Part shown: positions 1-64,000 of the stretch, piece by piece
Numbering within the stretch: position 1 is the first letter of the stretch
Layout of the letters: the number at the start of each line of letters is the position of its first letter
Source of the DNA: a virus
DNA length: 64,000 nt
IMG/VR virus record: IMGVR_UViG_3300042934_000519
Coordinates: 8,984-72,983 of that record
Direction: 5' to 3' (one strand)
Notes under the pieces: generated by a model
What the model was told of the DNA's origin: nothing
The model's input: only the letters and a program-made list of their open reading frames with translations
Databases searched by the model: none
Program-made: the position numbers and the translations under genes

Positions 1-215
1 GTGTTCCTGCATGGGCCGCTTTCTCTCCAGCCGATTTGGGCATCAACACTGACTCTTCTTCAGGTGGGGCGACGTTCTGTCAGGAGAAATGGGCCAGTAA
101 CAACTATTACACCATCCGAGGCTTTACCGGGCTTACTTACGCCGGGGGTGGTAACAACATTGGGTCTAACGGCGGGGTCTTCGGTTGGCGTCCCGTGCTC
201 GAACTCATCTTGTAA
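1..215 (+). CDS. 3' end of phiKZ gp131-family virion/tail protein (partial)
   Basis: Frame 3 reads ...TIRGFTGLTYAGGGNNIGSNGGVFGWRPVLELIL* (TAA 213-215); the C-terminal GWRPVLEL motif is typical of this jumbo-phage paralog family. Confidence 0.75.
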   Translation, partial: VPAWAAFSPADLGINTDSSSGGATFCQEKWASNNYYTIRGFTGLTYAGGGNNIGSNGGVFGWRPVLELIL

Positions 216-233
216 CTTTTAAGTAGGTGCCTC

Positions 234-923
234 ATGTCCTTGTACACTTTGCTGATCTCAGCTAACAAAACTCACAAGCAATCGACCAGTACGCTGTCGA
301 TCAAAAACCCCAAAGTAGGCCAAGACGGCATCTACCAGATCTACGACGATGCGGGTAATACTTTCCCCGCCTGGGTAGACATGACCACGGACGGCGGGTA
401 CTGGATTCAAGTCCTTCGCTGGAGTACACCCCTTGCGGCGGGTAACATGTCGCCCATGAACAAACAGCTGGTTAAAGGACAAGCCATCTCGGGGTTCTCG
501 GCTGTACCCGGTAGTTACCCGTCGATTCCTGCGGGCAAGATTGGCGCTAACCCGGCCAACGAGTTCCTGTTCCAAAACGAACACGCGCAATGGAAGACGC
601 TGTACGGCAACTGGCAGCGTGGCAACCTCTTCCCAGCAGGCACTACGTCGATTCAACCCGGCGTACCGATCCCGGTGGTCACCTCCATTGGCAACAAGAA
701 CTTCTGGGGTGCACGCGGCGGTTGGAACTTGGTCACCGACATGACCTCGCTTCAGTTCTCGTTCTGGACTCAAGCAGGCGCGGGCGGACCATGTGGTGGT
801 TCTGGTGTAGTTGGTAACAACAAGTGCTGCCCGATGGCGGACAACGGGGCGTACTCGTCTCACTGCGACTACACCAACCTCAAACGCGCATACCTGCGCG
901 CATCCAACTACCCAAAGAAGTAA
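234..923 (+). CDS. Fibrinogen/NEC-like domain virion accessory protein
   Basis: DGIYQI...VDMTTDGGYW motif of fibrinogen-related domains; Cys-rich C-terminus. Confidence 0.6.
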   Translation: MSLYTLLISANKTHKQSTSTLSIKNPKVGQDGIYQIYDDAGNTFPAWVDMTTDGGYWIQVLRWSTPLAAGNMSPMNKQLVKGQAISGFSAVPGSYPSIPAGKIGANPANEFLFQNEHAQWKTLYGNWQRGNLFPAGTTSIQPGVPIPVVTSIGNKNFWGARGGWNLVTDMTSLQFSFWTQAGAGGPCGGSGVVGNNKCCPMADNGAYSSHCDYTNLKRAYLRASNYPKK

Positions 924-1072
924 ATAAAAACCAACTTGGGTGTATTATATGTAGAGTAGACTCAGATCACCTACGGCACTCCTCCTGCTCGTTCGCGACG
1001 AGTAGGGGGTGTATGCCGTGTGCATTCTTTTATCCCTATGTAAACGTATACTGTACAGAAACGGAGGTTACC

Positions 1073-1405
1073 ATGTCTGAACTCATTCACCATCAGCCAC
1101 CAGTCCTGACCTTCGACGGTCACGTCCCCGCGGTCAAGGGCTACTACAACCTGTACGATGCGTTTGCTGAATCGGGTGTCCAGTTGAGCGACCAGATGGC
1201 AAAGATCGAATTGATCTCGCTACTGGACGATAATCTTGAAGAGTCGTTCAAGGACAACGGCAGTGCACAGTACGCCTTTCGTGCCACGTACCAGTACGGG
1301 CCTATCAGCGGACGGCTGGATCATGAGACGGGTGTCTTGACCCTGAACACCTATAAACAGGTGCCGCACATCAAACTGAGGTTGCGGCTGCACGTCTGGC
1401 GCTAA
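1073..1405 (+). CDS. Hypothetical protein
   Basis: GGAGG SD before ATG 1073. Confidence 0.7.
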   Translation: MSELIHHQPPVLTFDGHVPAVKGYYNLYDAFAESGVQLSDQMAKIELISLLDDNLEESFKDNGSAQYAFRATYQYGPISGRLDHETGVLTLNTYKQVPHIKLRLRLHVWR

Positions 1406-1441
1406 TCGTATGCGATAATGCACACTGCCTAGGCTAGCGCA

Positions 1442-2086
1442 ATGAAAACGCCTCTCTTAGCGGCCAAGGTTCCTAAGCCGCCCGTTGATCCATCCATCCT
1501 CGTTAATATCCCCTTTGATAAAGATCATCTCGATACCGTGGGTAACACCACACTGGCGATCTTTGGCTATCCGAACAACGTGCCAACCATTGAACAAGTA
1601 GGTGGACGCGGCGCGCTAAGAGTGACGGCTAACCAAGGGATCACCTACACGGTCATTCCCGGCAAGCCTCGGTTGTTCAACACCCCGCACTGGCGCATGG
1701 AGTTTGAAGTGATGTTGGTCAACCCAACACAGTTCAAGCACGAGACAGTGATTGCGTTTCGTAAGGCCAGCAACCTGTCCGATTACATGTTCTTCTTCTG
1801 GAAGAGGGCTCAGAACAGCCATCGGTTCCAAGTGACCGGTTCGTCGTGGAAAGTTGAGACAGCCCCCATGTTTGCCGACACCACGACGATGTCCGTCAAT
1901 GTCTGGCGTAAGTTTGCCATTGAGCGGACTGAAGCGGACAACACCATGCGTTTCTATGTGAACGATGTCCTCATGGGCAGTCGGGTCACCAGCATCGACC
2001 TCAGCTGTGATGTGATTGAACTCATTAAGGCTGCGTCTCCAGACTTCTTCAATGGCTGGATTCGTAACCTGAAGATCACTCGATAA
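1442..2086 (+). CDS. LamG/concanavalin A-like domain protein (putative tail-associated)
   Basis: W(R/H)xFAIER...MRFYVND...FNGWIRNLKIT pattern. Confidence 0.6.
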   Translation: MKTPLLAAKVPKPPVDPSILVNIPFDKDHLDTVGNTTLAIFGYPNNVPTIEQVGGRGALRVTANQGITYTVIPGKPRLFNTPHWRMEFEVMLVNPTQFKHETVIAFRKASNLSDYMFFFWKRAQNSHRFQVTGSSWKVETAPMFADTTTMSVNVWRKFAIERTEADNTMRFYVNDVLMGSRVTSIDLSCDVIELIKAASPDFFNGWIRNLKITR

Positions 2087-2152
2087 AGTCGGGTAATTAA
2101 TTACAGCTGGAAAGGATGGTGTGTAGATAACTCATTTTACAAAGGAAGGCTC

Positions 2153-2944
2153 ATGACTCACGAATACGTTAGCAACAAGATCGTCACCGCGTGGCCACAA
2201 GAGAAAGATGGCGCTGCTGGTTACGGTGTCAAGTACGAATCCGGCCACATCAGCTGGAGCCCTAAAGAGATCTTCGAGAAGTCGAGCGTCTCCATCGGCA
2301 ACATCGCACACCTGCCGCCGCATCAACAACGTGTACTGGCTGAGAAAGTTCAGCTGGACGCGCGCATCAAAGCGCTCAAGTCGTTCTTGGCTATGCCTGT
2401 GGTCGTGCTGCCACCGTACGAGCTTCAGCTCATGAACCTTCAACTGGGGCACATGGAAGAGTACTCCAAAATCCTCGACCTGCGCATCGGCGAGTTCGGT
2501 ATCACCAAGCTGGGCATGAACGACAGCTGGCTGCGTGAGAAGGTCGAAGAGCAACAGGCCGGTGACAGCCGCACCCAGTTCCAGAATGACTGGACTGCTG
2601 GTCCCGATCCGATCCCGTTCAAGCTGGACCTCAAGGCTCAGCAGGTCAATGCTTACGCACTGACCGACCCGAACGCGGAAATGGACAGCACCGATTCGCT
2701 GAACTACGTGGACGTGCGCAAAGTCTTCGACAGCGTCGGCAACGTACTGCCTTTCACCACCAACAAGGTGGAAGGCACACCGGTGTTCATGAACCGTTTC
2801 GCCGTGACCGGCCCTGAGTTCGACTTCTACGTCGAAGCCAACCTGCAACGCGGCACGGTGGAAATCGTCATCAATCAGGCAGCGCCTGGTCTGAGCGTCG
2901 AGTTCATTGCTCAGCGCATCAACCACAACCGCCGTCAGGGTTAA
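2153..2944 (+). CDS. Multi-domain phage protein (GYxVxY..SWSPK domain plus crAss001_48-like coiled domain)
   Basis: GYGVKYESGHISWSPKEIFE; PHQQRVLAEKVQLDARI...MEEYSKILDLRI. Confidence 0.6.
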   Translation: MTHEYVSNKIVTAWPQEKDGAAGYGVKYESGHISWSPKEIFEKSSVSIGNIAHLPPHQQRVLAEKVQLDARIKALKSFLAMPVVVLPPYELQLMNLQLGHMEEYSKILDLRIGEFGITKLGMNDSWLREKVEEQQAGDSRTQFQNDWTAGPDPIPFKLDLKAQQVNAYALTDPNAEMDSTDSLNYVDVRKVFDSVGNVLPFTTNKVEGTPVFMNRFAVTGPEFDFYVEANLQRGTVEIVINQAAPGLSVEFIAQRINHNRRQG

Positions 2945-2958
2945 TCCCCTCGTGTAAG

Positions 2959-2990
2959 GTGCTCTCCTTCGGGAGAGCGCTTTATGCTAT
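2959..2990 (+). terminator. Hairpin terminator
   Basis: GTGCTCTCC-TTCG-GGAGAGCGC followed by TTTATGC. Confidence 0.7.
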
Positions 2991-3011
2991 GAGTGCACAA
3001 TCTTTCAGTGC

Positions 3012-3026
3012 TACATTACAAACGGG
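3012..3026 (+). promoter_or_regulatory. Putative early (vRNAP) promoter TACATT-N8-G
   Basis: Same motif at 3012, 3562, 8501, 15878, 24501, 29288, 44553, 50049, 56381; resembles phiKZ early TATATTAC. Confidence 0.65.
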
Positions 3027-3074
3027 AACATACCCGTACTGCCAACACTTACACAACTCCAGAGGGTACTAACC

Positions 3075-3488
3075 ATGATGAGTCAAGGAATCAGTCTGAT
3101 CCTCGTCGATGACGAGAATGAAATCCCGAGTTTGTTGCCGTTGCTGCACATTGACAACGTCGTGGCGTTGGACGACATGATCAACCACCTCGACACGCTG
3201 TACGACGAAGTGTTCTACGTGCTCTTCACAGGCCCTGAGAGCGCTGCTGAGAAGTACCTGCACATGTACAACGTCCGTCGGGCAATCGTTGTCCACAGCG
3301 GCAAAGCGAAAGCCCACGGGCGTGACCTGACGTGGATCAAAGCGGTATTAGGCAATAGCAAGCGTGAAGTGGTGCGGGGTGTGCTCCCTGAACCCAAGTT
3401 GAACTTAGGTTTCTTGGACCGCTCAGGTGGCTTCTCGCAACCTGAAGAGAAAGATGACCCGTATGCAGAGTTGGGCTACCGGCGATAA
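3075..3488 (+). CDS. Hypothetical protein
   Basis: ORF between early promoter and terminator. Confidence 0.7.
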   Translation: MMSQGISLILVDDENEIPSLLPLLHIDNVVALDDMINHLDTLYDEVFYVLFTGPESAAEKYLHMYNVRRAIVVHSGKAKAHGRDLTWIKAVLGNSKREVVRGVLPEPKLNLGFLDRSGGFSQPEEKDDPYAELGYRR

Positions 3489-3491
3489 CAC

Positions 3492-3542
3492 TAGAGGCAG
3501 GGGCATTTGCCCCTGCCTCTATGCCGTCTCTTTTCTTTTGGA
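3492..3542 (+). terminator. Hairpin terminator with TATGCCG and pyrimidine tract
   Basis: TAGAGGCAGGGGC...GCCCCTGCCTCTA-TGCCG-TCTCTTTTCTTTTGG. Confidence 0.75.
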
Positions 3543-3561
3543 CTGTAAAAACAAATGGCCA

Positions 3562-3576
3562 TACATTATTCTCTGG
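3562..3576 (+). promoter_or_regulatory. Putative early promoter
   Basis: TACATTAT...G, A-rich upstream. Confidence 0.6.
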
Positions 3577-3629
3577 AGTAAAGCAGTGTGCATGCTCATC
3601 CCTTAAGCAACTAAGAAGGATACTCTGTC

Positions 3630-3989
3630 ATGTCCGTACGTGTAAAAGCCGTTACACTGGAAATCCAACCAACTTCGGAACGCGTTAACCTGCGCCAAGT
3701 CCTCACTGGCCTGAACCTGTGTGGTCATCTGACCCCTATCCAGGTCAACCACGAACTGCTGCTCAAGAACAACCCGCACACGCAGATCGACCTCAGCGGT
3801 TCGGTGCTGACGTTCAAGAACAAGTTCGACCGTGCGATCGAGGTGGAGATCAGCATCTCGGAGCCACCGGCCAATACCAGCCCTCACCAACCGGGTCGTC
3901 CTGCTGACGCTGAGCGTCCGTGCAGCGAGATCCCATTGCCAGGTGGCGGTGAGTGCGTGCTCAAGGAAACCGAAGAAGACAAGCAGTAA
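3630..3989 (+). CDS. Hypothetical protein
   Basis: AAGGA SD; phage-like codon usage. Confidence 0.7.
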   Translation: MSVRVKAVTLEIQPTSERVNLRQVLTGLNLCGHLTPIQVNHELLLKNNPHTQIDLSGSVLTFKNKFDRAIEVEISISEPPANTSPHQPGRPADAERPCSEIPLPGGGECVLKETEEDKQ

Positions 3990-4057
3990 CATGCTACACG
4001 TCTACAGCCGATGCGGGTCGGCTGTAGATCCCTAACCACATTTAAAGGAAAGCTCTC

Positions 4058-4690
4058 GTGAAACACGCAACCATCTATGCATTTGGTTCAGACAACGCTG
4101 GACAGATCCAGAAGTACCTGGACAGCGACGTCTACAAACAACTGGCGGCTGACACTGGCGCTACCTTGGACATGTTTTTCGGTCCTCTGAGCAAAGCGCC
4201 ATTTGACGTGGTCATTGCGCCGGGCAACAGCTACGGCATCATGACCGGTGGCTTCGATCAGGGTCTGGTGGACCTGTTCGGGGAGAAGCTTCAGAACCGT
4301 GTGCAACATGTCATCCGCACCAAACACGCCGGTGAACTGAACGTGGGTGCAGCCATCTTTGTCAAGTGCATGGACGAAGAGAACCGCCACTGCGCGTATG
4401 CTCCCACGATGAGGACGCCTAAAGAACTGCCTCGTAACAGCGACATTCCGTACATGGCCACGCGCGCTGCGCTGCTCATGATCGATAAAGCCGACATTGG
4501 CCCGGAACCCCAGATCCTCATCCCGTTGATGGGTGTAGGCACTGGTGGTCTCGACGTCAAATACGTGCTCATCCAGATTCACATGGCGCTTGGCAGTATT
4601 GCCAATCCGCGCAACGTGACCAACCTCAACGACGGCCAAGACATTGATCAAGCGATCACGGTCTACGGCGCAGCCTCTCGTTTCCGTTAA
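4058..4690 (+). CDS. Macro domain (ADP-ribose-binding/hydrolase) protein
   Basis: VIAPGNSYGIMTGGFD, YAPTMRTP and IPLMGVGTGG macrodomain motifs. Confidence 0.85.
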   Translation: MKHATIYAFGSDNAGQIQKYLDSDVYKQLAADTGATLDMFFGPLSKAPFDVVIAPGNSYGIMTGGFDQGLVDLFGEKLQNRVQHVIRTKHAGELNVGAAIFVKCMDEENRHCAYAPTMRTPKELPRNSDIPYMATRAALLMIDKADIGPEPQILIPLMGVGTGGLDVKYVLIQIHMALGSIANPRNVTNLNDGQDIDQAITVYGAASRFR

Positions 4691-4699
4691 GGAGCCATC

Positions 4700-5260
4700 A
4701 TGGCAACTGTACGTCAATCCGCTGGTCATGCGATCAGCCATTTCTTCACCGTGTTCGTCCCACTGGCATTTCTGATGAATGTCTTCTTCCCTGTGCAGAA
4801 TGTGTTTCGCAAACTGTGGTGGAAAGCGTGGGGCCATAACCCTGATGAGAACATTGGGTTTCATCTCGACAAATTGAGCTTTGACCACAACTGGCACAAC
4901 CGCGCCGTGATCACCCAGATCGTGGCGGGCATGGCCAAGTTGTTCTACAGCGATCCGATGACCAGCATCGCTGTGAAGATGTACAACGATTACCGTTTCC
5001 ATCAATACCAGCCGTACGACGTCTGGGCACCCATTGACGTCTGGGCTCAACTGGAACAACCCGGCAAAGCCATTATCGACTGGTTCATTGATGTCGAAGG
5101 CATGCCGCGCTCGCGTCTGGACTACATGCTCAAGTCCAACCCGAACTTCGTCGAATGGTACACCGAAGCGATCGAAACCAAGATGCTCGACGAAGAAGGC
5201 TACGAAGCCCTCAAGGCGTCGAACAAAGCCAAGCGTGAAGCTGAATGTACTGTGCCGTGA
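4700..5260 (+). CDS. Hypothetical protein
   Basis: AGGAG SD; hydrophobic N-terminal segment. Confidence 0.65.
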   Translation: MATVRQSAGHAISHFFTVFVPLAFLMNVFFPVQNVFRKLWWKAWGHNPDENIGFHLDKLSFDHNWHNRAVITQIVAGMAKLFYSDPMTSIAVKMYNDYRFHQYQPYDVWAPIDVWAQLEQPGKAIIDWFIDVEGMPRSRLDYMLKSNPNFVEWYTEAIETKMLDEEGYEALKASNKAKREAECTVP

Positions 5261-5946
5261 CGTGGCCGCAGTATCCGCACCGGGAACCTGAAATGTGTCC
5301 GGTGCGAGAGATACCTGTATACGCATTTGATGTAAACCCTGAGCAAGTGGGTATCTACCAGACTATCGACTTGATCACTGACCCAATCAACCCTCCGACA
5401 TCCCCGACTGAACAGGAAGCATCCGGCATGACTATCATCGACAGCAGTGCAGGTTTCGGTCCCGACACCGACGACGCAGGTAGCAAGGCCCGTGAGAAAC
5501 TGGCCTTGACAGGCGCCGCTATCAAGCGCAAAGCGTTGTTGATGTGGATGTGGATCAAGATCATCACCTTCCTTGCGGTGTGCGGCATCGTAGCGTTTGG
5601 TTACTACTCCTACCAACACCGCGTCAAGACTTACGTTACCGACCACCGACCTTGCATGGTGGAAGCCGAAGACAAGTCCTGGAAGGTCACAGGCTCTCGC
5701 GCTTACTCCTACCAAAACAACGAACTGTTTGGTTTCCGTTGGTCTGAAGCGGCAGCTGTCGAGGAGAAGACCGAACTGGACGTCACAGGTAACCTGATGG
5801 TCGGCGGTGCCTATGAAGGCGGTTACTGGTGGGTCGCTGTTACGGACAAGACCACCCGCCCTGTGTACCTCAAGCCAGCCTCGCTGTTGATCTTCATGGC
5901 CAACAACAAGATGCTGATCACCAACAATGAGACCTTCTGCAAATGA
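5245..5946 (+). CDS. Membrane-anchored hypothetical protein (start uncertain)
   Basis: One TM segment (LLMWMWIKIITFLAVCGIVAFGYY). Confidence 0.6.
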   Translation: MYCAVTWPQYPHREPEMCPVREIPVYAFDVNPEQVGIYQTIDLITDPINPPTSPTEQEASGMTIIDSSAGFGPDTDDAGSKAREKLALTGAAIKRKALLMWMWIKIITFLAVCGIVAFGYYSYQHRVKTYVTDHRPCMVEAEDKSWKVTGSRAYSYQNNELFGFRWSEAAAVEEKTELDVTGNLMVGGAYEGGYWWVAVTDKTTRPVYLKPASLLIFMANNKMLITNNETFCK

Positions 5947-5954
5947 GGTAGAAC

Positions 5955-6959
5955 ATGCACTATCTAGGCTACGTGTATGGGCCGAAAGATAAGGAGACCT
6001 TGACGCGGATCTTGGCTCCTTACAACGAGCAAGAAGAATACGGGGTCACCTTGGGTCCTGAGTTGGTGGTGTTGAGCAACATCCCGACCATGACGCTGGA
6101 AACGTCGCTGTTCGACATGATCGTGGCCTTCCGTGAGATCGACCGTCCGTTCTTCAGCCGTGCCAGCCCGATCCTGATCGTGGAAAGTCTGGCTGATTAT
6201 GAACTCAGTCAGGTCCGTGAACTAGGTGCGTTCGTGATCGCTTACGATCTGGACAGCAAAGAAGCCACCGCCAAGATGGCCGTGACTCGGGCTTTCTGGG
6301 ATTGGTGGGTCGTCGGCGGGCGCTGGCCGATCCAGTTCGAAGGCAAGAACACTGCCGGTGGCTGGAACATGTACAAGAACATCATCAGTGAAGCTGAAGT
6401 GAGCTGGGCTGTTGACAAGGAAGCGTTGGAGGAAAAGAAAGCCAACCGCTTCACGTCCTTGCGCATGGGCGAGATCGACTGGAAGAAAGCCAAACAAGAG
6501 CGGGTCACGAATGCGCTTGAAGCCTGGGAGTTTGCCAACAAGCACCTGCCCGGTCTTCCGCGGATCTCGGACCTTGTCACCAAGATGAACCTGCCCAAAG
6601 GCACCCGCTACGTCGACTTCAAACACGATGAAGTGTCGGCCTGGCAGAAACGAGTGGCAGAGGTGACACATGCCTTGCGACCTGACGACTGGGAGAAGAT
6701 GTTCTCCATTCGTGATGTCGTCGGCATGACGCGCCGTGAAGTCATTCGTTATGCCCTGTTGCGTACGCACCTGCCGTTGTTCGGCATCTTCTGGGAACAA
6801 AAGTACGACAGCGACAAACGTGGCATGGTGGAAGAAACCACGGTGTACGATTTCAGCTGGGCAACCTTCCCTACGGACAAGGACGCCAAAGACATCCTCC
6901 GTCGGGTGCGTAACCTGGACCCTTCTACTGTCGTCACTGCGATCGACATCCACAACTAA
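5955..6959 (+). CDS. Conserved phage hypothetical protein
   Basis: WDWWVVGGRW motif and C-terminal VTAIDIHN. Confidence 0.7.
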   Translation: MHYLGYVYGPKDKETLTRILAPYNEQEEYGVTLGPELVVLSNIPTMTLETSLFDMIVAFREIDRPFFSRASPILIVESLADYELSQVRELGAFVIAYDLDSKEATAKMAVTRAFWDWWVVGGRWPIQFEGKNTAGGWNMYKNIISEAEVSWAVDKEALEEKKANRFTSLRMGEIDWKKAKQERVTNALEAWEFANKHLPGLPRISDLVTKMNLPKGTRYVDFKHDEVSAWQKRVAEVTHALRPDDWEKMFSIRDVVGMTRREVIRYALLRTHLPLFGIFWEQKYDSDKRGMVEETTVYDFSWATFPTDKDAKDILRRVRNLDPSTVVTAIDIHN

Positions 6960-6968
6960 GGAGACGTC

Positions 6969-7277
6969 ATGTCTACCGTTTCGTACATCATCAGTCTGCT
7001 CGTTCCCGGCGAAGAGCTGAAGTTTGTCCGGGTTGAACCGGAAGGTCTGACCGAAGAGTTCAACGAGTGTGCTTCGTGGCAGGACATCAACGATGCTATT
7101 GGCTACCGGGATGCACTCATGGAAGGCTTCAAGGCGCAAGGCTATCGCACAGCCACGCCTGAAGACAACCTCGGTACCGTTGAAGACCCGTTGGCCAACA
7201 CCGTGATGTTTACGGTGCTGCGTCACACGCTCGAACCGATCCGTACCTCGCACCTGATCAAAGACGGCGTGCATTGA
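6969..7277 (+). CDS. Hypothetical protein
   Basis: AGGAG SD; followed by hairpin at 7284-7308. Confidence 0.7.
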   Translation: MSTVSYIISLLVPGEELKFVRVEPEGLTEEFNECASWQDINDAIGYRDALMEGFKAQGYRTATPEDNLGTVEDPLANTVMFTVLRHTLEPIRTSHLIKDGVH

Positions 7278-7336
7278 TCTGAACCGGAGAGGGGGAACCC
7301 TCTCTGGCTTTATTCCCTTTTCTTTTGGAGTGCTCC

Positions 7337-7849
7337 ATGCAGCAACATTACCTTGACCGCTCTGTTCACCTGAAACAACTGTGGACAGCCTTGGCTGCGG
7401 TACGGGCCAAGTTCACCAGCCGTGAGGAGATCTACACCCACACGTTCCAATCTTTGAATGCGTTTGTACTCAGCCTGCGCACTCGTTACGTGAACCCTGA
7501 GGACAGTCGCTTCCGTGTCTATCAGATTCGCATTGACGGGGAATGCGATGGCCGCTTCATGCAGGTGTACTACACCCGTCTGGACGGTGTTGACATGTTC
7601 TTTTACGTCGTCGAGAGCGAAAGCCGTTTCTACATTGGCAACGATGACATGGGCATGTACGTCGACATGGCGAAGGTGGATGATGAGTATGACATGATCG
7701 GCATTGGTCCAGCGTGTGAAAGCATGCTGTGCGCGCAGTTGCAAGACATCGTGCTCGATTTCCGTGAATTCCTGACCGACCCTGAGCTGAGTTGCTTCGA
7801 TCAGCAGTATTTAGGAAATCGTGTGCCCCTTCATGTGGTAGTTCTTTAA
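7337..7849 (+). CDS. Hypothetical protein
   Basis: GGAG SD before ATG 7337. Confidence 0.65.
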   Translation: MQQHYLDRSVHLKQLWTALAAVRAKFTSREEIYTHTFQSLNAFVLSLRTRYVNPEDSRFRVYQIRIDGECDGRFMQVYYTRLDGVDMFFYVVESESRFYIGNDDMGMYVDMAKVDDEYDMIGIGPACESMLCAQLQDIVLDFREFLTDPELSCFDQQYLGNRVPLHVVVL

Positions 7850-7867
7850 TCACACAAGGTAAATGGC

Positions 7868-8248
7868 GTGGATCAGGAAGTGATCAAATGGCTGCACAGC
7901 GCTTCTGGTCGTAGCAAACGTTCCAAGGTCACCAAAGAAGGCTGCTTCATGCTCGAACATGAGGCAACAGGTCGTTTCTACGTGTCTGAGAGCGCTTCTG
8001 TCAGCGAAGAAGTCGATAACCAGCTCAAGCTACTGGCATTGAGCAAACACCCTAACAAGCTCCTCAACGGCCTCTACAGCAAGGATGGAGAAATCCGTGT
8101 CTACGAATACCCCGCCAAAGGAAAGTCTGCTCGGGCCAAGCTCGTTGGAGCCCTTACCGGAGGCGAAGAAGAAAAGGCCTACCTCTGCCTCAACCACAAA
8201 CCTCGGCCCGTACGGCGAAAACGATTGGGACCTCGAAGCAGCGATTAA
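7868..8248 (+). CDS. GIY-YIG-like nuclease domain protein
   Basis: GCFMLEHEATGRFYVSES...KHPNKLL resembles Seg-type GIY-YIG. Confidence 0.5.
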   Translation: MDQEVIKWLHSASGRSKRSKVTKEGCFMLEHEATGRFYVSESASVSEEVDNQLKLLALSKHPNKLLNGLYSKDGEIRVYEYPAKGKSARAKLVGALTGGEEEKAYLCLNHKPRPVRRKRLGPRSSD

Positions 8249-8258
8249 ACGGGCGTGC

Positions 8259-8450
8259 ATGTACCCCAATCAGTTGGATGCCTTGAACTGGATCGTGCAG
8301 TGGGAACATGAGCGTGCCAGTGCTCAGTTCTTTCGCACCGGTAAACGGGAGGCCAACTTCCGGCAGTTGATGGGGCGTGTTATTCAAGAGCACACCCGGA
8401 TGTCCATGATGACCGAGCTGTCGCCGTGGCCGGGTAAACCCGCTGAATAA
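8259..8450 (+). CDS. Small hypothetical protein
   Basis: ORF ending just before hairpin 8452-8474 and TATGCCG. Confidence 0.45.
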   Translation: MYPNQLDALNWIVQWEHERASAQFFRTGKREANFRQLMGRVIQEHTRMSMMTELSPWPGKPAE

Positions 8451-8500
8451 GAGCAGGGGCGCTAAGCCCCTGCTTATGCCGCGTAAATACTTTACAGCGA

Positions 8501-8515
8501 TACATTATTCACGGG
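8501..8515 (+). promoter_or_regulatory. Putative early promoter
   Basis: TACATTATTCACGGG upstream of ligase. Confidence 0.6.
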
Positions 8516-8597
8516 AATAACAGTCAATTTATAAAATCCCCAGAGATCATCTGATGTGACATGCCGTTAATAACCCCTTATTTCCGAGGCCTCTCTC

Positions 8598-10619
8598 ATG
8601 GAAATCGAAGAGACCATCCAAACCGCTCATGACCGCGTCAAGCTGCTCAGAGAGAAGATCGATCACCTGAACTATCAGTACCACACCTTGAGCGTTCAAG
8701 AAGTGCCTGACCCAGTGTTCGATTCGCTTAAGCGGGAACTGGCTGAACTGGAAGTGGCGCTCTGTATCGATGATAAAGAGTCGCCTACCAAGACTGTCGG
8801 AGCGACTGCTGCGGGCAGTCACTTTGAGATCGTCAAGCACTACAGCCCCATGCTCAGTCTGGCCAACGTCTTCTCCCCCAAGGAGTTGATGGAATGGGTC
8901 CATGACACCATGGCCATCAATGACGTGCTTCAGGAAGACCCCAAGCTTGATGGCTTGAGTCTGGACCTGGTGTACAAAGACCGCATGCTCAAACAGGCCA
9001 TTACCCGTGGCGATGGCTTTGAAGGTGAGGACGTCACCGAGAACGCTGTCAACGTCTGGGGCGTGATCACCGACTTGGGTCTCTCGGCTCCAATGGGGTT
9101 GATCCAAGTGCGCGGTGAAGTGGTCGTCACCAAAGACCATTTCAACAAGATCAACGAAGAGCTGCGGTTGATTGGCAAGAAGCTGTACGCCAACCCTCGA
9201 AACTACGCTGCCGGTTCCCTGCGTCTAAAGAACTCTGACGAAGTGCTGAACCGTCGTCTGAACTTCGTGGCGTATGAAGTGGTGTTCGACAACAGCGCTG
9301 TGGACACATGGACCCTGGAACACTTGCAGGACTGGGGCTTCAATGCGGTCCCGTTCAAGACGTACAAACTCAGCGCCGAGCTGTACGCCAATGAAAGCTT
9401 CTACAACGAGTTGGTGAACTCCGGACTTGAAGTGCGTCCTGAATGGCCATGGGAAATCGACGGTCTGGTGTACAAGGTCGCTGACCGTAAGTTGCGCGAT
9501 GCCATTGGTCAGCGCAGCAGTTCACCGAAGTGGGCCACGGCGTACAAGTTCCCTGCTGAAGAAGCGGTGAGTTTCCTCTGGGAGATCCGTTGGCAAGTTG
9601 GGAAGTCCGGTGCCGTAACACCTGTGGCGGGTATCAAGCCCGTGCGAGTGTGTGGTGTGACCGTCTCCAGTGTGAACCTGCACAACTGCGCTGAGATCGA
9701 GCGGTTGGATCTGCGTATCGGGGACCATCTGGTCGTCACCCGTCGGGGCGATGTGATTCCGAAGATCGAATCGGTCATGAAGGATCTGCGTACGCCGGAC
9801 ATCGAGAATGCACTGATTGTCTACCCCAAACATTGCCCAAGTTGTGGGTGTGAGTTGGAGCGCCATGATCACTCGATGTACTGTCCGAATAACACCGGTT
9901 GCTCTGCCCAGTCGGTAGCCCGTCTGGATCACTTTGTCAGCCGAGATGCCCTGAACATCAAGCACTTGGGTGAAGCCACACTCAAGGAGCTGGTGCGCCA
10001 TGGGCTAGTGGGTTCGTTCTCATCCTTGTTCTACTTGGGGGACGAAGACCTGAAGGTGGTGCTCAAGTCGGATACGGTGCGCCGCAAGGTCCTGACCAAT
10101 ATCCATGCAGCCAAGACTCAACCCTTCCGCCGTGTGTTGCTGGGCGTGGGCATTCCTGAAGTTGGGGAAGGTACCTCTGAGCGACTGGCGGTGTGGTACA
10201 AGAACTTCGGGGAGCTGTGTGAGGCTACTCAGGAGGAATTGGAACGCATCCCGGACATCGGTGAGGAAACCGCCAAATCGATCGTGGACAGCTGCATCCA
10301 GAACCGTCGTGAGTTTCTTTCTTACGACAAGCTCTTCACTTATGTAGAGGAGGATGATAGCGACCCTACGGTGGAGCGTGATCTGGAAGGCAAGCGTGTG
10401 ATTGTGTCGGGCACTTCGTTCGATGGATTGTCGCGCAGCCAGATGGAAGCCAACGTCAAAGCCCGCGGTGCTAAGCTGACGTCCTCCGTCAGTCCTAACC
10501 TTGACATCCTGTTCGCAGGACCGGGTGCTGGGCCTGAAAAGATCAAGAAAGCCTTGAAGCTTGGCTTTGTCCAAGACGGCATCCAATTTATCAATCCGAA
10601 GGGGATCAGTAATGAATAA
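8598..10619 (+). CDS. ligA: NAD-dependent DNA ligase
   Basis: KLDGLS adenylation motif, TRGDG, C4 zinc finger, HhH repeats, C-terminal BRCT. Confidence 0.97.
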   Translation: MEIEETIQTAHDRVKLLREKIDHLNYQYHTLSVQEVPDPVFDSLKRELAELEVALCIDDKESPTKTVGATAAGSHFEIVKHYSPMLSLANVFSPKELMEWVHDTMAINDVLQEDPKLDGLSLDLVYKDRMLKQAITRGDGFEGEDVTENAVNVWGVITDLGLSAPMGLIQVRGEVVVTKDHFNKINEELRLIGKKLYANPRNYAAGSLRLKNSDEVLNRRLNFVAYEVVFDNSAVDTWTLEHLQDWGFNAVPFKTYKLSAELYANESFYNELVNSGLEVRPEWPWEIDGLVYKVADRKLRDAIGQRSSSPKWATAYKFPAEEAVSFLWEIRWQVGKSGAVTPVAGIKPVRVCGVTVSSVNLHNCAEIERLDLRIGDHLVVTRRGDVIPKIESVMKDLRTPDIENALIVYPKHCPSCGCELERHDHSMYCPNNTGCSAQSVARLDHFVSRDALNIKHLGEATLKELVRHGLVGSFSSLFYLGDEDLKVVLKSDTVRRKVLTNIHAAKTQPFRRVLLGVGIPEVGEGTSERLAVWYKNFGELCEATQEELERIPDIGEETAKSIVDSCIQNRREFLSYDKLFTYVEEDDSDPTVERDLEGKRVIVSGTSFDGLSRSQMEANVKARGAKLTSSVSPNLDILFAGPGAGPEKIKKALKLGFVQDGIQFINPKGISNE

Positions 10620-11061
10620 GACGGTAGAAGACATCATCGGTTCTGTACCGGCCGAGTCGACTATCATCGGTTGGGGTGAGGTTCGGCTGATGCCGACCCT
10701 CTTCCGTGACATGGTGATCTGGTGCACCAAGCACACTGAAGCGGTCAAGTTCCAGTTTGCTGTGGACATCGAGACAGCCAACTACATCAACACGGACGAG
10801 CTGTGCCCGATCGTAGTGAGCGAGAACTACCGCGCTGCTCCGCAAGACGGCAGCCGCATCGGTGCCTACGACGGCCAGGACATGCACGTCCTGGGCTTCG
10901 ACAACGGCAAGCACTACCTGGTCATGATGTGCTTGGATGACAACGACAAAGTGGTGTACGTCGCCACCTCGTTGCTCAAGGACATCGAAGCGCAGAAGAA
11001 CATTCTGCCAAAGGTCACTCCGTACAACGTCAAAGCCCTGTCGGGTAACTTCGAGGATTAA
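10612..11061 (+). CDS. Hypothetical protein
   Basis: ATG overlaps ligase 3' end. Confidence 0.7.
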   Translation: MNKTVEDIIGSVPAESTIIGWGEVRLMPTLFRDMVIWCTKHTEAVKFQFAVDIETANYINTDELCPIVVSENYRAAPQDGSRIGAYDGQDMHVLGFDNGKHYLVMMCLDDNDKVVYVATSLLKDIEAQKNILPKVTPYNVKALSGNFED

Positions 11062-11063
11062 CC

Positions 11064-11753
11064 ATGCAAAACATCTATGATCTGATTTTCAGTGCTCTCA
11101 AGAACATCGAGAATCAGAACGATCCCAAGCGTCGCGGTGGCTTCAGCTTCTCTGCCCATGGCAAGTCAGCCGCACACAACCTTAAGTTCCGCTTTCAACG
11201 CGGTGACAACCCACACGGTCAACTGACTTGGACGCCAGTCTCCGGTAGCCTCGGCGCAGGCGGTAACACCGTACAAAACACCATCACTGACGAAGACATC
11301 CAGAATGTTCAAGTCCAGTGCGAGAAGGTCGAGATCAACCCGTACTGGGCAGAACGTGTGGTTCTGTTGTTCAAGGCCATGCAAAGTCTCGGTCTGTTGA
11401 TGCCGACCTTTCAGGTACAAGGCTACCATCCGTCGTGGCGCTCTGGCGGTGGTTACGCCCTGAAGGTCAAGGGCTGGCTGCACAGCGAAGAAGGCGCGCC
11501 TCTGGGTGAGCTGGAACTCGAAGTGCACGCTTTCCCGATGGGTCAGTACGAGAAGAGCGCCCACCTCTTGGAAAAGGCACAAGCGGCCCGGCAAACCCGC
11601 CCACTGGACCGTCAACAGATTGACGAAGCGGCTCGCGCTGCTGTGCCTCTGGGCATCGCTGAAAAGCAAGACGTCGTGGTGCTGGGGAGCAGCCATAACT
11701 CGCTGACCTCTCTGGCACGCAGCGGCGGTATCGGACACATTCCCAACGCCTAA
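11064..11753 (+). CDS. Hypothetical protein
   Basis: GAGG SD; operonic. Confidence 0.7.
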   Translation: MQNIYDLIFSALKNIENQNDPKRRGGFSFSAHGKSAAHNLKFRFQRGDNPHGQLTWTPVSGSLGAGGNTVQNTITDEDIQNVQVQCEKVEINPYWAERVVLLFKAMQSLGLLMPTFQVQGYHPSWRSGGGYALKVKGWLHSEEGAPLGELELEVHAFPMGQYEKSAHLLEKAQAARQTRPLDRQQIDEAARAAVPLGIAEKQDVVVLGSSHNSLTSLARSGGIGHIPNA

Positions 11754-11786
11754 CACACACTAACCATTTTACTGAGGAGTAAAGTA

Positions 11787-12329
11787 ATGCCAACGCGTCA
11801 TGCGATCTTCGCGCAGTCATTGTTCGGGTACATCGGCAAACGGGGTAACCATCCGCTTCTCTGGAAGCTTAAAGGTGACCTGCCTCGTTTCAAAGCCCTG
11901 ACTGACGGCGCTGCCATTATCATGGGGCGTCACACGATGGACAGTCTGCCCGGACTGCTGCCCAACCGCTTCCACATTGTCGTGTCTCGTACACTGGCAC
12001 CAGGGTTGGATGGTGATCAAAATGTCGCAGTGGTCAGTTCGTTGGATCAAGCGTTTGCTCTGGCAAGCGAATACGGTTACGAAGATCAATTCGTGATCGG
12101 CGGTGGGGACCTGCTCAATGAAGCGATCCCTTACTGCCACAAGATCCATCGTACAGTTGTGTTGGAGCGTGAACCCATCGACGGCGACATGTCGATGGTC
12201 GCTTTACCGATGAAACCCCCGCACTGGGGGCGCTTCACCATGGATTCAATCGAAGAACACCATGACGACGAAACCGGCGGTTATGACTTCGAAGTGTACA
12301 CCCAACCTGAGCCTCTTCAACCCAAGTAA
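11787..12329 (+). CDS. folA: Dihydrofolate reductase
   Basis: WKLKGDLPRFKALT, IMGRHT, LPNR, VIGGG motifs. Confidence 0.93.
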   Translation: MPTRHAIFAQSLFGYIGKRGNHPLLWKLKGDLPRFKALTDGAAIIMGRHTMDSLPGLLPNRFHIVVSRTLAPGLDGDQNVAVVSSLDQAFALASEYGYEDQFVIGGGDLLNEAIPYCHKIHRTVVLEREPIDGDMSMVALPMKPPHWGRFTMDSIEEHHDDETGGYDFEVYTQPEPLQPK

Positions 12330-12341
12330 GGAACATCAATC

Positions 12342-12698
12342 GTGAAACGCATTGCTCTCTTCTGTGCCTTATTGAGCCTCGCTGCAACTTCCCATGCAAC
12401 AACCGCAGCAAAGCCCACCAAGGTCTTTATCATGACGGCGCAACACTGTGACCTGTTTCAAGAAGGCACGGCCCGCATGGTGAAACAGAACCGTGAGGGT
12501 ATGAGTCTGGAAGCGTCAAAGTTCAGCATCGAGAACGAATACCTGACCGGCCCTAACAAGCTGGTCTATTCGCAGATCAAACCCTATCTCTACGCTGTCA
12601 CGGATGAATACTACGACAACCAGTCTCTGGCGGAAATCGATTACGCTTCGGTGATCGGTCGTAACTGTCGGGACATGATCGGCCGTACGGCTCAGTGA
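12342..12698 (+). CDS. Secreted/periplasmic hypothetical protein
   Basis: Signal peptide MKRIALFCALLSLAATSHA; two mature Cys. Confidence 0.65.
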   Translation: MKRIALFCALLSLAATSHATTAAKPTKVFIMTAQHCDLFQEGTARMVKQNREGMSLEASKFSIENEYLTGPNKLVYSQIKPYLYAVTDEYYDNQSLAEIDYASVIGRNCRDMIGRTAQ

Positions 12699-12701
12699 GT
12701 A

Positions 12702-12754
12702 CATACACAGCCAGGGCACGTGCCCTGGCTGTGTATGCCTTCTTTTTTCTTTCG
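12702..12754 (+). terminator. Long palindromic terminator
   Basis: CATACACAGCCAGGGCA-CG-TGCCCTGGCTGTGTATG followed by pyrimidine tract. Confidence 0.75.
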
Positions 12755-12795
12755 AATACTATGTTGAGGACTTCGCACACACAGGAACTATTAAC

Positions 12796-13242
12796 ATGTC
12801 GGCACTGACAGATTACAATGCTAAGCTGCGCCAGCTCTCAGAGTCGATCCGGCTCAAGATCGCTGGCAAGCTGGGCAAAACCGAACAAGCAGCAGACTCG
12901 GCCAAGTTGGGCGGGAAATCCCTGACTGATCTCTACGCCATTTTCAACATCAAAGATTATCAAGTAGCCAGTGAATACATCACGGTTGCAGCAGATGGTG
13001 TCAAACAGTACGACCTTCAGACTCTGATGACGGCGGCTGTCTTTGCCACCTTCGACATCAAGACCGTCGAGATTCTGGTTCGCGCCAAGGACACCACCGC
13101 CTCCTCTCCGTTGTTCAACGCTTACGCTAACGCTGAAGCCTTGGTCACTTACGGGATCAAAGATGAGCGCTATGTGATCATCGCCAACCAGTCCGGTGCG
13201 TCTATCGACTTGTACGTGAAGATTCGCGTGCAGCCCAAATAA
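12796..13242 (+). CDS. Tail-fibre-associated protein
   Basis: KLGKTEQAADSAKLGGK repeat shared with the fibre at 38718-40616; TATG motif upstream (~12760). Confidence 0.7.
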   Translation: MSALTDYNAKLRQLSESIRLKIAGKLGKTEQAADSAKLGGKSLTDLYAIFNIKDYQVASEYITVAADGVKQYDLQTLMTAAVFATFDIKTVEILVRAKDTTASSPLFNAYANAEALVTYGIKDERYVIIANQSGASIDLYVKIRVQPK

Positions 13243-13252
13243 GGACTGAGTC

Positions 13253-15814
13253 ATGGCCGATATCTCCTTTGACGTCGCAGAGGGTTATTACCTTTCGCCG
13301 TTCACAGCCAAGATGATTCTGAGCGGGAACGTTCAGAGCCTGCAATTTAGCGTTAACGGTGCTCCTCCATCGATCTCCAAGTACGTCGCGTATGACCAAC
13401 TCACTCCGCCTAACCCGTTCATTGCGGTTACGCAAGATGGGACAGGGAACGTGGTGTATGACGGCGGGTTCCCCAAGTTCTACAACAACGTTGCACCTAC
13501 TGCGGGGATCAACGCATCGATCTCCATGGAGTTCAGTGCCAAGTGCGTCGGTGTAGCAGCCGGGACCAATGCGTACTACTACAACGCCTTCAACGACCTG
13601 AACGTGACCTTGGCCATTGGCGACAAACTCGTCTATGACATGTGGCAGAACAGTGTCGATTGCCAGACCGGTATTGACGGTGTGACAGCGGACTCGGCGG
13701 ACCTTGCTACTTATTCATTGCGCGACTGGGGCCGCACCACACCCGGTGTAGGCGGTGGGCAGATCAAGGATCAGAACGGACTGAGCAGTCACCCTGGAAC
13801 CAACTTGGGGACACGCGCGGTCAACCAATGGTACCACCGTGAATTTGACCTGACCCCAGCGGCAGGGCACAAGTTCATTCGATGGTCCATGGCAATGGAA
13901 GGTGAGACACCGGGCGACTTCTACGCTCGTTACCGTGACGTCTACATTCTGGACAAGAACGGAGCGATCAAAGCGACGCTGTTTAAAGACACGCTCAAAT
14001 TACCGGGTAACTCGTCGACTGAAGCCGGTGCCTCAGGCTACACCAACTTGGCCAAGTCGATCTACGACCCGCGAGGTCAGTTGTCGGCATCGTTTAAGTA
14101 CTTGTACAACGCGATCATCTGGACGGCTAACCAGAAGAAACTGGCTGCCGGTAATCGCAAAGTGCTGGTGCTGGGCGACGGTACTGTGAACTACCGGATC
14201 AAGGGCACGGGACCCAATGACTTCAACACCAGTTTGGTGCGGTTGTTTGCAGCGGTTGGGTTCACCCCGACATTCAAGGATGTAACTGATTACACTGGTG
14301 GTAAACTGGATGAATCAGCAGCCAGTCTGGATCAGTACGTCTGTGTGCTTTTCATGTCCACTGCGAACGGCACCACTGGGTACTTCACCGATGCCTGTGT
14401 TCAAGCGTTGGTCAATTACCGAGAAGCAGGGAACGGTCTGATTATTGTGACTGACCACGGTCCGGTGATCACGGACATTGCTAACGCGTATCCCTTTACC
14501 GAAGGCAACGCATTCTTCGCCTCGGCTAACCAGTTGATCAAGAACTTCGGTGCTTACTTCTCTGGCAACTACGACCGTACACCGGTCAACGTAGGTTTCC
14601 TGCGTTCAACGTACGGGGATCACCCCCTGTATGCAGGGATGACCAACGATGAGAGTATCGCCGCAGGTCCTTCTGAAAGCCGGGTGCAAGTGGCGGTGTA
14701 TCCTACGGTATTGCCGGGGGATGTCCAACCGTTCAACATCGGCAATGGCAAGACGGTCATTCAAGTCACCGCAGTGCTCAAGTCAGGGGAAATCATCCCT
14801 TTCAAGATCACGTACAACGTTGTGAACTTCAAGCTGTCGATCAGCGATGGAACACAGTCGGCTGACAACGGACAGAAGCTCAACGTCGGTGTCAAGAACC
14901 AGTCGCTCATCAATGTCGTGCTCACCGGTAACCCCGGTGTAAACGCATCGGGCACCGTACTGAAAAACGGCGTCAAGGTCGGGTCCATTGCCATTACGGC
15001 AGCAGGGGTGCTGAGTCAGCTCTGGGACAGTGGAGGCCAAGGGGCAGTGGCTGTGCAAGGAGGTGATACCTTCAGCGCCGTGATCACCACACCAGTCTCT
15101 TTGACCACGGTCATCACGATCACCCGTTTCCAGCCTTCGATTAAAGGTAAGCGCAGTCTGGCAGAGGTCATGAAGACCCTGCGAGCGTACAAGCCAACAC
15201 AGACCCCGATCAAGAACGTCATCGCCATCATTGGTGAGATTGCCTCGGTCGTGCCTTGGTTGGGGCTCAAACCTTCGCTGAACATGCCCACCAACCTGAA
15301 ACTGATCGGTGACTACTTCCTTAACCAAGGATTGGCTGCACTGGTCTTGCCGAATGCGGGTAGTAAACCGTATGACGCCAACGCTCGGCCATGGGCGGCA
15401 AGTGGGGCGTACGCGTTGTGGAAACCGGCCAACCCTGTTAACGGGACGCCAGTGGACTTTGGCTACTTGATGTTCTCCCCGGTCTACGGAACGGAATTGG
15501 TACCGGGTAACTTCAAGCTGGACTACTACGCCAACCTGTACATCCCGGCAGGGACATACCGGCTGTTTGCACAGGCTGATGATATCTTTGACTTCTATCT
15601 GGACGGGTTGCAGTACACCCAGATCGGTGCTCAAGGCGAAGCCACGATCGTCATCCCTGAAAGCCGTTACTACGCTGCAAAGGTGTCCAACACCAATATC
15701 CCAGCCGATACCCCGTCGTATTGGACGTTTGCCATGGTCAACATGACAACGGGCGAAGTCGTCATTCGCCCTGCTCCTGGGGTCTGGAAGACCCAAGAGT
15801 ACAGCGCTTCGTAA
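13253..15814 (+). CDS. Large virion/tail fibre protein (beta-rich, PA14-like C-terminus)
   Basis: 853 aa, G/T/N-rich; GTYRLFAQADDIFDFYLDG resembles PA14 domain. Confidence 0.65.
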   Translation: MADISFDVAEGYYLSPFTAKMILSGNVQSLQFSVNGAPPSISKYVAYDQLTPPNPFIAVTQDGTGNVVYDGGFPKFYNNVAPTAGINASISMEFSAKCVGVAAGTNAYYYNAFNDLNVTLAIGDKLVYDMWQNSVDCQTGIDGVTADSADLATYSLRDWGRTTPGVGGGQIKDQNGLSSHPGTNLGTRAVNQWYHREFDLTPAAGHKFIRWSMAMEGETPGDFYARYRDVYILDKNGAIKATLFKDTLKLPGNSSTEAGASGYTNLAKSIYDPRGQLSASFKYLYNAIIWTANQKKLAAGNRKVLVLGDGTVNYRIKGTGPNDFNTSLVRLFAAVGFTPTFKDVTDYTGGKLDESAASLDQYVCVLFMSTANGTTGYFTDACVQALVNYREAGNGLIIVTDHGPVITDIANAYPFTEGNAFFASANQLIKNFGAYFSGNYDRTPVNVGFLRSTYGDHPLYAGMTNDESIAAGPSESRVQVAVYPTVLPGDVQPFNIGNGKTVIQVTAVLKSGEIIPFKITYNVVNFKLSISDGTQSADNGQKLNVGVKNQSLINVVLTGNPGVNASGTVLKNGVKVGSIAITAAGVLSQLWDSGGQGAVAVQGGDTFSAVITTPVSLTTVITITRFQPSIKGKRSLAEVMKTLRAYKPTQTPIKNVIAIIGEIASVVPWLGLKPSLNMPTNLKLIGDYFLNQGLAALVLPNAGSKPYDANARPWAASGAYALWKPANPVNGTPVDFGYLMFSPVYGTELVPGNFKLDYYANLYIPAGTYRLFAQADDIFDFYLDGLQYTQIGAQGEATIVIPESRYYAAKVSNTNIPADTPSYWTFAMVNMTTGEVVIRPAPGVWKTQEYSAS

Positions 15815-15822
15815 TAAGCAAG

Positions 15823-15854
15823 GCAGAGGACCTTCGGGTCCTCTGTTTATGCCG
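15823..15854 (+). terminator. Hairpin terminator with TATGCCG
   Basis: CAGAGGACC-TTCG-GGTCCTCTG-TTTATGCCG. Confidence 0.75.
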
Positions 15855-15877
15855 TCTATTGAAAAACAATGAGGTCC

Positions 15878-15892
15878 TACATTACTAACGTG
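15878..15892 (+). promoter_or_regulatory. Putative early promoter
   Basis: TACATTACTAACGTG. Confidence 0.65.
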
Positions 15893-15975
15893 AAGGTGGT
15901 CACTTCAAGTCGTCTTTTAAAGAAATACCTGATCGTATTCTTATACGCCCCTTAACCTTTGTAGGAACTCAACCC

Positions 15976-17415
15976 ATGAAATTCCGTGAACACCGCGGCA
16001 GTCTCGATGACTCGATGAGAACGTCGGTCGAACTGGGCAATCATTTTGCCGACCTCTGCAATCACCTTCGTATTCTGCAAGGCGGAGAAGGCAACGCGTT
16101 GCCAGTGATTTACCGCAATGACCAGATCATGTTCAAAGTGGCTGGTGGGCCCGACGCCCGTATCGGTTGGGAAGGTTCAGTCTACGTCATCCTCGACGGA
16201 CATGGCGTACTTGGCATGGTAGACCGCATTCCGGAAGGCACTCCAGCTGTTCAAGTACTGCCTTCCGTTGACGCAGGTGTTGCCATGTTGGCAGCGCAGA
16301 ACGAGTACAAAGCAGATGAGCATGTAGGTGACACGCAAAAGCATTACTTCACAACGGCGGGCGGTGAAGCATCGCTGAACGATTTGATTGCACTTGCAGG
16401 AGCAACGACTACCCGTGCCGACGTCCCACTCATCCACGCTACTGGATCTCGGGAGCCTGAACATTACGACTCCGTTGTATCGGCTCTTCCTCAGTTGGAA
16501 TCCACGCCGCTCGCCAATGGGCAGCATGAGACCTTCAATGGTGCAGAGTGGCTCAAGAAGCTACGTGATATGGTTGCCAACGAAGACAACGACCAGGCAC
16601 TCGTCTTCATCGACAGCTTGAGTTCAGCCACGGCGCAGACAATAACCCCTCCTGCAAAAGTCGAACCCGGTCAAGGGGCAGCTGCCTTTGCCAAGCTCGA
16701 AGATTGGGCTGAAGACTTCGGTCATCCTGACTTCCAGTCGTGGGTTCAGTCTCTGCCGCCTCACATCGTGTCTCAGTGGAAACAGGCCGACGCCGGTATG
16801 GTTATCGTCCCAGACGCTGAGCACATGACAGAAGCGATGGTGGATGCTTCTCGTGGGCTTCATCTGTATTACATGGAAGCCGGTAGTGGCGTACGTTGCG
16901 ATCACATGCGCAAGCACTTGGATCGTTACGCGCCATGGGCTTCAAAGCACTACCCGCAATGGTTCCGTGAAGACATGGGTCACCTGACCAAAGCCGGGCG
17001 GGCCCAGATCGCTCACGCGTTGACCATTGGCGCGTATTTCGACCCGGATGCACGCGCTGAGTACTTTGCCGAAGCGCGTGAACAGAAAGGTCGTATCTGG
17101 GACAACCCTCTGCATCAGCGAGTGCGGATCACCTTCAAGCCCATCGTCATGGGCGAACTGTTTGAAGGCGGTGGCTTCGTGGTATACAAACGCTTCATGG
17201 ACGGTGCACAGGTAGGCGAGAACAAGTTCCTGATCACCCTTAACCGCAGCGACCTGCCAAAAGAACATCGCAAGAAGTTCAAGCAGACGGCGGTGGGTGT
17301 CTTCATGTCTTTGGAAAACGAAGGCCGTGAAGTGGTGTTCGGCGAAGTGCTGGTCTACCCGAAACTGGAAAGCAGCACCTTCCAAGTGACCCCCAACATG
17401 GCGAGTCGTTTCTGA
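15976..17415 (+). CDS. Multi-domain hypothetical protein
   Basis: 479-aa ORF, AGGA SD. Confidence 0.75.
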   Translation: MKFREHRGSLDDSMRTSVELGNHFADLCNHLRILQGGEGNALPVIYRNDQIMFKVAGGPDARIGWEGSVYVILDGHGVLGMVDRIPEGTPAVQVLPSVDAGVAMLAAQNEYKADEHVGDTQKHYFTTAGGEASLNDLIALAGATTTRADVPLIHATGSREPEHYDSVVSALPQLESTPLANGQHETFNGAEWLKKLRDMVANEDNDQALVFIDSLSSATAQTITPPAKVEPGQGAAAFAKLEDWAEDFGHPDFQSWVQSLPPHIVSQWKQADAGMVIVPDAEHMTEAMVDASRGLHLYYMEAGSGVRCDHMRKHLDRYAPWASKHYPQWFREDMGHLTKAGRAQIAHALTIGAYFDPDARAEYFAEAREQKGRIWDNPLHQRVRITFKPIVMGELFEGGGFVVYKRFMDGAQVGENKFLITLNRSDLPKEHRKKFKQTAVGVFMSLENEGREVVFGEVLVYPKLESSTFQVTPNMASRF

Positions 17416-17714
17416 TGCGCTTTCTCTGGGAGTTCATTGGGACAGGTGCCTGGGTGTTCTTCACGTTGGCGGTGATCTACCTGGTCGCGTTCTGGTTTGA
17501 TCGTCACTTGCTAAGGCTGGGTTGGCAAGCCGTCATGCTGATGATGCTCACCCTGTTGGTGATCGTCGGTACGGTCGATTGGTTGCTCATCTTGGACAAC
17601 CTCAGTGAGAACCTGCGCTTCACAGCCACCTGCTTTCATCTGACCCTAATGATGATCGTCTCCATCAAACACCAAACCCTGCAAGAATACATCGGCTACC
17701 CATTTAAGCGGTAA
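17415..17714 (+). CDS. Membrane protein (about 3 TM)
   Basis: Hydrophobic helices; TGATG overlap with upstream stop. Confidence 0.65.
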   Translation: MRFLWEFIGTGAWVFFTLAVIYLVAFWFDRHLLRLGWQAVMLMMLTLLVIVGTVDWLLILDNLSENLRFTATCFHLTLMMIVSIKHQTLQEYIGYPFKR

Positions 17715-17836
17715 AAAGAAATGCCACCTGTTAATGGTGTGAAATTCACCCACATTCAAACCAAATACCGTCTGAAGAAACCTACACTCTTCAGGCGGTT
17801 ACTGAATTCAATCAAGAAGAAGGCGGAGCGTAAGTA

Positions 17837-19759
17837 ATGGAATATATCGTGAACTACGATAAAACCCTGGACGAACTCAAGGCAGCGGCAGAAGAACTGC
17901 TGACCGGTCCTCTGGGTCTGGGTCATCTGTACCAGATTCAAGACCGCAAGAAGCTGTTCCCCAAGTACCTGCACGCCATCGCGAACATCGCAGCCACCGT
18001 GCTGGGTGACGAGAAGGGTGAACTGCGCCAGTCTCTGAACTGCTCGCAGTGCCATCGCTTCATGTCCCGCGTGGGTGGTGTCGTTTACATGAACGGCAAC
18101 AAGACTGTATCGGTCTACTGGAACCCTGACGTCGTGACTGACCCGGTCATGAAGCAGGTCGTGGCTGAGTTGAAGAAGTGGGTCGAATCGTCCCGCGTTC
18201 ACAACCTGTTCGACCCTGAAGGGGCGTACGCTCACTACACTGAGCACACCCACAACACTCAGGACCGTCGCCACTTCTTCATCGCGCCCGAGCAACTGGT
18301 TCCACGCAGCTCGGTGAACGGCATCAAACTGTCCATGCCGCACAAAGGCACGTTCTTCGGCCGCATGCACGCCCTGATCGACTTCGCGCAGACCATCACC
18401 CTGCCGACACTGATGACTGTGGACCAATGGTTCCAGACCAAGCTGCTGACCCCGGCCGGTGATTCTGTCACCACCATGAAGGCGCTGAAGAACCTGTTGA
18501 CCTCGCTGGCCACCATCAAGAACCAGCCGGATTATCTGGGCCTGAAAACCTTCGACAAAGAAACCACGCTGGTCAACCTGCTGTGGCGTTACGCGTTGAC
18601 GGACAGCAACCTGCTGACGGCCAAGAACTCCTCGTTGGGTGAGCTGCTGACCCGCCTTCAGGCCTTCAACGATGGCAAGCGTGCAGACGACTCCATCGCC
18701 AAGATCCAGGCCGCCTACAAGGATCAAACCAGCGCCATCAAGTACCAGCGCACAGTGGCTCCTGCTTCGGTCAACCAGATCGAGAAGACCATGATAGCGC
18801 TGGAAGAAGGCGATTGGCTGCGTTCGATGGAACAGCAAGAAGCGCTGGAAGCTGAACTGCCTGCGGTCTGGGTGTCGAAGGCTCCGTACAGCGAAGAAGC
18901 TCCGGTGCAAGAAGCCGAAGAAGAAACGTCGTTCGCGGCATTCGCTGCCAAAGCCAAAACCGGTGAAGGCAAGAAGTCCGGTGGCGTCTTGACGGCCACT
19001 GGCCTGACTGACGTGGGTTACTTCTTCAACGAGATCATGCCGAACGCTGAGTCGATCGCCATTGTCTTGGGCCAGAACAACCAGATGAAGCCGACCTTCA
19101 TCAACCGCATGAAGCACCTGGATGCCAAGCCTATCTTCCGCTGGGACAGCGCCGAAAAGCCAGGCAAGTTCATCCTGTTCGGCTACGAGCATCCGTTCCA
19201 AGTGCCGGAGCTGGTGACCAAAGACGTACCGACCCAGAACAACCAGTTCTTCGTCAACGTCCTATCCATCACCACCCCGATCGTCATCGGCGTCGAGTTC
19301 TCTGAAAAGAGCAAAGAGCCGATCATGTTCAACCTCGGCGGTTTCCGTGCACCGATCCCTTCTCGCCCGGCGCTGTTTGCTGATGCGATCAAAGGCGAAC
19401 TGTACGACCACCGTCGTGCGATCGAGGACTACTCCAAGAACACCCAGCTCAAAGTGCCGACCGAACAACCAGCGGTGGCTTTCATGTTGGGCGCTCGTTC
19501 CCCTCACCAATCGGCCCAGAGCATCCCTGGCCTGGAAGTGCGCGTCAAGTTCACCCCGGAATACGCGGCCATCATCGGTGCGGAATTCGGCGTGTACAAG
19601 ATCGACCTGAAAGGCTATATCGTTGAGCCAGAAATCAGCAAGTTCGAAGTGCTGCGTCCGCTCGGCGTGCCAACTCCTGCTCCAGCGCCTGTTCCTGAGG
19701 CAGCAGCAGAACTGGCTTCGCCTGCTATCCAACACTCCGAAGGCGCTGACCTTCAGTAA
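17837..19759 (+). CDS. Conserved jumbo-phage hypothetical protein
   Basis: 640 aa; NCSQCHRF CxxC motif; strong codon bias. Confidence 0.8.
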   Translation: MEYIVNYDKTLDELKAAAEELLTGPLGLGHLYQIQDRKKLFPKYLHAIANIAATVLGDEKGELRQSLNCSQCHRFMSRVGGVVYMNGNKTVSVYWNPDVVTDPVMKQVVAELKKWVESSRVHNLFDPEGAYAHYTEHTHNTQDRRHFFIAPEQLVPRSSVNGIKLSMPHKGTFFGRMHALIDFAQTITLPTLMTVDQWFQTKLLTPAGDSVTTMKALKNLLTSLATIKNQPDYLGLKTFDKETTLVNLLWRYALTDSNLLTAKNSSLGELLTRLQAFNDGKRADDSIAKIQAAYKDQTSAIKYQRTVAPASVNQIEKTMIALEEGDWLRSMEQQEALEAELPAVWVSKAPYSEEAPVQEAEEETSFAAFAAKAKTGEGKKSGGVLTATGLTDVGYFFNEIMPNAESIAIVLGQNNQMKPTFINRMKHLDAKPIFRWDSAEKPGKFILFGYEHPFQVPELVTKDVPTQNNQFFVNVLSITTPIVIGVEFSEKSKEPIMFNLGGFRAPIPSRPALFADAIKGELYDHRRAIEDYSKNTQLKVPTEQPAVAFMLGARSPHQSAQSIPGLEVRVKFTPEYAAIIGAEFGVYKIDLKGYIVEPEISKFEVLRPLGVPTPAPAPVPEAAAELASPAIQHSEGADLQ

Positions 19760-19809
19760 CCGCTACACGGCAGGGTGGTTCGCCACCCTGCCTTATACCG
19801 AGAGTTTAC

Positions 19810-20127
19810 ATGAACTTCAAAGGCGTGAGCATCAGAACGCGATGGTCCCTGCTTGAACTACTGCTTGTGTTGGTGGTTCTGGCAATGGCGTTGTATGTAG
19901 GTTATAGCTACTGGGCAAACACTGACCCCAAGGTCAAAGAGTTGGCTCGACGTTCATTGATCGTGGCGGGTTACTCCGACGTGGTCATTGGTGACTATCG
20001 CATGTGGGGTTGTTCTCGCAGCGACAGCATTCACCTCAGCTTCACAGGTAAAGGTCCTACAGGTATTCCCACCAAGGGCGTGGCCTGTGCAGATCTGTTC
20101 TCCAAAGAATTCACTGTCCGTCATTAA
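19810..20127 (+). CDS. Membrane-anchored protein with pilin-like N-terminus
   Basis: WSLLELLLVLVVLAMAL; two Cys. Confidence 0.65.
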   Translation: MNFKGVSIRTRWSLLELLLVLVVLAMALYVGYSYWANTDPKVKELARRSLIVAGYSDVVIGDYRMWGCSRSDSIHLSFTGKGPTGIPTKGVACADLFSKEFTVRH

Positions 20128-20136
20128 GGAGTCTCC

Positions 20137-20373
20137 ATGAGCATCGGTGCTATCTTGCTGTTAACTGCTACTGCTGGTGCCCATGGGTATTCCGTGAGCG
20201 TGACACCTGTGGCCGACATGGATGAGTGCTTTCGTGTCCGCGAAGCAGTTGCCCTGACGTTTGTTCGTAAAGACCAGTACGAGATGTCCAGCATCCCCAA
20301 CGTGTGGAAGACCCGCGAAGGTCAGTACAACTACGGGCGTAACTCGGTCAAACTTGAATGCAAGCCCGTATAA
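20137..20373 (+). CDS. Small secreted hypothetical protein
   Basis: AGGAG SD, hydrophobic N-terminus, two Cys. Confidence 0.6.
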   Translation: MSIGAILLLTATAGAHGYSVSVTPVADMDECFRVREAVALTFVRKDQYEMSSIPNVWKTREGQYNYGRNSVKLECKPV

Positions 20374-20382
20374 GGAGCGACC

Positions 20383-20655
20383 ATGTGTCGTCGTCTTGGT
20401 AAGAAGCACTTTCAGTACGTCGGTACCGAAGGGCTGGAGCAACAAAAGAAAGAACGCATGATCCGTGCGCCGCATCGGTTCCTCTGCGACAGTTACATGG
20501 TGTGCATCCTTAACGATCACACTAACCTTCGTGAGAAGCTCTGGAGCCCCCAGAACAACAACCCACAGGGCATTGCCAAACCGTTGCGCAACAGTAAGGC
20601 AAAACTGTACGCCAAGCTTAAACGCTATTACGACCGTGCCGGTAACGGCAAATGA
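20383..20655 (+). CDS. Basic hypothetical protein
   Basis: AGGAG SD. Confidence 0.6.
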   Translation: MCRRLGKKHFQYVGTEGLEQQKKERMIRAPHRFLCDSYMVCILNDHTNLREKLWSPQNNNPQGIAKPLRNSKAKLYAKLKRYYDRAGNGK

Positions 20656-21113
20656 CCAATGCGCCCAGCTACGTGCTGGATGAATCCATGAAAGACGTCT
20701 ACCCAGGCGTCGATTACTACCGTCAACTCCTCACCAAAGAGAGCATTCCCATGAAACTGAACCTCGCGCAATTCGTCACCCCTCTGATCGAATCCGGTGC
20801 CCTGAAGGCCACGGTCATTGATGGCGTCAACTTCTTCGGTGCGACCGTCATCTCGATCGACGAGAAGAAGAACAAGATCCAGCTGGAAATCGGCGACGAT
20901 CCTGACACCAACATCAGCGCTCGCCTGACCTACGAAGGCGACAACGAAGTGAAGCTGGGTGCCAAGCTCAAGTTCACCGTCGAAGGCGAAGTCAAGTTTG
21001 TCGAACTGCCGTCGGCTCCTGCTCGTCAGGCTGCTCCTGCTCAGTCGGCTCGCCGTAGCCCTGATCGCAGCATGGTCGATCCAATGAAAGCGGCTCGCCA
21101 AGGTCGCGAGTAA
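20652..21113 (+). CDS. Hypothetical protein
   Basis: ATGA overlap; followed by hairpin 21122-21146 and TATGCCG. Confidence 0.65.
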   Translation: MTNAPSYVLDESMKDVYPGVDYYRQLLTKESIPMKLNLAQFVTPLIESGALKATVIDGVNFFGATVISIDEKKNKIQLEIGDDPDTNISARLTYEGDNEVKLGAKLKFTVEGEVKFVELPSAPARQAAPAQSARRSPDRSMVDPMKAARQGRE

Positions 21114-21172
21114 TCCCCGGTGCCGGGAGGGTTCGCCCTCCCGGTCTATGCCGTCAACCCTCGAGATAACCC

Positions 21173-21706
21173 ATGACCACGATAGTTTTCAAAGATGGCC
21201 ATTTGGCCGCGGACACCCTCGCAGTAACAGGTAACTCAGTGACTTACCTGATTCCCCACAAGAAGATCAGTCTCAGTACCGATAAGCGCATTGCTTACGG
21301 GATCTCTGGGATGGTGATTGAACCCGAATGGGTCCCTGATTTGGAACGAGCGCTTTTGGCGTTCGTCATGGAACACCGCAATGCCAAGAGCTTCAAAGCT
21401 CCGATGCCCAAGGAACTCGTTGACCTGATCGAACACCGTGACTTCATCCTCATGACCAAAGATCAGGTCTACACCAAATACGACGGCGTCTCCCCGGACG
21501 GGTCTCGTTTCATGTCTCGCCTGCTGCCCGGTGAACATGCCTCGGTGGGCACTGGTAAACTCTACGCCACCATGGCTTGCTTGTACGGGCATACTGCCCG
21601 TGGAGCCGTCCAGTTCGCCATGGAGAACGATTGCTTCACGTACCCTGGTGACATTGACACCATCAAGCAAACGTCGCTCAAACCGCTGCCTAAGGAGGTC
21701 AAATGA
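21173..21706 (+). CDS. HslV/proteasome-like Ntn-hydrolase
   Basis: M-TTIVFKDGHLAADT, SVGTG, AVQFAMEND motifs with N-terminal Thr nucleophile. Confidence 0.75.
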   Translation: MTTIVFKDGHLAADTLAVTGNSVTYLIPHKKISLSTDKRIAYGISGMVIEPEWVPDLERALLAFVMEHRNAKSFKAPMPKELVDLIEHRDFILMTKDQVYTKYDGVSPDGSRFMSRLLPGEHASVGTGKLYATMACLYGHTARGAVQFAMENDCFTYPGDIDTIKQTSLKPLPKEVK

Positions 21707-22248
21707 GCCAGGTCGTCGTCTACCGGGATGAGAGTCTGCTCTTCTCCACCAACATGTACACCATGAGCCTGACCACCGTACGCGTGCCGCTCGATTACTG
21801 GGTGTGCAAAGCCGGACTGCTCATTCCGATCAACCAGACTGCTCCGGCGCTGATCAACTTCTTCAACGGCAAGAACACGGCGCCAATGAGTACCGAGTCC
21901 ACGCCTCACGGGATTCTGGTGACCATCACAGGTGACATTTACCACGTCGAGATCAAACTCGAGCAAGGTAAGAGCCCGGAAGAAGGTGAACGCTTTGGCA
22001 AGTTGTACCCAACGGGTCCCGGCATCAGTTGGGTCCACTCCATCGGTGATGTCTCAGCAGGTAAAGCCGAAGCCGCCATGCGGCTGGCCAAGGACATGAA
22101 CGAGGTCAAGAAGCTGATGATCACGGCGGACGTATTCAACGCCAAGCAGCTGGAGATCTACACGATGAAGGACCTCATCGAAAAGATCTCAGTGATCCAT
22201 GTCAAGAAATTCCCAGAAGACTGGAAGGAGAAAAAGAATGCAGTATGA
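21703..22248 (+). CDS. Probable degenerate paralog of the upstream Ntn-hydrolase
   Basis: MSQVVVYRDESLLFST and HSIG...AEAAMRLAK...ADVF align by eye with the upstream protein. Confidence 0.5.
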   Translation: MSQVVVYRDESLLFSTNMYTMSLTTVRVPLDYWVCKAGLLIPINQTAPALINFFNGKNTAPMSTESTPHGILVTITGDIYHVEIKLEQGKSPEEGERFGKLYPTGPGISWVHSIGDVSAGKAEAAMRLAKDMNEVKKLMITADVFNAKQLEIYTMKDLIEKISVIHVKKFPEDWKEKKNAV

Positions 22249-22783
22249 CATGCACAGTGAATACCCTGTCATCCTTCGCCAGACCGACGAAGGTGTAATT
22301 GGGACGTGGTACGAGAACCGCTTCAAAGACCCGGCCATCATCTTAAAGGATCTTGAAGCCTATCCTGACCTTAAAGAGAAGGTGGCTAAGATCCACGAGT
22401 ACGCAGCGACTCACGGCGGCAAGATGCCGGAGTTCAAACACAAAGTGGAGATCTTCAGTCGCGTTCGTCATCTGGCCAGCATCACCAAAGGGTACAGCCC
22501 CTTTGATCTGGTGGAATTGACAGGACCTGCCTACTTTGAACCGCTGTCACATCCTGAATGGGCGGTCTCCGGTGAATCGACGATCGAGTGGGACATCCCG
22601 GACGACCGCGACGATACTGAGTCGAAGTTTTCCATGCAGTTAGATGGAACGGTCCTTAAGAGCCTCAGTGCTTGGAACGTTTCAGAAGAGCAATGGCTGC
22701 CTGTGGACAAGATCTTCATTCCGTTCAACACCCTGATGACCGACAAGATCGTCGGCTTTGACCTGGTGCCGATCATCGTGTAA
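22238..22783 (+). CDS. Hypothetical protein
   Basis: AAGGAG SD before ATG 22238. Confidence 0.7.
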   Translation: MQYDMHSEYPVILRQTDEGVIGTWYENRFKDPAIILKDLEAYPDLKEKVAKIHEYAATHGGKMPEFKHKVEIFSRVRHLASITKGYSPFDLVELTGPAYFEPLSHPEWAVSGESTIEWDIPDDRDDTESKFSMQLDGTVLKSLSAWNVSEEQWLPVDKIFIPFNTLMTDKIVGFDLVPIIV

Positions 22784-22806
22784 TAAAATACACGGTGGCA
22801 AAGTGC

Positions 22807-23657
22807 TATGTGAAAAGCGAGCAGTAACCCCTTAACTAAGGACAGTCAATGTTCTCAACCAACGGGGTGTTCTCTCTCCTTCGTAAGATCGTGTCGCAGA
22901 TTCGCTGTCAGGTTAGACTGACCCGAGTCTTGGCACGGTTAAACCGGGAGAGGGCCCCTTCGGCGCCAAAGACGCTAATGCTGCGTGGGACGCAGTCACG
23001 CCACGACCATAAGGCGGTCGGTTAGGCGTCGGCTGCGACGAGATTAGAAAATCTTACAGCTTAATGAGGGGGTCGCGCTCCTCTAAGGATGGAAATTGGG
23101 GTTTACCGCAATCATCTGCGGGTTAATGCTGTACTGCAACACGGCCGTGAGCGATCTGTCTTTCAGACCGGCTGCACGCCCGGAGATTCCGTTAGTGATA
23201 GCTGCTCGCGATTTGTCGCTGGTAGCTGTAAACGCCTTCGTGCCCGCGCTTCACCCGTACAGTCCGCCCTACCAGGCTGACTCTGGGACGATGGCCCCAC
23301 TGACGAACATGCACAGTCCAGCGTTGCTAATGCAGATGAGTACTACGGTCGTACCACGCCCAGGGTTCCAGACCCTGTAAGCCACTGGAACGATCGGAGT
23401 GCACACACATAGCTGCACCCGTGAGCGGATTGAGTTCCGTACTTGATGTAAGAGGCAGTTGTCTCTCATTGGCAAGCACGTGTGTCAGGCTCGAAGACTG
23501 CGGTTGGGTCTAATCGCTGCGATTACCCTAGGATCAGATCTTCCCCTGCACCCTTGTCAAGATGCTAAACAATGATCCGCCACCCCTTCACGATTCCACT
23601 TCCTAGTCGCACTGGGCAGCCGAGAATCATAAGGGGCGGCGTTCATTCCTTTATGCC
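22807..23657 (+). ncRNA. Candidate large structured non-coding RNA (~840 nt)
   Basis: No credible CDS in a gene-dense genome; TATG at 22807; more than 12 hairpins; terminal long stem plus TATGCCG. Confidence 0.7.
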
Positions 23658-23699
23658 GTGATCTTATGTACGCTTTCTTTTTTCTTTGGGTATGCTGAC

Positions 23700-24143
23700 A
23701 TGAGTACGGTAGAAGCAGTGGATGCTCCAGTTCCTTTGGTGGAACTGATCAACGGTAAATTCAGCTATTTCGACACGCGTCGTGTTGATAAGCACAACCA
23801 CTCAATGCTTAACCCTTTCCGTCGACTCGACGAAGTGGTCGGTGACATTCAGGTTCCCCAGTGGAACGTGACTGACTTCGCCTCCATTAACACCCTCCGA
23901 GATTTAGGTCTGTTCATTATCTTTGCCTTGCTGGCAGGGTACGGTGATCAGTCCGCCACCATCCACGACTACCTCTACGGCGGTGGTCTTCCTGTCAGCG
24001 GTCAAGTGATCTATCGCAAAGACGCTGATGACATCTATTACCGTGCCCTACGAGCTGAAGGTGTGGCTCGCTGGCGTGCCGGTATCTTCTACGCGGGTGT
24101 TCGCCTCTTTGGGGCTTCCCGTTGGAAAGGAGCCGTTCAATGA
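23700..24143 (+). CDS. DUF1353 family protein
   Basis: TDFASI, HDYLY, RKDADDIY...YAGVRLFG motifs. Confidence 0.85.
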   Translation: MSTVEAVDAPVPLVELINGKFSYFDTRRVDKHNHSMLNPFRRLDEVVGDIQVPQWNVTDFASINTLRDLGLFIIFALLAGYGDQSATIHDYLYGGGLPVSGQVIYRKDADDIYYRALRAEGVARWRAGIFYAGVRLFGASRWKGAVQ

Positions 24144-24436
24144 GTGCACCCCTGTTTACCGTCCACAGTTCGTTGGCGGCCATCCCCGGTGACAAAGGCA
24201 AGTGGCTGGAGTCGTACCGTCTGGCGGACCACATGCTGATCCTGATGGAGTGCTGGCGTAAAGTGCCTGCCACCCAATTGGTCGGTGATGAGTTCCAAGC
24301 GGTCAAAGGCATGCTCAGCTTCATCATGGCTTCCTCCGGTACGCACCTTGATGCTGTCCTGACGGCTCAGTCCATGGAAGAGCTGTTTGCCATCCAGAAA
24401 GAGTTCCAAGCCATTTGCAAGTCCCGCTGCACATAG
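24140..24436 (+). CDS. Hypothetical protein
   Basis: ATGA overlap; terminator hairpin at 24440-24463. Confidence 0.65.
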   Translation: MSAPLFTVHSSLAAIPGDKGKWLESYRLADHMLILMECWRKVPATQLVGDEFQAVKGMLSFIMASSGTHLDAVLTAQSMEELFAIQKEFQAICKSRCT

Positions 24437-24476
24437 CCACCAGGAGTCCTCCGGGACTCCTGGTCTATGCCGGGTG

Positions 24477-24568
24477 TTCGATTCGAAAAGATTACGGCAA
24501 TACATTAATAGCGTGAATAAGGAGAATGATCTTCTTATCTTAACCTTAGTCTTTGGAGATTTACCATG
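24477..24568 (+). repeat. Conserved early promoter/leader, copy A
   Basis: TTCGATTCGAAA..TTACGGCAATACATT..GTGAATA-hairpin-..TTGGAGAT..ATG; similar to 29264 and 50025. Confidence 0.85.
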
Positions 24569-25267
24569 TCTGTTACTACCTGCGTATTGAACACCGCTTT
24601 GACCGCTGTTGGCTTGGGTCGTTTCCGTCAAGTGAAACTGATACCGGTCACCGAACCTGTGGTTGAAGCTGCCCAGCCAGACGAAGTCATCAAGGACATC
24701 TTGAAGGCGCCGATCCCTGCTGCTGTGGCTGAAGTGCTGGAGAAAGGTGCCAGCAAAAGCGATGTGGTTAAAACCATTCCTGCCGTACTGCGCGCTGTTG
24801 TGCAGCAGAAGGATGCGATTGACCATGCTTTGACTGACGACACCGCTGCTCGTAAAGGCGTGACCGTCACCGTGATTGACGACAGCCAAATCCCTGCTGA
24901 CGTTGGTTCAACGAACGCTGAAGTGATCATTGCAGGCCCTCGGTCGACTGAGTTGTACGCAGCCGCTCAAGAAGCCATGTTCTGGGATAACTTCATCGAG
25001 AAACTGGCTCAACGTAAAGTGCTGGATTTCCACTCGGCTTTGTCGCTGATTGAACATCAGGCAACCTTGGGTAAAGGGTACTCGGCTGTAAACTGTAAAG
25101 AAGTCAGCGAGCATATGGGGATTGTGCATGTGACCAAAGCCGGTCTTAATGCGCTGTTCCCATTGGACGACGGCACTTACCGCGTCGTCAGCAACAACAA
25201 ACGTTTCAACGGAGAAGCGTTTGTCTCAGTAGCGGCTGCCAAGGGTTTCCTGAACGGCCGCTACTAA
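24566..25267 (+). CDS. Hypothetical early protein
   Basis: First gene of cassette A. Confidence 0.75.
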   Translation: MSVTTCVLNTALTAVGLGRFRQVKLIPVTEPVVEAAQPDEVIKDILKAPIPAAVAEVLEKGASKSDVVKTIPAVLRAVVQQKDAIDHALTDDTAARKGVTVTVIDDSQIPADVGSTNAEVIIAGPRSTELYAAAQEAMFWDNFIEKLAQRKVLDFHSALSLIEHQATLGKGYSAVNCKEVSEHMGIVHVTKAGLNALFPLDDGTYRVVSNNKRFNGEAFVSVAAAKGFLNGRY

Positions 25268-25331
25268 GCAATACCGTTGTGCAATACTAACCCACGCGGC
25301 TTATAGGGCCGCACACTAGAAAGGACTTACC

Positions 25332-25700
25332 ATGCAACCGTTCAAACAAGCTGTCTACTCCTCCCGCACTGCTGACAAGTTCGTTGTGCGCCTGCCTGAT
25401 GGCATGCGTGAGCGGATTCAGGAAGTGGCGAAGGGGAACCACCGTTCGATGAACAGCGAGATCATCGCTCGTTTGGAGAAGAGTCTGGATGCCCCAGAAC
25501 AAGAGAACGGCACGGTGGAAATCGACGGCGAAGGCGTCCTGTGGAATCCTTGCACGGGTATGTTGGTGAAGACCCCAGCCGGTATCGGGGCGATCCAAGG
25601 TGTCCATTACTCGGACACCAGCATCGACACTATCATGGTCATGGTAGATGGTGCGTCTTACCCGCTCAATGACATCAAGCCTATCTGGTTGAAGTCCTAA
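25332..25700 (+). CDS. amrZ: Arc/ribbon-helix-helix protein with AmrZ (AlgZ)-like N-terminal domain
   Basis: [36 protein letters not shown] closely matches Pseudomonas AmrZ; C-terminus unrelated. Confidence 0.85.
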
Positions 25701-25753
25701 CGGCATAGACAGGGGACCTTCGGGTCCCCTGTCCTTGTTTCTTTTTTCTTTGG
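25701..25753. terminator. Bidirectional terminator, cassette A right end
   Basis: CGGCATAGAC-hairpin-TTTCTTTTTTCTTTGG. Confidence 0.85.
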
Positions 25754-26302
25754 TCAGAACTTGAAATCCAGCGCTTGTCCCACAGGGAACTGGAAGGCAG
25801 TCTCCATGAGGTAGGTCAGATACGTGTGGTCGTTAGCGGAGATGTACCCGCCACCTGTGCCCACGTAAATGCACCGTTTACCATTGAGCATGCCATCACG
25901 GGCCAGCTTCGCCGGGTCAACGTTACCAAAGAACTGGAACGACACCCAACGCCATTCAGTGCCAGTACCTGCTACGGGGTCACTGCCCGATTCGATCCCA
26001 CGGAGTTCGTAGCTGACGCCACCGATCACCACTGACGGCATGGTCACGCTGCCTTGACTGACAGGTCCCGGTGTACCCACCGCCGGTCCTTGGCCAGCAC
26101 GTGTAAACGATCGGCGTTCAACACTGCCATTGACAGAACTGGCCAGTGTGACCTGACCGCCCTTAGCCACGTAAGGGGGTTTCCAGACCTTCCAGACACC
26201 TTGGACGTTCACCCACGCTTGTTCGATGTCTTTCCAGACACCCGCTACCCTGACCAGCGGGACAGATTCACGAATCGCCCCTGCTACTTTGACCTTCTGC
26301 AT
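25754..26302 (-). CDS. Putative tail/receptor-binding accessory protein
   Basis: N-terminal VxGVWK repeats, Gly-rich beta content. Confidence 0.55.
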   Translation of the reverse strand: MQKVKVAGAIRESVPLVRVAGVWKDIEQAWVNVQGVWKVWKPPYVAKGGQVTLASSVNGSVERRSFTRAGQGPAVGTPGPVSQGSVTMPSVVIGGVSYELRGIESGSDPVAGTGTEWRWVSFQFFGNVDPAKLARDGMLNGKRCIYVGTGGGYISANDHTYLTYLMETAFQFPVGQALDFKF

Positions 26303-26314
26303 CGTGACCTCTCA

Positions 26315-26782
26315 TTACCAATCATGGGCGCGGTGTGTACGGTTGACGACTTTGACCTTCTTGCGACCGAGCCACTGGGCAATGTCGATCTTCTCTTTGT
26401 GAAGGATCGAATCCCGGATGGTTTCCTTGGTCTTGTACTCGTCCTTCATGCCATTGTGCTTGTTGTTCACAGGTCGCCAACGACCATCGTGCTGGATGGT
26501 GTACAGCCAGACGTCCAGCTTGAACAGGTCTGCCGTCACCGGGATGCGTCCTGTGGCGATCTCGATGATGATCAGGTCCCCATCGGACTTGTAGCGGTCC
26601 AGGTTGTAATGCTTCTCCAGTACCGAGGCAAACCCTTGGGCAATGGCTTCTTCCTTGGAGGCAGTGCTGTAGAGCCACTCATTGGATTCGGTCTCATCCC
26701 ATTGGACAAGCTTTCCAGAGTGCTTGAAACCCGGCATCAGCTCGGTCTGATCGTAACCAGAGCCGTGGTAAAGGTTCATCAT
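26315..26782 (-). CDS. Conserved hypothetical protein
   Basis: LYHGS..ELMPGF N-terminus. Confidence 0.7.
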   Translation of the reverse strand: MMNLYHGSGYDQTELMPGFKHSGKLVQWDETESNEWLYSTASKEEAIAQGFASVLEKHYNLDRYKSDGDLIIIEIATGRIPVTADLFKLDVWLYTIQHDGRWRPVNNKHNGMKDEYKTKETIRDSILHKEKIDIAQWLGRKKVKVVNRTHRAHDW

Positions 26783-26846
26783 GGGTTCACCTGCGTTAAA
26801 ATTGAAAGGATGTCATTATGTTGTAGTAAACGAATGAGTCATCCCG

Positions 26847-27356
26847 ATGAAAAAGCTGTTGATCTTTCATACACAGTCTTTGTTCAGTGCCAATGACTTA
26901 GAGAACTACCTATACGATACCGGGGCCACCAGGGACAGCTACTTGGACATGGAGCCTGTGACACAGGTGTCAGGGAAGCTAAAAGCAACACATTGGCATT
27001 ACAGCGAATGGGACATTGCCGGTAAGGATGGAGAGGAAGGCGTTGATCTCTGGTATATGGGCTGGGCAGGTGGAGAAAAGTTTGTCTTCGACGACCCCTA
27101 CCTGATGAAGCTCTTTGCTTTCGAAAAGGCATTTCGCGGCCCTAAAGCTCAATGTATGTCCGCGATCTGGAAGGACTATTTTACCTACGCAACATACCGA
27201 ATTGATAAAGAGCTGTCAGCCATACTGAGCATCGTACTGGCAGATCTGTTGGAGCATGTAGATAATGAAACATATACTGTCGATGTTGCAGCTGCTATGG
27301 GTCTATCAGTGGACTACTTGGCGGAAGAAGACACCCCAGCCAAAGAAAAAGGTTGA
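26847..27356 (+). CDS. Hypothetical protein
   Basis: 169-aa ORF divergent from 26782. Confidence 0.65.
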   Translation: MKKLLIFHTQSLFSANDLENYLYDTGATRDSYLDMEPVTQVSGKLKATHWHYSEWDIAGKDGEEGVDLWYMGWAGGEKFVFDDPYLMKLFAFEKAFRGPKAQCMSAIWKDYFTYATYRIDKELSAILSIVLADLLEHVDNETYTVDVAAAMGLSVDYLAEEDTPAKEKG

Positions 27357-27960
27357 GCCTTACTTCGAGGACGGGGTGGAGGAGAAGATCAAGCAGCAAC
27401 TGGCTGACCGTATCAAGTTGCTCGACGGGCTTATGGCTGAAACCGTCTCCTACCTGACCAACACCATGTTCTGGCTGATTGAAGCCAACGGCAGTGTGGA
27501 CAAAGGCAAACCGGCTGATGTCTTGCTGCGCGAAGTGAACCTGATGTTCGTGGACAACATGGTGCAGTCATACGGTCTAGTCCCGGCGGATGAACACATC
27601 TTGCGGTCCAAGGTCATCGACCTGCTCCGGCAGAACGCCATTCGCATGGAGCTGAAGAAGTTCCAAGGCAAAGAGAAGTCGCTGTTCAACATCCACACCT
27701 TTGTGGTGCGCAACGAAGGGATTGACGACGATCCCAACTACGTGCATCAAGTGGATAAGTTCTCGTTCACCGCAGGCATGGGCGTTAAGGAATGGGCTCG
27801 CTACTCGGTGCTTGAACAGCAGGAGATCCGGGACTTTATCTTTGATGTCTATTACGGCGCTGGTGATCAAACCACCACCATGGACATCAAACTCAGTAAC
27901 GAACGCTTCACCTGTGCCTTTCCCCTTAAACGCAGTGTTGTCCAGGAAGAACTCCCATGA
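27265..27960 (+). CDS. Hypothetical protein (start uncertain)
   Basis: ORF with phage codon bias; overlaps previous gene. Confidence 0.6.
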   Translation: MKHILSMLQLLWVYQWTTWRKKTPQPKKKVEPYFEDGVEEKIKQQLADRIKLLDGLMAETVSYLTNTMFWLIEANGSVDKGKPADVLLREVNLMFVDNMVQSYGLVPADEHILRSKVIDLLRQNAIRMELKKFQGKEKSLFNIHTFVVRNEGIDDDPNYVHQVDKFSFTAGMGVKEWARYSVLEQQEIRDFIFDVYYGAGDQTTTMDIKLSNERFTCAFPLKRSVVQEELP

Positions 27961-28355
27961 GTGTTGACCACGCCGAACGCATTGCCATGTTGCCGCCTCA
28001 GCAACGGGCCACTATCACCAACAACTACGGCCAGATGGACGTGGTGCTGCAAACCGCCCGTACCTTGCACAGCGAGTACGTGGTGTCGATCATCACGGGG
28101 CGTCCTGAGCATGACAAGTCCTATTGGTTGGAAATCCTCAACCAGAGCGACGTCATGTACCACGAGTTCGACACGCGTCTGCACACACTGGCTGAGGTGG
28201 TCGCTAAGACCCTCTGCAAGCGCACTGACGACAAGTTTGGCCGTGGGATGCCCTACGTGACGCTGTTGGTGCAATCGCTGGCCATGGGTGCTGCTACGGG
28301 CAGTGAGAAGTTTGCTTACCTCGTGGGCGGACAGGTCATTCCGTACGAAGCGTAA
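27957..28355 (+). CDS. Hypothetical protein
   Basis: ATGA overlap; terminator 28356-28385 with TATGCCG. Confidence 0.7.
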   Translation: MSVDHAERIAMLPPQQRATITNNYGQMDVVLQTARTLHSEYVVSIITGRPEHDKSYWLEILNQSDVMYHEFDTRLHTLAEVVAKTLCKRTDDKFGRGMPYVTLLVQSLAMGAATGSEKFAYLVGGQVIPYEA

Positions 28356-28417
28356 GGAGGAGGGCTTCGGCCCTCCTTTATGCCGTCTACTATGAAATAC
28401 ACTATCGAGTATTAACC

Positions 28418-28957
28418 ATGGGCTATATAACCGCGATCCGTGCTTTCTTTAGCGGTGCACTGGGCAAACTGGCATTGGTTGGTTTGGCTGTTGCACTGTT
28501 AGCTGGCACCGTTTACTACATCATTGACTTGAACACTCAGCTGACCACTGCTCAAGACGAAGCCAAGGACTGGAAGAAGAAGTTCGAAGGCGTGGACCTG
28601 ACCGTCAAGACCACGGACGACGAGCAGAAAAAGGTCACGGAAACCTTCACCGGCATCGATGCCAAAAGCGTAGACCTGTTGTGCATGGCCCGCTACGGCA
28701 ACCTACTGCCCAACTTCAACCAGAGTCCTGTCGTTCCAGCAGAGCCTCAGATCAAGGAAGTCATCAAGTACGTGGCGAGCAAACCACTGGTGTCGCCTGT
28801 CATCCCTGCCACTACGCCTTTGACCCCTTCCGACCTCACTGCCAAGAACAGCCAAGCGCTGTCCGATGAGATCCGGGTATCCGTGTTGAACAACTCGTGG
28901 AAAGCCTATTGCGCTGTGACAGGCAATAAGGACGACACCTGCGCCCCCTTTCGTTAA
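28418..28957 (+). CDS. Putative inner-membrane spanin (Rz-like)
   Basis: N-terminal TM, coiled segment, C-terminal Cys; followed by a lipoprotein gene. Confidence 0.65.
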   Translation: MGYITAIRAFFSGALGKLALVGLAVALLAGTVYYIIDLNTQLTTAQDEAKDWKKKFEGVDLTVKTTDDEQKKVTETFTGIDAKSVDLLCMARYGNLLPNFNQSPVVPAEPQIKEVIKYVASKPLVSPVIPATTPLTPSDLTAKNSQALSDEIRVSVLNNSWKAYCAVTGNKDDTCAPFR

Positions 28958-28966
28958 GGAACCCTC

Positions 28967-29215
28967 ATGAAAATCATCCTTGCAGTCTTGCTGCTCTGTG
29001 TGGCCACCACGTTGGCTGGGTGTAACCGTGGCGTGATCATGGTCCCTGAATGTGAGTACGGTCAGCCCCCTGATCCGGTTGCTTACCTCAAAGGCAACCC
29101 GGATGAGAACTTGGTCCTGATGAGTGCCGCGTATAACGATGGTCTGCGCAAGGCCAGTACGTGCAACGCCAACATCACCAAGATCAATGCCAAGAACAAA
29201 GCGCTCTTCGAATAA
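28967..29215 (+). CDS. Putative outer-membrane spanin lipoprotein (Rz1-like)
   Basis: Lipobox LAGC, Pro-rich segment, CNA motif. Confidence 0.7.
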   Translation: MKIILAVLLLCVATTLAGCNRGVIMVPECEYGQPPDPVAYLKGNPDENLVLMSAAYNDGLRKASTCNANITKINAKNKALFE

Positions 29216-29263
29216 GTCCAGTGCCACCAGCCTTTTACGGGGCTGGTGGCACTGTGCTATTTA

Positions 29264-29355
29264 TTCAATTCGAAAATATCATGGCAATACATTGTAGTGA
29301 TGAGTAAGGAGAACAATCTACTTACCTTAACCTTATCGTCGGAGATTACCCCATG
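29264..29355 (+). repeat. Conserved early promoter/leader, copy B
   Basis: TTCAATTCGAAA..ATGGCAATACATT..hairpin..GGAGATT..ATG. Confidence 0.8.
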
Positions 29356-29991
29356 AACATGCCTACCATCCCTACCGTTCACAACACCATCGACACTCAA
29401 GCCATCGTTGACGCTGTGCGCGCTAACGGCTTCAAAGCGCTGGACGATCACCACAACGGTCGTAAAGAAATGCAACTGGACGGCGTTGCAGTACTGTGGC
29501 GTGACGAGAAACAAACCGTTGTGGCCTTGTTCACCAAGACCTTCAGCGATTATTACACCATCAACGAAATCCGTGTCGACGAAGACGGCATCCCGCACGT
29601 GACTCGCAATGCCTGCGGCGGCACCATCTTCAACGCCACTGACGACGTCCATGCTGACGTCAAAGCCAATCGTGCTGATTACGATTGGAAGCTGATCGAG
29701 AAAATGCCTGCTCTGCATCCAGGTTGGTTGGTGAACATCGTCACTCCCAAAGACGAGTACAACGATTTCATCGGCACTGAGATGTACGTCGAACATGCTC
29801 TGTCTGGCCTGCAACTGCGCATCAACACCAGCAAGCACCTCGACGCTGGCATCGCGACTCTGGACTCGGAAGAGTTCCGTAGCCGTCTGGACGTCGTCAA
29901 AGGCTTGAAAGAAGCGTGGCAAGTAGAGCCTACCAAGGCTAAAGCTGTACTGCTCAAGAAAGCCTGCGAAGAAGCTCGCTGCCTGCTGTAA
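29353..29991 (+). CDS. Hypothetical early protein
   Basis: Cassette B gene 1. Confidence 0.75.
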   Translation: MNMPTIPTVHNTIDTQAIVDAVRANGFKALDDHHNGRKEMQLDGVAVLWRDEKQTVVALFTKTFSDYYTINEIRVDEDGIPHVTRNACGGTIFNATDDVHADVKANRADYDWKLIEKMPALHPGWLVNIVTPKDEYNDFIGTEMYVEHALSGLQLRINTSKHLDAGIATLDSEEFRSRLDVVKGLKEAWQVEPTKAKAVLLKKACEEARCLL

Positions 29992-30030
29992 CCTGCAACA
30001 CCCTAACCATTGATCTATTAGGAGATCACA

Positions 30031-30687
30031 ATGCATTACGAAGTCGCTGTATCGCAACAAGACCTCACCGAGTTCACTTACAACACCAAAGAGGTTCATG
30101 CCAACCTGTACATCAGCCAGTTGCCCACTTACGAGGAAACAATTGGCTACGAGATCCGCGGGCATGTGGCGGTGATCAAGTTCGAAGAAACAGAGGGCGA
30201 CCGTATCACCTACGGTAACCCTTCCTACACGCTGCAAGCGGTTTCCCAAGTGATTGCGCTGGCCTGTGTTCTGCACAAGGTCAAGCACTTTCAACTGGGC
30301 GCTTCAGTACACACCATCCACGTGGCAGTCAACGACCCGCAAGGCGCGTTCATTGCTAAACAGGGTCAGCCGGGTGTGGGCATCATCAAGCACCAAGTCA
30401 ATGGCTTGGTGTTCAAAGAAGAAGGCAACTTCTTCATGGCGTTGGAAGGCGGCATGGTGTGCTCGTTGTACGTTGACAGAATGGGCACCTCACTCGGCCT
30501 CCAGCTGATTGACAGAACTTTCCTCATTCGTTTTGAAGTTGAGGGTAAGTTCCATTATTACCCAATGGCCCTTGTGTTTACTGACCCGGTGGTACGTTCC
30601 TCGTACCTTAAACCATCAGACCCTTTCTTTGACTGGGACAGTAAGCGTGAAGAAATTGAACAGTTTGTTGAGGAATGGACAAAATGA
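30031..30687 (+). CDS. Hypothetical early protein
   Basis: AGGAG SD. Confidence 0.75.
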   Translation: MHYEVAVSQQDLTEFTYNTKEVHANLYISQLPTYEETIGYEIRGHVAVIKFEETEGDRITYGNPSYTLQAVSQVIALACVLHKVKHFQLGASVHTIHVAVNDPQGAFIAKQGQPGVGIIKHQVNGLVFKEEGNFFMALEGGMVCSLYVDRMGTSLGLQLIDRTFLIRFEVEGKFHYYPMALVFTDPVVRSSYLKPSDPFFDWDSKREEIEQFVEEWTK

Positions 30688-30986
30688 CTACTACCGTTGA
30701 CGTGCACCATCACGAAGGTGTGCTGTTCCAAAAGGTTGCCGCTGAGACTGGCATTACTTACGTCGCTGTCGACCCGGCTGAAATCAAGCACATGGACCGG
30801 CGCCTGCTGGTCCGCCACGGCGACCCTGAGAAGGGCAGCTGCGGCTACTACCCAGCGTGGCTGCTGGTGGCGGGTGATGAGACCCGCAAGCGTATCGCTC
30901 AAGAGAAAGGCAAACGTCCACCGCATCACTCGTGGATCATTGGCAAAATCATGTCCCTGACTGCGTCGGGGGCACAGTTCCTCTAA
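30675..30986 (+). CDS. Hypothetical protein
   Basis: Overlapping start (30675 or 30684). Confidence 0.65.
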   Translation: MDKMTTTVDVHHHEGVLFQKVAAETGITYVAVDPAEIKHMDRRLLVRHGDPEKGSCGYYPAWLLVAGDETRKRIAQEKGKRPPHHSWIIGKIMSLTASGAQFL

Positions 30987-31023
30987 GCTTCATCCCTAAC
31001 CTTGATCATTGGAGATCACCGCT

Positions 31024-31434
31024 ATGTCGTTCCTTAAAGCTGCTGTATCCGTTGCTGCTGTTGCTGGCGTAGGCTTTCTCGGCTACAAAATCTGCAAGTC
31101 CAAGAAAGTCCGCAAGGCTGCTGCCATCGCTGTTCAAGTGATGGCAGCTCCTTCGCCTGCTCCGCGTCCTACCTACCACGAACCCGTGCGCCCTGTGGCC
31201 ACTGTCGTGGTGACTGAAACCGAAACCTCCGTCAAGGCTGACAAGTCCAAGATGGAAGGTGTCATGGGCGTTGCTGCTCATGTCAAAGCCCAACCTGTCA
31301 AAGTACACGTACGTGCTTCGGCCCGTACTACCGAAATCGAAGTAGAACGTACCACTGCTGCCAACCTGAAACCCCTCTCCGATAAAGAGATGGAAAACAA
31401 GTTCGGCTTCAGCGGCGCTACTCTGCCTCAGTGA
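31024..31434 (+). CDS. Membrane-anchored early protein
   Basis: AAVSVAAVAGVGFLGY followed by KICKSKKVRK. Confidence 0.7.
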   Translation: MSFLKAAVSVAAVAGVGFLGYKICKSKKVRKAAAIAVQVMAAPSPAPRPTYHEPVRPVATVVVTETETSVKADKSKMEGVMGVAAHVKAQPVKVHVRASARTTEIEVERTTAANLKPLSDKEMENKFGFSGATLPQ

Positions 31435-31483
31435 TCCATCAACCCTTGCAACACAACCCTTACCTAACCTCAGGAAGTTACTC

Positions 31484-32782
31484 ATGTCTACTAAACTCTT
31501 CAACGAAGATGGCACCATTGTAATCCGTCACGTCAGCGACGCTAATGTGACCGATCATGTCCCGGCTCACGTGTATCGTTTGCGCGAACACCCGATGAGC
31601 AGCGATCTGTACCTGGTGCCTGATCGCCTGAAGTTCGACGTCCCGGCCAAGTTCTACGGTCGGCACAATACCCACAAGCAAGAGATCCTCACTGCTTACA
31701 ACAAGCACGAAGGTTCGGTGGGTGTTCTGCTGCGCGGTATTAAAGGCGCGGGCAAGTCGGCGTTGGCAGAAGACCTGTGCAACACGGTCCTGGAAAAGTA
31801 CCTGCCGGTACTGTTTGTTGACCGTCCGTTCTCCCCCGCAGTGCTGCAACGTGTGACCACCCAAATGGGCCCATGCGTGGTGTACTTCGATGAGTTCGGC
31901 AAAGTGTACGGCGCTAAGGAACGCCGCGACCTGCTGACCTACTTCTCGGACTCCTCGTTCAAGAAGGTGATGTTCATCGTCACCAGCAACAGTAAGAAAG
32001 AACTCGACAAGTACATGATCGACCGTCCGGGTCGTTTCCTGTTCCGCATCGACTTCAAAGCACTGGACCCACTGGCCATCATCGAGATGATTGACGACCA
32101 CGGGTTGAAAGGCGAAATGGCTCAGATGATGAACGCCTACGTGAATAACAACACGGTGACGTTCGACATGCTGCGCTTCTTGATGCCGATCGCGGTGGAA
32201 GCAGGGAACTACATGGAATTCAATCGCCGGATCGAAATCCTGAACTGCCCGCCGCCGGTCTACCCTCACCTGACCCCGACCAAGGTCATCTTCCAAGGCG
32301 AACCGTTCTACGGCTACGTCAAGCTGGGTGTGTCTCCGGGCATGAAGTTCACCATTGAACTGAAAACCGAAACCGACCCTGAGCCGCTCTACAAGGGCGA
32401 GTTCGACATGAACACCCGTAACCAGGTCCTTACCGAGAACTTCCTCGGTGTCGAACGTCAGTTCGTTCTGGAAGGCGACGTGATCGTGTTGGCCCGTGAA
32501 GAATGGCGCAACACTGTGCAAGAAAGCCGTAGCGATCGCTTCCGTGATCCTGCACTGGATGTCAAGCGTGAGGAGGCTCCTCGCGAAATCGGCATGTCGA
32601 TGTCTGACATCATGCACATGGGCGGTATGGGTAGCATGTTCAGAACGCGCTCGGAACTGCTCGGTGGCGGTATGTCGGAAGATCAGAAGAAGCTGTTGGA
32701 ACTGGCAGACTTTATCGTCAAGAACAACAAGCCTGCTGAAACGGCGGCTGTAGAAGAGACTGAAAGCGAAACTGCCAAGTAA
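31484..32782 (+). CDS. AAA+ ATPase
   Basis: Walker A GIKGAGKS, Walker B VYFDEFGK, TSN sensor, DRPGRF arginine finger. Confidence 0.9.
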   Translation: MSTKLFNEDGTIVIRHVSDANVTDHVPAHVYRLREHPMSSDLYLVPDRLKFDVPAKFYGRHNTHKQEILTAYNKHEGSVGVLLRGIKGAGKSALAEDLCNTVLEKYLPVLFVDRPFSPAVLQRVTTQMGPCVVYFDEFGKVYGAKERRDLLTYFSDSSFKKVMFIVTSNSKKELDKYMIDRPGRFLFRIDFKALDPLAIIEMIDDHGLKGEMAQMMNAYVNNNTVTFDMLRFLMPIAVEAGNYMEFNRRIEILNCPPPVYPHLTPTKVIFQGEPFYGYVKLGVSPGMKFTIELKTETDPEPLYKGEFDMNTRNQVLTENFLGVERQFVLEGDVIVLAREEWRNTVQESRSDRFRDPALDVKREEAPREIGMSMSDIMHMGGMGSMFRTRSELLGGGMSEDQKKLLELADFIVKNNKPAETAAVEETESETAK

Positions 32783-32835
32783 CGGCATAGACAGGGAGCC
32801 TCACGGCTCCCTGTCTAGCTTTCTTTTTTCTTTGG
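32783..32835. terminator. Bidirectional terminator, cassette B right end
   Basis: CGGCATAGAC-hairpin-TTTCTTTTTTCTTTGG. Confidence 0.85.
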
Positions 32836-33960
32836 TTACTTGATGGAGCGGTCGAAGTATTTCACCACGGCCACGGCCACTTGGTACTGGTTCAACGAAT
32901 TCATGATGCCCCACGTCCAACTTTCAGGGTCAGACTGGAAGTAGAAGCGTCCGTAGAACTCGTCGTACAGGTTGTTGTCTGCGTCGTAAATCCATTTGGT
33001 GAACCGGCCACCGTCCTTGAAATCCAACCACGGGAACCACAGCAGTTTCATGCTAGGGTCCCAGTCCGGATCAGTCAACATGTCCTTGAGCAGTTTGGCT
33101 GCATACATCGCATCTTTCTTGGCCAGTGCCTGCATTTCTTTAACCGGGGTCGGTTCAGGCGTTGGAACCATGTCGATGCGGTCGTATTTACCCAAGGTAG
33201 GGACTTTGTTGCCCAGACTGGTGGTTTGAATCTTTGGCAGTTTGGACACAGGGCTTGGGATGGCGTTGAGTTCCTCAACTGCTTGGCGCACCACTTCAAG
33301 AGCAGCTTCATCGTCAAGCGGTTTGTTGGCACACGCCATTTCCACACGCTTCTCGATCCCCGCTACTTTGGTGGCAATTGGCTTGAGCACTTGCGCCCAG
33401 GCCTTGCAGAACCCTTCAAGACTCCCCTTCGCCACGTTGATATTCCAGATCGGCGACGTGGTGATGTTGTCGTTGACCAAGAAGTGCTGGTAGATGTCAC
33501 TGGCAGGCACCATGCCCTCCACGAACGTCTGTTTGTCCAGCCACTTCTGGTTCAGGTAGGTCTTTTCCAGTTCAGCCACGAACTTGGCCACCGCTTCACG
33601 GTGCTTTGCGTTGTACTCTTTCTTTTCAGGCAGAGTGCGCGGTTTCTTTCGACCGAAGATGGACAACGACGAGGTCAACATGCCTACCAGCCCTTCAGTG
33701 GACACCTCTTCAATTCCTTGAGTGCCCCCGACTTGCGTCAGCAGGGTAGCGACACTCTGTTGGAGTTCGACGTTGTCTGGGTTGTTCTTGACCACGGTGT
33801 CCGTCATGGCCAATACAGCGTCGAGGGTGGCCTCTTCACGTTTCTCTTCTTCGATCGCACCGGCGATGTCTTCCAGAGAGGACATCAATGTCCGGTACGC
33901 GTTTCGAGATTCGCTGGGCATCGCATCTTCTAATGCGGCGCTTAAGGCAGATAGTCGCAT
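32836..33960 (-). CDS. Virion internal head protein
   Basis: N-terminal ALE, SLE and STE sites matching the phiKZ prohead protease motif (S/A/G-X-E). Confidence 0.65.
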   Translation of the reverse strand: MRLSALSAALEDAMPSESRNAYRTLMSSLEDIAGAIEEEKREEATLDAVLAMTDTVVKNNPDNVELQQSVATLLTQVGGTQGIEEVSTEGLVGMLTSSLSIFGRKKPRTLPEKKEYNAKHREAVAKFVAELEKTYLNQKWLDKQTFVEGMVPASDIYQHFLVNDNITTSPIWNINVAKGSLEGFCKAWAQVLKPIATKVAGIEKRVEMACANKPLDDEAALEVVRQAVEELNAIPSPVSKLPKIQTTSLGNKVPTLGKYDRIDMVPTPEPTPVKEMQALAKKDAMYAAKLLKDMLTDPDWDPSMKLLWFPWLDFKDGGRFTKWIYDADNNLYDEFYGRFYFQSDPESWTWGIMNSLNQYQVAVAVVKYFDRSIK

Positions 33961-33962
33961 GA

Positions 33963-36068
33963 TTACGGCTCGTCTTCTGGTGGGGTAGGTTCTGCCACGT
34001 CAATCGGCAACTGCTCACGCAGCTGTTCGATAAACGCTTCAGCATTGGTGATCGTGGCGATCGAGTTGTCGACCAAGTCTTCCAGCGAGGCTTCCACATC
34101 GTCCGGAGTCTTCACCCCCAGGATGGTTTCCACCGTTTCCTTGGACCATTGCAGGATGTCCTTGGAGCGCGTGGAGATGTTTGGTGCTTCGCCAGTATCA
34201 AGGAAGATGTCGTGCACATGGCAGCGCTGCTTCTGACCGATACGGTCCACACGAGCCACCGTCTGCGTCCGCTCGTAATCACGGAACGGGGAGTTGGTGA
34301 ACGCCAGTGTATTGGCCACCGTCAGAGGCACAGCCGTTGACAACGACTTGAAGGTCGCCACCAGAGGGTTGGCATCTGGGTCATCGTGGAACTTCTTGAT
34401 GATCGCAGGCAAGTCCTTGTTGGTTTCCCCGTAGACGAAGAGCGGCTTGTACCCCGCTTGCACCAACAACACTTCCAAGGCTTTGACCACTTCCACGTAA
34501 CTGGTAAAGATCACCGTCTTGCTCAAGGCATTGTCGATGATGTCTTCCAGCGGCATGTTGGCGAGCATGTCCAAGTGACACTGAATGCGCATCCGACCCA
34601 AGACCTGCGACAGCGCTTCGCCCAGCACCTTCAGTTCCACGTACTTGATGATCGCTCGCACGTTCAAGAACGGCTTGCGGTACTGCTCGGGGAGAGAAGG
34701 CACAATGTTCTTCAGCTCGTACCGGTTGCAGTACATCACCATGTCTTTCATGGTCACAGGATCGTAACCACGGCGGATCTGCTTGATGTAGCCTTTATAC
34801 ATCTCGAAGTCTTTGTTCTGCTGGGGTGAGCCACGGGCAATGGACTTCTGGTGCAGTTCCATGCAGGTGTCGTACAGCTTCATGTACTCCGGCATGCCCT
34901 TCTGGTAGAACTTGAGCTGCTCGGCGATGAAGTTGGTCATCTTGGTGCGGATCGAGTCCAAGGTGTAGTCAGCACCGTTAGGGATCTTCACCGTGACCGT
35001 GTGGTAATCCACGCCGGGTGTTTCAATGTCTTGTTTGAGCACCTTAAAGGACAGGATACCGATTCGGTTGGCCAGAATCTCCAGCGAACGCTTGGCCTCC
35101 TTACCGAACATCTTGCGGAACGCTTCACGGGCTTCAGGGGTGAAGTCATCGCAGAGCGTGGTCAGCAAGGTGATCGCTTCAGAGCCCATGGCCTTAAGCG
35201 GTGTACCCGAAGCATGCACCACGTCTTTGCACTGAAGTGTCCGGCACAGGTCGATCAGGTGGGCTGAGCGTTGGCTGGACTCTTCGTTGAAGTTGTGCGA
35301 TTCGTCGATGTCGATGAACGACTTACCAAACGAGCGAGGATTGGCCTTGACGAACTTGAGGAACTTCTCCAAGTAGTCGTAGTGCACGATGTAGATCTTC
35401 TTGCCCAGCACTGGTTCAGTACCGTGCATGGACGACCAGTAATCCGGGATACCCGACTTGAAGAAGAACTTGCCACCGAAGACCGGGGACTCCTTTGCAA
35501 TGGTTTTCTCCCAGACATCCACAGCCGCGTTCTTGGGACAGATGAAGATCTGAGTGTCCGCATTCAGACACAAGCCCAGTGCGTACCCGGTGATCGTCTT
35601 ACCGCCACCTGCGGCCACGTCCATGAGCATCCCATTGAGGGAATACTCCTGCGTCACGCGGTCGTAGTTATGTAAAAAATTGTCTTGGTGGGCAAATAGT
35701 GTGACGTTAAGTTCCTTAAGCCGGGAGAAATCCAGCTTTGACTTAAAATCACTGGAGCCTATTTTCTTGAGCCATGTATGAAGGCGTATCTCTTCAATGG
35801 TCTTAAGGAGGATGCGACGGGGTACTGACGTTCGGCGACTTTCGAGCAACCGTTCCAGCATGTACAACACTTCGATTGCAAAGAACCGAGGACACTTGAT
35901 CTGGGACTTGGTAATAGAAGAGAACATGTTGGTGTTGATCTTACTGGTTTTCCAGTAATTATACACGTCTCGACTGAATCGCAGCCCAGGGATACCATTC
36001 ACTATAATGTGAGAATCCGTTTCTTTAACAGACACGAACCCAACGAGTCGTGCAACACTACCGTACAT
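33963..36068 (-). CDS. SF2 (SNF2/DEAD-like) helicase, probably virion-associated
   Basis: AGGGKT, DESH, SGTP, QTVARVDRIGQ motifs; C-terminal ASLE site. Confidence 0.88.
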   Translation of the reverse strand: MYGSVARLVGFVSVKETDSHIIVNGIPGLRFSRDVYNYWKTSKINTNMFSSITKSQIKCPRFFAIEVLYMLERLLESRRTSVPRRILLKTIEEIRLHTWLKKIGSSDFKSKLDFSRLKELNVTLFAHQDNFLHNYDRVTQEYSLNGMLMDVAAGGGKTITGYALGLCLNADTQIFICPKNAAVDVWEKTIAKESPVFGGKFFFKSGIPDYWSSMHGTEPVLGKKIYIVHYDYLEKFLKFVKANPRSFGKSFIDIDESHNFNEESSQRSAHLIDLCRTLQCKDVVHASGTPLKAMGSEAITLLTTLCDDFTPEAREAFRKMFGKEAKRSLEILANRIGILSFKVLKQDIETPGVDYHTVTVKIPNGADYTLDSIRTKMTNFIAEQLKFYQKGMPEYMKLYDTCMELHQKSIARGSPQQNKDFEMYKGYIKQIRRGYDPVTMKDMVMYCNRYELKNIVPSLPEQYRKPFLNVRAIIKYVELKVLGEALSQVLGRMRIQCHLDMLANMPLEDIIDNALSKTVIFTSYVEVVKALEVLLVQAGYKPLFVYGETNKDLPAIIKKFHDDPDANPLVATFKSLSTAVPLTVANTLAFTNSPFRDYERTQTVARVDRIGQKQRCHVHDIFLDTGEAPNISTRSKDILQWSKETVETILGVKTPDDVEASLEDLVDNSIATITNAEAFIEQLREQLPIDVAEPTPPEDEP

Positions 36069-36117
36069 TGTTCTATTCCTTAATAACTAGGGAATCAGGA
36101 TAAAAGAGGATCATAAG

Positions 36118-37224
36118 ATGACTCAAGTTAACAAGGCAGCCGGTGGCAGCGTCCACCAGCAGCACGCCGAGGTGGTCAAGTTTCGTTCCAGCTTGGAAGC
36201 GTTGATGGTTGCCGGACGCGAGTTCCTGGGCAATCCGTCACTGGAAGATTCCCAGGCTGTGGCATTCACCACGCTGACAGAAGACGTTCTGGAGCCAGCC
36301 GGTCTGGACGAAGAACTCAAAAAGATCGACGGTGTGGCGGACCCTGCTTCCAAGATCGAACTGATCATGCAGGACATCATCCAGCCTCAGCTGACCACCG
36401 TGGCCAAACTCGAAGAGCACCTTGCTCAGAAAGCCGAAGGCCAAGTCGATGAGCCGTTCACCACCCGTGACCAGATGACTGCTGCGCCGTCGTTTGAATC
36501 GATCGTGGTCGAGCGTGATGAGCTACGCCTGTTCTCTCACGGCCTGCACTCGCTCAAGGTCATGGCATCGATGGAAGGCGTCACTGCGGACCACATGCGT
36601 CCTATGCTGAGCCACTTCCTGCGCCAAGTGCCGGACATCACCGCCCAACTGAACATCTCCATTGAAAACATGGAAGAGACTCAGGTGCTGGGCGAGATGA
36701 CTGAAGCCGTTGACCGCATGACCGCGGTGGTTGAGAACGCTCGTACCTTGGCTGAAACCCAAGTCAACGACGCTCGTGGCCAGAACGCTCAGATCGAAAC
36801 CGACAACGCCACTGACTGGACCGAGAACCTGTTGGCCAAAGTCGAGAGCACCAAGCAATCGGGCGCTGTGTTGGACGACGACGTCAAAGTCTCCAGCACT
36901 CCATCTGACGGCACTGTGGCTTCGACCGACACCACTGGTTCCACTGACATGGAAGTGGACGAGACCGGTATTGACGGCGGTGAGGCAGGTGAAGCAGAAG
37001 CACTGGCAGCCGATGCTGCTGTGGCTGATGCAGACGCTGCGGCGGCTGAAGTCGATGCCAACACCGACACCGGTGCAGGCACTGGCGATGACGCTGGCAA
37101 GTCGTTGGGTGAAAACGCTGACGAGTTGAAAGACAACGTCGAAGAGCCTGAACTCGATGACGACGGTAACCCGATCGTCAAAGAAGAAGAGCAGGAAGAA
37201 GAAGAGGAAGAAGAGGTCAAGTGA
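36118..37224 (+). CDS. Acidic virion/head protein
   Basis: Multiple SxE sites (SLE, SFE, SME, SIE); highly acidic C-terminus. Confidence 0.65.
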   Translation: MTQVNKAAGGSVHQQHAEVVKFRSSLEALMVAGREFLGNPSLEDSQAVAFTTLTEDVLEPAGLDEELKKIDGVADPASKIELIMQDIIQPQLTTVAKLEEHLAQKAEGQVDEPFTTRDQMTAAPSFESIVVERDELRLFSHGLHSLKVMASMEGVTADHMRPMLSHFLRQVPDITAQLNISIENMEETQVLGEMTEAVDRMTAVVENARTLAETQVNDARGQNAQIETDNATDWTENLLAKVESTKQSGAVLDDDVKVSSTPSDGTVASTDTTGSTDMEVDETGIDGGEAGEAEALAADAAVADADAAAAEVDANTDTGAGTGDDAGKSLGENADELKDNVEEPELDDDGNPIVKEEEQEEEEEEEVK

Positions 37225-37256
37225 CCTAGTCTTTTAAAACTGTGTCTCTACCATTA

Positions 37257-37703
37257 TATGTAGGAAACACGCTCTTTAAGAAACTGTTCTCCAACCAAAC
37301 GCCACTGGCGTAACTAGGACGCTTCCATCGAGTCGCGTTCGGCTGCTCTTAATGGCAGCCCCAGAAGGACTAGGGGGCCTTAGGGTCCCCTCTTCCACTA
37401 TTTTGTTGCAGCCCCATGAACTCGTCGTGATAGTGGGGTTTTGAGGGATAGTTCCATACGACCCAGGTGAGTCCGCCTTAGACTCTACCGCACCCTGGTG
37501 CTCGTGTGGTAAACGATGAAGCGTTGATGGTTTTGCCTCCGCATCGCTGTGACTAGGTAAGTGCCCGCTCCTCACTTGCTCGGTCAGTGTACAGCCTCTA
37601 GTGTCCACCGGTCCGGCTATAACCGTCTGGTCACTAGGGGATGAACATTGCTCTACAGCACTGAATAGACAGGAGGGCAACCTCCTGTCTTTCTTTTATG
37701 CCG
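37257..37703 (+). ncRNA. Candidate structured non-coding RNA (~430 nt)
   Basis: TATG at 37257, no credible CDS, nested stems, ends in terminator 37667-37690 plus TATGCCG. Confidence 0.7.
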
Positions 37704-37715
37704 TAAGGACCCTTT

Positions 37716-38084
37716 ATGAAATGGTACACCCTCGCCATTCCTCAATGGCGTAAAGCGAAAGCATTGGGGATTGAGACGTTGGACATCACGGTCAAGTCAG
37801 GTGATAAACGCTTTGCCCCGTACGATGAAGTGCTGTGGGCCTACAAGCGCGGTGAGGTGTCTGATGAGGAGTACACCGAGATCTATCGCAGTAAGCTTAC
37901 TAAGTTGCTCCACAGCGATCCTAAGGCCATTGAGGACCTATTGACCGCAGAGGGTGAAGCAAAGGCTGTCATGTGTTACTGCACCGTAGGCAAGTTCTGT
38001 CACCGGCACATCTGGATGGAGTTCATGCAGGATGTCGCAGACGATAACGGTATCCACTTCGAGCACTGTGGGGAAATAGTATGA
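37716..38084 (+). CDS. DUF488-like protein
   Basis: DITVKSG..FAP, Y...Y, CYC..GKFCHR motifs. Confidence 0.65.
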   Translation: MKWYTLAIPQWRKAKALGIETLDITVKSGDKRFAPYDEVLWAYKRGEVSDEEYTEIYRSKLTKLLHSDPKAIEDLLTAEGEAKAVMCYCTVGKFCHRHIWMEFMQDVADDNGIHFEHCGEIV

Positions 38085-38114
38085 CGCTCCATTCCTACAC
38101 CCTTCAGGTGACGT

Positions 38115-38657
38115 ATGTCCAACGATTGCGATCAGTTTCTATTTGACCCCGAGAAGTCCGCCCTTGAGAACTTCTTTGCCCTTGTGTACCGTCGCAACAA
38201 AGTACGCCTGACGGATAAAGATGTAGCGGTGGGGGTACCTGTCTTCATCAACGATGACCCTGACGGTGATAACACCAAAGTCCGCTTGGACGGTAAACCC
38301 GGTGGACGATTCAAGAACGGCGGTGACTGGTTCTACGCCCGTGCTGACATCGAGACCTATTACCCGGTCTACGACATTGACTTAGCTGCACTGGAAGGCA
38401 TTACTACCAAAGCCCAGTTGATTGAATACATCGATGACCAGTTTGATCTGGTGGACGGTGAGTTTGACTTGGACCTTGAAGACCCGATTGGTTCTTTGAT
38501 GGCCTACACCTCGATCAACCTCAAAGCCAAACCGGCTTCTCTGATCTACATCGGTCAGAAGACCATCAACCTCTTCTGGTCTGGCGGTATCCGTCGGGTC
38601 ACTGAAGAAGGCGTGATGCGTGTAACAGACGATGGCCGTGTACGCGTACTCGACTAA
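38115..38657 (+). CDS. Virion structural protein
   Basis: SLIYIG motif and C-terminal RVTEEGVMRVTDDG; TATG upstream. Confidence 0.6.
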   Translation: MSNDCDQFLFDPEKSALENFFALVYRRNKVRLTDKDVAVGVPVFINDDPDGDNTKVRLDGKPGGRFKNGGDWFYARADIETYYPVYDIDLAALEGITTKAQLIEYIDDQFDLVDGEFDLDLEDPIGSLMAYTSINLKAKPASLIYIGQKTINLFWSGGIRRVTEEGVMRVTDDGRVRVLD

Positions 38658-38659
38658 CA

Positions 38660-38700
38660 GCATAGAGCCCCAGAGCCGTAGTGGCTCTGGGGCTCTATGC
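38660..38700. terminator. Bidirectional terminator with perfect 18-bp stem
   Basis: GCATAGAGCCCCAGAGCC-GTAGT-GGCTCTGGGGCTCTATGC between convergent genes. Confidence 0.85.
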
Positions 38701-38717
38701 GTCACGCTACTGCGTCG

Positions 38718-40616
38718 TTAGACAGCAGGTGGGGTCTCGCCTTCGATCTCGGTCGCAGCGTCGTTGAACGCAGCGGTCAGAGAGTCAACCAGGCCTTGCA
38801 GCGCGGTGTCGCCCGATTCCATGCTCAGTGCCAAGGCATCGAGTTCTGGTTTCAGGGTAGCCGGGGTCACGAACTTGGCAGCTTCGGTACCGGCAGTCAC
38901 TTCGGCTTGCGAAGCGGTGACGTCAGCGAAGGACTTGCCACCCAGCAATGCCGAGTCTGCTGCTTGTTCGGTTTTGCCCAGCTTGTCGTCAACGGCAGTG
39001 ATCAGGGCAGCCAGTGCATCGCCTTCCTGAGTCAGCTTGTCAGCCAGTTCCTTCAGGGTGTCGAGTGCAGTCGGAGCACCGTCAACCAACGCGCTGATTG
39101 CATCGTCTACCTTGGCTTTGAGGGCCAGAGCAGTGATGTACTTCGCATCGTCGGTACCAGCGATGGCTTCAGCCGAAGTGGCCTTTTCCAGACCGCCAGC
39201 TTCTGCCTGAGCGATGTAGGCATCCAGCGCATCCTGAACAGCCTGGATGGTTTGAACGTCGCCACCACGGATGGTCGCCAGGATTTGCTCGAGGGTCTGG
39301 CCTTCCAGCTTGCTGGAATCGACAGCAGTACCAGTCGCAGGCAGCGCAGCGTCAGCGGTAGCCTTGGCAGCATCAGCAGTGGCTTGAGCAGCAACGGCTT
39401 TACCGTCAGCAACCTCAGCAGCGTCACCAGCCAATTGAACAGCAGCGTCCACAGCTTCGATGGAAGTGTTGTGGCCAGACAGGATGTCTTTCAGCGCTTG
39501 TGGTTCAGCACCTTCGGTCACCACGACAGGGTTGTTACCCAGATCGCTGGTTTCAGTCAGGAAGCCAGAACCGCCACCGGTGGCTTCTTCCAGCGCGGTG
39601 ATACGAGCAGCCAGCGGATCGGTGATCGCTTTGGTGGCAACGTCGGCATCAGCGATGAACTGAGCGAGGGTCTTACCGCCGAACTTCGCAGAGTCAGCAG
39701 CAGTTTCCAGTTTGCCCAGCTTGTCAGCCAGAGACGAGACGATGGCCGCAACGGCGTCGTCTTGGTCAGCCAGCTTGTCAGCCAGCTCTTTGAGGGTGTC
39801 CAAGGCTTCTGGAGCGCCATCAACGAGGGCGTTGACCGCTTGAGCCACACCGGCTTTCACACCAGCAGCGGTGACGAACTTGGCGTCGTCAGTACCGGCT
39901 TCCACTTCTTCAGCAGTGGCCTTGGCAGGGATCAGGGCTTCAACAGCGTCCAGGTCATCCTGGATACCGGCGAAGATCTGAGCGAAGGTCTGTGCGCCAA
40001 CGCTGTAGCCAGCGAAGTCGTCAGTCTTCTTGACCACTTCGGAGAGGTCCACACCGCCAGTAGCGGCGTCGAGGATCTCAGCGAGGGTCTTGCCTTCCAG
40101 CTTGCTGGAGTCAGCGGCAACGCCGGTCTTGTCCAGTTTGTTACCGACCGAGGTCAGCAGCTGGTTGATGACGTCCGGGTTGTTCTGAAGCGCAGCAGCG
40201 ATTTCAGCGATGGTGTCCAGGGTCTCTGGAGCAGCGCCGACCTTGCTGGCCCAGAAGGCCGCCAGGTTTGCTGGAACGAGGTAGCGGTCAACGCCAGTGG
40301 CGGTAACAGCTTCAGCGTCGGTAGCCGGAGCGTAGTTCTCGACCTTGTCCAGACCCACTTGGGCCTTGGTCACCTGATGCGGGTTATCGCGACGGGCGAT
40401 GAACGCGTTCAGGATGGTTTCGAGTGCGTCGATCTCAGCGTCAGTGGCGCTGGTGATCTCTGCCTTGACCTGAGCCAAGGTTTTGCCTTCGAAGAGGCTG
40501 GAGTCAGCAGCACGCTCGGTCTTACCGAGTTTGAGGCCGAGTTGAATTTTCAGCGCAGCGTTGAAGGCCGCGATGGATTGAAGCAGTTGAGCAAGTCTTT
40601 CAGGACTCAGAGGCAT
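38718..40616 (-). CDS. Repetitive tail fibre protein
   Basis: Repeats AADSxKLxGK, APxxLDTLxELA, ATxxExxAGTDDxKxxT and NPHQVTKAQVGL. Confidence 0.85.
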   Translation of the reverse strand: MPLSPERLAQLLQSIAAFNAALKIQLGLKLGKTERAADSSLFEGKTLAQVKAEITSATDAEIDALETILNAFIARRDNPHQVTKAQVGLDKVENYAPATDAEAVTATGVDRYLVPANLAAFWASKVGAAPETLDTIAEIAAALQNNPDVINQLLTSVGNKLDKTGVAADSSKLEGKTLAEILDAATGGVDLSEVVKKTDDFAGYSVGAQTFAQIFAGIQDDLDAVEALIPAKATAEEVEAGTDDAKFVTAAGVKAGVAQAVNALVDGAPEALDTLKELADKLADQDDAVAAIVSSLADKLGKLETAADSAKFGGKTLAQFIADADVATKAITDPLAARITALEEATGGGSGFLTETSDLGNNPVVVTEGAEPQALKDILSGHNTSIEAVDAAVQLAGDAAEVADGKAVAAQATADAAKATADAALPATGTAVDSSKLEGQTLEQILATIRGGDVQTIQAVQDALDAYIAQAEAGGLEKATSAEAIAGTDDAKYITALALKAKVDDAISALVDGAPTALDTLKELADKLTQEGDALAALITAVDDKLGKTEQAADSALLGGKSFADVTASQAEVTAGTEAAKFVTPATLKPELDALALSMESGDTALQGLVDSLTAAFNDAATEIEGETPPAV

Positions 40617-41118
40617 GATCTGCACCTTGTGGATCAGGGAGGTTGGTGTTGGAGATGTTCTCGGTCATAGCATCGAATTCCAAGGCCATCTTGGTAAACG
40701 CTGTATCTAGTTCATCACTGAGGGTGTAGTCACCTGCTGGGCGACCGCCGAGATTGTTAGAGTCGTTAACAGTACCTGCTCTCGCCTCCGCAATGATTTC
40801 TTCTTTGGTGCTGCCGCCTAACTTCAGGGAGTTGACAGCAACATCATCGACGCCCAGCTTGTCCTTGAGAAGCTCTACCATCTGCTCAATAGTGTAGGAA
40901 CCCACCTGTTCCGCGGTAACCTTGTTAGGGTTATCACGGCGTTTGGCGTACATCCCCAATACAGAGTTAAGCGTGGTACGGAACGATTTACGCCCCGTAC
41001 CACCGCCGTCAAGACGAGTAGCGATCGAGATCTCGATGCTATCGTCCCCAGACAGCAGGTCCAGTTCAAGCGGATCTAGCTGAGCAATCGAGACGGTGAG
41101 GTTTTGATTGCCCATCAC
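40600..41118 (-). CDS. Tail-fibre-associated protein
   Basis: RRDNPNKVTAEQVG and NSLKLGG repeats shared with the fibre. Confidence 0.7.
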   Translation of the reverse strand: MMGNQNLTVSIAQLDPLELDLLSGDDSIEISIATRLDGGGTGRKSFRTTLNSVLGMYAKRRDNPNKVTAEQVGSYTIEQMVELLKDKLGVDDVAVNSLKLGGSTKEEIIAEARAGTVNDSNNLGGRPAGDYTLSDELDTAFTKMALEFDAMTENISNTNLPDPQGADHASES

Positions 41119-41141
41119 GTTCCCCTATATTGCTGGATGGA

Positions 41142-41678
41142 TCAGTTCACCTGCGGAGCGGCTTCGCTGTCGACTGGCGCAGGCGATTCAAGGTTTCCCA
41201 GTTCCGGGTTCACCTGTTCGGCCAGCGCTGGCTTGGCAACGGTCAGTTCGACAGCCAGTTCGCCTTTGTAACCGAAAGAGCCAGTGGCTGCCTTCAGGAT
41301 CACAGAAGCTTCGCCAGCAGCGAATTCTTCAACGACGATGTCGGTCTCGTCGAATTCCAGGCCGTAGCGGGTGTTCAGCGCAGCAACCACGTCAGCGGTC
41401 GAAGTGCCGGTCACAGCTTCAGCGTGGACTTTCACTTCAGTGATGCCAGCATCAGTGAAGATCTGTTCCAGGTCGAGGCGAGTGTACAGCGCGTCGTTGT
41501 CACCTTCGTAACGCTCAGGAGCGGTGTACGAAACGGTGGTGTCGTACGGCATGCCGTCAACACTTACAGGTGCTTCGAAAACGAGGTCTTCGTCAACGAA
41601 GGTAACGCCGTTTTTGGCAGCAGCGTTGATCGCAGCCAACAGCAGGCCACGACCGGATTTTGCAGCAAAAGTGCTCAT
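41142..41678 (-). CDS. Virion structural protein
   Basis: YTRLDL, LNTRYGL and SFGYKG motifs typical of phiKZ-like structural paralogs. Confidence 0.65.
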   Translation of the reverse strand: MSTFAAKSGRGLLLAAINAAAKNGVTFVDEDLVFEAPVSVDGMPYDTTVSYTAPERYEGDNDALYTRLDLEQIFTDAGITEVKVHAEAVTGTSTADVVAALNTRYGLEFDETDIVVEEFAAGEASVILKAATGSFGYKGELAVELTVAKPALAEQVNPELGNLESPAPVDSEAAPQVN

Positions 41679-41794
41679 GTTCGAATTCCTCGTATGAACG
41701 CAGTGACATGCAGTAAAAAATTAACTGCACATAGGATAACGGCATAAAGCAGTGGGCCGAAGCCCACTGCAATCAGTTCAGGGTAAACCGGTCC

Positions 41795-42121
41795 CTATGC
41801 TTCCTTATATTCCGGTGCTTCCATCAAACATTTGCGGCACAGGCAGACATCTGTCGACGGAACTTCCCGGCGAGTCACGTCCATGCACCAGCACAGATTG
41901 GCGGATTTACCGTCTGCCATCGCGCAGTACGCAGGACCTGTGCACTCAGGGCAATTGTGGGTGCTCGTCTGGCCACGCAGTTGCTTCATGAGCGCCATAC
42001 GGTCGTCCACAGGCTTGCTCCTCCAGTCTTTGAGTTCGGTTCGGGTACGCAGGCACCCTTTGCAGATGTTGTTGGACAGCCCACATTCACTGATGCAAGG
42101 ACTGACAATAGCTTCTTTCAT
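41795..42121 (-). CDS. DUF1289 plus cysteine-rich CWC domain protein
   Basis: SPCISEC..CKGCLRT..E..W; CPEC..C..CWC..CLCRKC. Confidence 0.8.
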   Translation of the reverse strand: MKEAIVSPCISECGLSNNICKGCLRTRTELKDWRSKPVDDRMALMKQLRGQTSTHNCPECTGPAYCAMADGKSANLCWCMDVTRREVPSTDVCLCRKCLMEAPEYKEA

Positions 42122-42174
42122 TTACAGGCTCCGGAATAAGAAGGAGGCCCGAAGGCCTCCGACTTATGGCTTAC

Positions 42175-44406
42175 TTAGAACACGATTTCGCACACACCGC
42201 CAGCGCAACCAGCCGCGCCCATGGTGTCAACTTCGGTGTAGACCTGTTGGTTCAGTTCCACGGCGAAGTCAATCGCTTTGAGGTCACGAGTGATCGCTTC
42301 CCATTTGTGCAGGTTGTGCACGTCTTTGAGGCAGTAGGTCATCTTCAACTTATCGCCACCGAAATGGTTCTCGGCGAACTTGTTGGCACGACGTACCCAG
42401 TCACGCTTCAGGAGGTCCGCAGAGTTGTCTTCGCTCAGCGGGGCAGCGTTACCCAAGGCCGTAGAGCAAGCGCGCCACAGGTCGTCGTTGAAGGCGTGGC
42501 AGCCATCGACGATCAGGCCCGAGGCGAACATGGTCGCCGAGCCGTACATTTCCAGCAGCTGCTCTGGCGTGAAGACTTCGGTGAACGGAGCCTGCACGTA
42601 GTCGCGATCGCCCGAGGTGCCCAGCAAGCTGATGCCTGCGAAGAACTGACGGTTGTCGAAGATGTACTGTTCCACTTCAGCCCAATCGTCCACCGAGATG
42701 GTGTTGGAGATGTTGTGGCTCAGCCAGTCAGTGACGCAGTGCTCTGGGTTACGACCTTCGTTGATCCAGACTTCCTGAGCCTTCTTGACGAACTCCAGCT
42801 GCTTCTTGCCGTACAGGTCGGACTTGAAGATACTGCCTTCGTTGGCCACGATCGGGAACGAGATGACGACGTCGGTACCACTTGGGTTCCAGCGCGACAG
42901 CTCGGACATTTTCGGGTTGGCTTTCTCGATCAACTGAGTGACCGCATCCTGGTTGGTCATCTGCACGTTACGGAAGTAACGCTTGGCGTGGTCGCCATGG
43001 ATACCCGAAGCGCAGCCCAACAACACCGAGGCATTGCCCGATGGCTTGCAGGTGGTGGTACGCGCTGCTGGCTTGATGCCGATCAGTGCAGCCACTTGCT
43101 TGTTGATCTTGCGGACCAGGTGCGCAGCATCACGCATGTTGTCTTCGTTGAACAGCACGTCCGGGTTGGTCATCCAACCGGTGATCGAGACGCCCAGCAG
43201 GGCTTCACGTTCGGTGATGTCCGCCGAAGCTTGGTCCAGGTAGCTGAAGTTGGTGTAGCCCGCTTGCAGGGTACCGAGAATGGCACCGGCCTTGGAGGCG
43301 TACATCAGCTTCTCACGGGTGTCACAGAACGCACCGTTGGTTTCGGTCAGGTTGCACTTCTGGAAGCCCGAACGGCCGTCTTCGGTGTAACCACGCAGGC
43401 CGATCTCAACGCACGGGTTGAACAGCGCGTCAGCGTCGTCAGCGAAGATGAAGCCCGGCTCACCGAACTCTTTGGTGCGCTTCATGATGCTGGCCCATTC
43501 ATCACGGGTCAGTTCATCGCGGATCACCAGCACGGAGTTGTTGGAACGGCCACGCTGGGCGTTCTCTTCGTACCAGGCGCCCGTCTTGGCATTCATCATC
43601 TCTTCGTCGTCTTTGCCGAAGAGGGCGATGCAAGCAGCGCGACGGATACCGCCGGACAGAACAGCGTCAGCCATGTGCATAACGAAGTCGTAAGCGACGA
43701 TCGAACGCATGTCGACAGTGCCGTCTACGTCTTTGGTTTCACGCTCGAGCAGCTTGCGGCACTGTTCCAGCGAACGCACGAGGCCATCAGGACCTGGGGC
43801 TTTGAAGCCGCCGGAGATCATGGCACCACGAGGACGGATCTGGCTCACGTCGAAGTGAACAGTCTTGCCTTCGTATTCAGGGAACTCACCGCCACCGACG
43901 AAGTAGGACGCCAGCAGCACACCGAACGCGTCAGACCAACCTTCGATCGAATCCGGGACGGTATAGCTCATCACGTCAGTACGGCTCACAGGCGCGATTG
44001 CAGGCAGCTTGGCGACGTGTTGCTTTTGTACGGAGAAGCCAACGCCGCAACCACACAGCAGCAGGTACATGGCTTCCTGGAAGAAACGTGGACGGTCGAC
44101 GTAGGACGCCGAGCAGTTGTACAGACGCGATTCGTGCTTGAAGATTTGCTCGCCACCGAATTGCAGGGCGCGTTGGCTGCCCAGTACTGCTTTCTCTTTG
44201 TACGCTTTCTCTGCGAAGGCAATGGCCTCCTCCAGCTCAGGACTCATGACATGCGCGTACTTTTGACGGTGCATGTTCATCACGCGCTCTACCGAGCCGT
44301 TCCAGTCCTCGTAACGCCCGATTGCATCATCCCAACGCGAGTAGCCCATGAAGAACTTTGAGTCGGCAAGCATGTTCTTCGCGGTGGTGACGGTTTCGTT
44401 GTTCAT
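42175..44406 (-). CDS. Ribonucleotide reductase large subunit
   Basis: YNCS, NPCVEI, CNLTE, KPSGNAS and C-terminal CAGGVC motifs; class uncertain. Confidence 0.92.
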   Translation of the reverse strand: MNNETVTTAKNMLADSKFFMGYSRWDDAIGRYEDWNGSVERVMNMHRQKYAHVMSPELEEAIAFAEKAYKEKAVLGSQRALQFGGEQIFKHESRLYNCSASYVDRPRFFQEAMYLLLCGCGVGFSVQKQHVAKLPAIAPVSRTDVMSYTVPDSIEGWSDAFGVLLASYFVGGGEFPEYEGKTVHFDVSQIRPRGAMISGGFKAPGPDGLVRSLEQCRKLLERETKDVDGTVDMRSIVAYDFVMHMADAVLSGGIRRAACIALFGKDDEEMMNAKTGAWYEENAQRGRSNNSVLVIRDELTRDEWASIMKRTKEFGEPGFIFADDADALFNPCVEIGLRGYTEDGRSGFQKCNLTETNGAFCDTREKLMYASKAGAILGTLQAGYTNFSYLDQASADITEREALLGVSITGWMTNPDVLFNEDNMRDAAHLVRKINKQVAALIGIKPAARTTTCKPSGNASVLLGCASGIHGDHAKRYFRNVQMTNQDAVTQLIEKANPKMSELSRWNPSGTDVVISFPIVANEGSIFKSDLYGKKQLEFVKKAQEVWINEGRNPEHCVTDWLSHNISNTISVDDWAEVEQYIFDNRQFFAGISLLGTSGDRDYVQAPFTEVFTPEQLLEMYGSATMFASGLIVDGCHAFNDDLWRACSTALGNAAPLSEDNSADLLKRDWVRRANKFAENHFGGDKLKMTYCLKDVHNLHKWEAITRDLKAIDFAVELNQQVYTEVDTMGAAGCAGGVCEIVF

Positions 44407-44552
44407 TCAATGACTCCAGTGTCGTGACCCCTAAGGTTGGCTTGAAAGGGGTTGATTATTTACTTCAGCACATAATTAGACCCCATCCAGTTCCTAAAAA
44501 ACCGATGGCTCAAAATCCTGCATTTATGAGTCATTCCACTATTTTTGGGTCC

Positions 44553-44567
44553 TACATTACTGCCCTG
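44553..44567 (+). promoter_or_regulatory. Putative early promoter
   Basis: TACATTACTGCCCTG. Confidence 0.6.
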
Positions 44568-44625
44568 TATGAAGCAGTAAAATATAAAGCTGCTAGACTA
44601 TTTTCTGATTAACCAAGGGGCTGTC

Positions 44626-45036
44626 ATGATGACTCTAATACCGAAGTGGATTCGTGTCATACAAGAAAACAACCGTAAACGCCGTGAGGTGTTCTACCGT
44701 TGCCAAGAGAACTACGCATTACTTGAGCCTGTAGCGCTCAAGCTAGCCGAGTGGCCTAAGCTGACACTTGACGACCTGCAAGCGTCCATCGTAGCCATGC
44801 GCGCCAGTTACCTGCTGTTGCTGGCTGACAAGATGTGCTACCTCGCCACCCTTCACTTCATGGGCGTATGGGAGAACCTCTTCTATACTCCTGAGGTCAG
44901 TCGTCAACAACGCACGTTGGACGGGCTGGAAAAAGCTTTGGACGACATGATCAAGTCGACCATCAATACCACTGCATTTCTCAAGAAGTACCGAGGGACC
45001 GGGATACTGCCCAGTGCCTTCGAAGGACAGGCGTGA
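44626..45036 (+). CDS. Hypothetical protein
   Basis: ORF after early promoter. Confidence 0.65.
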   Translation: MMTLIPKWIRVIQENNRKRREVFYRCQENYALLEPVALKLAEWPKLTLDDLQASIVAMRASYLLLLADKMCYLATLHFMGVWENLFYTPEVSRQQRTLDGLEKALDDMIKSTINTTAFLKKYRGTGILPSAFEGQA

Positions 45037-45037
45037 T

Positions 45038-45346
45038 ATGGAAACCTTTGCCGTTCACAAAGTGGACGATAACCTTGTGGTCAGTATCACCAAGCTACCC
45101 GGCTTTGGGAAGTTAGGGACCGCAACCGTGTGCTTGGGTGACAAAACCAAGCAGTACATCGAATTGTATTATGCAGGGGGGTTCTTCAAAAGAAACCCTG
45201 ACGACGCAGTTATGAAGAAGGTGACCGATCAGGTGGTCACTATCGCTCAGAACTACGTCAACCGACGCAAGATCCCTGGGCGGGTCATCAGCGTTTCCTT
45301 TACATCTGTCTTAAGGCCAGTCAAAGAACATGAGCATCAAATCTGA
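45038..45346 (+). CDS. Hypothetical protein
   Basis: Operonic ORF. Confidence 0.6.
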
Positions 45347-46064
45347 TCGTTACATCATTCGCAAGTCCATGGTGCCGTCTCACCGTGTGTCGGTTGAGAA
45401 CCAATTCACTGGCTGGGCGTGGAGCTGCTTGGGCGAATGCCCGGAAGGTGATACCAACACCTGCTCTGAGGGCGTGGTGAAGAACTTCACCCGTGTCAAC
45501 GAAAGCGACCTCGCTGTGTTCCATCTCGAGAACCCGTGGTTCCCGATGATCGACCACTTCGAAGCCAAGCAGGTGCGCAGCAAAGTAGACGAGAAAGTCG
45601 TCTCCTACGGGACTTCCAGCTATGGCTACGACGTGCGTTGCGCTGACGAGTTCAAGGTCTTCACCAATATCCACTCGGCAATGGTTGACCCGAAGAACTT
45701 CGATCCCAACTGCTTCGTCGACGTCAAAGGTCCCAAGTGCATCATCCCGCCGAACTCCTTCGCGCTGGCCCGTACCGTCGAGTGGTTCAAGATCCCTCGC
45801 AACGTACTGACCATCTGCCTAGGCAAGAGCACCTACGCTCGCTGCGGTATCATCGTGAACGTCACTCCACTCGAGCCTGAGTGGGAAGGTCACGTGACGC
45901 TGGAGTTCAGCAACACGACCCCACTACCAGCCGTGATCTACGCCAACGAAGGCGTGGCTCAGATGCTGTTCCTTGAGTCCGATGAAGACTGCCTCACCTC
46001 CTACAAGGACCGTGACGGCAAGTACCAGGGCCAAAGCGGTGTCGTCGTTCCCCGCATGAAGTAA
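45330..46064 (+). CDS. dcd: dCTP deaminase with N-terminal insertion
   Basis: [38 protein letters not shown] motifs. Confidence 0.95.
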
Positions 46065-46132
46065 CACCCACCCCTATTCCGGGACACTTACGTCCCTGAA
46101 GTAACGCCACACTACGTGGCCGGAGATACACC

Positions 46133-46642
46133 ATGAAAGACAATCAACACGACAACCCAATCAACGCCATCAAGGAACAAGAGATCATTACCGGAGGTAA
46201 TGGCGGTCGTGATGGTCGGGGACCGTTACTTGTGCCCAGCAACCTCGACGCGATGCGTCGGCAGATGCAAGAAAGTCAGTCCCGTGAGCTGTTCCGTCCG
46301 TTTCTGGTGCGCTCTATCTACAGTCACTTGGTAGGTAAGGCGTTCCTGGGTCACACGACCACGTACGAGGCGATTGCCAACGAGTTTGGTCTCCCTAACA
46401 AGGGTAACCAGCTCGGAAGCACCCTGTCGCCTCTGCTGGCGGACATCTACCACTTTTGTCGGAAGAACCAGCAACCTCACTTGACTGCAATTGTTGTACG
46501 CAAGTCGGGCGAGGACAAGGACCTTCCCGGTAAAGGGTTCTGGGACCTGTACAACGCGGTTGATGATCGTCATGAGCGCCGCATCATGACCAAGGACTTG
46601 CAGAAGCAGGTCTTTGCTTATTGGGGCCAGCTGGGTCAGTAA
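46133..46642 (+). CDS. Hypothetical protein (winged-helix-like)
   Basis: TTYEAIA...LADI..C..P.LTAIVVRK..PGKGF pattern. Confidence 0.6.
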   Translation: MKDNQHDNPINAIKEQEIITGGNGGRDGRGPLLVPSNLDAMRRQMQESQSRELFRPFLVRSIYSHLVGKAFLGHTTTYEAIANEFGLPNKGNQLGSTLSPLLADIYHFCRKNQQPHLTAIVVRKSGEDKDLPGKGFWDLYNAVDDRHERRIMTKDLQKQVFAYWGQLGQ

Positions 46643-46696
46643 GTTCCAAAGGTGCATGGGGTTTCCCATGCACCTCTTTATTCGTTAGGAGTACCC

Positions 46697-47692
46697 ATGA
46701 CCATTTCACAAGACACCGTAGTGCTGTACCACCGTGGTTGTAACGATGGTATCGCCGCAGCGTGGGCTGCACACGAGGTGCTGGGTGACAGTGCTATTTA
46801 CCTGCCGTACCAATACAACGATCCTCTGCCGGATGCCTGCAAGGGCCGTCACGTGATCCTGGTGGACTTGTCCTTTACCATGGCTCAGATTCATGACCAT
46901 GCGTACAGTGGCGAAGTCCTGTCCTTGATGATCATCGACCACCACAAGTCGGCGATCAAGCAACTCCAGAACATCCCGAACGTCAGCAACTACTCGGACT
47001 ACCTGAACTTCCGCGATCACAGCGTGGAGTACAAGGTGTGGATCTTTGCTGACACGCAGCATTCCGGTGCGGTGTTATCGTGGGCGTTCTTCAACAACAA
47101 GCCTGCCAACGAAGGCTTTGCGTGGAACAAAGACATTCCGCTGATCCTTCAGTACATCGAAGACTACGACCTGTGGAAGAAGAAGATGGACAACACCATG
47201 GCCATCAATGCATGGCTGGTTAACGGCGAGCTGTCCATTGAACGCTTTGCGAGCATGCTGCGCACGGACGGCACACCTCGCCTGAACATCGTGGAGACCG
47301 GCAATGCGCTGTTGACCTACGATGCCAAGATCGAGCGTCATGTGCTGCGCGAGTACGTGCAGTTTGTGGAGTACAACGGTCAGAAGGTCCCGTTGGTCAA
47401 CGCCCCTCACCACCTGCGCAACAGCCTCGGCGAGAAGCTGGGTCGTAAGTACCCGTTCGTGATCCTCTACACGGAACGCGATGGTAAGACGATCTACAGC
47501 CTGCGCTCTGTGAAGGGTCAAGGCGAGGACGTCTCGGTGATCGCTGAGCAGTTCGGCGGCGGAGGTCATGCGGAAGCCGCAGCCTTCTCCATTCCTCACA
47601 CTCCACTCGATCTGTACAAGCACCAAGCACTGCTCAAGAAGCCTTCCTTCCTGGAACGCCTCAAAGCCGCGTGGGCTGTGCTCAAGGGGTAA
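46697..47692 (+). CDS. DHH/DHHA1 family phosphoesterase
   Basis: HxxCxDG, VDLS, DHH, SLRS and GGGGH motifs. Confidence 0.9.
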   Translation: MTISQDTVVLYHRGCNDGIAAAWAAHEVLGDSAIYLPYQYNDPLPDACKGRHVILVDLSFTMAQIHDHAYSGEVLSLMIIDHHKSAIKQLQNIPNVSNYSDYLNFRDHSVEYKVWIFADTQHSGAVLSWAFFNNKPANEGFAWNKDIPLILQYIEDYDLWKKKMDNTMAINAWLVNGELSIERFASMLRTDGTPRLNIVETGNALLTYDAKIERHVLREYVQFVEYNGQKVPLVNAPHHLRNSLGEKLGRKYPFVILYTERDGKTIYSLRSVKGQGEDVSVIAEQFGGGGHAEAAAFSIPHTPLDLYKHQALLKKPSFLERLKAAWAVLKG

Positions 47693-47695
47693 ACC

Positions 47696-48331
47696 ATGTC
47701 TGACATCAACAAGAACCTGATTGTAACGCTGAACCGTCTTCAGTACCGTCAGGAACTGCACGATTCGGTGTTCCACTCGGACATCTACACGCTGACCAAG
47801 CATCACCGCTTACAGCACTTGGTATTGCACCACTGCAAGTACGTGGCAGAGCTGCACTTGATGCTCACCAACGAGCATTATGCAGATCTCCAGCAACACG
47901 GTCCACAGCGCAATCGCATTGGACGGCTGGCAGTTGATGGTCTGATCATCTGCCTTTCGATGTTCAACGTGTGCGGTAAGTTGTTGTCTGCGCACATCGA
48001 ACCCAACCACAACGACACGCTGGCGTGCAGCGAGATCCTCCTGCACGGCGTAGGGCGCATGGCGAAGACGATTGAAGACGTCGACCACATGATGCAAACA
48101 CGCCCGCTGGAAGAGATCATGGAGCGCGCTGCCTTGATGGCCGTGTCGTACATGAACATCGCTGTGCGTAACTTCCCGGAGTACAACGTCTTCAACCTCA
48201 ATGCCGTGATGCATCAGGTCGAGGACCGTCTGCTGGAAGTCGAGCGCAAGAACATCTACTTCGACAAGCACATCGTTGAGATCAACCGTCGTATGCAGAT
48301 TTACGACACGCTGCACCGCGAAGCCCAGTAA
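47696..48331 (+). CDS. Hypothetical helical protein (possibly MazG-like)
   Basis: His/Asp/Glu-rich helices; neighbours nucleotide-metabolism genes. Confidence 0.55.
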   Translation: MSDINKNLIVTLNRLQYRQELHDSVFHSDIYTLTKHHRLQHLVLHHCKYVAELHLMLTNEHYADLQQHGPQRNRIGRLAVDGLIICLSMFNVCGKLLSAHIEPNHNDTLACSEILLHGVGRMAKTIEDVDHMMQTRPLEEIMERAALMAVSYMNIAVRNFPEYNVFNLNAVMHQVEDRLLEVERKNIYFDKHIVEINRRMQIYDTLHREAQ

Positions 48332-48359
48332 ACAGCACACAACCCACAGGGAGAGCCAC

Positions 48360-49232
48360 ATGGCTCTCCCTGTCTTATTCGCAACCCTCGAGGATCACAC
48401 CATGTTGAACAAAGCCCTGTTTCAAGAATTCGCTCGTATGCTGAGTCACGGTTTCCCGAAAGACCATCACTACTCTCCAATGGAGCTGCTGATCCGCGAC
48501 AACATTGCAGCCACGCTGGAAGAGAAGATCAAAGCCAGCATTGGTGGTCTGGATCACCCTATCGCCAAAACCAAGCTGTACAACTTCGTGGTTGGTCATC
48601 CTGAGCACGGCTTCAACATGCAGTGCAGCATGTACCACGAACCGTCTGCTGGGGGCTCCAGTGAGTTCCGCCTGAGCGAAGGGTTTTCGATGTTGATCGT
48701 CAACCAAGCACCTCCGGCTGAAGAACCAGCGCGTGATCGCGATGAAGGCGGCCGGTTCACCTCGGCACAACGTCGTTCGGAGAACTACAACCGTCGTCTG
48801 GATGCCCGCGACTTCGACCCGGACACTCTGGCGTACTTCAAAGAACTGCTGTCGATCAGCATCAATGAAGTCATGCTCAAAGCCATCCCGGACGTGCAAG
48901 CCAAGGTGCCCAAGGAGTTTGCTCAAGGCACGATCGTGTACCGACTGCATTGCTCTGACAAAGTGCAAGCGGCGCACATGGTGGAAACGTGTGGGGTTAC
49001 CACCATGACGGCGCAAGGTGACATGGCCGACATGTCGGTCTATGACATCGCTCGGCAGAAGTCGGTCTGGGTCCACAGTTCGGAATTCGGCAATGAGCTG
49101 GAATGGAACAAAGCACGTCAGAACGACGGTAACCGTGCACGCCGTGTCGAAGAGTTCGAAGGCGCAACGGACGCTGAGATCAGTTACATCCAAGGTGCGC
49201 GTCATCGCATCGAGGCAATCTTGCGTGGCTGA
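48360..49232 (+). CDS. Hypothetical protein
   Basis: GGAG SD before ATG 48360. Confidence 0.7.
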   Translation: MALPVLFATLEDHTMLNKALFQEFARMLSHGFPKDHHYSPMELLIRDNIAATLEEKIKASIGGLDHPIAKTKLYNFVVGHPEHGFNMQCSMYHEPSAGGSSEFRLSEGFSMLIVNQAPPAEEPARDRDEGGRFTSAQRRSENYNRRLDARDFDPDTLAYFKELLSISINEVMLKAIPDVQAKVPKEFAQGTIVYRLHCSDKVQAAHMVETCGVTTMTAQGDMADMSVYDIARQKSVWVHSSEFGNELEWNKARQNDGNRARRVEEFEGATDAEISYIQGARHRIEAILRG

Positions 49233-49294
49233 TTAAGCTGCGATGGTATGGGGGTAATTCCCCATACCTTTTTCTTTTCTTTTTGGTGGATACA

Positions 49295-49969
49295 ATGGCA
49301 CGATTGACTCCCGGTCTTGGCGCAAAGGGCTCGTTCCTGCTCGAGACCCCTTTCACGACCGAGGCTGACGTAGAATATACCGTTGCCTCGTTGCGTAGCT
49401 TTGCTGAAATCCGTGCCCGCGGCAATGATCCGTTGGCACTCATCTACACCCCGGTCAACCTCGATGCTGTAGCAATGCAGAAGGACATCGATGAAGGCGC
49501 TGTGATCGTTGTACTGGCTACCAAGGCCGGTGTGCTCAAGTACGTCCCGGACACCTACATCTTGAGCTATCCTTCAATGGGCAGCATTCCGTACAGCCAC
49601 CTGATCATCAGTGCCTCCTTGGGCATGATCCCCGACAGCATGGACACCACCTCACTGGAACAGGTGACCAAAAGCGCCATCTCCGACTTCATCGGTGTGG
49701 AACCGACCGTGTTCATCACCCGTGGCGAAGTCAGTGACACGATTGATGAAGCCCGTCATGTGCAGCTGACCATCTCCCGAGAAGCGGCGATCAAGAACCG
49801 TGAGACTGACCGTGCTGAGAACATCCGTCTCACAGCCGCTCTGGTGGCCGGTAACGCCCGGTTAGTGGAATACGAGGCCATCATCCAGCAGTTGAGCCAA
49901 CAAGCTGAAGCAACGGCTGCTGCGGCCGCTACGCCGTCGACTGATCCGACCCCTGATCAAACCGCATAA
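49295..49969 (+). CDS. Conserved phiKZ-like hypothetical protein
   Basis: YVPDTYILSYP motif, C-terminal coiled coil. Confidence 0.7.
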   Translation: MARLTPGLGAKGSFLLETPFTTEADVEYTVASLRSFAEIRARGNDPLALIYTPVNLDAVAMQKDIDEGAVIVVLATKAGVLKYVPDTYILSYPSMGSIPYSHLIISASLGMIPDSMDTTSLEQVTKSAISDFIGVEPTVFITRGEVSDTIDEARHVQLTISREAAIKNRETDRAENIRLTAALVAGNARLVEYEAIIQQLSQQAEATAAAAATPSTDPTPDQTA

Positions 49970-50024
49970 GGCCCACCCTCACCGGCTACTTAGGCTGGTG
50001 AGGGTGTATGCCGTCTCTTTAAAA

Positions 50025-50116
50025 TTCGATTCGAAATAATTACGGCAATACATTGTCAGGGTGAATAGGAAGAAAGATCTTCTTATCCTTACCCTTGATC
50101 ATTGGAGATCACCATG
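50025..50116 (+). repeat. Conserved early promoter/leader, copy C
   Basis: TTCGATTCGAAA..TTACGGCAATACATT..GTGAATA-hairpin-..TTGGAGATCACCATG. Confidence 0.85.
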
Positions 50117-50434
50117 TTCGCACTTCTCAAACAACTTGCTGCTGCTACCCCTGAAGTAGAAGCCGTAGAACTGACCTTCATCCAGAAGGTGAAAGCGGTT
50201 TACCGCAGCTTCAAAGGCAAGCGTAAATTCCAAGCCATGGCGAAAGCCAAGCGCGAAGAAAAAGCAGCCATCGTCAAAACCAACACTCAGCTGGCTGACG
50301 AACTCGAAGCACGCGCTGACGCGCTGATTGAACAGAGCGCCTTGTGCAGACGCACGGATGCAGTGGAATCGGACCGTTTGTTCGAAGAAGCTGTTGAACT
50401 GACCACACAAGCCAACGCCCTGCGCTTCAACTAA
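50114..50434 (+). CDS. Small helical early protein
   Basis: Cassette C gene 1. Confidence 0.75.
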   Translation: MFALLKQLAAATPEVEAVELTFIQKVKAVYRSFKGKRKFQAMAKAKREEKAAIVKTNTQLADELEARADALIEQSALCRRTDAVESDRLFEEAVELTTQANALRFN

Positions 50435-50452
50435 CCCCTCGGAGTTCAACCC

Positions 50453-50611
50453 ATGAATAAGCTTTTCGGATACGCCGCTGTTGCTGTTGTCGCCGGTGCT
50501 GCCGGTTACATCGTCGGTAAGGGAAAGGGACTGCCTGATCAGTTCTCGATCAACATCCCTTACGGTCCTAAGTTCAGCTACAAGAAAGCCGCCACGGCTA
50601 AAGCCAGCTAA
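50453..50611 (+). CDS. 52-aa membrane peptide
   Basis: GGAG SD; MNKLFGYAAVAVVAGAAGYIVGK... Confidence 0.7.
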   Translation: MNKLFGYAAVAVVAGAAGYIVGKGKGLPDQFSINIPYGPKFSYKKAATAKAS

Positions 50612-50660
50612 GACGACCTGTCCATCCTGGATAGGCGTCACCCTATCCAGGAGAATCACC

Positions 50661-50879
50661 ATGTTCGCACGTAATCTGATGGCCGCCCTGATCGTAGTCC
50701 TGTTCGGCTCGATGGCCCTGTCCTGCTTCACCGCTACTGCTACTGATGTTGTTGTTGCACAAACCGCTCTGCCGCTGGAAGCGTCTGCCCGCACTGTTGC
50801 GGTACAGAACGTTGTCACTGACCTGGCTGCTAAAGTCAACATGGTCACTGTTGTTCCTAGCTACATCGCTGCAAACTAA
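50661..50879 (+). CDS. 72-aa signal-peptide/membrane protein
   Basis: AGGAG SD; MFARNLMAALIVVLFGSMALSC... Confidence 0.7.
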   Translation: MFARNLMAALIVVLFGSMALSCFTATATDVVVAQTALPLEASARTVAVQNVVTDLAAKVNMVTVVPSYIAAN

Positions 50880-50912
50880 TCCCCCCCCTACCCCGTTCTT
50901 AAGGAGAACACC

Positions 50913-51068
50913 ATGAATACTCTCGCTCAACGTGCTGCAATCGTAGGCGCTGCTGTTGTTGGCGGCGTTGCTTTCGCTTGGATCGGTGCCAAGACCAAGA
51001 ACAAGATTGACAAGATGCGTCGTGACAAAGACGCCATCGCCAAAGCGCAATCCTGCGCTGCCAAGTAA
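50913..51068 (+). CDS. 51-aa membrane peptide
   Basis: AAGGAG SD; MNTLAQRAAIVGAAVVGGVAFAWIGAKTKNK... Confidence 0.7.
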   Translation: MNTLAQRAAIVGAAVVGGVAFAWIGAKTKNKIDKMRRDKDAIAKAQSCAAK

Positions 51069-51092
51069 ACCCTGTCCGATGGAGGACTGCAC

Positions 51093-51257
51093 ATGCTGAC
51101 TAAATTCCGCAACACCATGCTGCTGGTCCTCACCGTCGGCGGCTTGACCCTGTTCACCGCAGCCATCTACAGCTGCGAACCTCCCCGCAGTCACGCTGAG
51201 TCGGGTACGGCTCAAGAAATCATCGCCAGTAAAGTGGCAAAGAAAGAACTTCACTAA
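51093..51257 (+). CDS. 54-aa membrane peptide
   Basis: GGAGG SD; MLTKFRNTMLLVLTVGGLTLFTAAIYSC... Confidence 0.7.
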   Translation: MLTKFRNTMLLVLTVGGLTLFTAAIYSCEPPRSHAESGTAQEIIASKVAKKELH

Positions 51258-51271
51258 TTAGGAGATCCACC

Positions 51272-51391
51272 ATGAAATACTTCCTCGGCTTCGTCGTAGG
51301 TTCCGTTGTTGTGTCCACTATCACCCTGCCGTTCCGCACCAAAGCGTTCAAAGAAGGTTACGAGGCTCAGAAGGCCAAGCTTAACCAGTGA
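51272..51391 (+). CDS. 39-aa membrane peptide
   Basis: AGGAG SD; MKYFLGFVVGSVVVSTITL... Confidence 0.65.
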   Translation: MKYFLGFVVGSVVVSTITLPFRTKAFKEGYEAQKAKLNQ

Positions 51392-51456
51392 TCCTGACCT
51401 ACCTCTGCAACACCCTGCGGTTCATACCCCCTACCCTGATCTATTGGAGATACAAC

Positions 51457-51654
51457 ATGAAGAAGTTCCTTATCGGTGCAGCTATCGGCGGCGTTGTGGC
51501 TTACTGTGGTCACCGCAAAGCCAAGAAGTGGATTCGTGCAGCTGGTGAAGCGACTGCCAATCTGGAGAAGAACTTCTCCACCCTCGACTTGGGTGAAGTA
51601 GCTGACAACTGGCACAAGACTGCGGGTCGTCCTGATCTGCGCGTCGTCAAGTAA
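51457..51654 (+). CDS. 65-aa membrane peptide
   Basis: GGAG SD; MKKFLIGAAIGGVVAYCGHRKAKK... Confidence 0.7.
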   Translation: MKKFLIGAAIGGVVAYCGHRKAKKWIRAAGEATANLEKNFSTLDLGEVADNWHKTAGRPDLRVVK

Positions 51655-51655
51655 G

Positions 51656-51709
51656 CGGCATAGACCCGGAGCCTGATGGCTCCGGGTCATAGCTTTCTTT
51701 TTTCTTTGG
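51656..51709. terminator. Bidirectional terminator, cassette C right end
   Basis: CGGCATAGAC-hairpin-TTTCTTTTTTCTTTGG. Confidence 0.85.
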
Positions 51710-53302
51710 TTACGCTGCCTGCATGAAGTCCAGTTCAGATTCCATGCCCCGGTTATCAATGTCGTCCCACGTGCTGCCCCCACCACTGTGGATAGGCTTG
51801 CCGCCGACGGCGCGATAACCTAACGAGTGGTCCAAGTGTACGTCGTAAGGGATGCCGTACATTGGGTACTCGTGATACTTCATGACAAAGTACTTTGCCC
51901 GCTCTGGTGTTGGCTCCACTACGCCACGGTGCTTGCCCCACACGTATTCCAAGTAGGAACCGTCGTTGACCACCTGCTTGTTGACGTAGATCTCCCAGTC
52001 GACCTCGGTGTCCAGCTTCTTGCATCCTTGGTAGTAGCCCCCACCTGGCATGTCCCGAATGAACTTCGTCGGGTTGATGCGCTTCTCCTCCTTGGCTTGG
52101 GTGGAGAGCTGGTGAGCTGTCACGTGCAGGATCTTGTTCGGGTTGGTGTACTCACGTACCCGCTTGTACAGGTCTTGCAGGTCATCACCTGTGGACCCCT
52201 GAGCACACCCGTCCTTGCTGTACATGGTCAGGTAGTCACAGAAGACTGCGCAGACCTCAAAGCCTTTGGCCTTGTACTTCTCCAAATGCTGGATGTACTT
52301 GGCATAGGACATTGCCGAACCGAGAATCCGGTGGATCTCAACGTTCCAGCCCCGTGCCTGGAGTTTCTCCATCACGTACTGGGTGGCCATTGCCGCATTC
52401 AGTCCACGTGCCGACACCGGCCCGCCCGTTTCGAGCTGTTTGAGGATGATGTAGATCTTTTGAATGATGACCGGCACGTCATCTTCTGTCGAGTAAAGCA
52501 AAACCAGCGGTTTCTTCAACGGGTCAAACAGGAACGGGTCGTTATAAAGACACGTGCCCATGAACATGTCGAGGAGGGTACCTGACTTGTTGTTACCCGG
52601 CAGGGCATTGACCAGACCGAACTCACCGCGACGGCCGCCCTTCTGCTTACCCATGAGGTTGTTCAGCTCATGGAACGGGAATTGGATGATCCCGTCTGTC
52701 GACATGGTTTGTTCCATGTCTTCAAAAGCTGACTGAACGCTCGCTGGGTTGTTGAAGTCGACCGTGGTAAGGAACGCAGGGTCATTGTGCTCATCGTTGT
52801 CCATGTCGATCGACAGGAGGTCCTGAGCCGTCTGTAGGATGAACCCGTCCCAGTCTTCTACCTCGGTTTCCTTAAAGGCGACCGTGTAGGAGGCTTTACG
52901 CAACACCTCGTTGAGTTTTTCTTTTGCCTGGAACCGTTTCATCTCCTTGATGATGTTCCCAGCCAGCTTTCGGATGATGCTTTCATCACCGTACAGCTTG
53001 ATCGTCTTCTCCAAAGCCTTGTACGTGAACTCGTCCCCTTGGACGTTCAACCGCAAGCGCTGGAGCAAACTGTCAAGATCATATGTTTGAGTATCCCCGT
53101 TGCCCAGCATCCACATGACTGTTGTGCGCAGGTTATTCAGGGTGTTGCGGTCGGAGCCGTGATCAGCCGCCGATTCCTGGATCTTAATGTCACCCAGCAA
53201 TTGCCGAATGATCATCTTACCGCCAGATGTAGCTGGATTCTCAAGTTGACTCTCTAAAAAGAGCAACGAGATGGATTTAACTAGAAAAAGCTTGATGTCC
53301 AT
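51710..53302 (-). CDS. dnaB: DnaB-like replicative helicase (phiKZ gp118-like)
   Basis: RRGE..ALPGNNKS Walker A, CDYL, HQLS, GKHRG motifs; synteny with capsid gene. Confidence 0.88.
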   Translation of the reverse strand: MDIKLFLVKSISLLFLESQLENPATSGGKMIIRQLLGDIKIQESAADHGSDRNTLNNLRTTVMWMLGNGDTQTYDLDSLLQRLRLNVQGDEFTYKALEKTIKLYGDESIIRKLAGNIIKEMKRFQAKEKLNEVLRKASYTVAFKETEVEDWDGFILQTAQDLLSIDMDNDEHNDPAFLTTVDFNNPASVQSAFEDMEQTMSTDGIIQFPFHELNNLMGKQKGGRRGEFGLVNALPGNNKSGTLLDMFMGTCLYNDPFLFDPLKKPLVLLYSTEDDVPVIIQKIYIILKQLETGGPVSARGLNAAMATQYVMEKLQARGWNVEIHRILGSAMSYAKYIQHLEKYKAKGFEVCAVFCDYLTMYSKDGCAQGSTGDDLQDLYKRVREYTNPNKILHVTAHQLSTQAKEEKRINPTKFIRDMPGGGYYQGCKKLDTEVDWEIYVNKQVVNDGSYLEYVWGKHRGVVEPTPERAKYFVMKYHEYPMYGIPYDVHLDHSLGYRAVGGKPIHSGGGSTWDDIDNRGMESELDFMQAA

Positions 53303-53342
53303 TTACCAGTCCTAGAACTGCGGATGCAGAGGTAAAGAAGAG

Positions 53343-53870
53343 ATGAGTTCACTGAAGATTGTATTTGTCCCTCGGTGGCTAGACCGAGTGGCCAAGGAGA
53401 CCGGCATCAGCAACGCTGATCTGATCTGCTTGCAAAAGTTGTCTGGCATACTATCCCAAAGGGATGTTGAACTTTACCAGATGGCCAATTTCAACGTCGC
53501 CGATTGCATCGCTGCGGTGGGCAAGTACAACGAGAAAGAGGCGGCTGCACTGTGCGGTGGGTTCGGTTCGAACATCCCGGTGCTGCCTTTGGAGAAACGT
53601 GCGGCGTACGCCAACGTAGACACCAATACCTTTATCTATGGGGCTACTGCGACTGTTGACGGCGAAGATGCCAAGTACGGCCTCTCGGTAGAAGTGGGCG
53701 ATGAAGACACCCTTATTGTGCGGGTGACTACCCTGGATGACAATTCCGGCGACAGCTTCACCAAGCGCTTGACCAAAGTTTTGCACGGTTTGATGACCTT
53801 CCGCGACTTCGCTCGCACGTTCGTTTTCAAACAGTATGTACGAGAATTACAAATTAACTCGGTCGTCTGA
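53343..53870 (+). CDS. Conserved phiKZ-like hypothetical protein
   Basis: Between helicase and MCP as in phiKZ-like genomes. Confidence 0.7.
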   Translation: MSSLKIVFVPRWLDRVAKETGISNADLICLQKLSGILSQRDVELYQMANFNVADCIAAVGKYNEKEAAALCGGFGSNIPVLPLEKRAAYANVDTNTFIYGATATVDGEDAKYGLSVEVGDEDTLIVRVTTLDDNSGDSFTKRLTKVLHGLMTFRDFARTFVFKQYVRELQINSVV

Positions 53871-53990
53871 TCGACTTACTGTACCGTTAGTAAATAATGG
53901 TATGTAAAAAATTGCCGTTTCATTGAGCGCCGAAAGCTCGGTGATAAGCAAAACCCGCTGCTCGAGCAGCAAACTCCGGAGAGTAAAACG

Positions 53991-56276
53991 ATGAGCGTAG
54001 TCGGTAAGAATACCGAGAGCGTTGGCAAGTTGATGACGGCTAAGGCCACTGAACTGCAAAACGGTCTCAAACAAGGCACCTTTGGTACCTTCGCCAAGGA
54101 AGTGAGCGGGCAGATCGCCTCGTTCGAATCCCTGGACGACCTTCAACAAGGCAACATCCAGACCAGTCTGGAAAGCATCGCCACTGAACTGAAAGGCCAA
54201 GTCGGCAATCTGTTCGGTTCCAAGGGTCCTGCTGAATCCCAGCTGAACGCCGCCGCTGTAATTGCAATGGCCGCTCAAGACCCTGCCGCTTACCACGCCA
54301 TGGCCCTCAAAGCGCCGAACATGTCCGTGTCCAGCGAAAACATGCACATCGTCGGTATCGACGCGCCGGGCGAATTCGACTACGTCGAGAAAGCCAACCC
54401 ATCCATGGAAGCGTTCGACAACTCGAACCTGACCGACTTCATCGGTCTGTCCATGATGTACAACCTGAAGACCGCCCGTCAGGACGCCTTCGGTGAAGGT
54501 TACTACCGTACCGTGGTTCTGACCCCGGACAACGGTGGTGCAGACCTGTCGATCCGCAGCCAGCTGGTTCTGAACCACTTCCTGCACAACACCAAGGGCG
54601 ACTACCAGGACTTCAAACAGCGCCGTCTGCTCGAAGCCGCGATCAACTACAAGATCCTGGCCGACGACAGCACCACGCTGGTTCCTGAAATCCACGACGG
54701 CAACCGCGAGTTCTTCCTCCCGGAAAACGTTGTTGAGAGCCGCACTGTCGATCTGGGCAACCGCATCGTCACCACCGCTCCTCTGGTCTTCGGCAAGCGC
54801 CTGAACCTGGTTGGTCTGGCCCAGAACACTCTGGTCAAGATCGCTGGTCAAGCTGACAACACCGACTCCCTGGACCGCACTACCGCGCTGAAAGCGCTGT
54901 ATCTGCAAAAGGGCGACGCCGATGTTATCCGCATCGACACCGAATACATGCCGCGCGCTTCGTTCGTCAAGCCTCCACAGGGCCTGGCTCGTGAACAAGA
55001 GCTGAGCTTCCGCAACACCTCGATCCAGATCAACGCCAAGTCGGTCAACTACAAAGGCGAGCCGCTGAAGGACCCAATCCTGAAGCAGATCGTTGATGGC
55101 GACTACGTGGTTACCCTGTCGGTTATCGTTACCGGCCAGGTCAACACCGAAAAAGGCAACGTTTCCGTAAACGCCAACCCAATCGAGATCGCCTCGATCG
55201 TGAACGGCGCTGGCGAGAAGCTGGATCTGGAAAGCGGCCAAGGCAAGCAACTGGCTGACGCGCTGGCTGACCTGGAATTCATCGGCTGGGAACCTGCTGC
55301 TCGTCTGTCCAACGCCAACCGTCGTCTGCGCGGTCTGCAACTGAACAGCTCCGAGTACACCGAGCGCTACCCAGTAATGCTGGGTGCTCCGTTCTCCATG
55401 CCTTCGCCGCTGGCCGAACAGCGTGACGCTTCGGACATCGACCTGCTCGTGACTGCTGCTCGTCTGCGTAACAGCAACAACGCTGTGACTCAGCTGATCC
55501 GCTACACCGAGAACCTGGCTCGCTGGAAGTTCCTGGCTGACGAAATGCCAGCTGACGACCTGCAACCAGAAGTCGAAGGTATCGCGCGCTTCCTGGTTCG
55601 CCCATGGTTCCGCGAAACCGTTCTGGACCTGCGTAACGCAGTTGTCTCGCTGAAGTCGCACGAGCGCGTTCTGGACATCCAGGCTGCAATCGTCAACGTT
55701 CTGCGTAACGACATCTACGATGCGATCGTCGAGTCGAACTACCAGACCGCTCTGGATGCGTACACCGGTTACAGCGGTGAGCAGATCCACGTGCGTATCG
55801 GTACCGATCCGAAGATCAACCGTTTCATCGTAGTGCCAGGCGACAGCCGCACTCTGGGCGACGGCGTCGAGTTCGACAAAGTCACCACCATGGACTCCCG
55901 TGTACGCGGCGAGATCTACTGGACCTTCGTTCGTAACACCGAAGGCCTGGACCCACTGAACTCCGGTTCGATGCTGTGGATTCCTGAGCTGATCTCGCAC
56001 GTCCAAGTGGCGCGCAACGATGCTCAGATCCGCGAAGCGATGGTTCAACCGCGCAGCCGTCACGTGAACCACCTCCCAATCTGGGGCAAGGTGAAGATCG
56101 TTGGCCTGAGCGAAGTACTGTCGGAGGGTTGGAAGATTCCGGTGGCAACATTTCCCGGTGAACCAGCCGACGACACCACCGCCCCGGCTCAGCCTGGCGG
56201 CAATAGTGTCCAAGCAGGTATCCCTGGCGCAGCCGACTCCGGCGCAGGCACCGCGGGCGCAAGCGACAACTCGTAA
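53991..56276 (+). CDS. Major capsid protein (phiKZ gp120-like)
   Basis: 761 aa, extreme codon bias, SME-AFD processing site, ARQDAFGE motif, synteny; TATG upstream (~53900). Confidence 0.9.
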   Translation: MSVVGKNTESVGKLMTAKATELQNGLKQGTFGTFAKEVSGQIASFESLDDLQQGNIQTSLESIATELKGQVGNLFGSKGPAESQLNAAAVIAMAAQDPAAYHAMALKAPNMSVSSENMHIVGIDAPGEFDYVEKANPSMEAFDNSNLTDFIGLSMMYNLKTARQDAFGEGYYRTVVLTPDNGGADLSIRSQLVLNHFLHNTKGDYQDFKQRRLLEAAINYKILADDSTTLVPEIHDGNREFFLPENVVESRTVDLGNRIVTTAPLVFGKRLNLVGLAQNTLVKIAGQADNTDSLDRTTALKALYLQKGDADVIRIDTEYMPRASFVKPPQGLAREQELSFRNTSIQINAKSVNYKGEPLKDPILKQIVDGDYVVTLSVIVTGQVNTEKGNVSVNANPIEIASIVNGAGEKLDLESGQGKQLADALADLEFIGWEPAARLSNANRRLRGLQLNSSEYTERYPVMLGAPFSMPSPLAEQRDASDIDLLVTAARLRNSNNAVTQLIRYTENLARWKFLADEMPADDLQPEVEGIARFLVRPWFRETVLDLRNAVVSLKSHERVLDIQAAIVNVLRNDIYDAIVESNYQTALDAYTGYSGEQIHVRIGTDPKINRFIVVPGDSRTLGDGVEFDKVTTMDSRVRGEIYWTFVRNTEGLDPLNSGSMLWIPELISHVQVARNDAQIREAMVQPRSRHVNHLPIWGKVKIVGLSEVLSEGWKIPVATFPGEPADDTTAPAQPGGNSVQAGIPGAADSGAGTAGASDNS

Positions 56277-56291
56277 GGGTTAGTCGTAAGC

Positions 56292-56339
56292 GGCATAGTT
56301 GGGATGAGGCCTTCGGGCCTCATCCTTTCTTTATGCCGT
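56292..56339 (+). terminator. Terminator flanked by CGGCATA and TATGCCG
   Basis: GGATGAGGCC-TTCG-GGCCTCATCC. Confidence 0.8.
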
Positions 56340-56380
56340 CTGCCTATATAAAGGAACACCACTCAACCAGTTTATGGTCG

Positions 56381-56395
56381 TACATTATTGACGTG
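56381..56395 (+). promoter_or_regulatory. Putative early promoter for nvRNAP operon
   Basis: TACATTATTGACGTG. Confidence 0.6.
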
Positions 56396-56484
56396 TACTA
56401 GATGCGATGCTGGAATTAATTACCAGTTAAACGAGCAGACGTGCTCGGCGATCGTGTCAATTTTTAAATACAGGTCTTCTATAT

Positions 56485-57561
56485 ATGACTGCGGATTCAA
56501 GATACTCCTTACCCTTCCAGCCCAAGCAAGCTACTCGGATACGCACTGCCTCGCGTGGGCATGTTCGTGGTCAGGGTGCTGAGTCTTCGGTCACTGTGCA
56601 CTATTACAACCATAGCGATCGTGCGATTGCTGTGACGGAGCGTGATGGGACAGTGCATGTCCTTCAGCCTTCGGCAAGAGGCGCGACTGATGAATTGGTC
56701 GTGTGCGTTACTCGGCTTATGCAGCGTGACCTCATGGAGCGTTCGTTGGAGATCCTACGCAGTGACGGTTCAGGGGATAACTCTGAACGTGACCAGTGGG
56801 TGCGGGCTTTCGAAGCCGCTCTCTACAGCAAGACCCATGTCACGCTCGAAGCGAGCGTTGAGTATGTGATTTATCATCGTGATCTCGCTGACGCCGGTGG
56901 GCGTTGTTATATGCCCGACCTTGACCTGTTGGTTGAGTGGCTAAGTGAGAAGGGTGCTGAGCACCCGTTCGCGTTGAGTCAGCGCAATCGGGCTACCATG
57001 GAAGCAATCGTGCCAGGCGTCTCTGATCAGACGTTTATCATGATGCTTAAGGCAGTGGATAACAGCAGCGTCTCGCAACGCTCTGATCGTTACGTGAACA
57101 TTGGCGGGGAGATCTATTCCGTGCCAGTCGAACGTGACCTCAGTTATCCCACGGGTATCCACCTGGTGACCCGCATGCCCGTCGTTGACGGTCGTCGGTG
57201 TTCCGATACCTTGCACCGTTCGTACAGCTTCGAGGAGGCCGACAAAGTCTTCTCGTTGCAGCGCACGGTAGAAGATGCCCGTAATGGCGGTCCTATTGAA
57301 GCCATGGCAAAGAACCTGGTAGAAGTGCTGACAGCGTCCAAGAAGGTGGAAGAAGCGCGCATGCGTAACGACCAACTGGAATCGGACGAACGTCTGCAAA
57401 CACTGCGTAACGAGGGGGCCATAGCCAAAGCCGTGCAAGAAAAAGAAGCGTTCAATCGAAAGAACTACGTCGAGTGGGCGAAATCTATTGCCGCCCTGCT
57501 TGGGGCTGCTGTGACCGTGTACGGCATATGGTCGAAATTTAAGGCATCAGGTAGTAGTTGA
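56485..57561 (+). CDS. Conserved phiKZ-like protein with C-terminal TM helix
   Basis: Coiled coil followed by AALLGAAVTVYGIW; position between MCP and RNAP subunit. Confidence 0.7.
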   Translation: MTADSRYSLPFQPKQATRIRTASRGHVRGQGAESSVTVHYYNHSDRAIAVTERDGTVHVLQPSARGATDELVVCVTRLMQRDLMERSLEILRSDGSGDNSERDQWVRAFEAALYSKTHVTLEASVEYVIYHRDLADAGGRCYMPDLDLLVEWLSEKGAEHPFALSQRNRATMEAIVPGVSDQTFIMMLKAVDNSSVSQRSDRYVNIGGEIYSVPVERDLSYPTGIHLVTRMPVVDGRRCSDTLHRSYSFEEADKVFSLQRTVEDARNGGPIEAMAKNLVEVLTASKKVEEARMRNDQLESDERLQTLRNEGAIAKAVQEKEAFNRKNYVEWAKSIAALLGAAVTVYGIWSKFKASGSS

Positions 57562-57571
57562 TAGAGGGAAT

Positions 57572-59215
57572 ATGGACGCCGATTTATTCGCTTTTATGCA
57601 CCGCAAGCGGGCGCCAAAGTTCAATGAAGATGTAGTGAAGGGCTTGGCGACGATCGACGTCAAGTACGCGAAAGAGTACGTTGACACGATCATCAATTGC
57701 GGTGTGTCTCAATACCCGGAAGGGTTTGAGTATCTTGGAAGCGAGCGGTGTAGCCCACTGGAGGAGTACAACGTCATCACCAAGTCACGCAATGGGCCGA
57801 ACCGTGTGTTCGATCTGGCGCGCAGTGACGTGTTCTTGGTCAAGTATCTGTTCCGGGCTCAGGGTAAAGACCTGCCGCCTGTGTACATGTACCTGCCGTT
57901 TGTTCGGCAAGCAGGCATGCTTTACATCACCGGCAAGCAGTTCGCCGTAAGCCCCGTGATGGGAGACATTGCCTTCTCGATCAGTGAGAACGATGTATTT
58001 ATTCGGATGCCTCGCGCACCGGTTACGTTTAACCGCTCTATGTCACACTTCGTCATCGACGGGGTCCGGACATCGAAGTACGTGATCTGGTCACCGTTGC
58101 ACAACAAGGGAGGAAAGAAGTCCAAGAACCGTAGTAACACGATCTACTTGGGTCGTGTGCAGAGCACCCTCGCTCACTATCTGTTCTGCAAACACGGCTT
58201 CTACGAAACGTTCGAGCGTTACACTAATGCTCAGCCGATCGTGATGCGTGAGAAAGACCTCGACCGGGAGATCTACCCAGAAGAGGACTACGTTGTCTGC
58301 ACCTCGGCTAAGAACAAGCCGCCGGGGCTGCGTGGACGGCGCGAGTATGCACAGATTGCAACTGACCTGTGCGTCGTGGTGAAGCGTGAACATTTCACGC
58401 CGTTGGTCTCTAGCCTGATCAATGGCTTCTTCTACGTGATCGATCATTTCCCGGACGACATCCTCGACCCGGCAGATATCGGTGATAAGGACACGTGGAT
58501 GGTGTTCATGGGCTTTATCCAGTGGGGCGATGAGCCGTCTCGCGGGAAACTGGTGGAAGACGTCAAGGCTCACTTGAAATCTCTGGACGGCTATGTCGAC
58601 CATGAGGTGAAGAAGACCCTGATGGAAGTCGAAGTGTATTGTGAAGATCTGTACGATCTCATGATCCACATCATGCTCAACATGCACGACATGTTGGAAC
58701 AGAACGCTACTCACGTGGCCAGTCTGTACAACAAGCGTTTGGAAGTGCTGCGCTACCTTCTGCGCAACATCAACAATGCCATGTTCGAGTTTCTCTTCAA
58801 GATCACCAGCAACACGAAGAAGGTGCTCGGTTACAAAGATTACGAAGACATCCTGCGTACCTACTTTAAACCACGGTTGATCCACGGCATCACCACAGGG
58901 TCTGAACACCCTGAAGTGAGTTCGGTTTCCAACCCCAGCGACAATCTGTTCTTCAAGATCACCTCGGTCATCGTGCAGCAAAGTGACATGCACGGTCGGG
59001 GTAAGTCGCAGGAAACGAAACCGGTGGGACCGACGATGTTCCTGGACGCCAGCTACGCTGAAGTGACCGGGTTCTGTAGTCTGCCAAAATCCAACCCTAT
59101 TGGTAACAGTAGGCTCAACCCCTGTGTGAAGTTAGGCCCACAGCACACTGTGCTGCGCAAGCCTGAGTTCAAGGATCTGTTAGACGGTGTACAACGTCTG
59201 ATCCAACGCAACTAG
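57572..59215 (+). CDS. Non-virion RNA polymerase beta-type subunit (phiKZ gp123-like)
   Basis: 547 aa; YMYLPFV, KITS..VQQ and SRLNP motifs; synteny downstream of MCP. Confidence 0.8.
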   Translation: MDADLFAFMHRKRAPKFNEDVVKGLATIDVKYAKEYVDTIINCGVSQYPEGFEYLGSERCSPLEEYNVITKSRNGPNRVFDLARSDVFLVKYLFRAQGKDLPPVYMYLPFVRQAGMLYITGKQFAVSPVMGDIAFSISENDVFIRMPRAPVTFNRSMSHFVIDGVRTSKYVIWSPLHNKGGKKSKNRSNTIYLGRVQSTLAHYLFCKHGFYETFERYTNAQPIVMREKDLDREIYPEEDYVVCTSAKNKPPGLRGRREYAQIATDLCVVVKREHFTPLVSSLINGFFYVIDHFPDDILDPADIGDKDTWMVFMGFIQWGDEPSRGKLVEDVKAHLKSLDGYVDHEVKKTLMEVEVYCEDLYDLMIHIMLNMHDMLEQNATHVASLYNKRLEVLRYLLRNINNAMFEFLFKITSNTKKVLGYKDYEDILRTYFKPRLIHGITTGSEHPEVSSVSNPSDNLFFKITSVIVQQSDMHGRGKSQETKPVGPTMFLDASYAEVTGFCSLPKSNPIGNSRLNPCVKLGPQHTVLRKPEFKDLLDGVQRLIQRN

Positions 59216-59238
59216 TATTCCAATTGGAGCAGTAACAA

Positions 59239-61188
59239 ATGGCACGTACCATCGAAGATGCAATCTGGGACAAACTCATCGACAATATCCAAAACGATGC
59301 GCGGAGCAACGACCTGCGCGGCGAATACGATAACGTCATGAGTGACCGGAACTATAACAACCGGGACATGACCGAGCTTCACAATCACGCCCTCAAGTTG
59401 GTAGAACTGGGCTGGGATGCTTGCCGCAACTCCCGTGAAGAAGACAAGTTGATCGACGACGCTTGCCAAGTCGCTATCGATCAGCACATTGGCGTCTGGG
59501 CAACATCAGACAAGACTATCGCCAATGCCATCGAAGACGACCGTGTGTTCCGTGACCTTCAAGCGGCCGCACGTGAGTTCGATGCTGTCGAACAAGAGTA
59601 CGATCGTGGCCAGAGCCGTGGCCGTGGCGGTCGTGATGATCGTGGTCGGGGTAATGACCGCGGTGGTCGTAACAACACCGGTCTGGGCTATAGCCAGGCC
59701 CGTGTGCCGCTGGGCCGTGATGACCGTAGCCGTCGTGACGACTCTGGCACCCGCATGACCGGTGGTTTTGGCGGCGGTAGCCGTAGCAATTCCCGTGACA
59801 CCCGTGACCGTGACGATCGCCCACGCGAGAACACTCGCCACCAGCGTGATCAAGTCACTTCCCAGCGCTCCAGCTCCCCGCTGACGCGCAACACTCAGCG
59901 TCAGGAGGAAGCCCCAGTGGAACGTTCTAACCTGCAACGCCACGAGCCTGTGGATGAAGTGATTCAGCGTAACGATGGCCCTGACTTCTCGTTGGCACGT
60001 CCGTTCGATGATTTCTGGGACAACAACGAAAACTGGCAGCTGGCGCATCGCTCCTCGTTCGAATGGACCTGGACGCCGAAGCAGCAGTTCTGCCGTACCT
60101 ACGACCCGGAAGTGGAAGTGCGCTTCTTGGTCAAAGATGCAAATGGCACCGTGCGCGAGGAGTTCCTGCCAATGACCGACGAACTGAGCTTTGCGGCTCA
60201 TGAAATCAAAGCCCTGACCCGTCCGAACGAGACGCGCCGTATCCGCGGCAGCCGTGAAGACGGTGAAGAAATCTCCCTGCCGGGCAACGACATCGACGCC
60301 GTGGACCTGGACAAGTTGGCCGGTCAAGTGGAAGAGGCTCGCAAGACCCTCATCAGCGAGATGAACCTCAACAGCGTGTACGTCTCCGATTCGCCAGCGG
60401 TCTGCTCCACTGTGCGTGACGGCCTGATCAAAGCCACCTCCGATCGTCTGAACACCGACAAAGACGTGGCTGCGGTTCAGTGCATGTTGGCTGAAGTGCT
60501 GCCGTCTTCGGGCAAAGGCATGACAGAGCTGGAACAGCTGAGTAACCTGATCGGTAGCGACGGTGATCTGGCCACGCTTCAGAAGCGTCTGATCACCCTG
60601 CGTGGTAAAGTCGACGAGTCCGTGCTGGACATCATCGACCGTCACTACACCGACGAAGTCAACCACTCGCTCAAGCATGCCTTCGGGTTTGGTGGTCTGG
60701 ACATCGACAGCTTCATCGAAGACTTTGCCGACCTGCTCGCGGTGATCACCAAGCGCCGCAATGCAGGGTTCACCTCGCAGTTCCTCAGCCGTACGCGTAA
60801 CCTGGTTGTCAGCCTGGTGATCGTCAACGGTCTGGACGAGCGTCGTGAAGTCATCAACGCCCAGGACATTCTGCCTGAAGCTGAAGAAGACAAAGAAGCC
60901 TACACCAAGTTCCGCGACAACGCTGTCGTACTGCTCAAGCCTTCGCCTGCCGTGTCGATCAACATCGACCTGGACGCCTTCGGCTTGGTCACTGACGAAC
61001 CTCGCGTTGCCACGGCTTCGGGCCCAGGCGCCGACAAAGAGCTGCGTGACACCTTGGTTGGCCTGTACGCCATTGGTCGCCGGGCTTCTGCCAGCGGCCG
61101 CGTGCGCGTGATCACGGCTGACAACATCGAACTGGAACTGGTGGGTATTGCCGGTGCCAAGGACGTTGTGGGTATCCGCAAGCTGTAA
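59239..61188 (+). CDS. Hypothetical protein with R/G/D-rich disordered segment
   Basis: 649 aa; RGRGGRDDRGRG low-complexity region. Confidence 0.8.
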   Translation: MARTIEDAIWDKLIDNIQNDARSNDLRGEYDNVMSDRNYNNRDMTELHNHALKLVELGWDACRNSREEDKLIDDACQVAIDQHIGVWATSDKTIANAIEDDRVFRDLQAAAREFDAVEQEYDRGQSRGRGGRDDRGRGNDRGGRNNTGLGYSQARVPLGRDDRSRRDDSGTRMTGGFGGGSRSNSRDTRDRDDRPRENTRHQRDQVTSQRSSSPLTRNTQRQEEAPVERSNLQRHEPVDEVIQRNDGPDFSLARPFDDFWDNNENWQLAHRSSFEWTWTPKQQFCRTYDPEVEVRFLVKDANGTVREEFLPMTDELSFAAHEIKALTRPNETRRIRGSREDGEEISLPGNDIDAVDLDKLAGQVEEARKTLISEMNLNSVYVSDSPAVCSTVRDGLIKATSDRLNTDKDVAAVQCMLAEVLPSSGKGMTELEQLSNLIGSDGDLATLQKRLITLRGKVDESVLDIIDRHYTDEVNHSLKHAFGFGGLDIDSFIEDFADLLAVITKRRNAGFTSQFLSRTRNLVVSLVIVNGLDERREVINAQDILPEAEEDKEAYTKFRDNAVVLLKPSPAVSINIDLDAFGLVTDEPRVATASGPGADKELRDTLVGLYAIGRRASASGRVRVITADNIELELVGIAGAKDVVGIRKL

Positions 61189-61278
61189 CAGAAACCATGG
61201 GGAGCCTTCGGGTTCCCCATGGCTTTATTATGTAAGTTGCATATCCCCTTTTCTTTTTTCTTTGTTTAGGACTGACCC

Positions 61279-62325
61279 ATGAACCGTAACATGGCATTGA
61301 TGAATGCACTGTCCCCACCTGAACCCCTGCCGACCGTTTCATTGGAAGCGATCGAGGTAGCCGATGGCGTGACCCGTGTTGAGACGGAAATCGAGATCTA
61401 CGGCACCATGCGCAACATGGATGACCTCACCAAAGCCAAAGACTGGGAGATCCAGGAACAGTGGGGCCTCTACGTGCCTCAGACAGACAAGAACGCAGGC
61501 TCAGGCAACACTCGGGTAAGGTTGACCCAGAACAGCTCAGGAGCGACCTCCTACGTCCTCACAACCAAGGTCAAACAGGCTGGCGGGAACCAGGAGTGCG
61601 AAGAGATCTCCTCGGTGGACATGTTCAACCTGTTCAAGAAGCTGGGTGACAGTGGCCTTCGCAAGAAACGCTACTTCTTCCCCATGGAAGGCACCGAGAT
61701 GTGCTTTGAAGTGGACGTGTTCTTCAACGCTGCCGGTACGATGATCCCACAGGTCAAGATCGATCTGGAGATCAAAGGTCAACTGCCAGAGAACTTCGAC
61801 TACAGCAACATCACCCTGCCGTTCGAGATGAGCGACATCCGCATCATTTCCCCAGGCCGTAAGAACGATGAAGACCTCGCCTACGTGCGTAAGCTCTTCA
61901 GCGAACACTACGACATCCCGAACCAGTACAAAGCCAGTGCGGTCTCTCAGGAGTCCGCCGGTCAAGTGTCCATGGAAGAGATGGCGCCTCCGGGCTGCAT
62001 CTGTGGCAAGTGCGGTTGGGGTGATTCGTGCCCAGGGCAAGCCGAGAAGCGCCGTCTGGCTGACGAGCGTGATGCAGCCGCCTCCACGGACAACCTTGAC
62101 AAGAACAAGGAAGCGTTGGTGGAACTGGCAGATCGTTGCTCCAGCATGGCCGGTGTACTGTCTTACAACGACACCCGTCGTGAAGCGGCCCTGAAGTCCA
62201 GCCTCAAGAACGTGACCAGCAACATCCAGTGCGCTCTGCTTAACAAAGGCAGCGATGCCGATACGTTCCACAGTGACCTCAAGGCCAAGATTGCTTTGGC
62301 TGACGGTGACCACGAGTTCCGCTAA
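61279..62325 (+). CDS. CYTH-like domain protein, probably head-packaged
   Basis: EIEIY, RVR, K, KKRY, EVDVF, IDLE pattern; SLE, SQE and SME sites. Confidence 0.65.
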   Translation: MNRNMALMNALSPPEPLPTVSLEAIEVADGVTRVETEIEIYGTMRNMDDLTKAKDWEIQEQWGLYVPQTDKNAGSGNTRVRLTQNSSGATSYVLTTKVKQAGGNQECEEISSVDMFNLFKKLGDSGLRKKRYFFPMEGTEMCFEVDVFFNAAGTMIPQVKIDLEIKGQLPENFDYSNITLPFEMSDIRIISPGRKNDEDLAYVRKLFSEHYDIPNQYKASAVSQESAGQVSMEEMAPPGCICGKCGWGDSCPGQAEKRRLADERDAAASTDNLDKNKEALVELADRCSSMAGVLSYNDTRREAALKSSLKNVTSNIQCALLNKGSDADTFHSDLKAKIALADGDHEFR

Positions 62326-62391
62326 GCCGCATAAGAGCCCCTCACAGCCCCTACAAAGGGCTGTGAGGGGTTTTGTGCTCTATGGTGACCG

Positions 62392-62607
62392 TTACGCGCT
62401 TAGCACTTTGATCAGTCCATCCAAGACCTTCTCGAACGTTTCCATCGAAAAGGCCGTCCCTGTCGAAACAGCGCGGTAGGCTTCCAAGAGGATCACAACG
62501 ATGACCATCGCAAGGACTACATACAAGATTGACATCCGGGCAGAATCTTTCCAGTTGCCTTTCTTCTCTGGAGGTTGCGCAGGTGAGTTCTCTTCATCTG
62601 CTTCCAT
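62392..62607 (-). CDS. Small membrane protein
   Basis: Single TM segment. Confidence 0.6.
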   Translation of the reverse strand: MEADEENSPAQPPEKKGNWKDSARMSILYVVLAMVIVVILLEAYRAVSTGTAFSMETFEKVLDGLIKVLSA

Positions 62608-62618
62608 GTTGGTTTACT

Positions 62619-63065
62619 CTAAAAGCCAATGTAGGTTTTTGCAGCTTCCCAGACGAAGCTTCCCACTTCTTTCCAGTCCGTGCCCTTGTTCACCCCTAGG
62701 GAAGCAAACATAGACATAGCGCCGAGCAATACGGCGACTACGACCATGGCAGTAACGACTTGGAAATGTCCGAAGACCAGTGGTGGTATTGCACCTTCTA
62801 CGTCACCGTGTTCAATAACCATGCCCCCGCCAGCGGGGGTGATCATGCAGGTTCGGCCCGTGTCCAGCTGAGCGTTGTTGAGTAACGCTCGATTGCTTTC
62901 CGACATTGCGTCCAGAGCCCGTGTAAGGTCGTCGCCAGTGGATGTTAGCGTCAGTTTGAGGTTCAGTTCCGCAAAGAGGTTGACCGTATCCCTAACTACG
63001 CATCCCCACGGAAAGTCGCCCAGTGGGCGATCCCCCAATACTTTTACTACGTCTGACAATAACAT
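62619..63065 (-). CDS. Membrane protein
   Basis: C-terminal TM segment; ATG 63065. Confidence 0.6.
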   Translation of the reverse strand: MLLSDVVKVLGDRPLGDFPWGCVVRDTVNLFAELNLKLTLTSTGDDLTRALDAMSESNRALLNNAQLDTGRTCMITPAGGGMVIEHGDVEGAIPPLVFGHFQVVTAMVVVAVLLGAMSMFASLGVNKGTDWKEVGSFVWEAAKTYIGF

Positions 63066-63081
63066 GGCAGTTTCCCCTTCG

Positions 63082-63684
63082 TTACCTCGCAGCCCGAAGG
63101 AACCCGGTTCGTTCGCGAATGGCTTCACCGTGTGCAACGCACACTGCAATGCCGTCGTATTCGTGCTCCGTCAGGTCAGCGAGGTTTATCCCGTTCTTAC
63201 ATCTCACTTGTTTAAGTCTAAGGACGCAGTCCCGGATCACTACCTTCTTCATGGTGAAGTCAGACGGCTGAACCGCTCTTTTTGCCTCACCAGGGGAAAT
63301 CAGGATAATGTCCATGCTCGGGTCGTAGCCTTCGAGTGCCAACCGGAGCAAGACTTTCATCTCGGTCAGCACTTCAAAGGACGTTACTCGTTTCGGTTGG
63401 AAAAATGCATTCTCCACCGGAACAGCGTCAGGTTGCCAGCGTTGTAGAGCGTCAGCGAATGCGTCTTGCAAGGTTCGTTCCCGAACCCAGCGTGCCGTGT
63501 GCGTTGACAAGCTCCCCCGGTGATTGCGAATCATGCGATCAGCAACAAAAGTTTCCGCGTACAACAGGGTGTATTCACCAGATCGCAGGTCCAGGTCCAT
63601 TACCACTACACCCAGATTGGAACTTCCGTTGTCGACGCCCATGATTCGGTAGAGATAGTCGTCGTCACGTAGTTTGAACATCAT
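63082..63684 (-). CDS. ruvC: RuvC-like Holliday junction resolvase
   Basis: IMGVDNGS, VE, P.EAK and HEYDGIAV motifs. Confidence 0.82.
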   Translation of the reverse strand: MMFKLRDDDYLYRIMGVDNGSSNLGVVVMDLDLRSGEYTLLYAETFVADRMIRNHRGSLSTHTARWVRERTLQDAFADALQRWQPDAVPVENAFFQPKRVTSFEVLTEMKVLLRLALEGYDPSMDIILISPGEAKRAVQPSDFTMKKVVIRDCVLRLKQVRCKNGINLADLTEHEYDGIAVCVAHGEAIRERTGFLRAAR

Positions 63685-63716
63685 AACCGTTCACCTTTGA
63701 TCTGGTAATCTATTGT

Positions 63717-64000
63717 TTACCCCGCGGGGTTCGTGACAGCGCCGCCGCCTGTTTTACGACTGGCTACGCCACTTGGGTTAGTGAGCGACATGAACGTGGT
63801 GGTGCTGGTGTTCGTGCCGAGCAACGGTTGAACTGCACCGACTTCCAGAGAGAAGTCGAACCCTTTGCTGTTATAGACCAGCTCGTAGTGGCCGGAGATG
63901 ATCGCAGCAATCTGGCACGCCACGACTTCAGAGAAGCTGACGTTACCGGCTGGGGTGTTCACGAGCACGTCGGCATCGATACCGGTGCAGAAGCCGAACT
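63717..64000 (-). CDS. 3' part of probable virion structural protein (partial)
   Basis: Reading frame is open to the window edge (..FGFCTGIDADV..EVGAVQPLL..). Confidence 0.6.
   Translation of the reverse strand, partial: FGFCTGIDADVLVNTPAGNVSFSEVVACQIAAIISGHYELVYNSKGFDFSLEVGAVQPLLGTNTSTTTFMSLTNPSGVASRKTGGGAVTNPAG

What the first reader, a model, noticed from the sequence alone, without database searches (positions are those of the whole stretch)
22807..23657. Candidate novel ~840-nt highly structured phage ncRNA
Seen: the largest non-coding gap in the window, starting at a TATG (phiKZ late-promoter core) and ending in a long imperfect stem (23571-23647) plus the TATGCCG signal. Helices read by eye include a long arm CGTGTCG/AGATTCG/GTCAG pairing with CTGAC/CGAGTCT/TGGCACG (22890-22937), enclosed by 22864-22880 with 22946-22958. 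Others are a multiloop GACGC..GCGTC containing CTGCGT/ACGCAG and CGACC/GGTCG, and hairpins AGATT/AATCT, GAGGGG/CTCCTC, CCGCA/TGCGG, TAGCTGC/GTAGCTG, CAGGGT/ACCCTG, GTGCA/TGCAC, AGAGGC/GTCTCT and TAATCG/CGATTA. Many stems contain G-U pairs on the + strand, which suggests selection on RNA. I recognise no tRNA, tmRNA, RNase P or intron signature. Its size is in the range of large phage RNAs such as GOLLD/ROOL, but homology is not established.
Basis: partly seen in the sequence, partly recalled or inferred. Interest (0 to 1): 0.9.

Follow-up and report, generated by a model that had tools for sequence, protein, structure and literature searches.

The report
Conserved RNA fold over small ORF
The "empty" 870-base gap in this jumbo-phage fragment is one transcription unit with two small ribosome-site-preceded reading frames, and its middle 290 bases form an RNA fold that two diverged phage lineages have kept by compensating changes; it is probably a folded messenger RNA, or an RNA with two functions, and not a purely non-coding 840-base RNA.

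Summary
Partly right. The helices, the terminal stem and the TATGCCG signal are there, and no Rfam, tRNA or tmRNA match exists. The stretch is not ORF-free. TAAGGA-N6-ATG opens a 58-codon frame (ORF-A, 22849-23025). TAAGGA-N6-TTG opens a 94-codon frame (ORF-B, 23096-23380). This is the phage's usual ribosome-site layout. The whole-length folding z-score (-6.2/-4.6) is nearly matched by 1 of 14 coding controls (-4.56). The window's 870-nt fold is not kept in the relative G001. "TTATGCCGT" after a hairpin fits the published phiKZ terminator motif, not a promoter.

The central 290 nt (23096-23383, exactly ORF-B) is a conserved RNA fold. Window and G001 share 53% of bases but 75% of independently predicted pairs. 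None of 161 coding controls exceeded 61%, and none of 200 permuted-substitution nulls exceeded 34%.

ORF-B shows purifying selection between close relatives (dN/dS 0.16) but no codon periodicity between lineages.

Best reading: a fold-back structured mRNA or dual-function RNA. A pure ncRNA remains possible. The evidence rests on two lineages only. The scan had noted this stretch only on this same genome.

The parts
22803..22814 (+). A role as start of the unit is inferred only.
   Evidence: Identical core in G001 and L022. Only 1 difference in 60 aligned leader bases between G001 and L022. That TATG is a late-promoter core is recalled, not tested.
22837..22842 (+). TAAGGA Shine-Dalgarno-like motif 6 nt before the ATG of ORF-A
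   Evidence: of 24 TAAGGA on the + strand, 14 are followed within 4-10 nt by a start that opens 51 or more codons, 9 of them at spacing 6. G001/L022 have AAGGA-N8-ATG.
22849..23025 (+). ORF-A, 58 codons, arginine-rich. Open with ATG and SD in both lineages, but without a protein-type evolutionary signature. Possibly a leader frame or non-coding.
   Evidence: 35-42% aa identity to G001/L022; called as a gene in the protein collection, P0099. Against coding: dN/dS 0.68, like the other frames; no codon periodicity; codon-usage score below 98.7-100% of real gene chunks. For coding: indels of 3, 6, 12 and 30 nt against G001, though 4- and 5-nt gaps against L022.
22864..22958 (+). Long hairpin arm (about 35 bp) inside ORF-A
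   Evidence: G001/L022 have a long arm at about the same place but with other sequence and a branched shape. Homology of the pairs was not shown: 15% shared pairs in the 5' part.
22991..23037 (+). Second arm capped by the invariant hairpin CGACC-ATAAGGC-GGTCG (23004-23020)
   Evidence: The cap is invariant in 3 of 3 sequences. The lower stems differ in sequence in each.
23066..23089 (+). Hairpin GAGGGG/CTCCTC immediately followed by TAAGGA (SD-like motif of ORF-B, 23084-23089)
   Evidence: The block CCTCTAAGGA is conserved but is read in a different frame in G001. G001 has GAGGGA/TCCCTC: one pair changed on both sides and one on one side. Spacing is N6 to TTG.
23096..23380 (+). ORF-B, 94 codons (TTG start; TAA inside the conserved block CCCTGTAAGCC). 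N-terminal hydrophobic helix, the rest predicted disordered.
   Evidence: family P0097, P0098, P0100, P0102, P0103 plus G001 and L022; dN/dS 0.16, differences 2/5/13 by codon position; a relative has a 1-nt deletion at 23096, which reads as an ATG at the same codon; pLDDT 49.7, helix at residues 3-19.
23096..23383 (+). Conserved structured RNA domain. Closing helices H1-H4 are 23100-23136 with 23314-23355; hairpin H5 is 23142-23182; H6 is 23190-23197 with 23298-23305, enclosing H7 (23198-23229) and H8-H10 (23234-23295).
   Evidence: same architecture in window and G001; 0 of 161 controls reach it; 0 of 200 nulls; z -3.0/-5.2/-3.2 on +; the result holds with flanks and in the whole-unit fold; model R1 matches 23093-23383.
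23361..23377 (+). Invariant hairpin CAGGG-TTCCAGA-CCCTG (T-arm-like by eye) at the stop codon of ORF-B. The following TAAGCC (23378-23383) can pair with GGTTTA (23100-23105).
   Evidence: 26 nt are identical in window, G001 and L022, including all third codon positions. The variant A23372G keeps the pair as U.G. The likeness to a T-arm is recalled, not tested. The acceptor-like pairing is read by eye.
23381..23577 (+). 3' untranslated part with two small conserved hairpins (GCGGA/TCCGT 23425-23440; AGAGGC/GTCTCT 23451-23466). The rest is poorly conserved, with indels not in threes.
   Evidence: gaps of 8, 7, 24, 4, 1 and 58 nt. AGAGGC/GTCTCT against AGGGAT/GTCCCT has compensatory changes. 13% shared pairs.
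23578..23659 (+). Terminator: long stem CGCCACCCCTT...AAGGGGCGGCG (23578-23641), then TTATGCCGT (23651-23659)
   Evidence: 7 hairpin+TTATGCCG sites in the window; phiKZ terminator consensus in PMC10914365. In runs X9 and X15, 23590-23631 is replaced by 67 other letters.
23700..24143 (+). Downstream DUF1353 gene (flank and coding control). The likely start is ATG 23700, not GTG 23658.
   Evidence: 15 of 16 listed variants are at third codon positions. Identity by codon position is 0.73/0.73/0.36.

Best explanation
The gap is one + strand transcription unit of a chimallivirus-like (phiKZ-type) jumbo phage. It ends at a phiKZ-type hairpin-TTATGCCGT terminator. It carries two small frames behind the phage's standard TAAGGA-N6 ribosome-binding layout.

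Its central 290 nt coincide exactly with ORF-B (94 codons) and form an RNA fold that has been kept by compensatory change. The most likely reading is a structured 'fold-back' mRNA, or dual-function RNA. ORF-B would be translated into a small, fast-evolving protein with an N-terminal membrane-type helix. The fold pairs codons 2-14 with codons 73-87 and closes a multi-branched core. It would restrict or time that translation, or protect the RNA, or both.

Shown: the conserved fold; the open frame in both lineages; the RBS-type motif; purifying selection on ORF-B between close relatives; the terminator motif.

Inferred: that the unit starts at the conserved TATG block; that ORF-B (and perhaps ORF-A as a leader frame) is translated; that the fold controls translation or stability.
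For: Conserved fold.
- Window and G001 share 53% of bases, yet independent MFE folds share 70 of 93 pairs within 2 alignment columns (75%); L022 gives 69%.
- In 161 slices of 285 nt from homologous coding genes of the same two genomes the maximum was 0.61. At 50-60% identity (n=37) the mean was 0.06 and the maximum 0.23.
- Permuting G001's substitutions among the same differing columns gave 0.13 +/- 0.07, maximum 0.34, with 0 of 200 reaching the observed value. It also lost about 21 kcal/mol.
- The same helices appear with different sequences in both lineages.
- Domain z-scores are -3.0/-5.2/-3.2 on + and -1.0/-3.3/-1.7 on -.
- Of 20 G001-L022 differences, 16 are structure-neutral, including one double compensatory change; 7 of the changes rely on G.U and so work only on the + strand.
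- All 6 listed variants of window-type relatives inside the domain fall in unpaired positions (5) or keep a pair as U.G (1).

Coding.
- The layout is TAAGGA-N6-start, as at 9 sites of this window.
- The frame is open over the whole domain in both lineages (1 stop, the terminal one, against 5-13 in the other + frames).
- G001 against L022: dN/dS 0.16 and differences 2/5/13 by codon position. Flanking genes give 0.08-0.28, and four of the five other frames of the same DNA give more than 1.
- Structure-tolerant mutations are spread evenly over codon positions, so the fold does not explain that bias.
- 4 of 6 listed window-type variants are synonymous. No listed indel lies inside ORF-A or ORF-B, while 9 lie in the spacer or the 3' part.
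- The upstream neighbour gene shows the same pattern of short-range constraint (dN/dS 0.22) with long-range divergence (39% nt identity).
Against: - Between the lineages, ORF-B shows no protein-type signal. Identity by codon position is 0.54/0.53/0.53 (control gene 0.73/0.73/0.36).
- Amino-acid identity is the same in all three + frames (25/89, 22/76, 26/85). Synonymous codon differences are 10/74, against 5/59 and 10/69 in the other frames.
- The codon-usage score of ORF-B is at the 3rd-5th percentile of real gene chunks in both genomes.
- G001/L022 have CTG, not a canonical start, at the homologous start.
- There is no Pfam or PHROG family.
- The AlphaFold model is of low confidence.
- The extra protein-database members were found because they are ORFs, so they are an ascertained sample.
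- Column-exact pair agreement is low: 18% at tolerance 0 and 43% at tolerance 1. In the model-fitted alignment, about 58% of G001/L022 cells are paired.
- Only two independent lineages have DNA in hand.
- Transcription and translation were not observed. The RNA-library contigs of run X20 do not prove transcription.
Confidence: 0.45

Rival explanations
1. Pure non-coding RNA. The ~290-nt domain (23096-23383) is the functional core of a phage ncRNA, with the 5' arms and 3' hairpins as variable periphery. ORF-A and ORF-B are incidental open frames, and the UAAGGA motifs serve the RNA, for example as protein- or ribosome-binding sites.
For: All the fold evidence above applies. Conservation between the lineages is uniform over codon positions and equal in all frames, for ORF-B and for ORF-A. 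Codon usage is poor in both genomes. G001/L022 have a CTG at the ORF-B start. ORF-A has dN/dS 0.68, like the non-coding frames. Third codon positions of ORF-B are far more conserved than those of the control gene (0.53 against 0.36). The 26-nt block around the stop codon is invariant.
Against: It must treat several findings as chance: the frame open in both lineages exactly over the domain (my rough estimate is under 1%); two TAAGGA-N6-start layouts; 11 of 17 changed codons being synonymous between G001 and L022 (about 0.3-2% at the 30% expected for structure-tolerant changes); and the absence of listed indels in either ORF.
Confidence: 0.27
2. One reading: one ~840-nt highly structured ncRNA of the GOLLD/ROOL size class, folded over its whole length.
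For: The whole-length z-score is -6.2 on + against -3.0 on -. All three parts have z of -2 to -4 in all three sequences. A few small hairpins outside the core are conserved, two of them with compensatory changes. Long arms occur at similar places in both lineages.
Against: Outside the core, 39 of 218 pairs are shared with G001 (18%); shared-pair fractions are 15% for the 5' part and 13% for the 3' part, within the control range. The window's full MFE structure is not kept better than matched controls. Two of 14 coding windows have a z at or below -3.6. The 3' part is equally 'stable' on the - strand. There is no Rfam match, also in G001. The 3' part carries many indels.
Confidence: 0.08
3. Two ordinary small protein genes missed by the first reader. 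The RNA pairings are by-products of sequence and have no function.
For: RBS layout. ORF-A is gene-called. An ORF-B family exists in the protein collections. dN/dS is 0.16. Indels inside ORF-A are in threes against G001.
Against: It cannot explain 75% shared pairs at 53% identity, against 0 of 161 coding controls and 0 of 200 permuted nulls. It also leaves unexplained the uniform conservation of third positions and the compensatory and G.U-type changes.
Confidence: 0.1
4. A tRNA-like or tmRNA-like module, or a ribozyme or intron. The topology is a 5' strand GGUUUA, a long helix, an internal domain, a T-arm-like hairpin and a 3' strand UAAGCC.
For: The invariant hairpin has a 5-bp stem and a 7-nt loop, UUCCAGA. 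It is directly followed by a strand complementary to the 5' end of the domain (6 bp in the window, 4 bp in G001). A long helix joins the two ends. The comparison with tmRNA topology is recalled.
Against: ARAGORN finds no tRNA or tmRNA. No Rfam tmRNA, RNase P or intron model matches, even at E<=10. No CCA follows, and the third acceptor-like pair is U.G in the window and C-G in G001, not G.U (read). The flanks are complete genes, not exons.
Confidence: 0.04

Closest known systems
Fold-back structured mRNAs of small membrane proteins (hok-type type I toxin mRNAs with long-range 5'-3' pairing; recalled knowledge)
   Same: A small frame that begins with a hydrophobic helix lies inside a compact, strongly folded RNA. 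Long-range helices pair the region just after the start codon with the 3' end of the frame. The structure is better conserved than the sequence.
   Different: No homology was tested or found. No antisense RNA was identified. The frame is longer (94 against about 50 codons). Toxicity and translation are untested. The host is a lytic jumbo phage, not a plasmid or chromosome.
Large phage-associated structured ncRNAs (GOLLD, ROOL; Rfam families)
   Same: It is phage-borne, larger than typical sRNAs, multi-branched and of unknown function.
   Different: No covariance-model match. The conserved fold is about 290 nt, not 600-800 nt. It coincides with an RBS-preceded open frame. There are no neighbouring tRNA genes in the window.
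phiKZ UTR-derived ncRNA candidates and the phiKZ intrinsic terminator motif (Putzeys et al. 2024, PMC10914365; passages read)
   Same: The same phage group. [quoted passage not shown]
   Different: Those candidates were screened to lack SD-preceded ORFs of 10 aa or more. No sequence relation was tested, and the phage collection gave no match. The supplementary tables of that paper were not seen.
tmRNA
   Same: The topology, by eye: paired ends, a long connecting helix, an internal frame, and a T-arm-like hairpin before the 3' strand.
   Different: ARAGORN and Rfam are negative. There is no CCA and no G3.U70. The frame has 94 codons with its own RBS.

Membership tests
Any Rfam 15 family (including GOLLD, ROOL, tmRNA, RNase P, group I/II introns, HEARO, 6S) | Covariance-model match at the gathering score | tested here: not met
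   Whole window: 0 matches. 22600-23900 at E<=10: 0. The G001 homolog locus L012 at E<=5 gave only noise far below gathering.
tRNA / tmRNA | Cloverleaf or tRNA-like domain with acceptor stem, CCA end, G3.U70 and a tag frame, as detected by ARAGORN | tested here: not met
   ARAGORN finds 0 genes in the window. No CCA follows UAAGCC, and the third pair is U.G or C-G.
Conserved structured RNA (generic) | Secondary structure kept between diverged homologs by compensatory change, beyond controls | tested here: met
   For the central domain only: 75%/69% shared pairs against a maximum of 61% in 161 controls and 34% in 200 nulls. Model-fitted alignment: 12 pairs changed on both sides, against 0-6 in the slid controls. 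The effective sample is two lineages.
Conserved structured RNA (generic) | The same for the full 840 nt claimed | tested here: not met
   18% of pairs outside the domain are shared.
Protein-coding gene (ORF-B) | Open frame with RBS and start kept in homologs | tested here: inconclusive
   The frame is open in both lineages, and the window has TAAGGA-N6-TTG (ATG in a relative). G001/L022 have CTG at that codon.
Protein-coding gene (ORF-B) | Excess of synonymous change / third-position divergence | tested here: inconclusive
   Met between G001 and L022 (dN/dS 0.16; 2/5/13). Not met between window and G001 (0.54/0.53/0.53).
Protein-coding gene (ORF-A) | Excess of synonymous change, codon periodicity, codon usage | tested here: not met
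   dN/dS 0.68, like the other frames. Identity by codon position 0.50/0.34/0.52. Codon score below 98.7-100% of real gene chunks. Only the frame, the SD, the ATG and the 3n indels against G001 speak for it.
Pfam / PHROG protein families for ORF-A and ORF-B | Profile match | tested here: not met
   The best E-values are 0.05-0.24, below the cut-offs. The Atlas gave only sub-threshold look-alikes.
phiKZ-type intrinsic terminator | GC-rich hairpin followed by TTATKYYGT | tested here: met
   TTATGCCGT lies at 23651-23659, 9 nt after the stem 23578-23641. Six other hairpin+TTATGCCG sites exist in the window. The consensus is quoted from PMC10914365. Termination itself was not measured.
hok-type fold-back toxin mRNA | Long-range 5'-3' pairing; small hydrophobic toxin; antisense RNA partner | tested here: inconclusive
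   Long-range pairing within the domain is present and conserved. A hydrophobic N-terminal helix is predicted only at pLDDT 50-59. An antisense RNA and toxicity were not tested.

The most novel reading that the evidence does not exclude
A new family of jumbo-phage RNA. It would be a ~290-nt multi-branched fold with paired ends and an invariant T-loop-type hairpin, working as an RNA (for example as a ribosome-, RNase- or tRNA-enzyme-binding module of a nucleus-forming phage). At the same time it would serve as, or mimic, a small open reading frame. That would make it a true dual-function RNA in which the fold outlives the protein sequence.
Probability: 0.25. Interest if true: 0.8.

Novelty: new member of a known kind. 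Interest (0 to 1): 0.5.

Why it matters
Structured RNAs of nucleus-forming jumbo phages are almost unexplored. The held literature mentions only short UTR-derived candidates in phiKZ. Here a compact fold is kept between lineages whose neighbouring genes have diverged almost beyond alignment. It overlaps an RBS-preceded frame exactly. If confirmed, this would be a clean case to ask whether such phages regulate small membrane proteins through mRNA architecture, or carry dual-function RNAs.

It is also a caution for scans. A folding z-score over 870 nt and helices read by eye were not what made the case. ORF, RBS and codon tests, together with matched controls, changed both the extent and the nature of the feature.

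Tried and rejected
- Known RNA families: Rfam at gathering and at permissive E-values on the window and on G001 loci, and ARAGORN. Nothing was found.

- GenBank phages: blastn 'distant' with the gap and tblastn with P0102 and P0103 gave no match.

- More homologs. A viral contigs 25-mer scan found only the G001 record and L022. Metagenome scans with a 20-mer found 0. An 18-mer found 17 stretches, 0 of 17 related by context or profile. The search for related loci with the upstream protein, P0102 and P0103 found nothing.

- Five more distant relatives (G002-G005 and pPa_SNUABM_DT01) have no blastn match, no ORF-B profile match, no model R1 match, and no more motif hits than the control. In pPa_SNUABM_DT01 a tail-fibre gene abuts the DUF1353 gene, with no gap.

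- From the representative search (7 hits) I kept P0097, P0100, P0102 and P0103. I dropped P0101, P0104 and P0105, which are long proteins matching only 23-41 profile positions. P0104 was read and is a repeat protein. P0101 and P0105 were not fetched.

- Pseudoknot GTTCCAG/CTGGAAC: rejected, because it is not conserved.

- TATGCCG as a promoter: rejected in favour of the terminator motif.

- RNAalifold on MAFFT alignments gave consensus structures dominated by the two G001-type rows. These were not used as proof.

- Structure prediction and the Atlas gave no usable lead.

- Read laying: runs X9, X15, X18 and X20 are contigs, so they show no starts, ends or strand. Uncovered parts mean nothing. 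Only 40 of 93 differences were listed. The RNA-library contigs (X20) do not show transcription.

- Supplementary tables of PMC10914365 (the lists of phiKZ terminators and ncRNAs) were not seen and may bear on the comparison.
Full report
**Context.** The window is bases 8984-72983 of a 72,983-bp IMG/VR virus record, judged 27% complete. Its major head protein, DNA ligase, helicases and polymerase match phage families. The head protein is 63% identical to that of Pseudomonas phage pPa_SNUABM_DT01, and more weakly similar to phiKZ-like phages of Erwinia, Xanthomonas, Escherichia (Goslar) and others. So this is a chimallivirus-like jumbo phage. IMG/VR holds one closer relative, G001 (head protein 81%), and four at 62-64%, G002-G005. 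The gap lies between a 194-aa ORF without a family (22199-22783) and a DUF1353 gene whose likely start is ATG 23700.

**Check of the observation.**
- No Rfam family matches at gathering score or at E<=10, and ARAGORN finds nothing.
- The 871-nt z-score is -6.16 with 20 shuffles on + and -2.96 on -. My repeat with 12 shuffles gave -4.62.
- Fourteen equal-length coding windows gave +0.19 to -4.56, with 2 of 14 at or below -3.6.
- Local 200-nt z-scores in the gap (-0.4 to -3.3) are matched by neighbouring genes. The global energy argument is therefore weak.
- The 3' signal is a recurrent motif: TTATGCCG occurs 7 times against 1.0 expected. Each copy follows a hairpin, directly or within about 9 nt.
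- This fits the conserved phiKZ intrinsic-terminator consensus (hairpin, then YTTATKYYGT) reported by Putzeys et al. 2024 (PMC10914365, passages read). The unit therefore ends in a terminator. That TATG is a late-promoter core is recalled and was not tested.

**Homologs.** G001 has a syntenic gap of about 867 nt (L012:1253-2119, - strand) between a 182-aa ORF and its DUF1353 gene. That ORF is 23% identical to the window's upstream protein, and the DUF1353 gene is 66% identical. A 25-mer from the most conserved block found one further record, L022, which is close to G001. Conservation is patchy. G002-G005 and pPa_SNUABM_DT01 lack the element by blastn, protein profile, motif and covariance model.

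**The gap is not ORF-free.**
- TAAGGA at 22837 is followed after 6 nt by the ATG of a 58-codon frame (ORF-A). TAAGGA at 23084 is followed after 6 nt by the TTG of a 94-codon frame (ORF-B).
- Of 24 TAAGGA on the + strand, 14 precede a start that opens 51 or more codons, 9 of them at spacing 6 (upstream regions of real genes).
- Both frames are open in G001 and L022.
- ORF-A is in the protein collection as a called gene (P0099).
- ORF-B has relatives there at 82% and 74% (P0097, P0098). A profile search adds P0100 (G001-type, from an internal ATG) and two 104-aa proteins at 31-35% (P0102, P0103), which start at the same position.
- A relative in run X20 lacks one base at 23096, which reads as an ATG at that codon.

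**Short-range evolution.** G001 against L022 gives the following:

| Region | Differences by codon position | dN/dS or divergence |
|---|---|---|
| ORF-B | 2/5/13 | 0.16 |
| Flanking genes | not listed here | 0.08-0.28 |
| Other frames of the ORF-B DNA | not listed here | >1 in four of five |
| ORF-A | 9/11/11 | 0.68, like its other frames |
| 3' part | n/a | 12% divergence, with indels |

Among the 40 listed variants of window-type relatives, the flanking genes show 5 of 6 and 15 of 16 at third positions. ORF-B has 4 of 6 synonymous and ORF-A 3 of 5. All 9 listed indels lie in the inter-ORF spacer or the 3' part (53 further differences were not listed).

**Long-range evolution.** Window against G001 or L022 shows no protein signature.
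- Identity by codon position is 0.54/0.53/0.53 in ORF-B and 0.50/0.34/0.52 in ORF-A, against 0.73/0.73/0.36 in DUF1353.
- Amino-acid identity and the numbers of synonymous differences are the same in every frame. DUF1353 shows 49 of 101 synonymous differences and a BLOSUM total of 412, against 88-168 in the non-coding frames other than the antisense frame in codon register, which gives 334.
- Codon-usage scores are low in both genomes. ORF-B is at the 3rd-5th percentile of real chunks, and ORF-A is below 98.7-100% of them.

**The conserved fold.** I folded window and G001 segments independently and compared pairs through a MAFFT alignment with a tolerance of 2 columns.

| Segment | Pairs shared |
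|---|---|
| ORF-B segment | 70 of 93 (75%), at 53% identity |
| 5' part | 15% |
| 3' part | 13% |
| DUF1353 control | 6% |

- In 161 control slices of 285 nt from homologous genes of the two genomes the maximum was 0.61. At 50-60% identity (n=37) the mean was 0.06 and the maximum 0.23.
- I kept the same differing columns and permuted G001's substituted letters among them. This gave 0.13 +/- 0.07 (maximum 0.34; 0 of 200 reached the observed value) and raised the energy from -112 to -91 kcal/mol. L022 gave 69%, against a null maximum of 0.46.
- Both sequences have the same architecture with different helix sequences. The elements are closing helices H1-H4, a 15-bp hairpin H5, and an 8-bp H6 enclosing H7 (cap GCGA-NNNN-TCGC) and H8-H10. 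An invariant hairpin CAGGG-TTCCAGA-CCCTG follows.
- The result persists with 50-nt flanks (63%). In the fold of the whole 916 nt, 67 of 93 pairs inside the domain are shared, against 39 of 218 elsewhere.
- Domain z-scores (100 shuffles) are -3.0/-5.2/-3.2 on + and -1.0/-3.3/-1.7 on -.
- The sharing test itself does not tell the strands apart: the - strand gives 0.91 and 0.68. Seven G001-L022 changes keep pairs only through G.U on the + strand. In all, 16 of the 20 differences are structure-neutral, including a U-A to C-G double change.
- All six listed window-type variants in the domain are in unpaired positions (5) or keep a pair as U.G (1).

*Limits of the fold evidence.*
- Column-exact agreement is only 18%, and 43% at tolerance 1.
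- A covariance model built on the MAFFT alignment (R1) left the alignment essentially unchanged. About 58% of G001/L022 cells are paired, and 12 pairs changed on both sides against 0-6 in the slid controls.
- The window's full-length MFE structure is not preserved beyond a matched control.
- Only two independent lineages are available.

**Reconciling the two signals.** Structure-tolerant mutations are spread evenly over codon positions, and P(synonymous | tolerant) is about 0.30. The fold therefore does not produce the short-range synonymous excess. Conversely, a constant dN/dS of 0.16 would predict clearly higher identity at positions 1-2 than the 0.53 observed. The upstream neighbour behaves the same way: dN/dS 0.22 between G001 and L022, but 39% nucleotide identity between the lineages.

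The simplest account is a fast-evolving accessory locus. The ORF-B protein is constrained within a lineage but turns over between lineages. What survives between lineages is the RNA fold. This favours a translated, structured mRNA or dual-function RNA. I put that at about 0.45, a pure ncRNA core at about 0.27, and the other readings lower.

ORF-A has no coding signature apart from the frame, the SD, the ATG and the 3n indels against G001. It may be a leader frame or not translated at all.

**The ORF-B product.** It has no family. The model has pLDDT 49.7 with one helix at residues 3-19.

**Mechanism (inferred).** H1-H4 pair codons 2-14 with codons 73-87. A conserved hairpin sits directly before the SD. 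Such a fold-back could limit initiation or protect the RNA, as in hok-type mRNAs (recalled). The invariant hairpin at the stop codon, followed by UAAGCC that can pair with GGUUUA at the 5' end, gives a tRNA/tmRNA-like topology by eye. ARAGORN and Rfam are negative, and there is no CCA and no G.U identity pair.

**Literature.** Searches for 'Chimalliviridae' with 'non-coding RNA', for 'phiKZ' with 'Grad-seq' and 'non-coding', for 'jumbo phage' with 'structured RNA', and for 'pPa_SNUABM_DT01' gave only listings. One review passage says that phiKZ expresses non-coding RNAs (PMC13282480). Passages of PMC10914365 describe 89-210-nt UTR-derived candidates and the terminator motif. Nothing resembling this element turned up in those searches. 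Supplements were closed.

Noticed in passing
It is 71% identical to G001 over 418 nt. Most indels are of 1-3 nt and not in threes. 17 of 98 RNAalifold pairs changed on both sides, for example GCCCCAT/GTGGGGT against GCCTTGC/GCAAGGT. There is no + strand ORF above 30 aa inside it. A 134-aa - strand ORF overlaps it and was not examined. It has no meaningful Rfam hit and ends in a hairpin+TTATGCCG terminator.
   Followed up: partly
window 8474, 15847, 23651, 28378, 37696, 56331 (+) and 41747 (-): There are seven GC-rich hairpins followed by TTATGCCG(T), against 1.0 expected. They match the published phiKZ intrinsic-terminator consensus, so this clade shares phiKZ's terminator type.
   Followed up: partly
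window 23673-23687, 32819, 51693 and 8 further sites: A T-rich motif, CTTTCTTTTTTCTTT, occurs 11 times (at most 3 mismatches) against 1.2 expected, all on the + strand. Exact 14-17-mers of it recur at many sites in G001-G005. It is probably a shared regulatory or 5'-UTR element.
   Followed up: no
window + strand, e.g. 4688, 6957, 20125, 20371, 21691, 28955, 37704: The phage's ribosome-binding layout is strikingly uniform: TAAGGA, 6 nt, ATG. This is useful for re-annotating small genes in this clade.
   Followed up: partly
window 22199-22783 and 21173-22248: The upstream 194-aa gene has no Pfam or PHROG family. It is almost unalignable with its syntenic G001 counterpart (23% aa, 39% nt identity), although it is under purifying selection between G001 and L022. 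The gene at 21173-21706 matches an HslV-family peptidase PHROG.
   Followed up: partly
window 23590-23631: In contigs of two runs (X9, X15) these 40 bases of the terminator stem are replaced by 67 other letters. The stem is a variable or replaceable cassette among close relatives.
   Followed up: no
window 22850-22856, 22869-22875, 37286-37292; L022 2788-2793, 2813-2819: The heptamer TGTTCTC (UGUUCUC) occurs twice near the 5' end of this unit and once near the 5' end of the second candidate RNA. In L022 one full copy is seen, plus a 6-nt TGTTCT just after the AAGGA. In this unit the first copy overlaps the ORF-A start codon.
   Followed up: no
window 22700-23800 in public runs: Near-identical or related DNA is held by 20 listed runs from 15 studies (soil, rhizosphere, food, wastewater, faeces, phyllosphere RNA library), so the clade is widespread. 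Only 4 runs were laid.
   Followed up: partly

Follow-up and report, generated by a model that had tools for sequence, protein, structure and literature searches.

The window, the whole 64,000-nt stretch of DNA that we analyzed, represents part of a phiKZ-like jumbo phage genome. It encodes a phiKZ-type major capsid protein, and the isolate closest to the phage is Pseudomonas phage pPa_SNUABM_DT01 (DT01), in which both of the loci described below are present. Jumbo phages of the phiKZ type carry out transcription with their own polymerases. Two regions of the window, here locus 1 and locus 2, had been flagged in a first-pass annotation as candidate non-coding RNAs that share a motif near their 5′ ends. 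Each starts at a TATG sequence and contains one copy of the motif:

22807 to 22810, plus strand: TATG late-type promoter core of locus 1 (G at 22810 taken as +1)
22850 to 22864, plus strand: first copy of the shared motif, TGTTCTCAACCAACG
37257 to 37260, plus strand: TATG late-type promoter core of locus 2 (G at 37260 taken as +1)
37285 to 37301, plus strand: second copy of the shared motif, TGTTCTCCAACCAAACG

The TATG of locus 1 is kept in 6/6 homologues. At locus 2, (T)ATG followed by TAG occurs in 11/12 homologues, with TGTG in G002 and TATGCG in L096. In phiKZ, the late promoters have the consensus TATG, with the G as +1, and are used by the non-virion RNA polymerase, according to the available portions of two reports (Yakunina et al. 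2015, PMC4666361; PMC12809450). Based on this resemblance, both loci appear to lie behind phiKZ-type late promoters, which would give them late timing and the putative 5′ ends used here.

There were no matches to GenBank phages with both regions as blastn queries, and the locus of homologue G003 as query matched only DT01. IMG/VR searches seeded with the proteins of the two upstream genes gave no relatives, a first metagenome search with a pattern of the promoter plus a conserved locus 2 box (box A, below) had 0 matches, and no RNA run carrying the sequence was found among the sequencing runs searched. In a first scan with a 15-nt pattern, chance matches predominate among the matches listed. 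L073, L212, L214, L215, and L217 were excluded from the homologues as false positives, and the majority of matches to a hairpin pattern, CGACCWTAAGGNGGTCG, were in unrelated contigs.

Locus 1 is a presumed late transcript from 22810 to ~23655, with a ~285-nt leader, a 94-codon gene, and a non-coding tail. Its features are:

22839 to 22855, plus strand: leader hairpin, AGGACA (22839-22844), loop GUCAA, UGUUCU (22850-22855)
22849 to 23025, plus strand: sORF1, 58 codons, open in all homologues, coding signature absent
23004 to 23020, plus strand: conserved leader hairpin CGACC-AUAAGGC-GGUCG, loop kept, stem covaries
23096 to 23380, plus strand: ORF2, 94 codons, TTG start, AAGGA 6 nt upstream, hydrophobic N-terminus
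23381 to 23660, plus strand: non-coding 3′ part, ending at TTATGCCGTG

ORF2 is a real protein gene within the first candidate non-coding RNA. Between homologues G001 and L201, differences in its frame fall mostly at the third codon position ([2,5,13]), with 10 synonymous vs 6 non-synonymous codons; the other frames over the same stretch have 1-2 synonymous vs 15-16 non-synonymous. The window and G001 proteins are 28% identical over 94 aa (BLASTP, E 4e-6), and the hydrophobic N-terminus is found in all 5 homologues. There was no match to ORF2 in Pfam or PHROG. This third-position and synonymous excess rules out locus 1 as a whole being a structured non-coding RNA. A stretch annotated as non-coding RNA thus conceals a fast-evolving 94-residue gene. 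The codon-model gene map had also missed ORF2.

In the leader of locus 1, the stem at 23004-23020 is replaced by CAUGC/GCAUG in G003 and CACGG/CCGUG in DT01. In the tail, G001 and L201 are separated by 1-nt indels. Among contigs of four DNA sequencing runs, those of X5 and X6 have at least four 1-nt indels relative to the window (23473, 23486, 23496, 23536).

The first motif copy overlaps the start of sORF1, and it may simply be coding, with AUG UUC UCA ACC AAC opening a translated short upstream frame. Passage of ribosomes, not the peptide, would then control the structured leader and ORF2, and the likeness to locus 2 would be a coincidence. An AAGGA, an ATG 5-8 nt on, and an open frame of 58-77 codons starting from +37 to +46 are found in 5/5 diverged homologues (chance ~0.1 each), and in the window two TGTTCTC copies lie in frame, 6 codons apart. 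Against translation, sORF1 has neither codon-position bias nor synonymous excess: G001 and L201 differ by [11,13,12] over the three codon positions, with 7 synonymous vs 19 non-synonymous, the same as in other frames. The codon score is negative (-0.158, vs 0.30 ± 0.08 in real genes), in G001 the frame from the AUG homologous to that at 22849 is stopped at codon 3, predicted folds place the Shine-Dalgarno (SD) sequence and the AUG in stems, and the locus 2 copy has no AUG. We regard a coding role for the motif as very unlikely.

Locus 2 is a ~400-440-nt structured non-coding RNA (~37260-37700) with these features:

37260 to 37650, plus strand: structured RNA body, through a long 3′ hairpin (~37585-37650)
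37263 to 37292, plus strand: 5′-terminal hairpin, GGAAACA (37263-37269) with UGUU(C)UCC (37285-37292)
37270 to 37282, plus strand: box A (CGCTCTTTAAGAA), conserved 5′ box in the loop of the 5′ hairpin
37668 to 37704, plus strand: terminator-like hairpin GACAGGAGG-GCAA-CCTCCTGTC, then TTTCTTTTATGCCGT

In an alignment of 12 sequences, 95.1% of the cells in the consensus pairs are paired and 34/55 pairs have double changes. None of 500 shuffles reaches this pairing, and slid controls are 33-53% paired. Codon scores are negative in all six frames, and no ORF of at least 30 codons is common to the locus 2 homologues. The terminator-like hairpin is directly followed by a DUF488 gene (37716-38084; DUF488-N3a match, 1.7e-8). 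Elsewhere across the window, terminator hairpins are followed by TATGCCG.

Searches of the window and of four related loci against Rfam gave 0 matches at gathering thresholds. A scan at permissive E-values gave no matches for locus 1 and, around locus 2, four far-sub-threshold matches with no plausible family. The second flagged stretch is a structured RNA missing from Rfam. A covariance model of the locus 2 core matches only in DT01-like phages and has no match in phiKZ, 201phi2-1, Xoo-sp14, or LucasX. Small RNAs occur in 201phi2-1 and phiKZ (PMC11512511), and none like locus 1 or locus 2 is among those described in the available part of that report.

Box A lies at +11 to +23. Its core, G-Y-TCTTT-N-A, is invariant in 12/12 locus 2 homologues and unpaired in the consensus structure. 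An apparent covariation of box A with GUGCC(R)CUCC at two pairs was dropped since it does not extend to a helix.

The two motif strings are present exactly where the annotation had placed them, and at the distance from TATG that it gave (25-40 nt): the first starts 40 nt and the second 25 nt after the G. The pattern TGTTCTC[0-1 nt]AACCAA has exactly two matches in the 64 kb and is found in 0 of 100 dinucleotide shuffles; outside the window, the 72,983-nt record has one further match, which is the same site. This shuffle test is post hoc, as it concerns a string already picked out. A fairer test counts any common run with at least 13 matches, one 1-nt skip allowed; such a run is found in 4/3000 shuffles of the two 100-nt leaders and in 19/300 shuffles of both whole intergenic regions. 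The match is therefore beyond chance only given a prior on the common near-5′ position.

The full 13-17-nt motif is not retained in the nearest relative, G001, which has GCTATCTCCCTGCAT at the place of the second copy. Recurring in the homologues instead are a UGUUCU core at locus 1 and the invariant box G-Y-UCUUU at locus 2. At locus 1, a second TGTTCTC follows at 22868-22874, 18 nt downstream of the first copy. Two TGTTCT copies with the same spacing are present in G001 and L201, and AACCAACG is not kept there. At locus 2, the final 3 nt of the motif open the next small hairpin, ACGCC-ACU-GGCGU (37299-37311).

Contrary to the suggestion in the annotation, the two loci are not one RNA family. 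Locus 1 holds a real protein gene. A blastn comparison of locus 1 with locus 2 (word size 7) gave nothing significant, and nhmmer profiles of the loci, run against four genomes at E ≤10, each found one locus per genome and never matched the other.

The annotation had also speculated that the motif is an anti-SD with which late RNAs silence early mRNAs. In this model the motif is a free seed that pairs in trans with ribosome-binding sites (RBSs) of repeated leader cassettes and shuts these genes off. The class "early" is itself putative, since the cassette promoters have AAnnTTAC-like boxes resembling the phiKZ middle-promoter motif, as given in the available portion of PMC4666361. The complementarity to SD-like sites does exist. 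TTGGAGATCA at 31009 and 50102 forms 9/10 pairs with the motif (UGUUCUCCAA with UUGGAGAUCA), and GGAGAACA at 50903 forms 8/8. However, GGAGAACA at 29308 is not an RBS: it is part of a leader hairpin, 38 nt before the start codon. The window has more TTGGAGA than expected (16 vs 8.5), and UCUCC, the complement of the cassette RBS core GGAGA, is kept in the locus 2 leader of the window and G001.

Scored against shuffled motifs, pairing in trans is no better than chance (a ranking by duplex energy across all segments of the RNAs was dropped as G+C-dominated). With the locus 2 motif, 10/78 start regions reach ≤-10 kcal/mol, vs a mean of 10.6 in 300 shuffles, of which 54% do as well; with the locus 1 motif, 5/78 do, vs a mean of 8.0, and 82% of the 300 shuffles are at least as good. 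Neither an extended target nor co-variation was seen. No RBS site in four genomes has ≤2 mismatches to the full motif or box A. The first copy lacks CUCC, UCUCC is missing at this place in 8/12 locus 2 homologues, and the distant ones have no CUCC. In G001, the GGAGAACA and GGAGAU RBSs are kept and the locus 2 motif has drifted, with a change that fits its partner in cis. The motif is also predicted to be paired, not free (0.80-1.00 in ensemble folds). Anti-SD silencing would have been the more striking result had it held; it is unsupported, and we consider this use of the motif quite improbable.

The annotation put the motif before the first helix of each RNA, but thermodynamic models put it inside that helix. 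In the locus 1 hairpin, the UGUUCU arm is the first 6 nt of the motif, and AGGACA:UGUUCU has pair probabilities of 0.80-1.00 (ensemble folds, four transcript lengths). This hairpin (-4.9 kcal/mol, z -3.13, 0/200 shuffles as good) covers the SD-like AAGGA and the AUG at 22849. It is impossible in G001 and L201, where AGGA directly adjoins UGUUCU, and in G001 the second UGUUCU copy is in a hairpin loop. The leaders of G002 and DT01 are also predicted to hold AAGGA and AUG in stems, made of different sequences.

At locus 2, the 3′ arm UGUU(C)UCC is the start of the motif, and its pairs with GGAAACA have probabilities of 0.87-0.99 (ensemble folds, four transcript lengths); further pairs join G37260 and U37261 with A37294 and C37295. 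This hairpin is weak (-5.0 kcal/mol, z -0.77, 46/200 shuffles as good). A single compensatory change stands behind the stem: C37268-G37286 in the window is U-A in G001. Here the arms change from GGAAACA to GGAAAUA and from UGUUCUCC to UAUCUCC, and folding recovers the G001 hairpin. Pyrimidines after box A are complementary to the RNA's own 5′ end in L096 (GCGAAAC/GUUUCCGC), L216 (AGGAC/GUUCU), and L181 and L183 (GGA/UCC). Folds of the window, G001, L181, and L183 give a probable hairpin, and that of G004 a weak one. In full-length folds the 5′ end prefers long-range partners in 5/12 homologues (G003, DT01, L211, L216, L096), and duplex energies of cognate vs non-cognate 5′ and 3′ arms show no separation.

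Our best explanation, to which we give about an even chance, is that the shared motif is the 3′ arm of 5′-proximal hairpins in two unrelated late transcripts. Thermodynamic folding predicts that it pairs with a purine-rich, SD-like AGGA(A)ACA 5-16 nt upstream in the same RNA, so that it would be an anti-SD in cis, not in trans. At locus 1, which appears to be mRNA-like, with a long leader and a 94-residue protein with a hydrophobic N-terminus, the hairpin may hide AAGGA and the AUG that heads the unconstrained upstream frame. At locus 2, it would close the extreme 5′ end, which it may thereby protect, and display the invariant box G-Y-UCUUU in its loop. GUUCU:AGAAC complementarity is also local at the RBS of gene 50913 (GUUCUU-AAG-GAGAAC). 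Pairing accounts only in part for the other half of the motif, AACCAA(A)CG.

The invariance of box A in 12/12 homologues, its fixed distance from TATG, and its unpaired state in the consensus also fit a different account, in which UGUUCU / G-Y-UCUUU is a recognition element in both leaders, for a phage or host protein or the late RNA polymerase. It might act in RNA stability, localization, or export out of the phage compartment, or might be a promoter element downstream of TATG, and a box-like copy would have been duplicated or copied between the leaders in the window's lineage. The two UGUUCU copies with 18-nt spacing in the locus 1 leader, found in the window as well as in G001 and L201, are consistent with this, and in the window TATG[TA][AG] followed by YGYTCTY within 45 nt occurs only at locus 1 and locus 2. 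At the phiKZ late promoter P119L, swapping the segment downstream of TATG lowered transcription ~30-fold, with no downstream consensus seen in the available portion of the report (PMC4666361). However, other strong late-type promoters in the window have no box (that of the major capsid gene at 53901, and 61229), UGUUCU is missing from the G003 and DT01 locus 1 leaders, and the conserved core spans just 6 nt. We consider a recognition element possible but rather unlikely.

A bolder form of this idea we think doubtful: that locus 2 represents an undescribed class of ~400-nt structured late RNA in a clade of phiKZ-like jumbo phages, with box A as its handle, and that the window's phage has added a copied, box-like handle to the leader of another late transcript. 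If true, G-Y-UCUUU-N-A, single-stranded in a terminal loop, would let a phage factor sort, export, or stabilize late RNAs, and two late transcripts of the window's phage would be under the same control. In jumbo phages of this type, the sequence past TATG is known to matter, and the box conserved at +11 to +23 in the highly structured RNA of locus 2 makes a concrete candidate for a promoter determinant or an RNA-handling signal.

Several known systems resemble parts of this picture. GOLLD and ROOL are examples of large structured phage-associated non-coding RNAs. Locus 2 is likewise long, richly structured, and phage-borne; unlike that class, it matches no Rfam family at gathering threshold. 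The trans-silencing model has its parallel in small RNAs with C/U-rich seeds that pair with the SD in trans. The motif is similarly pyrimidine-rich and complementary to GGAG(A), but is predicted to be paired, its targets are not enriched, and they do not co-vary.

5′-terminal stem-loops, such as that of the ompA leader, protect bacterial and phage RNAs from 5′-end-dependent decay. The predicted locus 2 hairpin likewise starts at +1 in the window and G001; unlike ompA-type stabilizers, its stem is weak and is missing in some homologues, and stabilization would be its putative role. Cis anti-SD hairpins that occlude RBSs in leaders are a general class, which UGUUCU:AGGACA over AAGGA and AUG at locus 1 and the comparable hairpin at gene 50913 resemble; the locus 1 frame differs in having no coding constraint, and locus 2 in having no start codon there. 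Lastly, as at phiKZ late promoters, TATG(T)A precedes late-type genes in the window (both loci, the capsid gene, and others). Unlike the phiKZ late consensus, which has no downstream conservation in the portion of the phiKZ report available, the window loci have a box past TATG.

The source record is 72,983 nt long and 27% complete by CheckV, and the window covers 64 kb of it. The major head protein (761 residues) matches the phiKZ-type family phrog_3231 at 1.7e-167. The closest isolate is Pseudomonas phage pPa_SNUABM_DT01 (DT01), with 63% capsid identity; the 219 other matching records are all below 60%.

Two regions, locus 1 (22810 to about 23655) and locus 2 (about 37260-37700), had been proposed as noncoding RNAs, and locus 2 is indeed a structured RNA. 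It lies between the gene for an acidic-tailed 368-residue protein and a DUF488 gene, an arrangement kept in DT01. When IMG/VR and JGI metagenomes were scanned by pattern and the matches listed were inspected, 12 distinct homologues proved usable: the window, DT01, the nearest relative (G001) and the related viral contigs G002, G003, G004, L096, L181, L183, L211, L213 and L216. Near-duplicates (L182, L209, L210) were excluded, and L073, L212, L214, L215 and L217 proved on inspection to be false hits. RNAalifold predicts 57 pairs, 35 with compensatory changes. For 55 of them, 95.1% of cells are paired, and 34 pairs show double-sided change; none of 500 shuffles equals this pairing, and slid controls are 33-53% paired. 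Each of the six frames has a negative codon score, and we found no ORF common to the homologues. There is no Rfam match at gathering thresholds, and a permissive scan around the locus returns only four weak hits far below threshold. Searched with a covariance model of the core, DT01 gives 129.6 bits, and phiKZ, 201phi2-1, Xoo-sp14 and LucasX give nothing at E ≤0.1.

In all 12 homologues a DUF488-N3a gene (window 37716-38084) lies directly 3′ of the RNA on the same strand, and a functional link between the two is possible. Excerpts of a preprint on the ParB-CTPase fold (bioRxiv 10.1101/2025.10.10.680097) mention DUF488 three times.

Locus 1 is noncoding only in part. Two frames are considered:
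23096-23380, ORF2, a fast-evolving, unannotated-looking gene of 94 codons with a TTG start in the window, inside a large ‘intergenic’ region
22849-23025, an upstream frame in the leader, open in 5 of 5 homologues

Homologues occupy the syntenic place in G001, G002, G003 and DT01, with L201 a close relative of G001 (89% identity); G004 gave no match. Between G001 and L201, the frame equivalent to ORF2 differs by 2, 5 and 13 at the three codon positions, with 10 synonymous-only versus 6 non-synonymous codons (1-2 versus 15-16 in the other two frames). The window and G001 products are 28% identical, with all 94 residues aligned (E 4e-6). The start is CTG in G001, and G002 and G003 have no clear start codon. 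All five homologues have a hydrophobic stretch at the N-terminus, and Pfam and PHROG contain no matching family. ORF2, putatively transcribed late, could encode a small membrane or secreted protein related to lysis. The stretch 3′ of ORF2 is noncoding; 1-nt indels separate close relatives there.

The leader is about 285 nt long and contains a hairpin whose stems covary around a conserved AUAAGGC loop; the upstream frame has no coding signature by codon score or G001/L201 differences. This leader hairpin, CGCGACC-ATAAGGC-GGTCGTATG (window 23004-23020), reappears nearly unchanged in unrelated viral contigs of 7-50 kb (L184, L186, L187, L189, L190, L194, L198, L202 and L205); the likeness could reflect a more widespread RNA motif or mere chance inside a coding region. 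In close-relative contigs, 40 nt at the end of the locus (23590-23631) are swapped for 67 other letters.

Both loci carry a pyrimidine-rich motif (22850-22864 and 37285-37301), each downstream of a TATG (22807-22810 and 37257-37260). The window has two occurrences of TGTTCTC[0-1]AACCAA, and 100 shuffles have none. A string-independent criterion, any stretch common to both with 13 or more matches and one skip, was reached in 4 of 3000 shuffles of the two 100-nt leaders and in 19 of 300 shuffles of the whole intergenic regions, so the match is notable only jointly with its common position. In the window, only loci 1 and 2 have TATG[TA][AG] followed by YGYTCTY within 45 nt. Contrary to an earlier suggestion, the loci do not form one RNA family: neither blastn nor nhmmer gives a cross-match.

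The motif as written is not kept in homologues of either locus. Its place in locus 2 reads CUGUUCUCCAACCAA in the window and GCUAUCUCCCUGCAU in G001, and diverges further in remoter homologues. Just 5′ of it, box A (G-Y-UCUUU-N-A, +11 to +23) is invariant in 12 of 12 homologues. The window motif looks like a second, tandem box-like copy, and such copies are also present in L096 (ACUGUUUCC) and L216 (GAUGUUCUCG). In locus 1, two UGUUCU copies spaced 18 nt apart are common to the window, G001 and L201; G002 carries AUGUUUG, and both strings are missing from G003 and DT01.

The first-pass annotation speculated that the motif is an anti-Shine-Dalgarno acting in trans on ribosome-binding sites of early cassettes. 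The complementarities it quoted are real. Against 78 start regions, pairing does not exceed that of 300 motif shuffles, with the UCUC(C) core fixed or not, giving no support to silencing in trans. No near-full complement lies at a ribosome-binding site in four genomes, and we saw no matching site change in G001. GGAGAACA at 29308 is within a leader hairpin, 38 nt 5′ of the start codon, and the site at 50903 has its own local pairing partner. That site belongs to a 51-codon gene (50913-51068), and at 50890-50916 it is able to form a local anti-Shine-Dalgarno hairpin, GUUCUU-AAG-GAGAAC. It shares the motif's GUUCU:AGAAC complementarity, and the leader is retained in G001 (104456 cassette).

Predicted folds across the window loci and homologues best support, though not securely, pairing in cis with an AGGA element upstream in the same RNA. 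In locus 1, AGGACA (22839-22844) pairs with UGUUCU (22850-22855) at predicted probabilities of 0.80-1.00 at every transcript length tried; the hairpin (-4.9 kcal/mol) beats 200 of 200 shuffles. In locus 2, GGAAACA (37263-37269) is predicted to pair with UGUU(C)UCC (37285-37292) at probabilities of 0.87-0.99, and the pairing also takes in +1 and +2. At -5.0 kcal/mol the stem is weak, equalled by 46 of 200 shuffles; G001 retains it through a C-G to U-A change. In full-length folds the window, G001, L181 and L183 probably form the local 5′ hairpin, and G004 has a weak one; in G002 and L213 box A itself is the partner of the 5′ purines, and the 5′ end is in long-range pairing in G003, DT01, L211, L216 and L096.

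Regulatory elements in the window include:
53901 (capsid gene), 61229, loci 1 and 2: late-type promoters TATGTA/G, putatively late in timing
1012, 3520, 8475, 15848, 21147, 23652, 24466, 28379, 37697, 50007, 56332 (+ strand): TATGCCG(TC) after G+C-rich terminator-like hairpins
25701, 32783, 41740, 51656, 56291, 57522 (- strand): the same
24437-24565, 29216-29352, 49970-50101: repeated promoter-leader modules, the ‘early cassettes’ of the first-pass annotation

TATGCCG lies 3′ of terminator hairpins at 17 sites, versus 4.3 expected. These look like composite terminator and TATG modules, at which the late polymerase possibly re-initiates directly after each terminator. At 948-1020, a strong hairpin with TATGCCG comes about 35 nt after TATGTAGAG. 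The arrangement may represent a very short late transcript, or only terminate the gene whose end is at 923; the following gene, with its own TATGTAAAC in front, seems to begin at 1075. In close-relative contigs, 1123 nt at 32839-33963, over a minus-strand gene (32836-33960), are swapped for 718 letters.

Each cassette has a TACATT box with an AAnnTTAC-like box upstream, a hairpin in the leader and a ribosome site, GGAGAT, laid out as TTCGATTCGAAA..TTAC..GGCAATACATTG.., then the leader hairpin, CTTAACC and GGAGAT. G001 has cassettes at 703, 83477, 104456, 109271, 148337 and others.

According to two phiKZ papers (PMC4666361, PMC12809450), the late consensus is TATG with G as +1, and DNA 3′ of TATG has an effect of about 30-fold, with no downstream consensus reported. 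Because their AAnnTTAC box is similar to the phiKZ middle-promoter motif given in PMC4666361, the cassettes could be of the middle class instead of the early one.

What the first reader, a model, noticed from the sequence alone, without database searches (positions are those of the whole stretch)
37257..37703. Second candidate structured ncRNA (~430 nt) with its own promoter and terminator
Seen: TATG at 37257 and a terminator AGACAGGAGG-GCAA-CCTCCTGTCT plus TATGCCG, with no credible + strand ORF between. A long-range stem GACGCTT-C-CATCG/CGATG-AAGCGTT (37318-37330 with ~37514-37525) encloses GGCTGC/GCAGCC, GGGGCC/GGTCCC, GCCCCAT/GTGGGGT, CCAGG/CCTGG and GAGTC/GACTC. It is followed by GTAAGTG/CACTTGC and CCTCTAGTG/CACTAGGGG inside CAGTG/CACTG. 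The size resembles tmRNA or RNase P, but their hallmark sequences are absent.
Basis: partly seen in the sequence, partly recalled or inferred. Interest (0 to 1): 0.85.

Follow-up and report, generated by a model that had tools for sequence, protein, structure and literature searches.

The report
New structured RNA in jumbo phages
A stretch of about 435 bases between two genes of a giant phage encodes a folded RNA that makes no protein, keeps its shape across related giant phages and matches no known RNA family, so it is probably a new functional RNA whose job is unknown.

Summary
The finding is real and mostly right. Window 37225-37715 is a 491-nt gap between an ORF of unknown function and a DUF488 gene in a fragment of a jumbo phage related to Pseudomonas phage pPa_SNUABM_DT01.

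The same element lies at the same place in DT01 and in 13 further jumbo-size viral or metagenome contigs, giving 15 members at 43-95% identity, one copy per genome. It was found in none of 47 bacterial or archaeal pattern hits and in none of 5 other phiKZ-like phages.

It folds as a row of 9-10 hairpins. Covariation is strong:
- Core: 26 pairs, 94.5% paired, 17 pairs changed on both sides, 0 of 500 shuffles as high.
- 3' domain: 26 pairs, 85.4% paired, 11 pairs changed on both sides.

No reading frame is conserved. Rfam and ARAGORN find nothing. It begins at a phiKZ-type TATG promoter motif and ends at a strong terminator.

Its long-range stem is not conserved and competes with two helices that are.

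A transcript has not been shown, and the function is unknown. My best guess, about 35% likely, is a trans-acting scaffold or decoy that displays invariant loops, one of them resembling an anti-Shine-Dalgarno sequence.

The parts
37245..37260 (+). Promoter-like element ACCATTATATG. TATG lies at 37257-37260, and transcription is inferred to start at G 37260.
   Evidence: A TATG-type motif (TGTG in L040) stands in the same register before the conserved 5' sequence in all 14 members whose 5' end is held, usually as GTATAGTATGTAGGA with an A-run 10-15 nt upstream. In phiKZ the late-promoter consensus is TATG and its last G is the start site (PMC4666361, passages read). The start site here is inferred, not shown.
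37260..37697 (+). Inferred RNA of about 438 nt, from the G of TATG to the end of the U tract.
   Evidence: Thirteen full-length members, trimmed from TATG to the U run, measure 414-479 nt. The nearest relative, L177, gives 453 nt. No frame is conserved. Covariance models of the core and of the 3' domain each hit 14 of 14 members and 0 of 86 control loci.
37299..37311 (+). H1, a small hairpin ACGCC-ACU-GGCGU.
   Evidence: A hairpin at this position is predicted in every member folded. In the DT01-like members it reads UGCGC-N6-GCGUA.
37317..37340 (+). H2 hairpin.
   Evidence: A local hairpin with an unrelated sequence occupies this position in all members. In the window its ensemble probability is only about 0.03, because the long-range alternative competes.
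37341..37360 (+). H3 hairpin GGCUGCU-CUUAAU-GGCAGCC.
   Evidence: A hairpin is present at this place in all members. DT01-like members carry a C-rich loop, CCACUCCCCCAU, which the window lacks. In a relative strain, G37354>A turns a U-G pair into U-A.
37367..37396 (+). H4 hairpin, with core GGGGGCC-UUAG-GGUCCCC at 37373-37390.
   Evidence: Ten different stem sequences among the 14 members are all perfectly complementary, with 6-11 pairs.
37397..37410 (+). J4/5, a conserved single-stranded block ACUAUUUUGUUGCA.
   Evidence: The block UU(C/U)GUUG is invariant in 14 of 14 members.
37411..37439 (+). H5, a 7-bp stem with a near-invariant 15-nt loop GAACUCGUCGUGAUA at 37418-37432.
   Evidence: All 7 pairs change on both sides somewhere in the family and 100% of cells stay paired, while 12 of the 15 loop positions never change across the 14 members. 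In a relative strain, T37417>C turns U-G into C-G.
37451..37514 (+). H6, a long hairpin. Invariant GUU/AAC base: 37451-53 with 37512-14. Outer stem: 37454-61 with 37502-09. Middle stem: 37463-67 with 37494-98. Apical stem: 37469-73 with 37481-85.
   Evidence: The outer helix has 9 pairs, 99.2% paired, and 5 pairs change on both sides. The flanking GUUC and GUAAACG blocks are invariant. The apical extra hairpin is specific to the window and L018.
37518..37545 (+). H7 hairpin GAAGCG...CGCAUC, with one A-A mismatch in the window.
   Evidence: It has 8 pairs, 90.9% paired, and 5 pairs change on both sides. Column 129/162 switches from G-C to A-U in two lineages. In the window alone its predicted probability is about 0.
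37550..37586 (+). H9 hairpin, with the near-invariant C-rich loop CCCGCUCCU at 37564-37572, which resembles an anti-Shine-Dalgarno sequence.
   Evidence: It has 11 pairs, 78.5% paired against 60.1% in shuffles, and 8 pairs change on both sides. Loop positions CC.CUCCUC are invariant in 14 of 14 members. In relative strains G37557>A goes with C37579>T.
37587..37648 (+). H10, a long conserved stem (37587-37606 with 37629-37648) holding an invariant G-A mismatch. Its tip carries the CCGGCU motif at 37613-37618.
   Evidence: It has 20 pairs, 91.4% paired, and 9 pairs change on both sides. Relative strains change both sides at 37599/37636, 37601/37634, 37605/37630 and 37606/37629. L176 changes the otherwise invariant A-U pair to U-A. 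The conserved sequence occurs once per genome, not at other terminators.
37667..37697 (+). Intrinsic terminator: a 10-bp GC-rich stem at 37667-37690 followed by a U tract.
   Evidence: Found by the terminator scan. In the DT01-like members H10 itself is followed by the U run and serves as the terminator.
37697..37703 (+). TATGCCG, a punctuation motif that follows hairpins throughout this phage. It contains a TATG that could start the DUF488 transcript.
   Evidence: In 15 of its 17 copies in the window a strong hairpin ends 0-4 nt before it. The 40 nt upstream of the motif fold to -20.0 kcal/mol on average, against -7.9 at 500 random places. T(A/T)TGCCG(T/C) follows the U run in the 12 other members whose 3' flank was read. 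In L054 and L177 TATGCCG is not seen at that place.
37716..38084 (+). Downstream gene for a DUF488 protein of 122 aa.
   Evidence: Pfam PF22751 DUF488-N3a, E 1.7e-08, and phrog_2450. Homologues occur in 288 phage records, including one similar to phiKZ gp151, and the four checked have no such RNA upstream.
36118..37224 (+). Upstream ORF of 368 aa with an acidic tail and no known family.
   Evidence: No Pfam or PHROG match. It is not similar to the upstream gene of DT01.

Best explanation
This is the gene of a previously undescribed family of large structured non-coding RNAs, about 415-480 nt long. The family is confined, as far as I searched, to jumbo phages related to Pseudomonas phage pPa_SNUABM_DT01.

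Shown:
- The sequence is conserved in 15 contigs and single-copy in the 5 genome records scanned whole.
- It has no conserved reading frame.
- It keeps a row of 9-10 hairpins through many compensatory changes, with G-U pairs that fit only the + strand.
- Each member has a TATG-type motif (TGTG in L040) at one end and a terminator at the other.

Inferred:
- The phage's own phiKZ-like non-virion RNA polymerase starts at the G of TATG (37260).
- Transcription ends at the U tract (about 37697), giving a free RNA of about 438 nt.

Most likely mechanism (about 35% likely, inferred only): the RNA acts in trans as a folded scaffold or decoy. Its variable stems serve to display a few conserved single-stranded elements to partners:
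- the 15-nt loop GAACUCGUCGUGAUA, of which 12 positions never change;
- the loop CGCUACC;
- the loop CCGGCU;
- the C-rich loop CC(N)CUCCU.

The last loop is complementary to Shine-Dalgarno sequences (GGAG). It could hold ribosome-binding sites or a factor that recognises the 3' end of 16S rRNA. The other loops and the conserved G-A-containing stem H10 look like protein-binding sites.

The confidence of 0.8 is for the identity as a conserved structured non-coding RNA family, not for the mechanism.
For: Homology and distribution:
- The syntenic gap of DT01 aligns with the window and folds with z -6.93.
- Motif scans found members only on jumbo-size viral or metagenome contigs.
- 7 of 7 contigs found with the neighbouring helicase carry the element at the same place.
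- There is one strong match in each of the 5 records scanned whole.
- 0 of 47 bacterial or archaeal pattern hits carry the other motifs.
- 0 of 5 other phiKZ-like phages match better than E 0.35.

Structure:
- Core alignment: 26 pairs, 94.5% paired against 80.1% in shuffles, and 17 pairs changed on both sides, with 0 of 500 shuffles as high. Sliding the partner by 1-3 columns gives 35-57% paired.
- 3' domain: 85.4% paired against 75.8%, with 11 pairs changed on both sides.
- H9: 78.5% paired against 60.1%.
- Further compensatory changes appear in DNA contigs of relative strains and in L176.

Strand:
- G-U pairs are frequent, for example U-G in all 14 members at one H10 pair.
- The 3' domain model scores 60-100 bits on the + strand and 24-38 bits on the reverse.

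Non-coding: every frame has stops in most members, and no frame is open across the family.

Transcript ends; PMC4666361 for TATG with the start at G; PMC8541153 for phiKZ-like RNA polymerases in DT01.

Not a known family.

Loop display:
- Loops are invariant while their stems vary.
- The CCGGCU loop sits on a separate hairpin, H8, in DT01-like members. In the window and L018, which lack H8, it sits on the tip of H10.
Against: - No transcript has been seen, and the ends are inferred by analogy with phiKZ.
- In the window and its nearest relative only about 20-35 nt separate the terminator from the DUF488 start codon. Read-through control of that gene therefore cannot be excluded.
- The window's own minimum-energy fold is 8.7 kcal/mol better than the fold forced to the family helices. 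It uses the non-conserved long-range stem instead of H2 and H7.
- No conserved long-range helix or pseudoknot was found, so a compact tertiary fold is unproven.
- No extended antisense target of the H9 loop or the H5 loop exists in three complete member genomes or in the window. The 9-mer complement of H9 is found only at the RNA gene itself in 2 of 3 genomes, and hits to the H5 complement are no more frequent than hits to the reversed control.
- The anti-Shine-Dalgarno idea therefore rests on only 5-6 nt.
- The 14 aligned sequences represent about 9 well-separated lineages, so shuffle statistics overstate independence.
Confidence: 0.8

Rival explanations
1. It is a cis-acting leader of the DUF488 gene. 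A very large attenuator or riboswitch-like element would use its terminator to control read-through into the gene.
For: It lies on the same strand directly upstream of DUF488 in 14 of 15 members. In the window and L177 only about 20-35 nt separate the terminator from the start codon. phiKZ and 201phi2-1 make short RNAs by early termination in 5' UTRs (PMC10914365 and PMC11512511, passages read).
Against: A TATG or TATAG promoter-like motif lies between the terminator and the gene in most members, and within TATGCCG in the window. L025 has another ORF between the RNA and the 122-aa gene. In the four other phages whose DUF488 neighbourhood I read, no comparable annotated gap precedes the gene (the widest is about 260 nt, in PhiPA3), and a core-model search of their whole genomes and of Noxifer finds no such RNA. 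Ten hairpins and about 440 nt are far more than known leaders need. The terminator stem H10 is conserved in sequence far beyond what termination requires.
Confidence: 0.1
2. It is a diverged member of a known large RNA family, such as RNase P RNA, tmRNA, a group I or II intron, GOLLD, ROOL, HEARO or OLE.
For: The size fits these families. A CCGGCU motif faintly recalls the CCCGGCUUA block of bacterial RNase P RNA; that comparison is recalled, not tested.
Against: Rfam 15 gives no match at gathering scores in the window. At E up to 10 only miRNA, snoRNA and similar chance hits appear, in three members. ARAGORN finds no tmRNA. The element is a chain of hairpins without the long-range helices that these families have. 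The flanking ORFs are complete, so it does not interrupt a gene.
Confidence: 0.03
3. It is a DNA-level element, such as a replication origin, a packaging site or a recombination hotspot, whose inverted repeats act in DNA.
For: It lies among replication and recombination genes, including an SNF2 helicase next door and a DnaB-like helicase, a ligase and a polymerase elsewhere in the window. Relative strains show mosaic boundaries at 37222 and near 37553.
Against: Many conserved G-U pairs would be A-C mismatches on the other strand. Model scores are strand-asymmetric. The element is flanked by a promoter motif and a terminator. The loop sequences are conserved in one sense only.
Confidence: 0.03
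4. It encodes one or more small proteins, and the apparent structure is incidental.
For: The window has a 134-aa - strand ORF (37276-37680) and short + strand ORFs of 30 and 50 aa. L025 has a 127-aa open frame on the RNA strand.
Against: No frame is open across members; most frames carry 3-13 stops in the other sequences. The - strand ORF has no Pfam or PHROG match. Substitutions are paired across stems rather than periodic.
Confidence: 0.02

Closest known systems
GOLLD and ROOL (large ornate RNAs often carried by phages and prophages)
   Same: Both are large, intricately structured non-coding RNAs encoded in phage genomes. Both were found by comparative analysis and have unknown function. The papers were seen only as search listing and abstracts (10.1101/2024.12.08.627333; PMC5737381).
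   Different: There is no sequence or structure match in Rfam. This RNA is smaller; GOLLD is about 800 nt and ROOL about 580 nt by recall. It lies in Pseudomonas-type jumbo phages rather than phages of Firmicutes. It is a chain of hairpins without shown long-range helices. Self-assembly has not been tested.
Staphylococcus aureus RNAIII (514-nt regulatory RNA with many hairpins; features recalled)
   Same: A long RNA built of many hairpins. C-rich apical loops could pair with Shine-Dalgarno regions of mRNAs.
   Different: There is no homology. RNAIII also encodes a peptide and has defined targets. Here no extended target complementarity was found in the phage genomes, and pairing has not been tested.
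Small non-coding RNAs of phiKZ and 201phi2-1 (5'UTR-derived, under 250 nt)
   Same: They are phage-encoded RNAs of nucleus-forming jumbo phages, bounded by a phage promoter and a terminator (PMC10914365 and PMC11512511, passages read).
   Different: Those RNAs are 71-196 nt and mostly products of early termination in 5' UTRs. This RNA is about 435 nt with 9-10 conserved helices. Its core model finds nothing in a Phikzvirus (PA7), PhiPA3, Noxifer or two Erwinia jumbo phages. The supplementary tables of those papers were not available.
Protein-sponge RNAs such as CsrB, RsmY and RsmZ (features recalled)
   Same: They are multi-hairpin RNAs whose role is to display loop motifs to a binding protein.
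   Different: Sponge RNAs repeat one motif (GGA) many times. Here each conserved loop is different, and no GGA loops are present. The Rfam PrrB_RsmZ hit in DT01 is on the wrong strand, at 10.2 bits against a gathering score of 44.

Membership tests
RNase P RNA | Match to the Rfam RNase P covariance models, which capture the conserved P4 pseudoknot and CR-I to CR-V blocks | tested here: not met
   No RNase P family appears among the matches at E up to 10 in the window region, DT01 or L054. There are none at gathering score in the whole window.
tmRNA | tRNA-like domain formed by the 5' and 3' ends, plus a tag reading frame | tested here: not met
   ARAGORN finds 0 tRNA or tmRNA genes in the window. 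There is no Rfam tmRNA hit.
Group I or group II intron | Match to the intron core models, and interruption of a host gene with exons on both sides | tested here: not met
   There is no Rfam intron hit. The flanking ORFs end at 37224 and start at 37716 as complete genes.
GOLLD / ROOL / HEARO / OLE / raiA (large bacterial and phage ncRNA families in Rfam) | Match to the family covariance model | tested here: not met
   No such family is listed at E up to 10 in three members.
phiKZ-type late transcription unit | TATG motif whose last G is the start site, used by the phage non-virion RNA polymerase | tested here: inconclusive
   The motif is present at 37257-37260 and in the same register in 13 of the 14 members whose 5' end is held; L040 has TGTG. 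DT01 has phiKZ-like RNA polymerase genes (PMC8541153). The start site itself cannot be tested with these tools, and TATG is frequent by chance.
Intrinsic terminator | GC-rich stem-loop followed by a U run | tested here: met
   A 10-bp stem with 6 G-C pairs and a 4-nt loop, followed by TTCTTTT. In DT01-like members H10 is followed by a run of T.
Structured ncRNA (general criteria) | Base pairs maintained by compensatory substitutions in homologues, and no conserved reading frame | tested here: met
   for covariation with shuffle and slide controls. for the absence of a conserved frame.
Riboswitch or cis-regulatory leader | Lies in the 5' UTR of the regulated gene, with no promoter between it and the gene; the terminator competes with an alternative pairing | tested here: inconclusive
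   Promoter-like TATG or TATAG motifs lie between the terminator and the gene in most members, and L025 has an inserted ORF. The window has only about 20 nt there. No conserved anti-terminator pairing was found.

The most novel reading that the evidence does not exclude
This would be the first large, highly structured RNA machine of nucleus-forming jumbo phages. In this reading it is an RNA that the phage makes with its own polymerase and that works as an RNP core, a ribozyme or a self-assembling particle. It would either hijack or decoy the host translation apparatus through its anti-Shine-Dalgarno-like loop, or act inside the phage nucleus. It would be comparable in standing to GOLLD, ROOL or OLE, but in a phage that can be grown on a laboratory strain (pPa_SNUABM_DT01).
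Probability: 0.25. Interest if true: 0.88.

Novelty: new variant of a known kind. Interest (0 to 1): 0.72.

Why it matters
Bacterial and phage RNAs longer than 400 nt with conserved structure are rare, and the few known classes have each opened new biology. This one has no Rfam family and no report in the literature I searched.

It lies in jumbo phages that encode their own phiKZ-like RNA polymerases; phiKZ itself, a relative, forms a nucleus-like compartment. No large structured RNA has been described in such phages.

One member, pPa_SNUABM_DT01, is an isolated phage that grows on Pseudomonas aeruginosa. Expression, partners, structure and phenotype can therefore be tested directly. The invariant loops give precise targets for mutation or antisense knock-down.

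Tried and rejected
**Ideas tested and dropped**
- Pseudoknot between the H5 loop (UCGUCGU) and GUAAACGAUG. It was suggested by the two-sequence alifold. I rejected it because the variable partner column (G/A at column 129) covaries with H7 (column 162), not with the loop. L082 and L025 would also have mismatches.
It is not conserved, although it is favoured in the window's own fold.
- Antisense targets of the H9 and H5 loops in phage genomes. Nothing rose above the controls.
- A second copy in the window. The only other hit of model R1 (3124-3233, 13.8 bits) lies inside the ORF 3075-3488 and is taken as chance.
- H10 as a general terminator motif of the clade. Its conserved sequence occurs exactly once in G001 and G002, once with one mismatch at the RNA gene in DT01, and at only 3-4 other one-mismatch places in G002 and DT01.

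**Searches that led nowhere**
- blastn of the gap against the phage collection found no match for the window's element. The DT01 element matched only itself.
- First motif scan: 11 of 13 hits were chance matches in what look like unrelated stretches, which lack the family's other motifs.
- Expression: no RNA holder was listed for window 36000-39000. The four runs laid were DNA contigs, so nothing can be said about expression.

**Alignments not used for counts**
- Alignment A7 (H4) was misaligned by MAFFT. H4 is described from per-sequence folds instead.
- Alignment A5 contains reverse-strand rows and was not used for counts.

**Tools and sources not available**
- Supplementary tables of the phiKZ and 201phi2-1 transcriptome papers, which list ncRNAs and terminators, could not be read. 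They concern phages in which the model finds no homologue; 201phi2-1 itself was not scanned.
Full report
**Where it is**

The window is part of a 72,983-bp viral record estimated 27% complete. Its closest isolated relative is the 265-kb jumbo phage Pseudomonas phage pPa_SNUABM_DT01 (MW735835; 69.6% identity over 40% of a 6.7-kb query). The DT01 paper (passages read) reports phiKZ-like virion and non-virion multisubunit RNA polymerases and places the phage near Noxifer and phiKZ.

The finding lies in a 491-nt gap. Upstream is an ORF of 368 aa with no family (36118-37224, +). Downstream is a 122-aa DUF488 gene (37716-38084, +).

**The observation**

TATG at 37257, the terminator at 37667-37690 and TATGCCG at 37697 are all present. 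The + strand folds to -173.4 kcal/mol, with z -4.78 and 0 of 100 shuffles as good. The - strand gives z -2.96. Rfam gives no match at gathering scores in the whole window and only chance-level hits at E up to 10. ARAGORN finds nothing.

**Relatives**

The equivalent gap of DT01, between two hypothetical genes the second of which is DUF488, aligns with the window in conserved blocks and folds with z -6.93.

Motif scans gave these results:
- The first motif gave 13 viral loci. Only L004 and L015 carried the family's other motifs; 11 were chance matches.
- A two-block pattern gave 7 of 7 real members.
- A pattern from the 3' domain gave 9 real and 2 chance loci among viral contigs.
- The same pattern gave 4 real loci of 74 among metagenome contigs.
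- It gave 0 of 47 among bacterial and archaeal genomes.

After removing duplicates (L017 equals L040, and L023 equals L093), 14 sequences were left. A fifteenth, L176, came from a search with the neighbouring helicase. In that search 7 of 7 related contigs carried the element at the same place.

Where a contig is long, it is 164-277 kb. Pairwise identity is 43-95%. The window's nearest relative is L018/L177 at 62%.

A covariance model of the core finds one strong match in each of the 5 records scanned whole. It finds nothing better than E 0.35 in Noxifer, pEa_SNUABM_54, PA7 (a Phikzvirus), PhiPA3 or Asesino. Homologues of the DUF488 gene occur in 288 phage records. In the four whose neighbourhood I read, no comparable annotated gap precedes the gene; the widest is about 260 nt, in PhiPA3. 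The RNA is therefore an addition specific to the DT01-like clade.

**Anatomy**

All members share the same order of elements:
- a conserved 5' sequence (GUAGGACCUGUUCUUUCACAA in most members);
- hairpins H1 to H4;
- a conserved single-stranded block containing UU(C/U)GUUGC;
- H5, whose 7-bp stem varies freely while 12 of the 15 positions of its loop GAACUCGUCGUGAUA never change;
- GUUC;
- the long hairpin H6, with a CGCUACC loop;
- GUAAACGAU;
- H7;
- GCUG;
- H8, with an AUCCGGCUAA loop;
- H9, with the loop CC(N)CUCCU;
- the long stem H10, whose sequence GCAGCCUCCAGUG...CACUGGGGGAUGC is conserved and includes an invariant G-A mismatch.

In DT01-like members a U run follows H10 directly, so H10 doubles as the terminator. 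The window and L018/L177 lack H8 and carry the CCGGCU motif on the tip of H10 instead. They also have a separate terminator hairpin. Moving a loop motif from one hairpin to another suggests that the loop, not its carrier, is what matters.

**Is the structure more than chance?**

On MAFFT alignments that were not fitted to the structure:
- The core helices H5, H6 and H7 have 26 pairs with 94.5% of cells paired, against 80.1% in shuffles. Seventeen pairs change on both sides, and 0 of 500 shuffles are as high. Sliding the 3' partner by 1-3 columns leaves 35-57% paired.
- The 3' domain has 26 pairs with 85.4% paired against 75.8%, and 11 pairs change on both sides, with 1 of 500 shuffles as high.
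- H9, realigned alone, has 78.5% paired against 60.1%. Eight pairs change on both sides, a count that 46 of 500 shuffles reach; the cells changed on both sides and the covariation score are exceeded by 0 of 500.
- H4 has ten different, perfectly complementary stems among 14 members.

The sequences are related, with about nine well-separated lineages, so the shuffle counts overstate independence. The slide control does not have that weakness.

Independent support comes from DNA contigs of relative strains in three studies. Both sides change at 37557/37579 (H9) and at 37599/37636, 37601/37634, 37605/37630 and 37606/37629 (H10). Several one-sided changes turn U-G into C-G or U-A. One listed change (37633 A>C) would break a pair unless its partner changed among the 36 rows the tool did not show.

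L176 changes the otherwise invariant A-U pair of H10 to U-A.

**Which strand, and is it coding?**

G-U pairs are common and conserved; for example, one H10 pair is U-G in all 14 members. The 3' domain model scores 60-100 bits on the + strand and 24-38 bits on the reverse strand of the same places. Both models hit 14 of 14 members and 0 of 86 control loci, which were chance pattern hits.

No reading frame is open across members. The window's 134-aa - strand ORF has 3-10 stops in the corresponding frames of most others.

**The ends**

Upstream, 13 of the 14 members whose 5' end is held have TATG in the same register, and L040 has TGTG. In the DT01-like members it reads GTATAGTATG preceded by an A-run. 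The window and L177 have ACCATTATATG.

In phiKZ the late-promoter consensus is TATG, and its last G is the start site (PMC4666361, passages read). I therefore place the start at 37260. This is an inference.

Downstream, the terminator is followed by TATGCCG. In the window, 15 of the 17 copies of this heptamer have a strong hairpin ending 0-4 nt before them. The 40 nt upstream fold to -20.0 kcal/mol on average, against -7.9 at random places. It is therefore a general punctuation signal of this phage, and its presence supports a real transcript boundary.

It contains a TATG, which could start the DUF488 transcript. In DT01-like members a TATAG or TATG motif lies further downstream, before the DUF488 ribosome-binding site.

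The long-range stem (37318-37330 with 37514-37525) is in the sequence, and the energy model favours it for this sequence. The fold forced to the family helices is 8.7 kcal/mol less stable than the free fold, and H7 has a probability of about 0.

Across the family the picture differs. In 10 of 11 members the equivalent pairing is within about 1.2 sd of shuffled partners or weaker than them; the window is 1.7 sd better than its shuffles. In the nearest relative it has probability 0. It also excludes H2 and H7, and H7 covaries.

I treat the stem as either a chance feature or an alternative conformer specific to the window. Chemical probing would decide.

**How it most likely works**

Shown: this is a conserved, single-copy, non-coding, strand-specific structured element.

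Inferred: it is a free RNA of about 438 nt made by the phage polymerase.

The design is variable stems, invariant loops and junctions, one conserved stem with a fixed mismatch, and a loop motif that can move between hairpins. This is what one expects of an RNA that presents several specific binding sites. My best guess, at about 35%, is a trans-acting scaffold or decoy.

The H9 loop CUCCU(C) is complementary to Shine-Dalgarno sequences. DT01-like members have a second loop with CCACUCC in H3. Pairing with ribosome-binding sites or mimicry of the 16S 3' end is therefore possible, at about 20%, overlapping the first guess.

Against a specific antisense role, no extended complement of the H9 or H5 loops occurs in three complete member genomes or in the window beyond chance.

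Ribozyme activity and self-assembly of the GOLLD/ROOL type each deserve about 10%. A cis-acting leader of DUF488 also deserves about 10%.

**Comparison with what is known**

The RNA is not a member of any Rfam family. Searches of the paper library turned up no description of it. The terms used were:
- pPa_SNUABM_DT01;
- jumbo phage + non-coding RNA + structured;
- Chimalliviridae + noncoding RNA;
- GOLLD + ROOL + phage.

The transcriptome papers on phiKZ and 201phi2-1 (passages read) describe RNAs under 250 nt and conserved terminator motifs.

The nearest kind is the group of large phage-borne RNAs of unknown function, GOLLD and ROOL. The nearest working analogy is a multi-hairpin regulator such as RNAIII, whose features I recall rather than tested.

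**Verdict**

This is a well-supported new family of large structured RNA in DT01-like jumbo phages.

Noticed in passing
window, 17 sites (e.g. 3520, 8475, 15848, 21147, 24466, 28379, 37697, 50007, 56332 on +; 25707, 32789, 41746, 51662, 56297 on -): The heptamer TATGCCG follows a strong GC-rich hairpin by 0-4 nt in 15 of its 17 copies. TWTGCCG occurs 29 times against 13.4 expected. It looks like a genome-wide terminator or promoter punctuation signal of this phage. Three - strand copies are preceded by the same A-rich run, AAAGAAAAAAGAAA.
   Followed up: partly
window 37222 and about 37553: In DNA contigs of relative strains from three studies, alignment to the window starts exactly at 37222. 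The RNA's first two thirds (37222-37552) differ at about 6 positions, while the last third differs at about 50. The RNA gene therefore seems to be a mosaic of two exchangeable domains, joined where H8 sits in other members.
   Followed up: partly
window 37607-37628; L001 about 5905-5925: The conserved loop motif (A)UCCGGCU(A) sits on its own hairpin, H8, in DT01-like members. In the window and L018/L177, which lack H8, it sits on the tip of H10.
   Followed up: partly
window 8249-8597 and 23381-23657: These are two further gaps without a long ORF in a crude gene call, of 349 and 277 nt. They fold somewhat better than shuffles (z -2.73 and -2.03). The first contains a hairpin followed by TATGCCG at 8475, and the second ends with TATGCCG at 23652.
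   Followed up: no
window 37716-38084: Relatives of the DUF488 (PF22751) gene occur in 288 phage records from many jumbo-phage genera, including the PhiPA3 gene annotated as similar to phiKZ gp151. It appears to be a widely conserved gene of unknown function in these phages.
   Followed up: partly
window 36118-37224; L177 about 3760-3830 (-): The ORF upstream of the RNA ends in a long acidic tail, in the window and (Glu/Lys-rich) in its nearest relative. It has no family and is unrelated to the upstream gene of DT01 (no alignment at E up to 100).
   Followed up: partly
G001:167573, G002:275449, W01 (DT01):106495: The 14-mer ATCACCCCGAGTTC recurs in three member genomes. It differs at two central bases from the complement of the H5 loop. 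It is probably a conserved coding stretch and was not examined.
   Followed up: no
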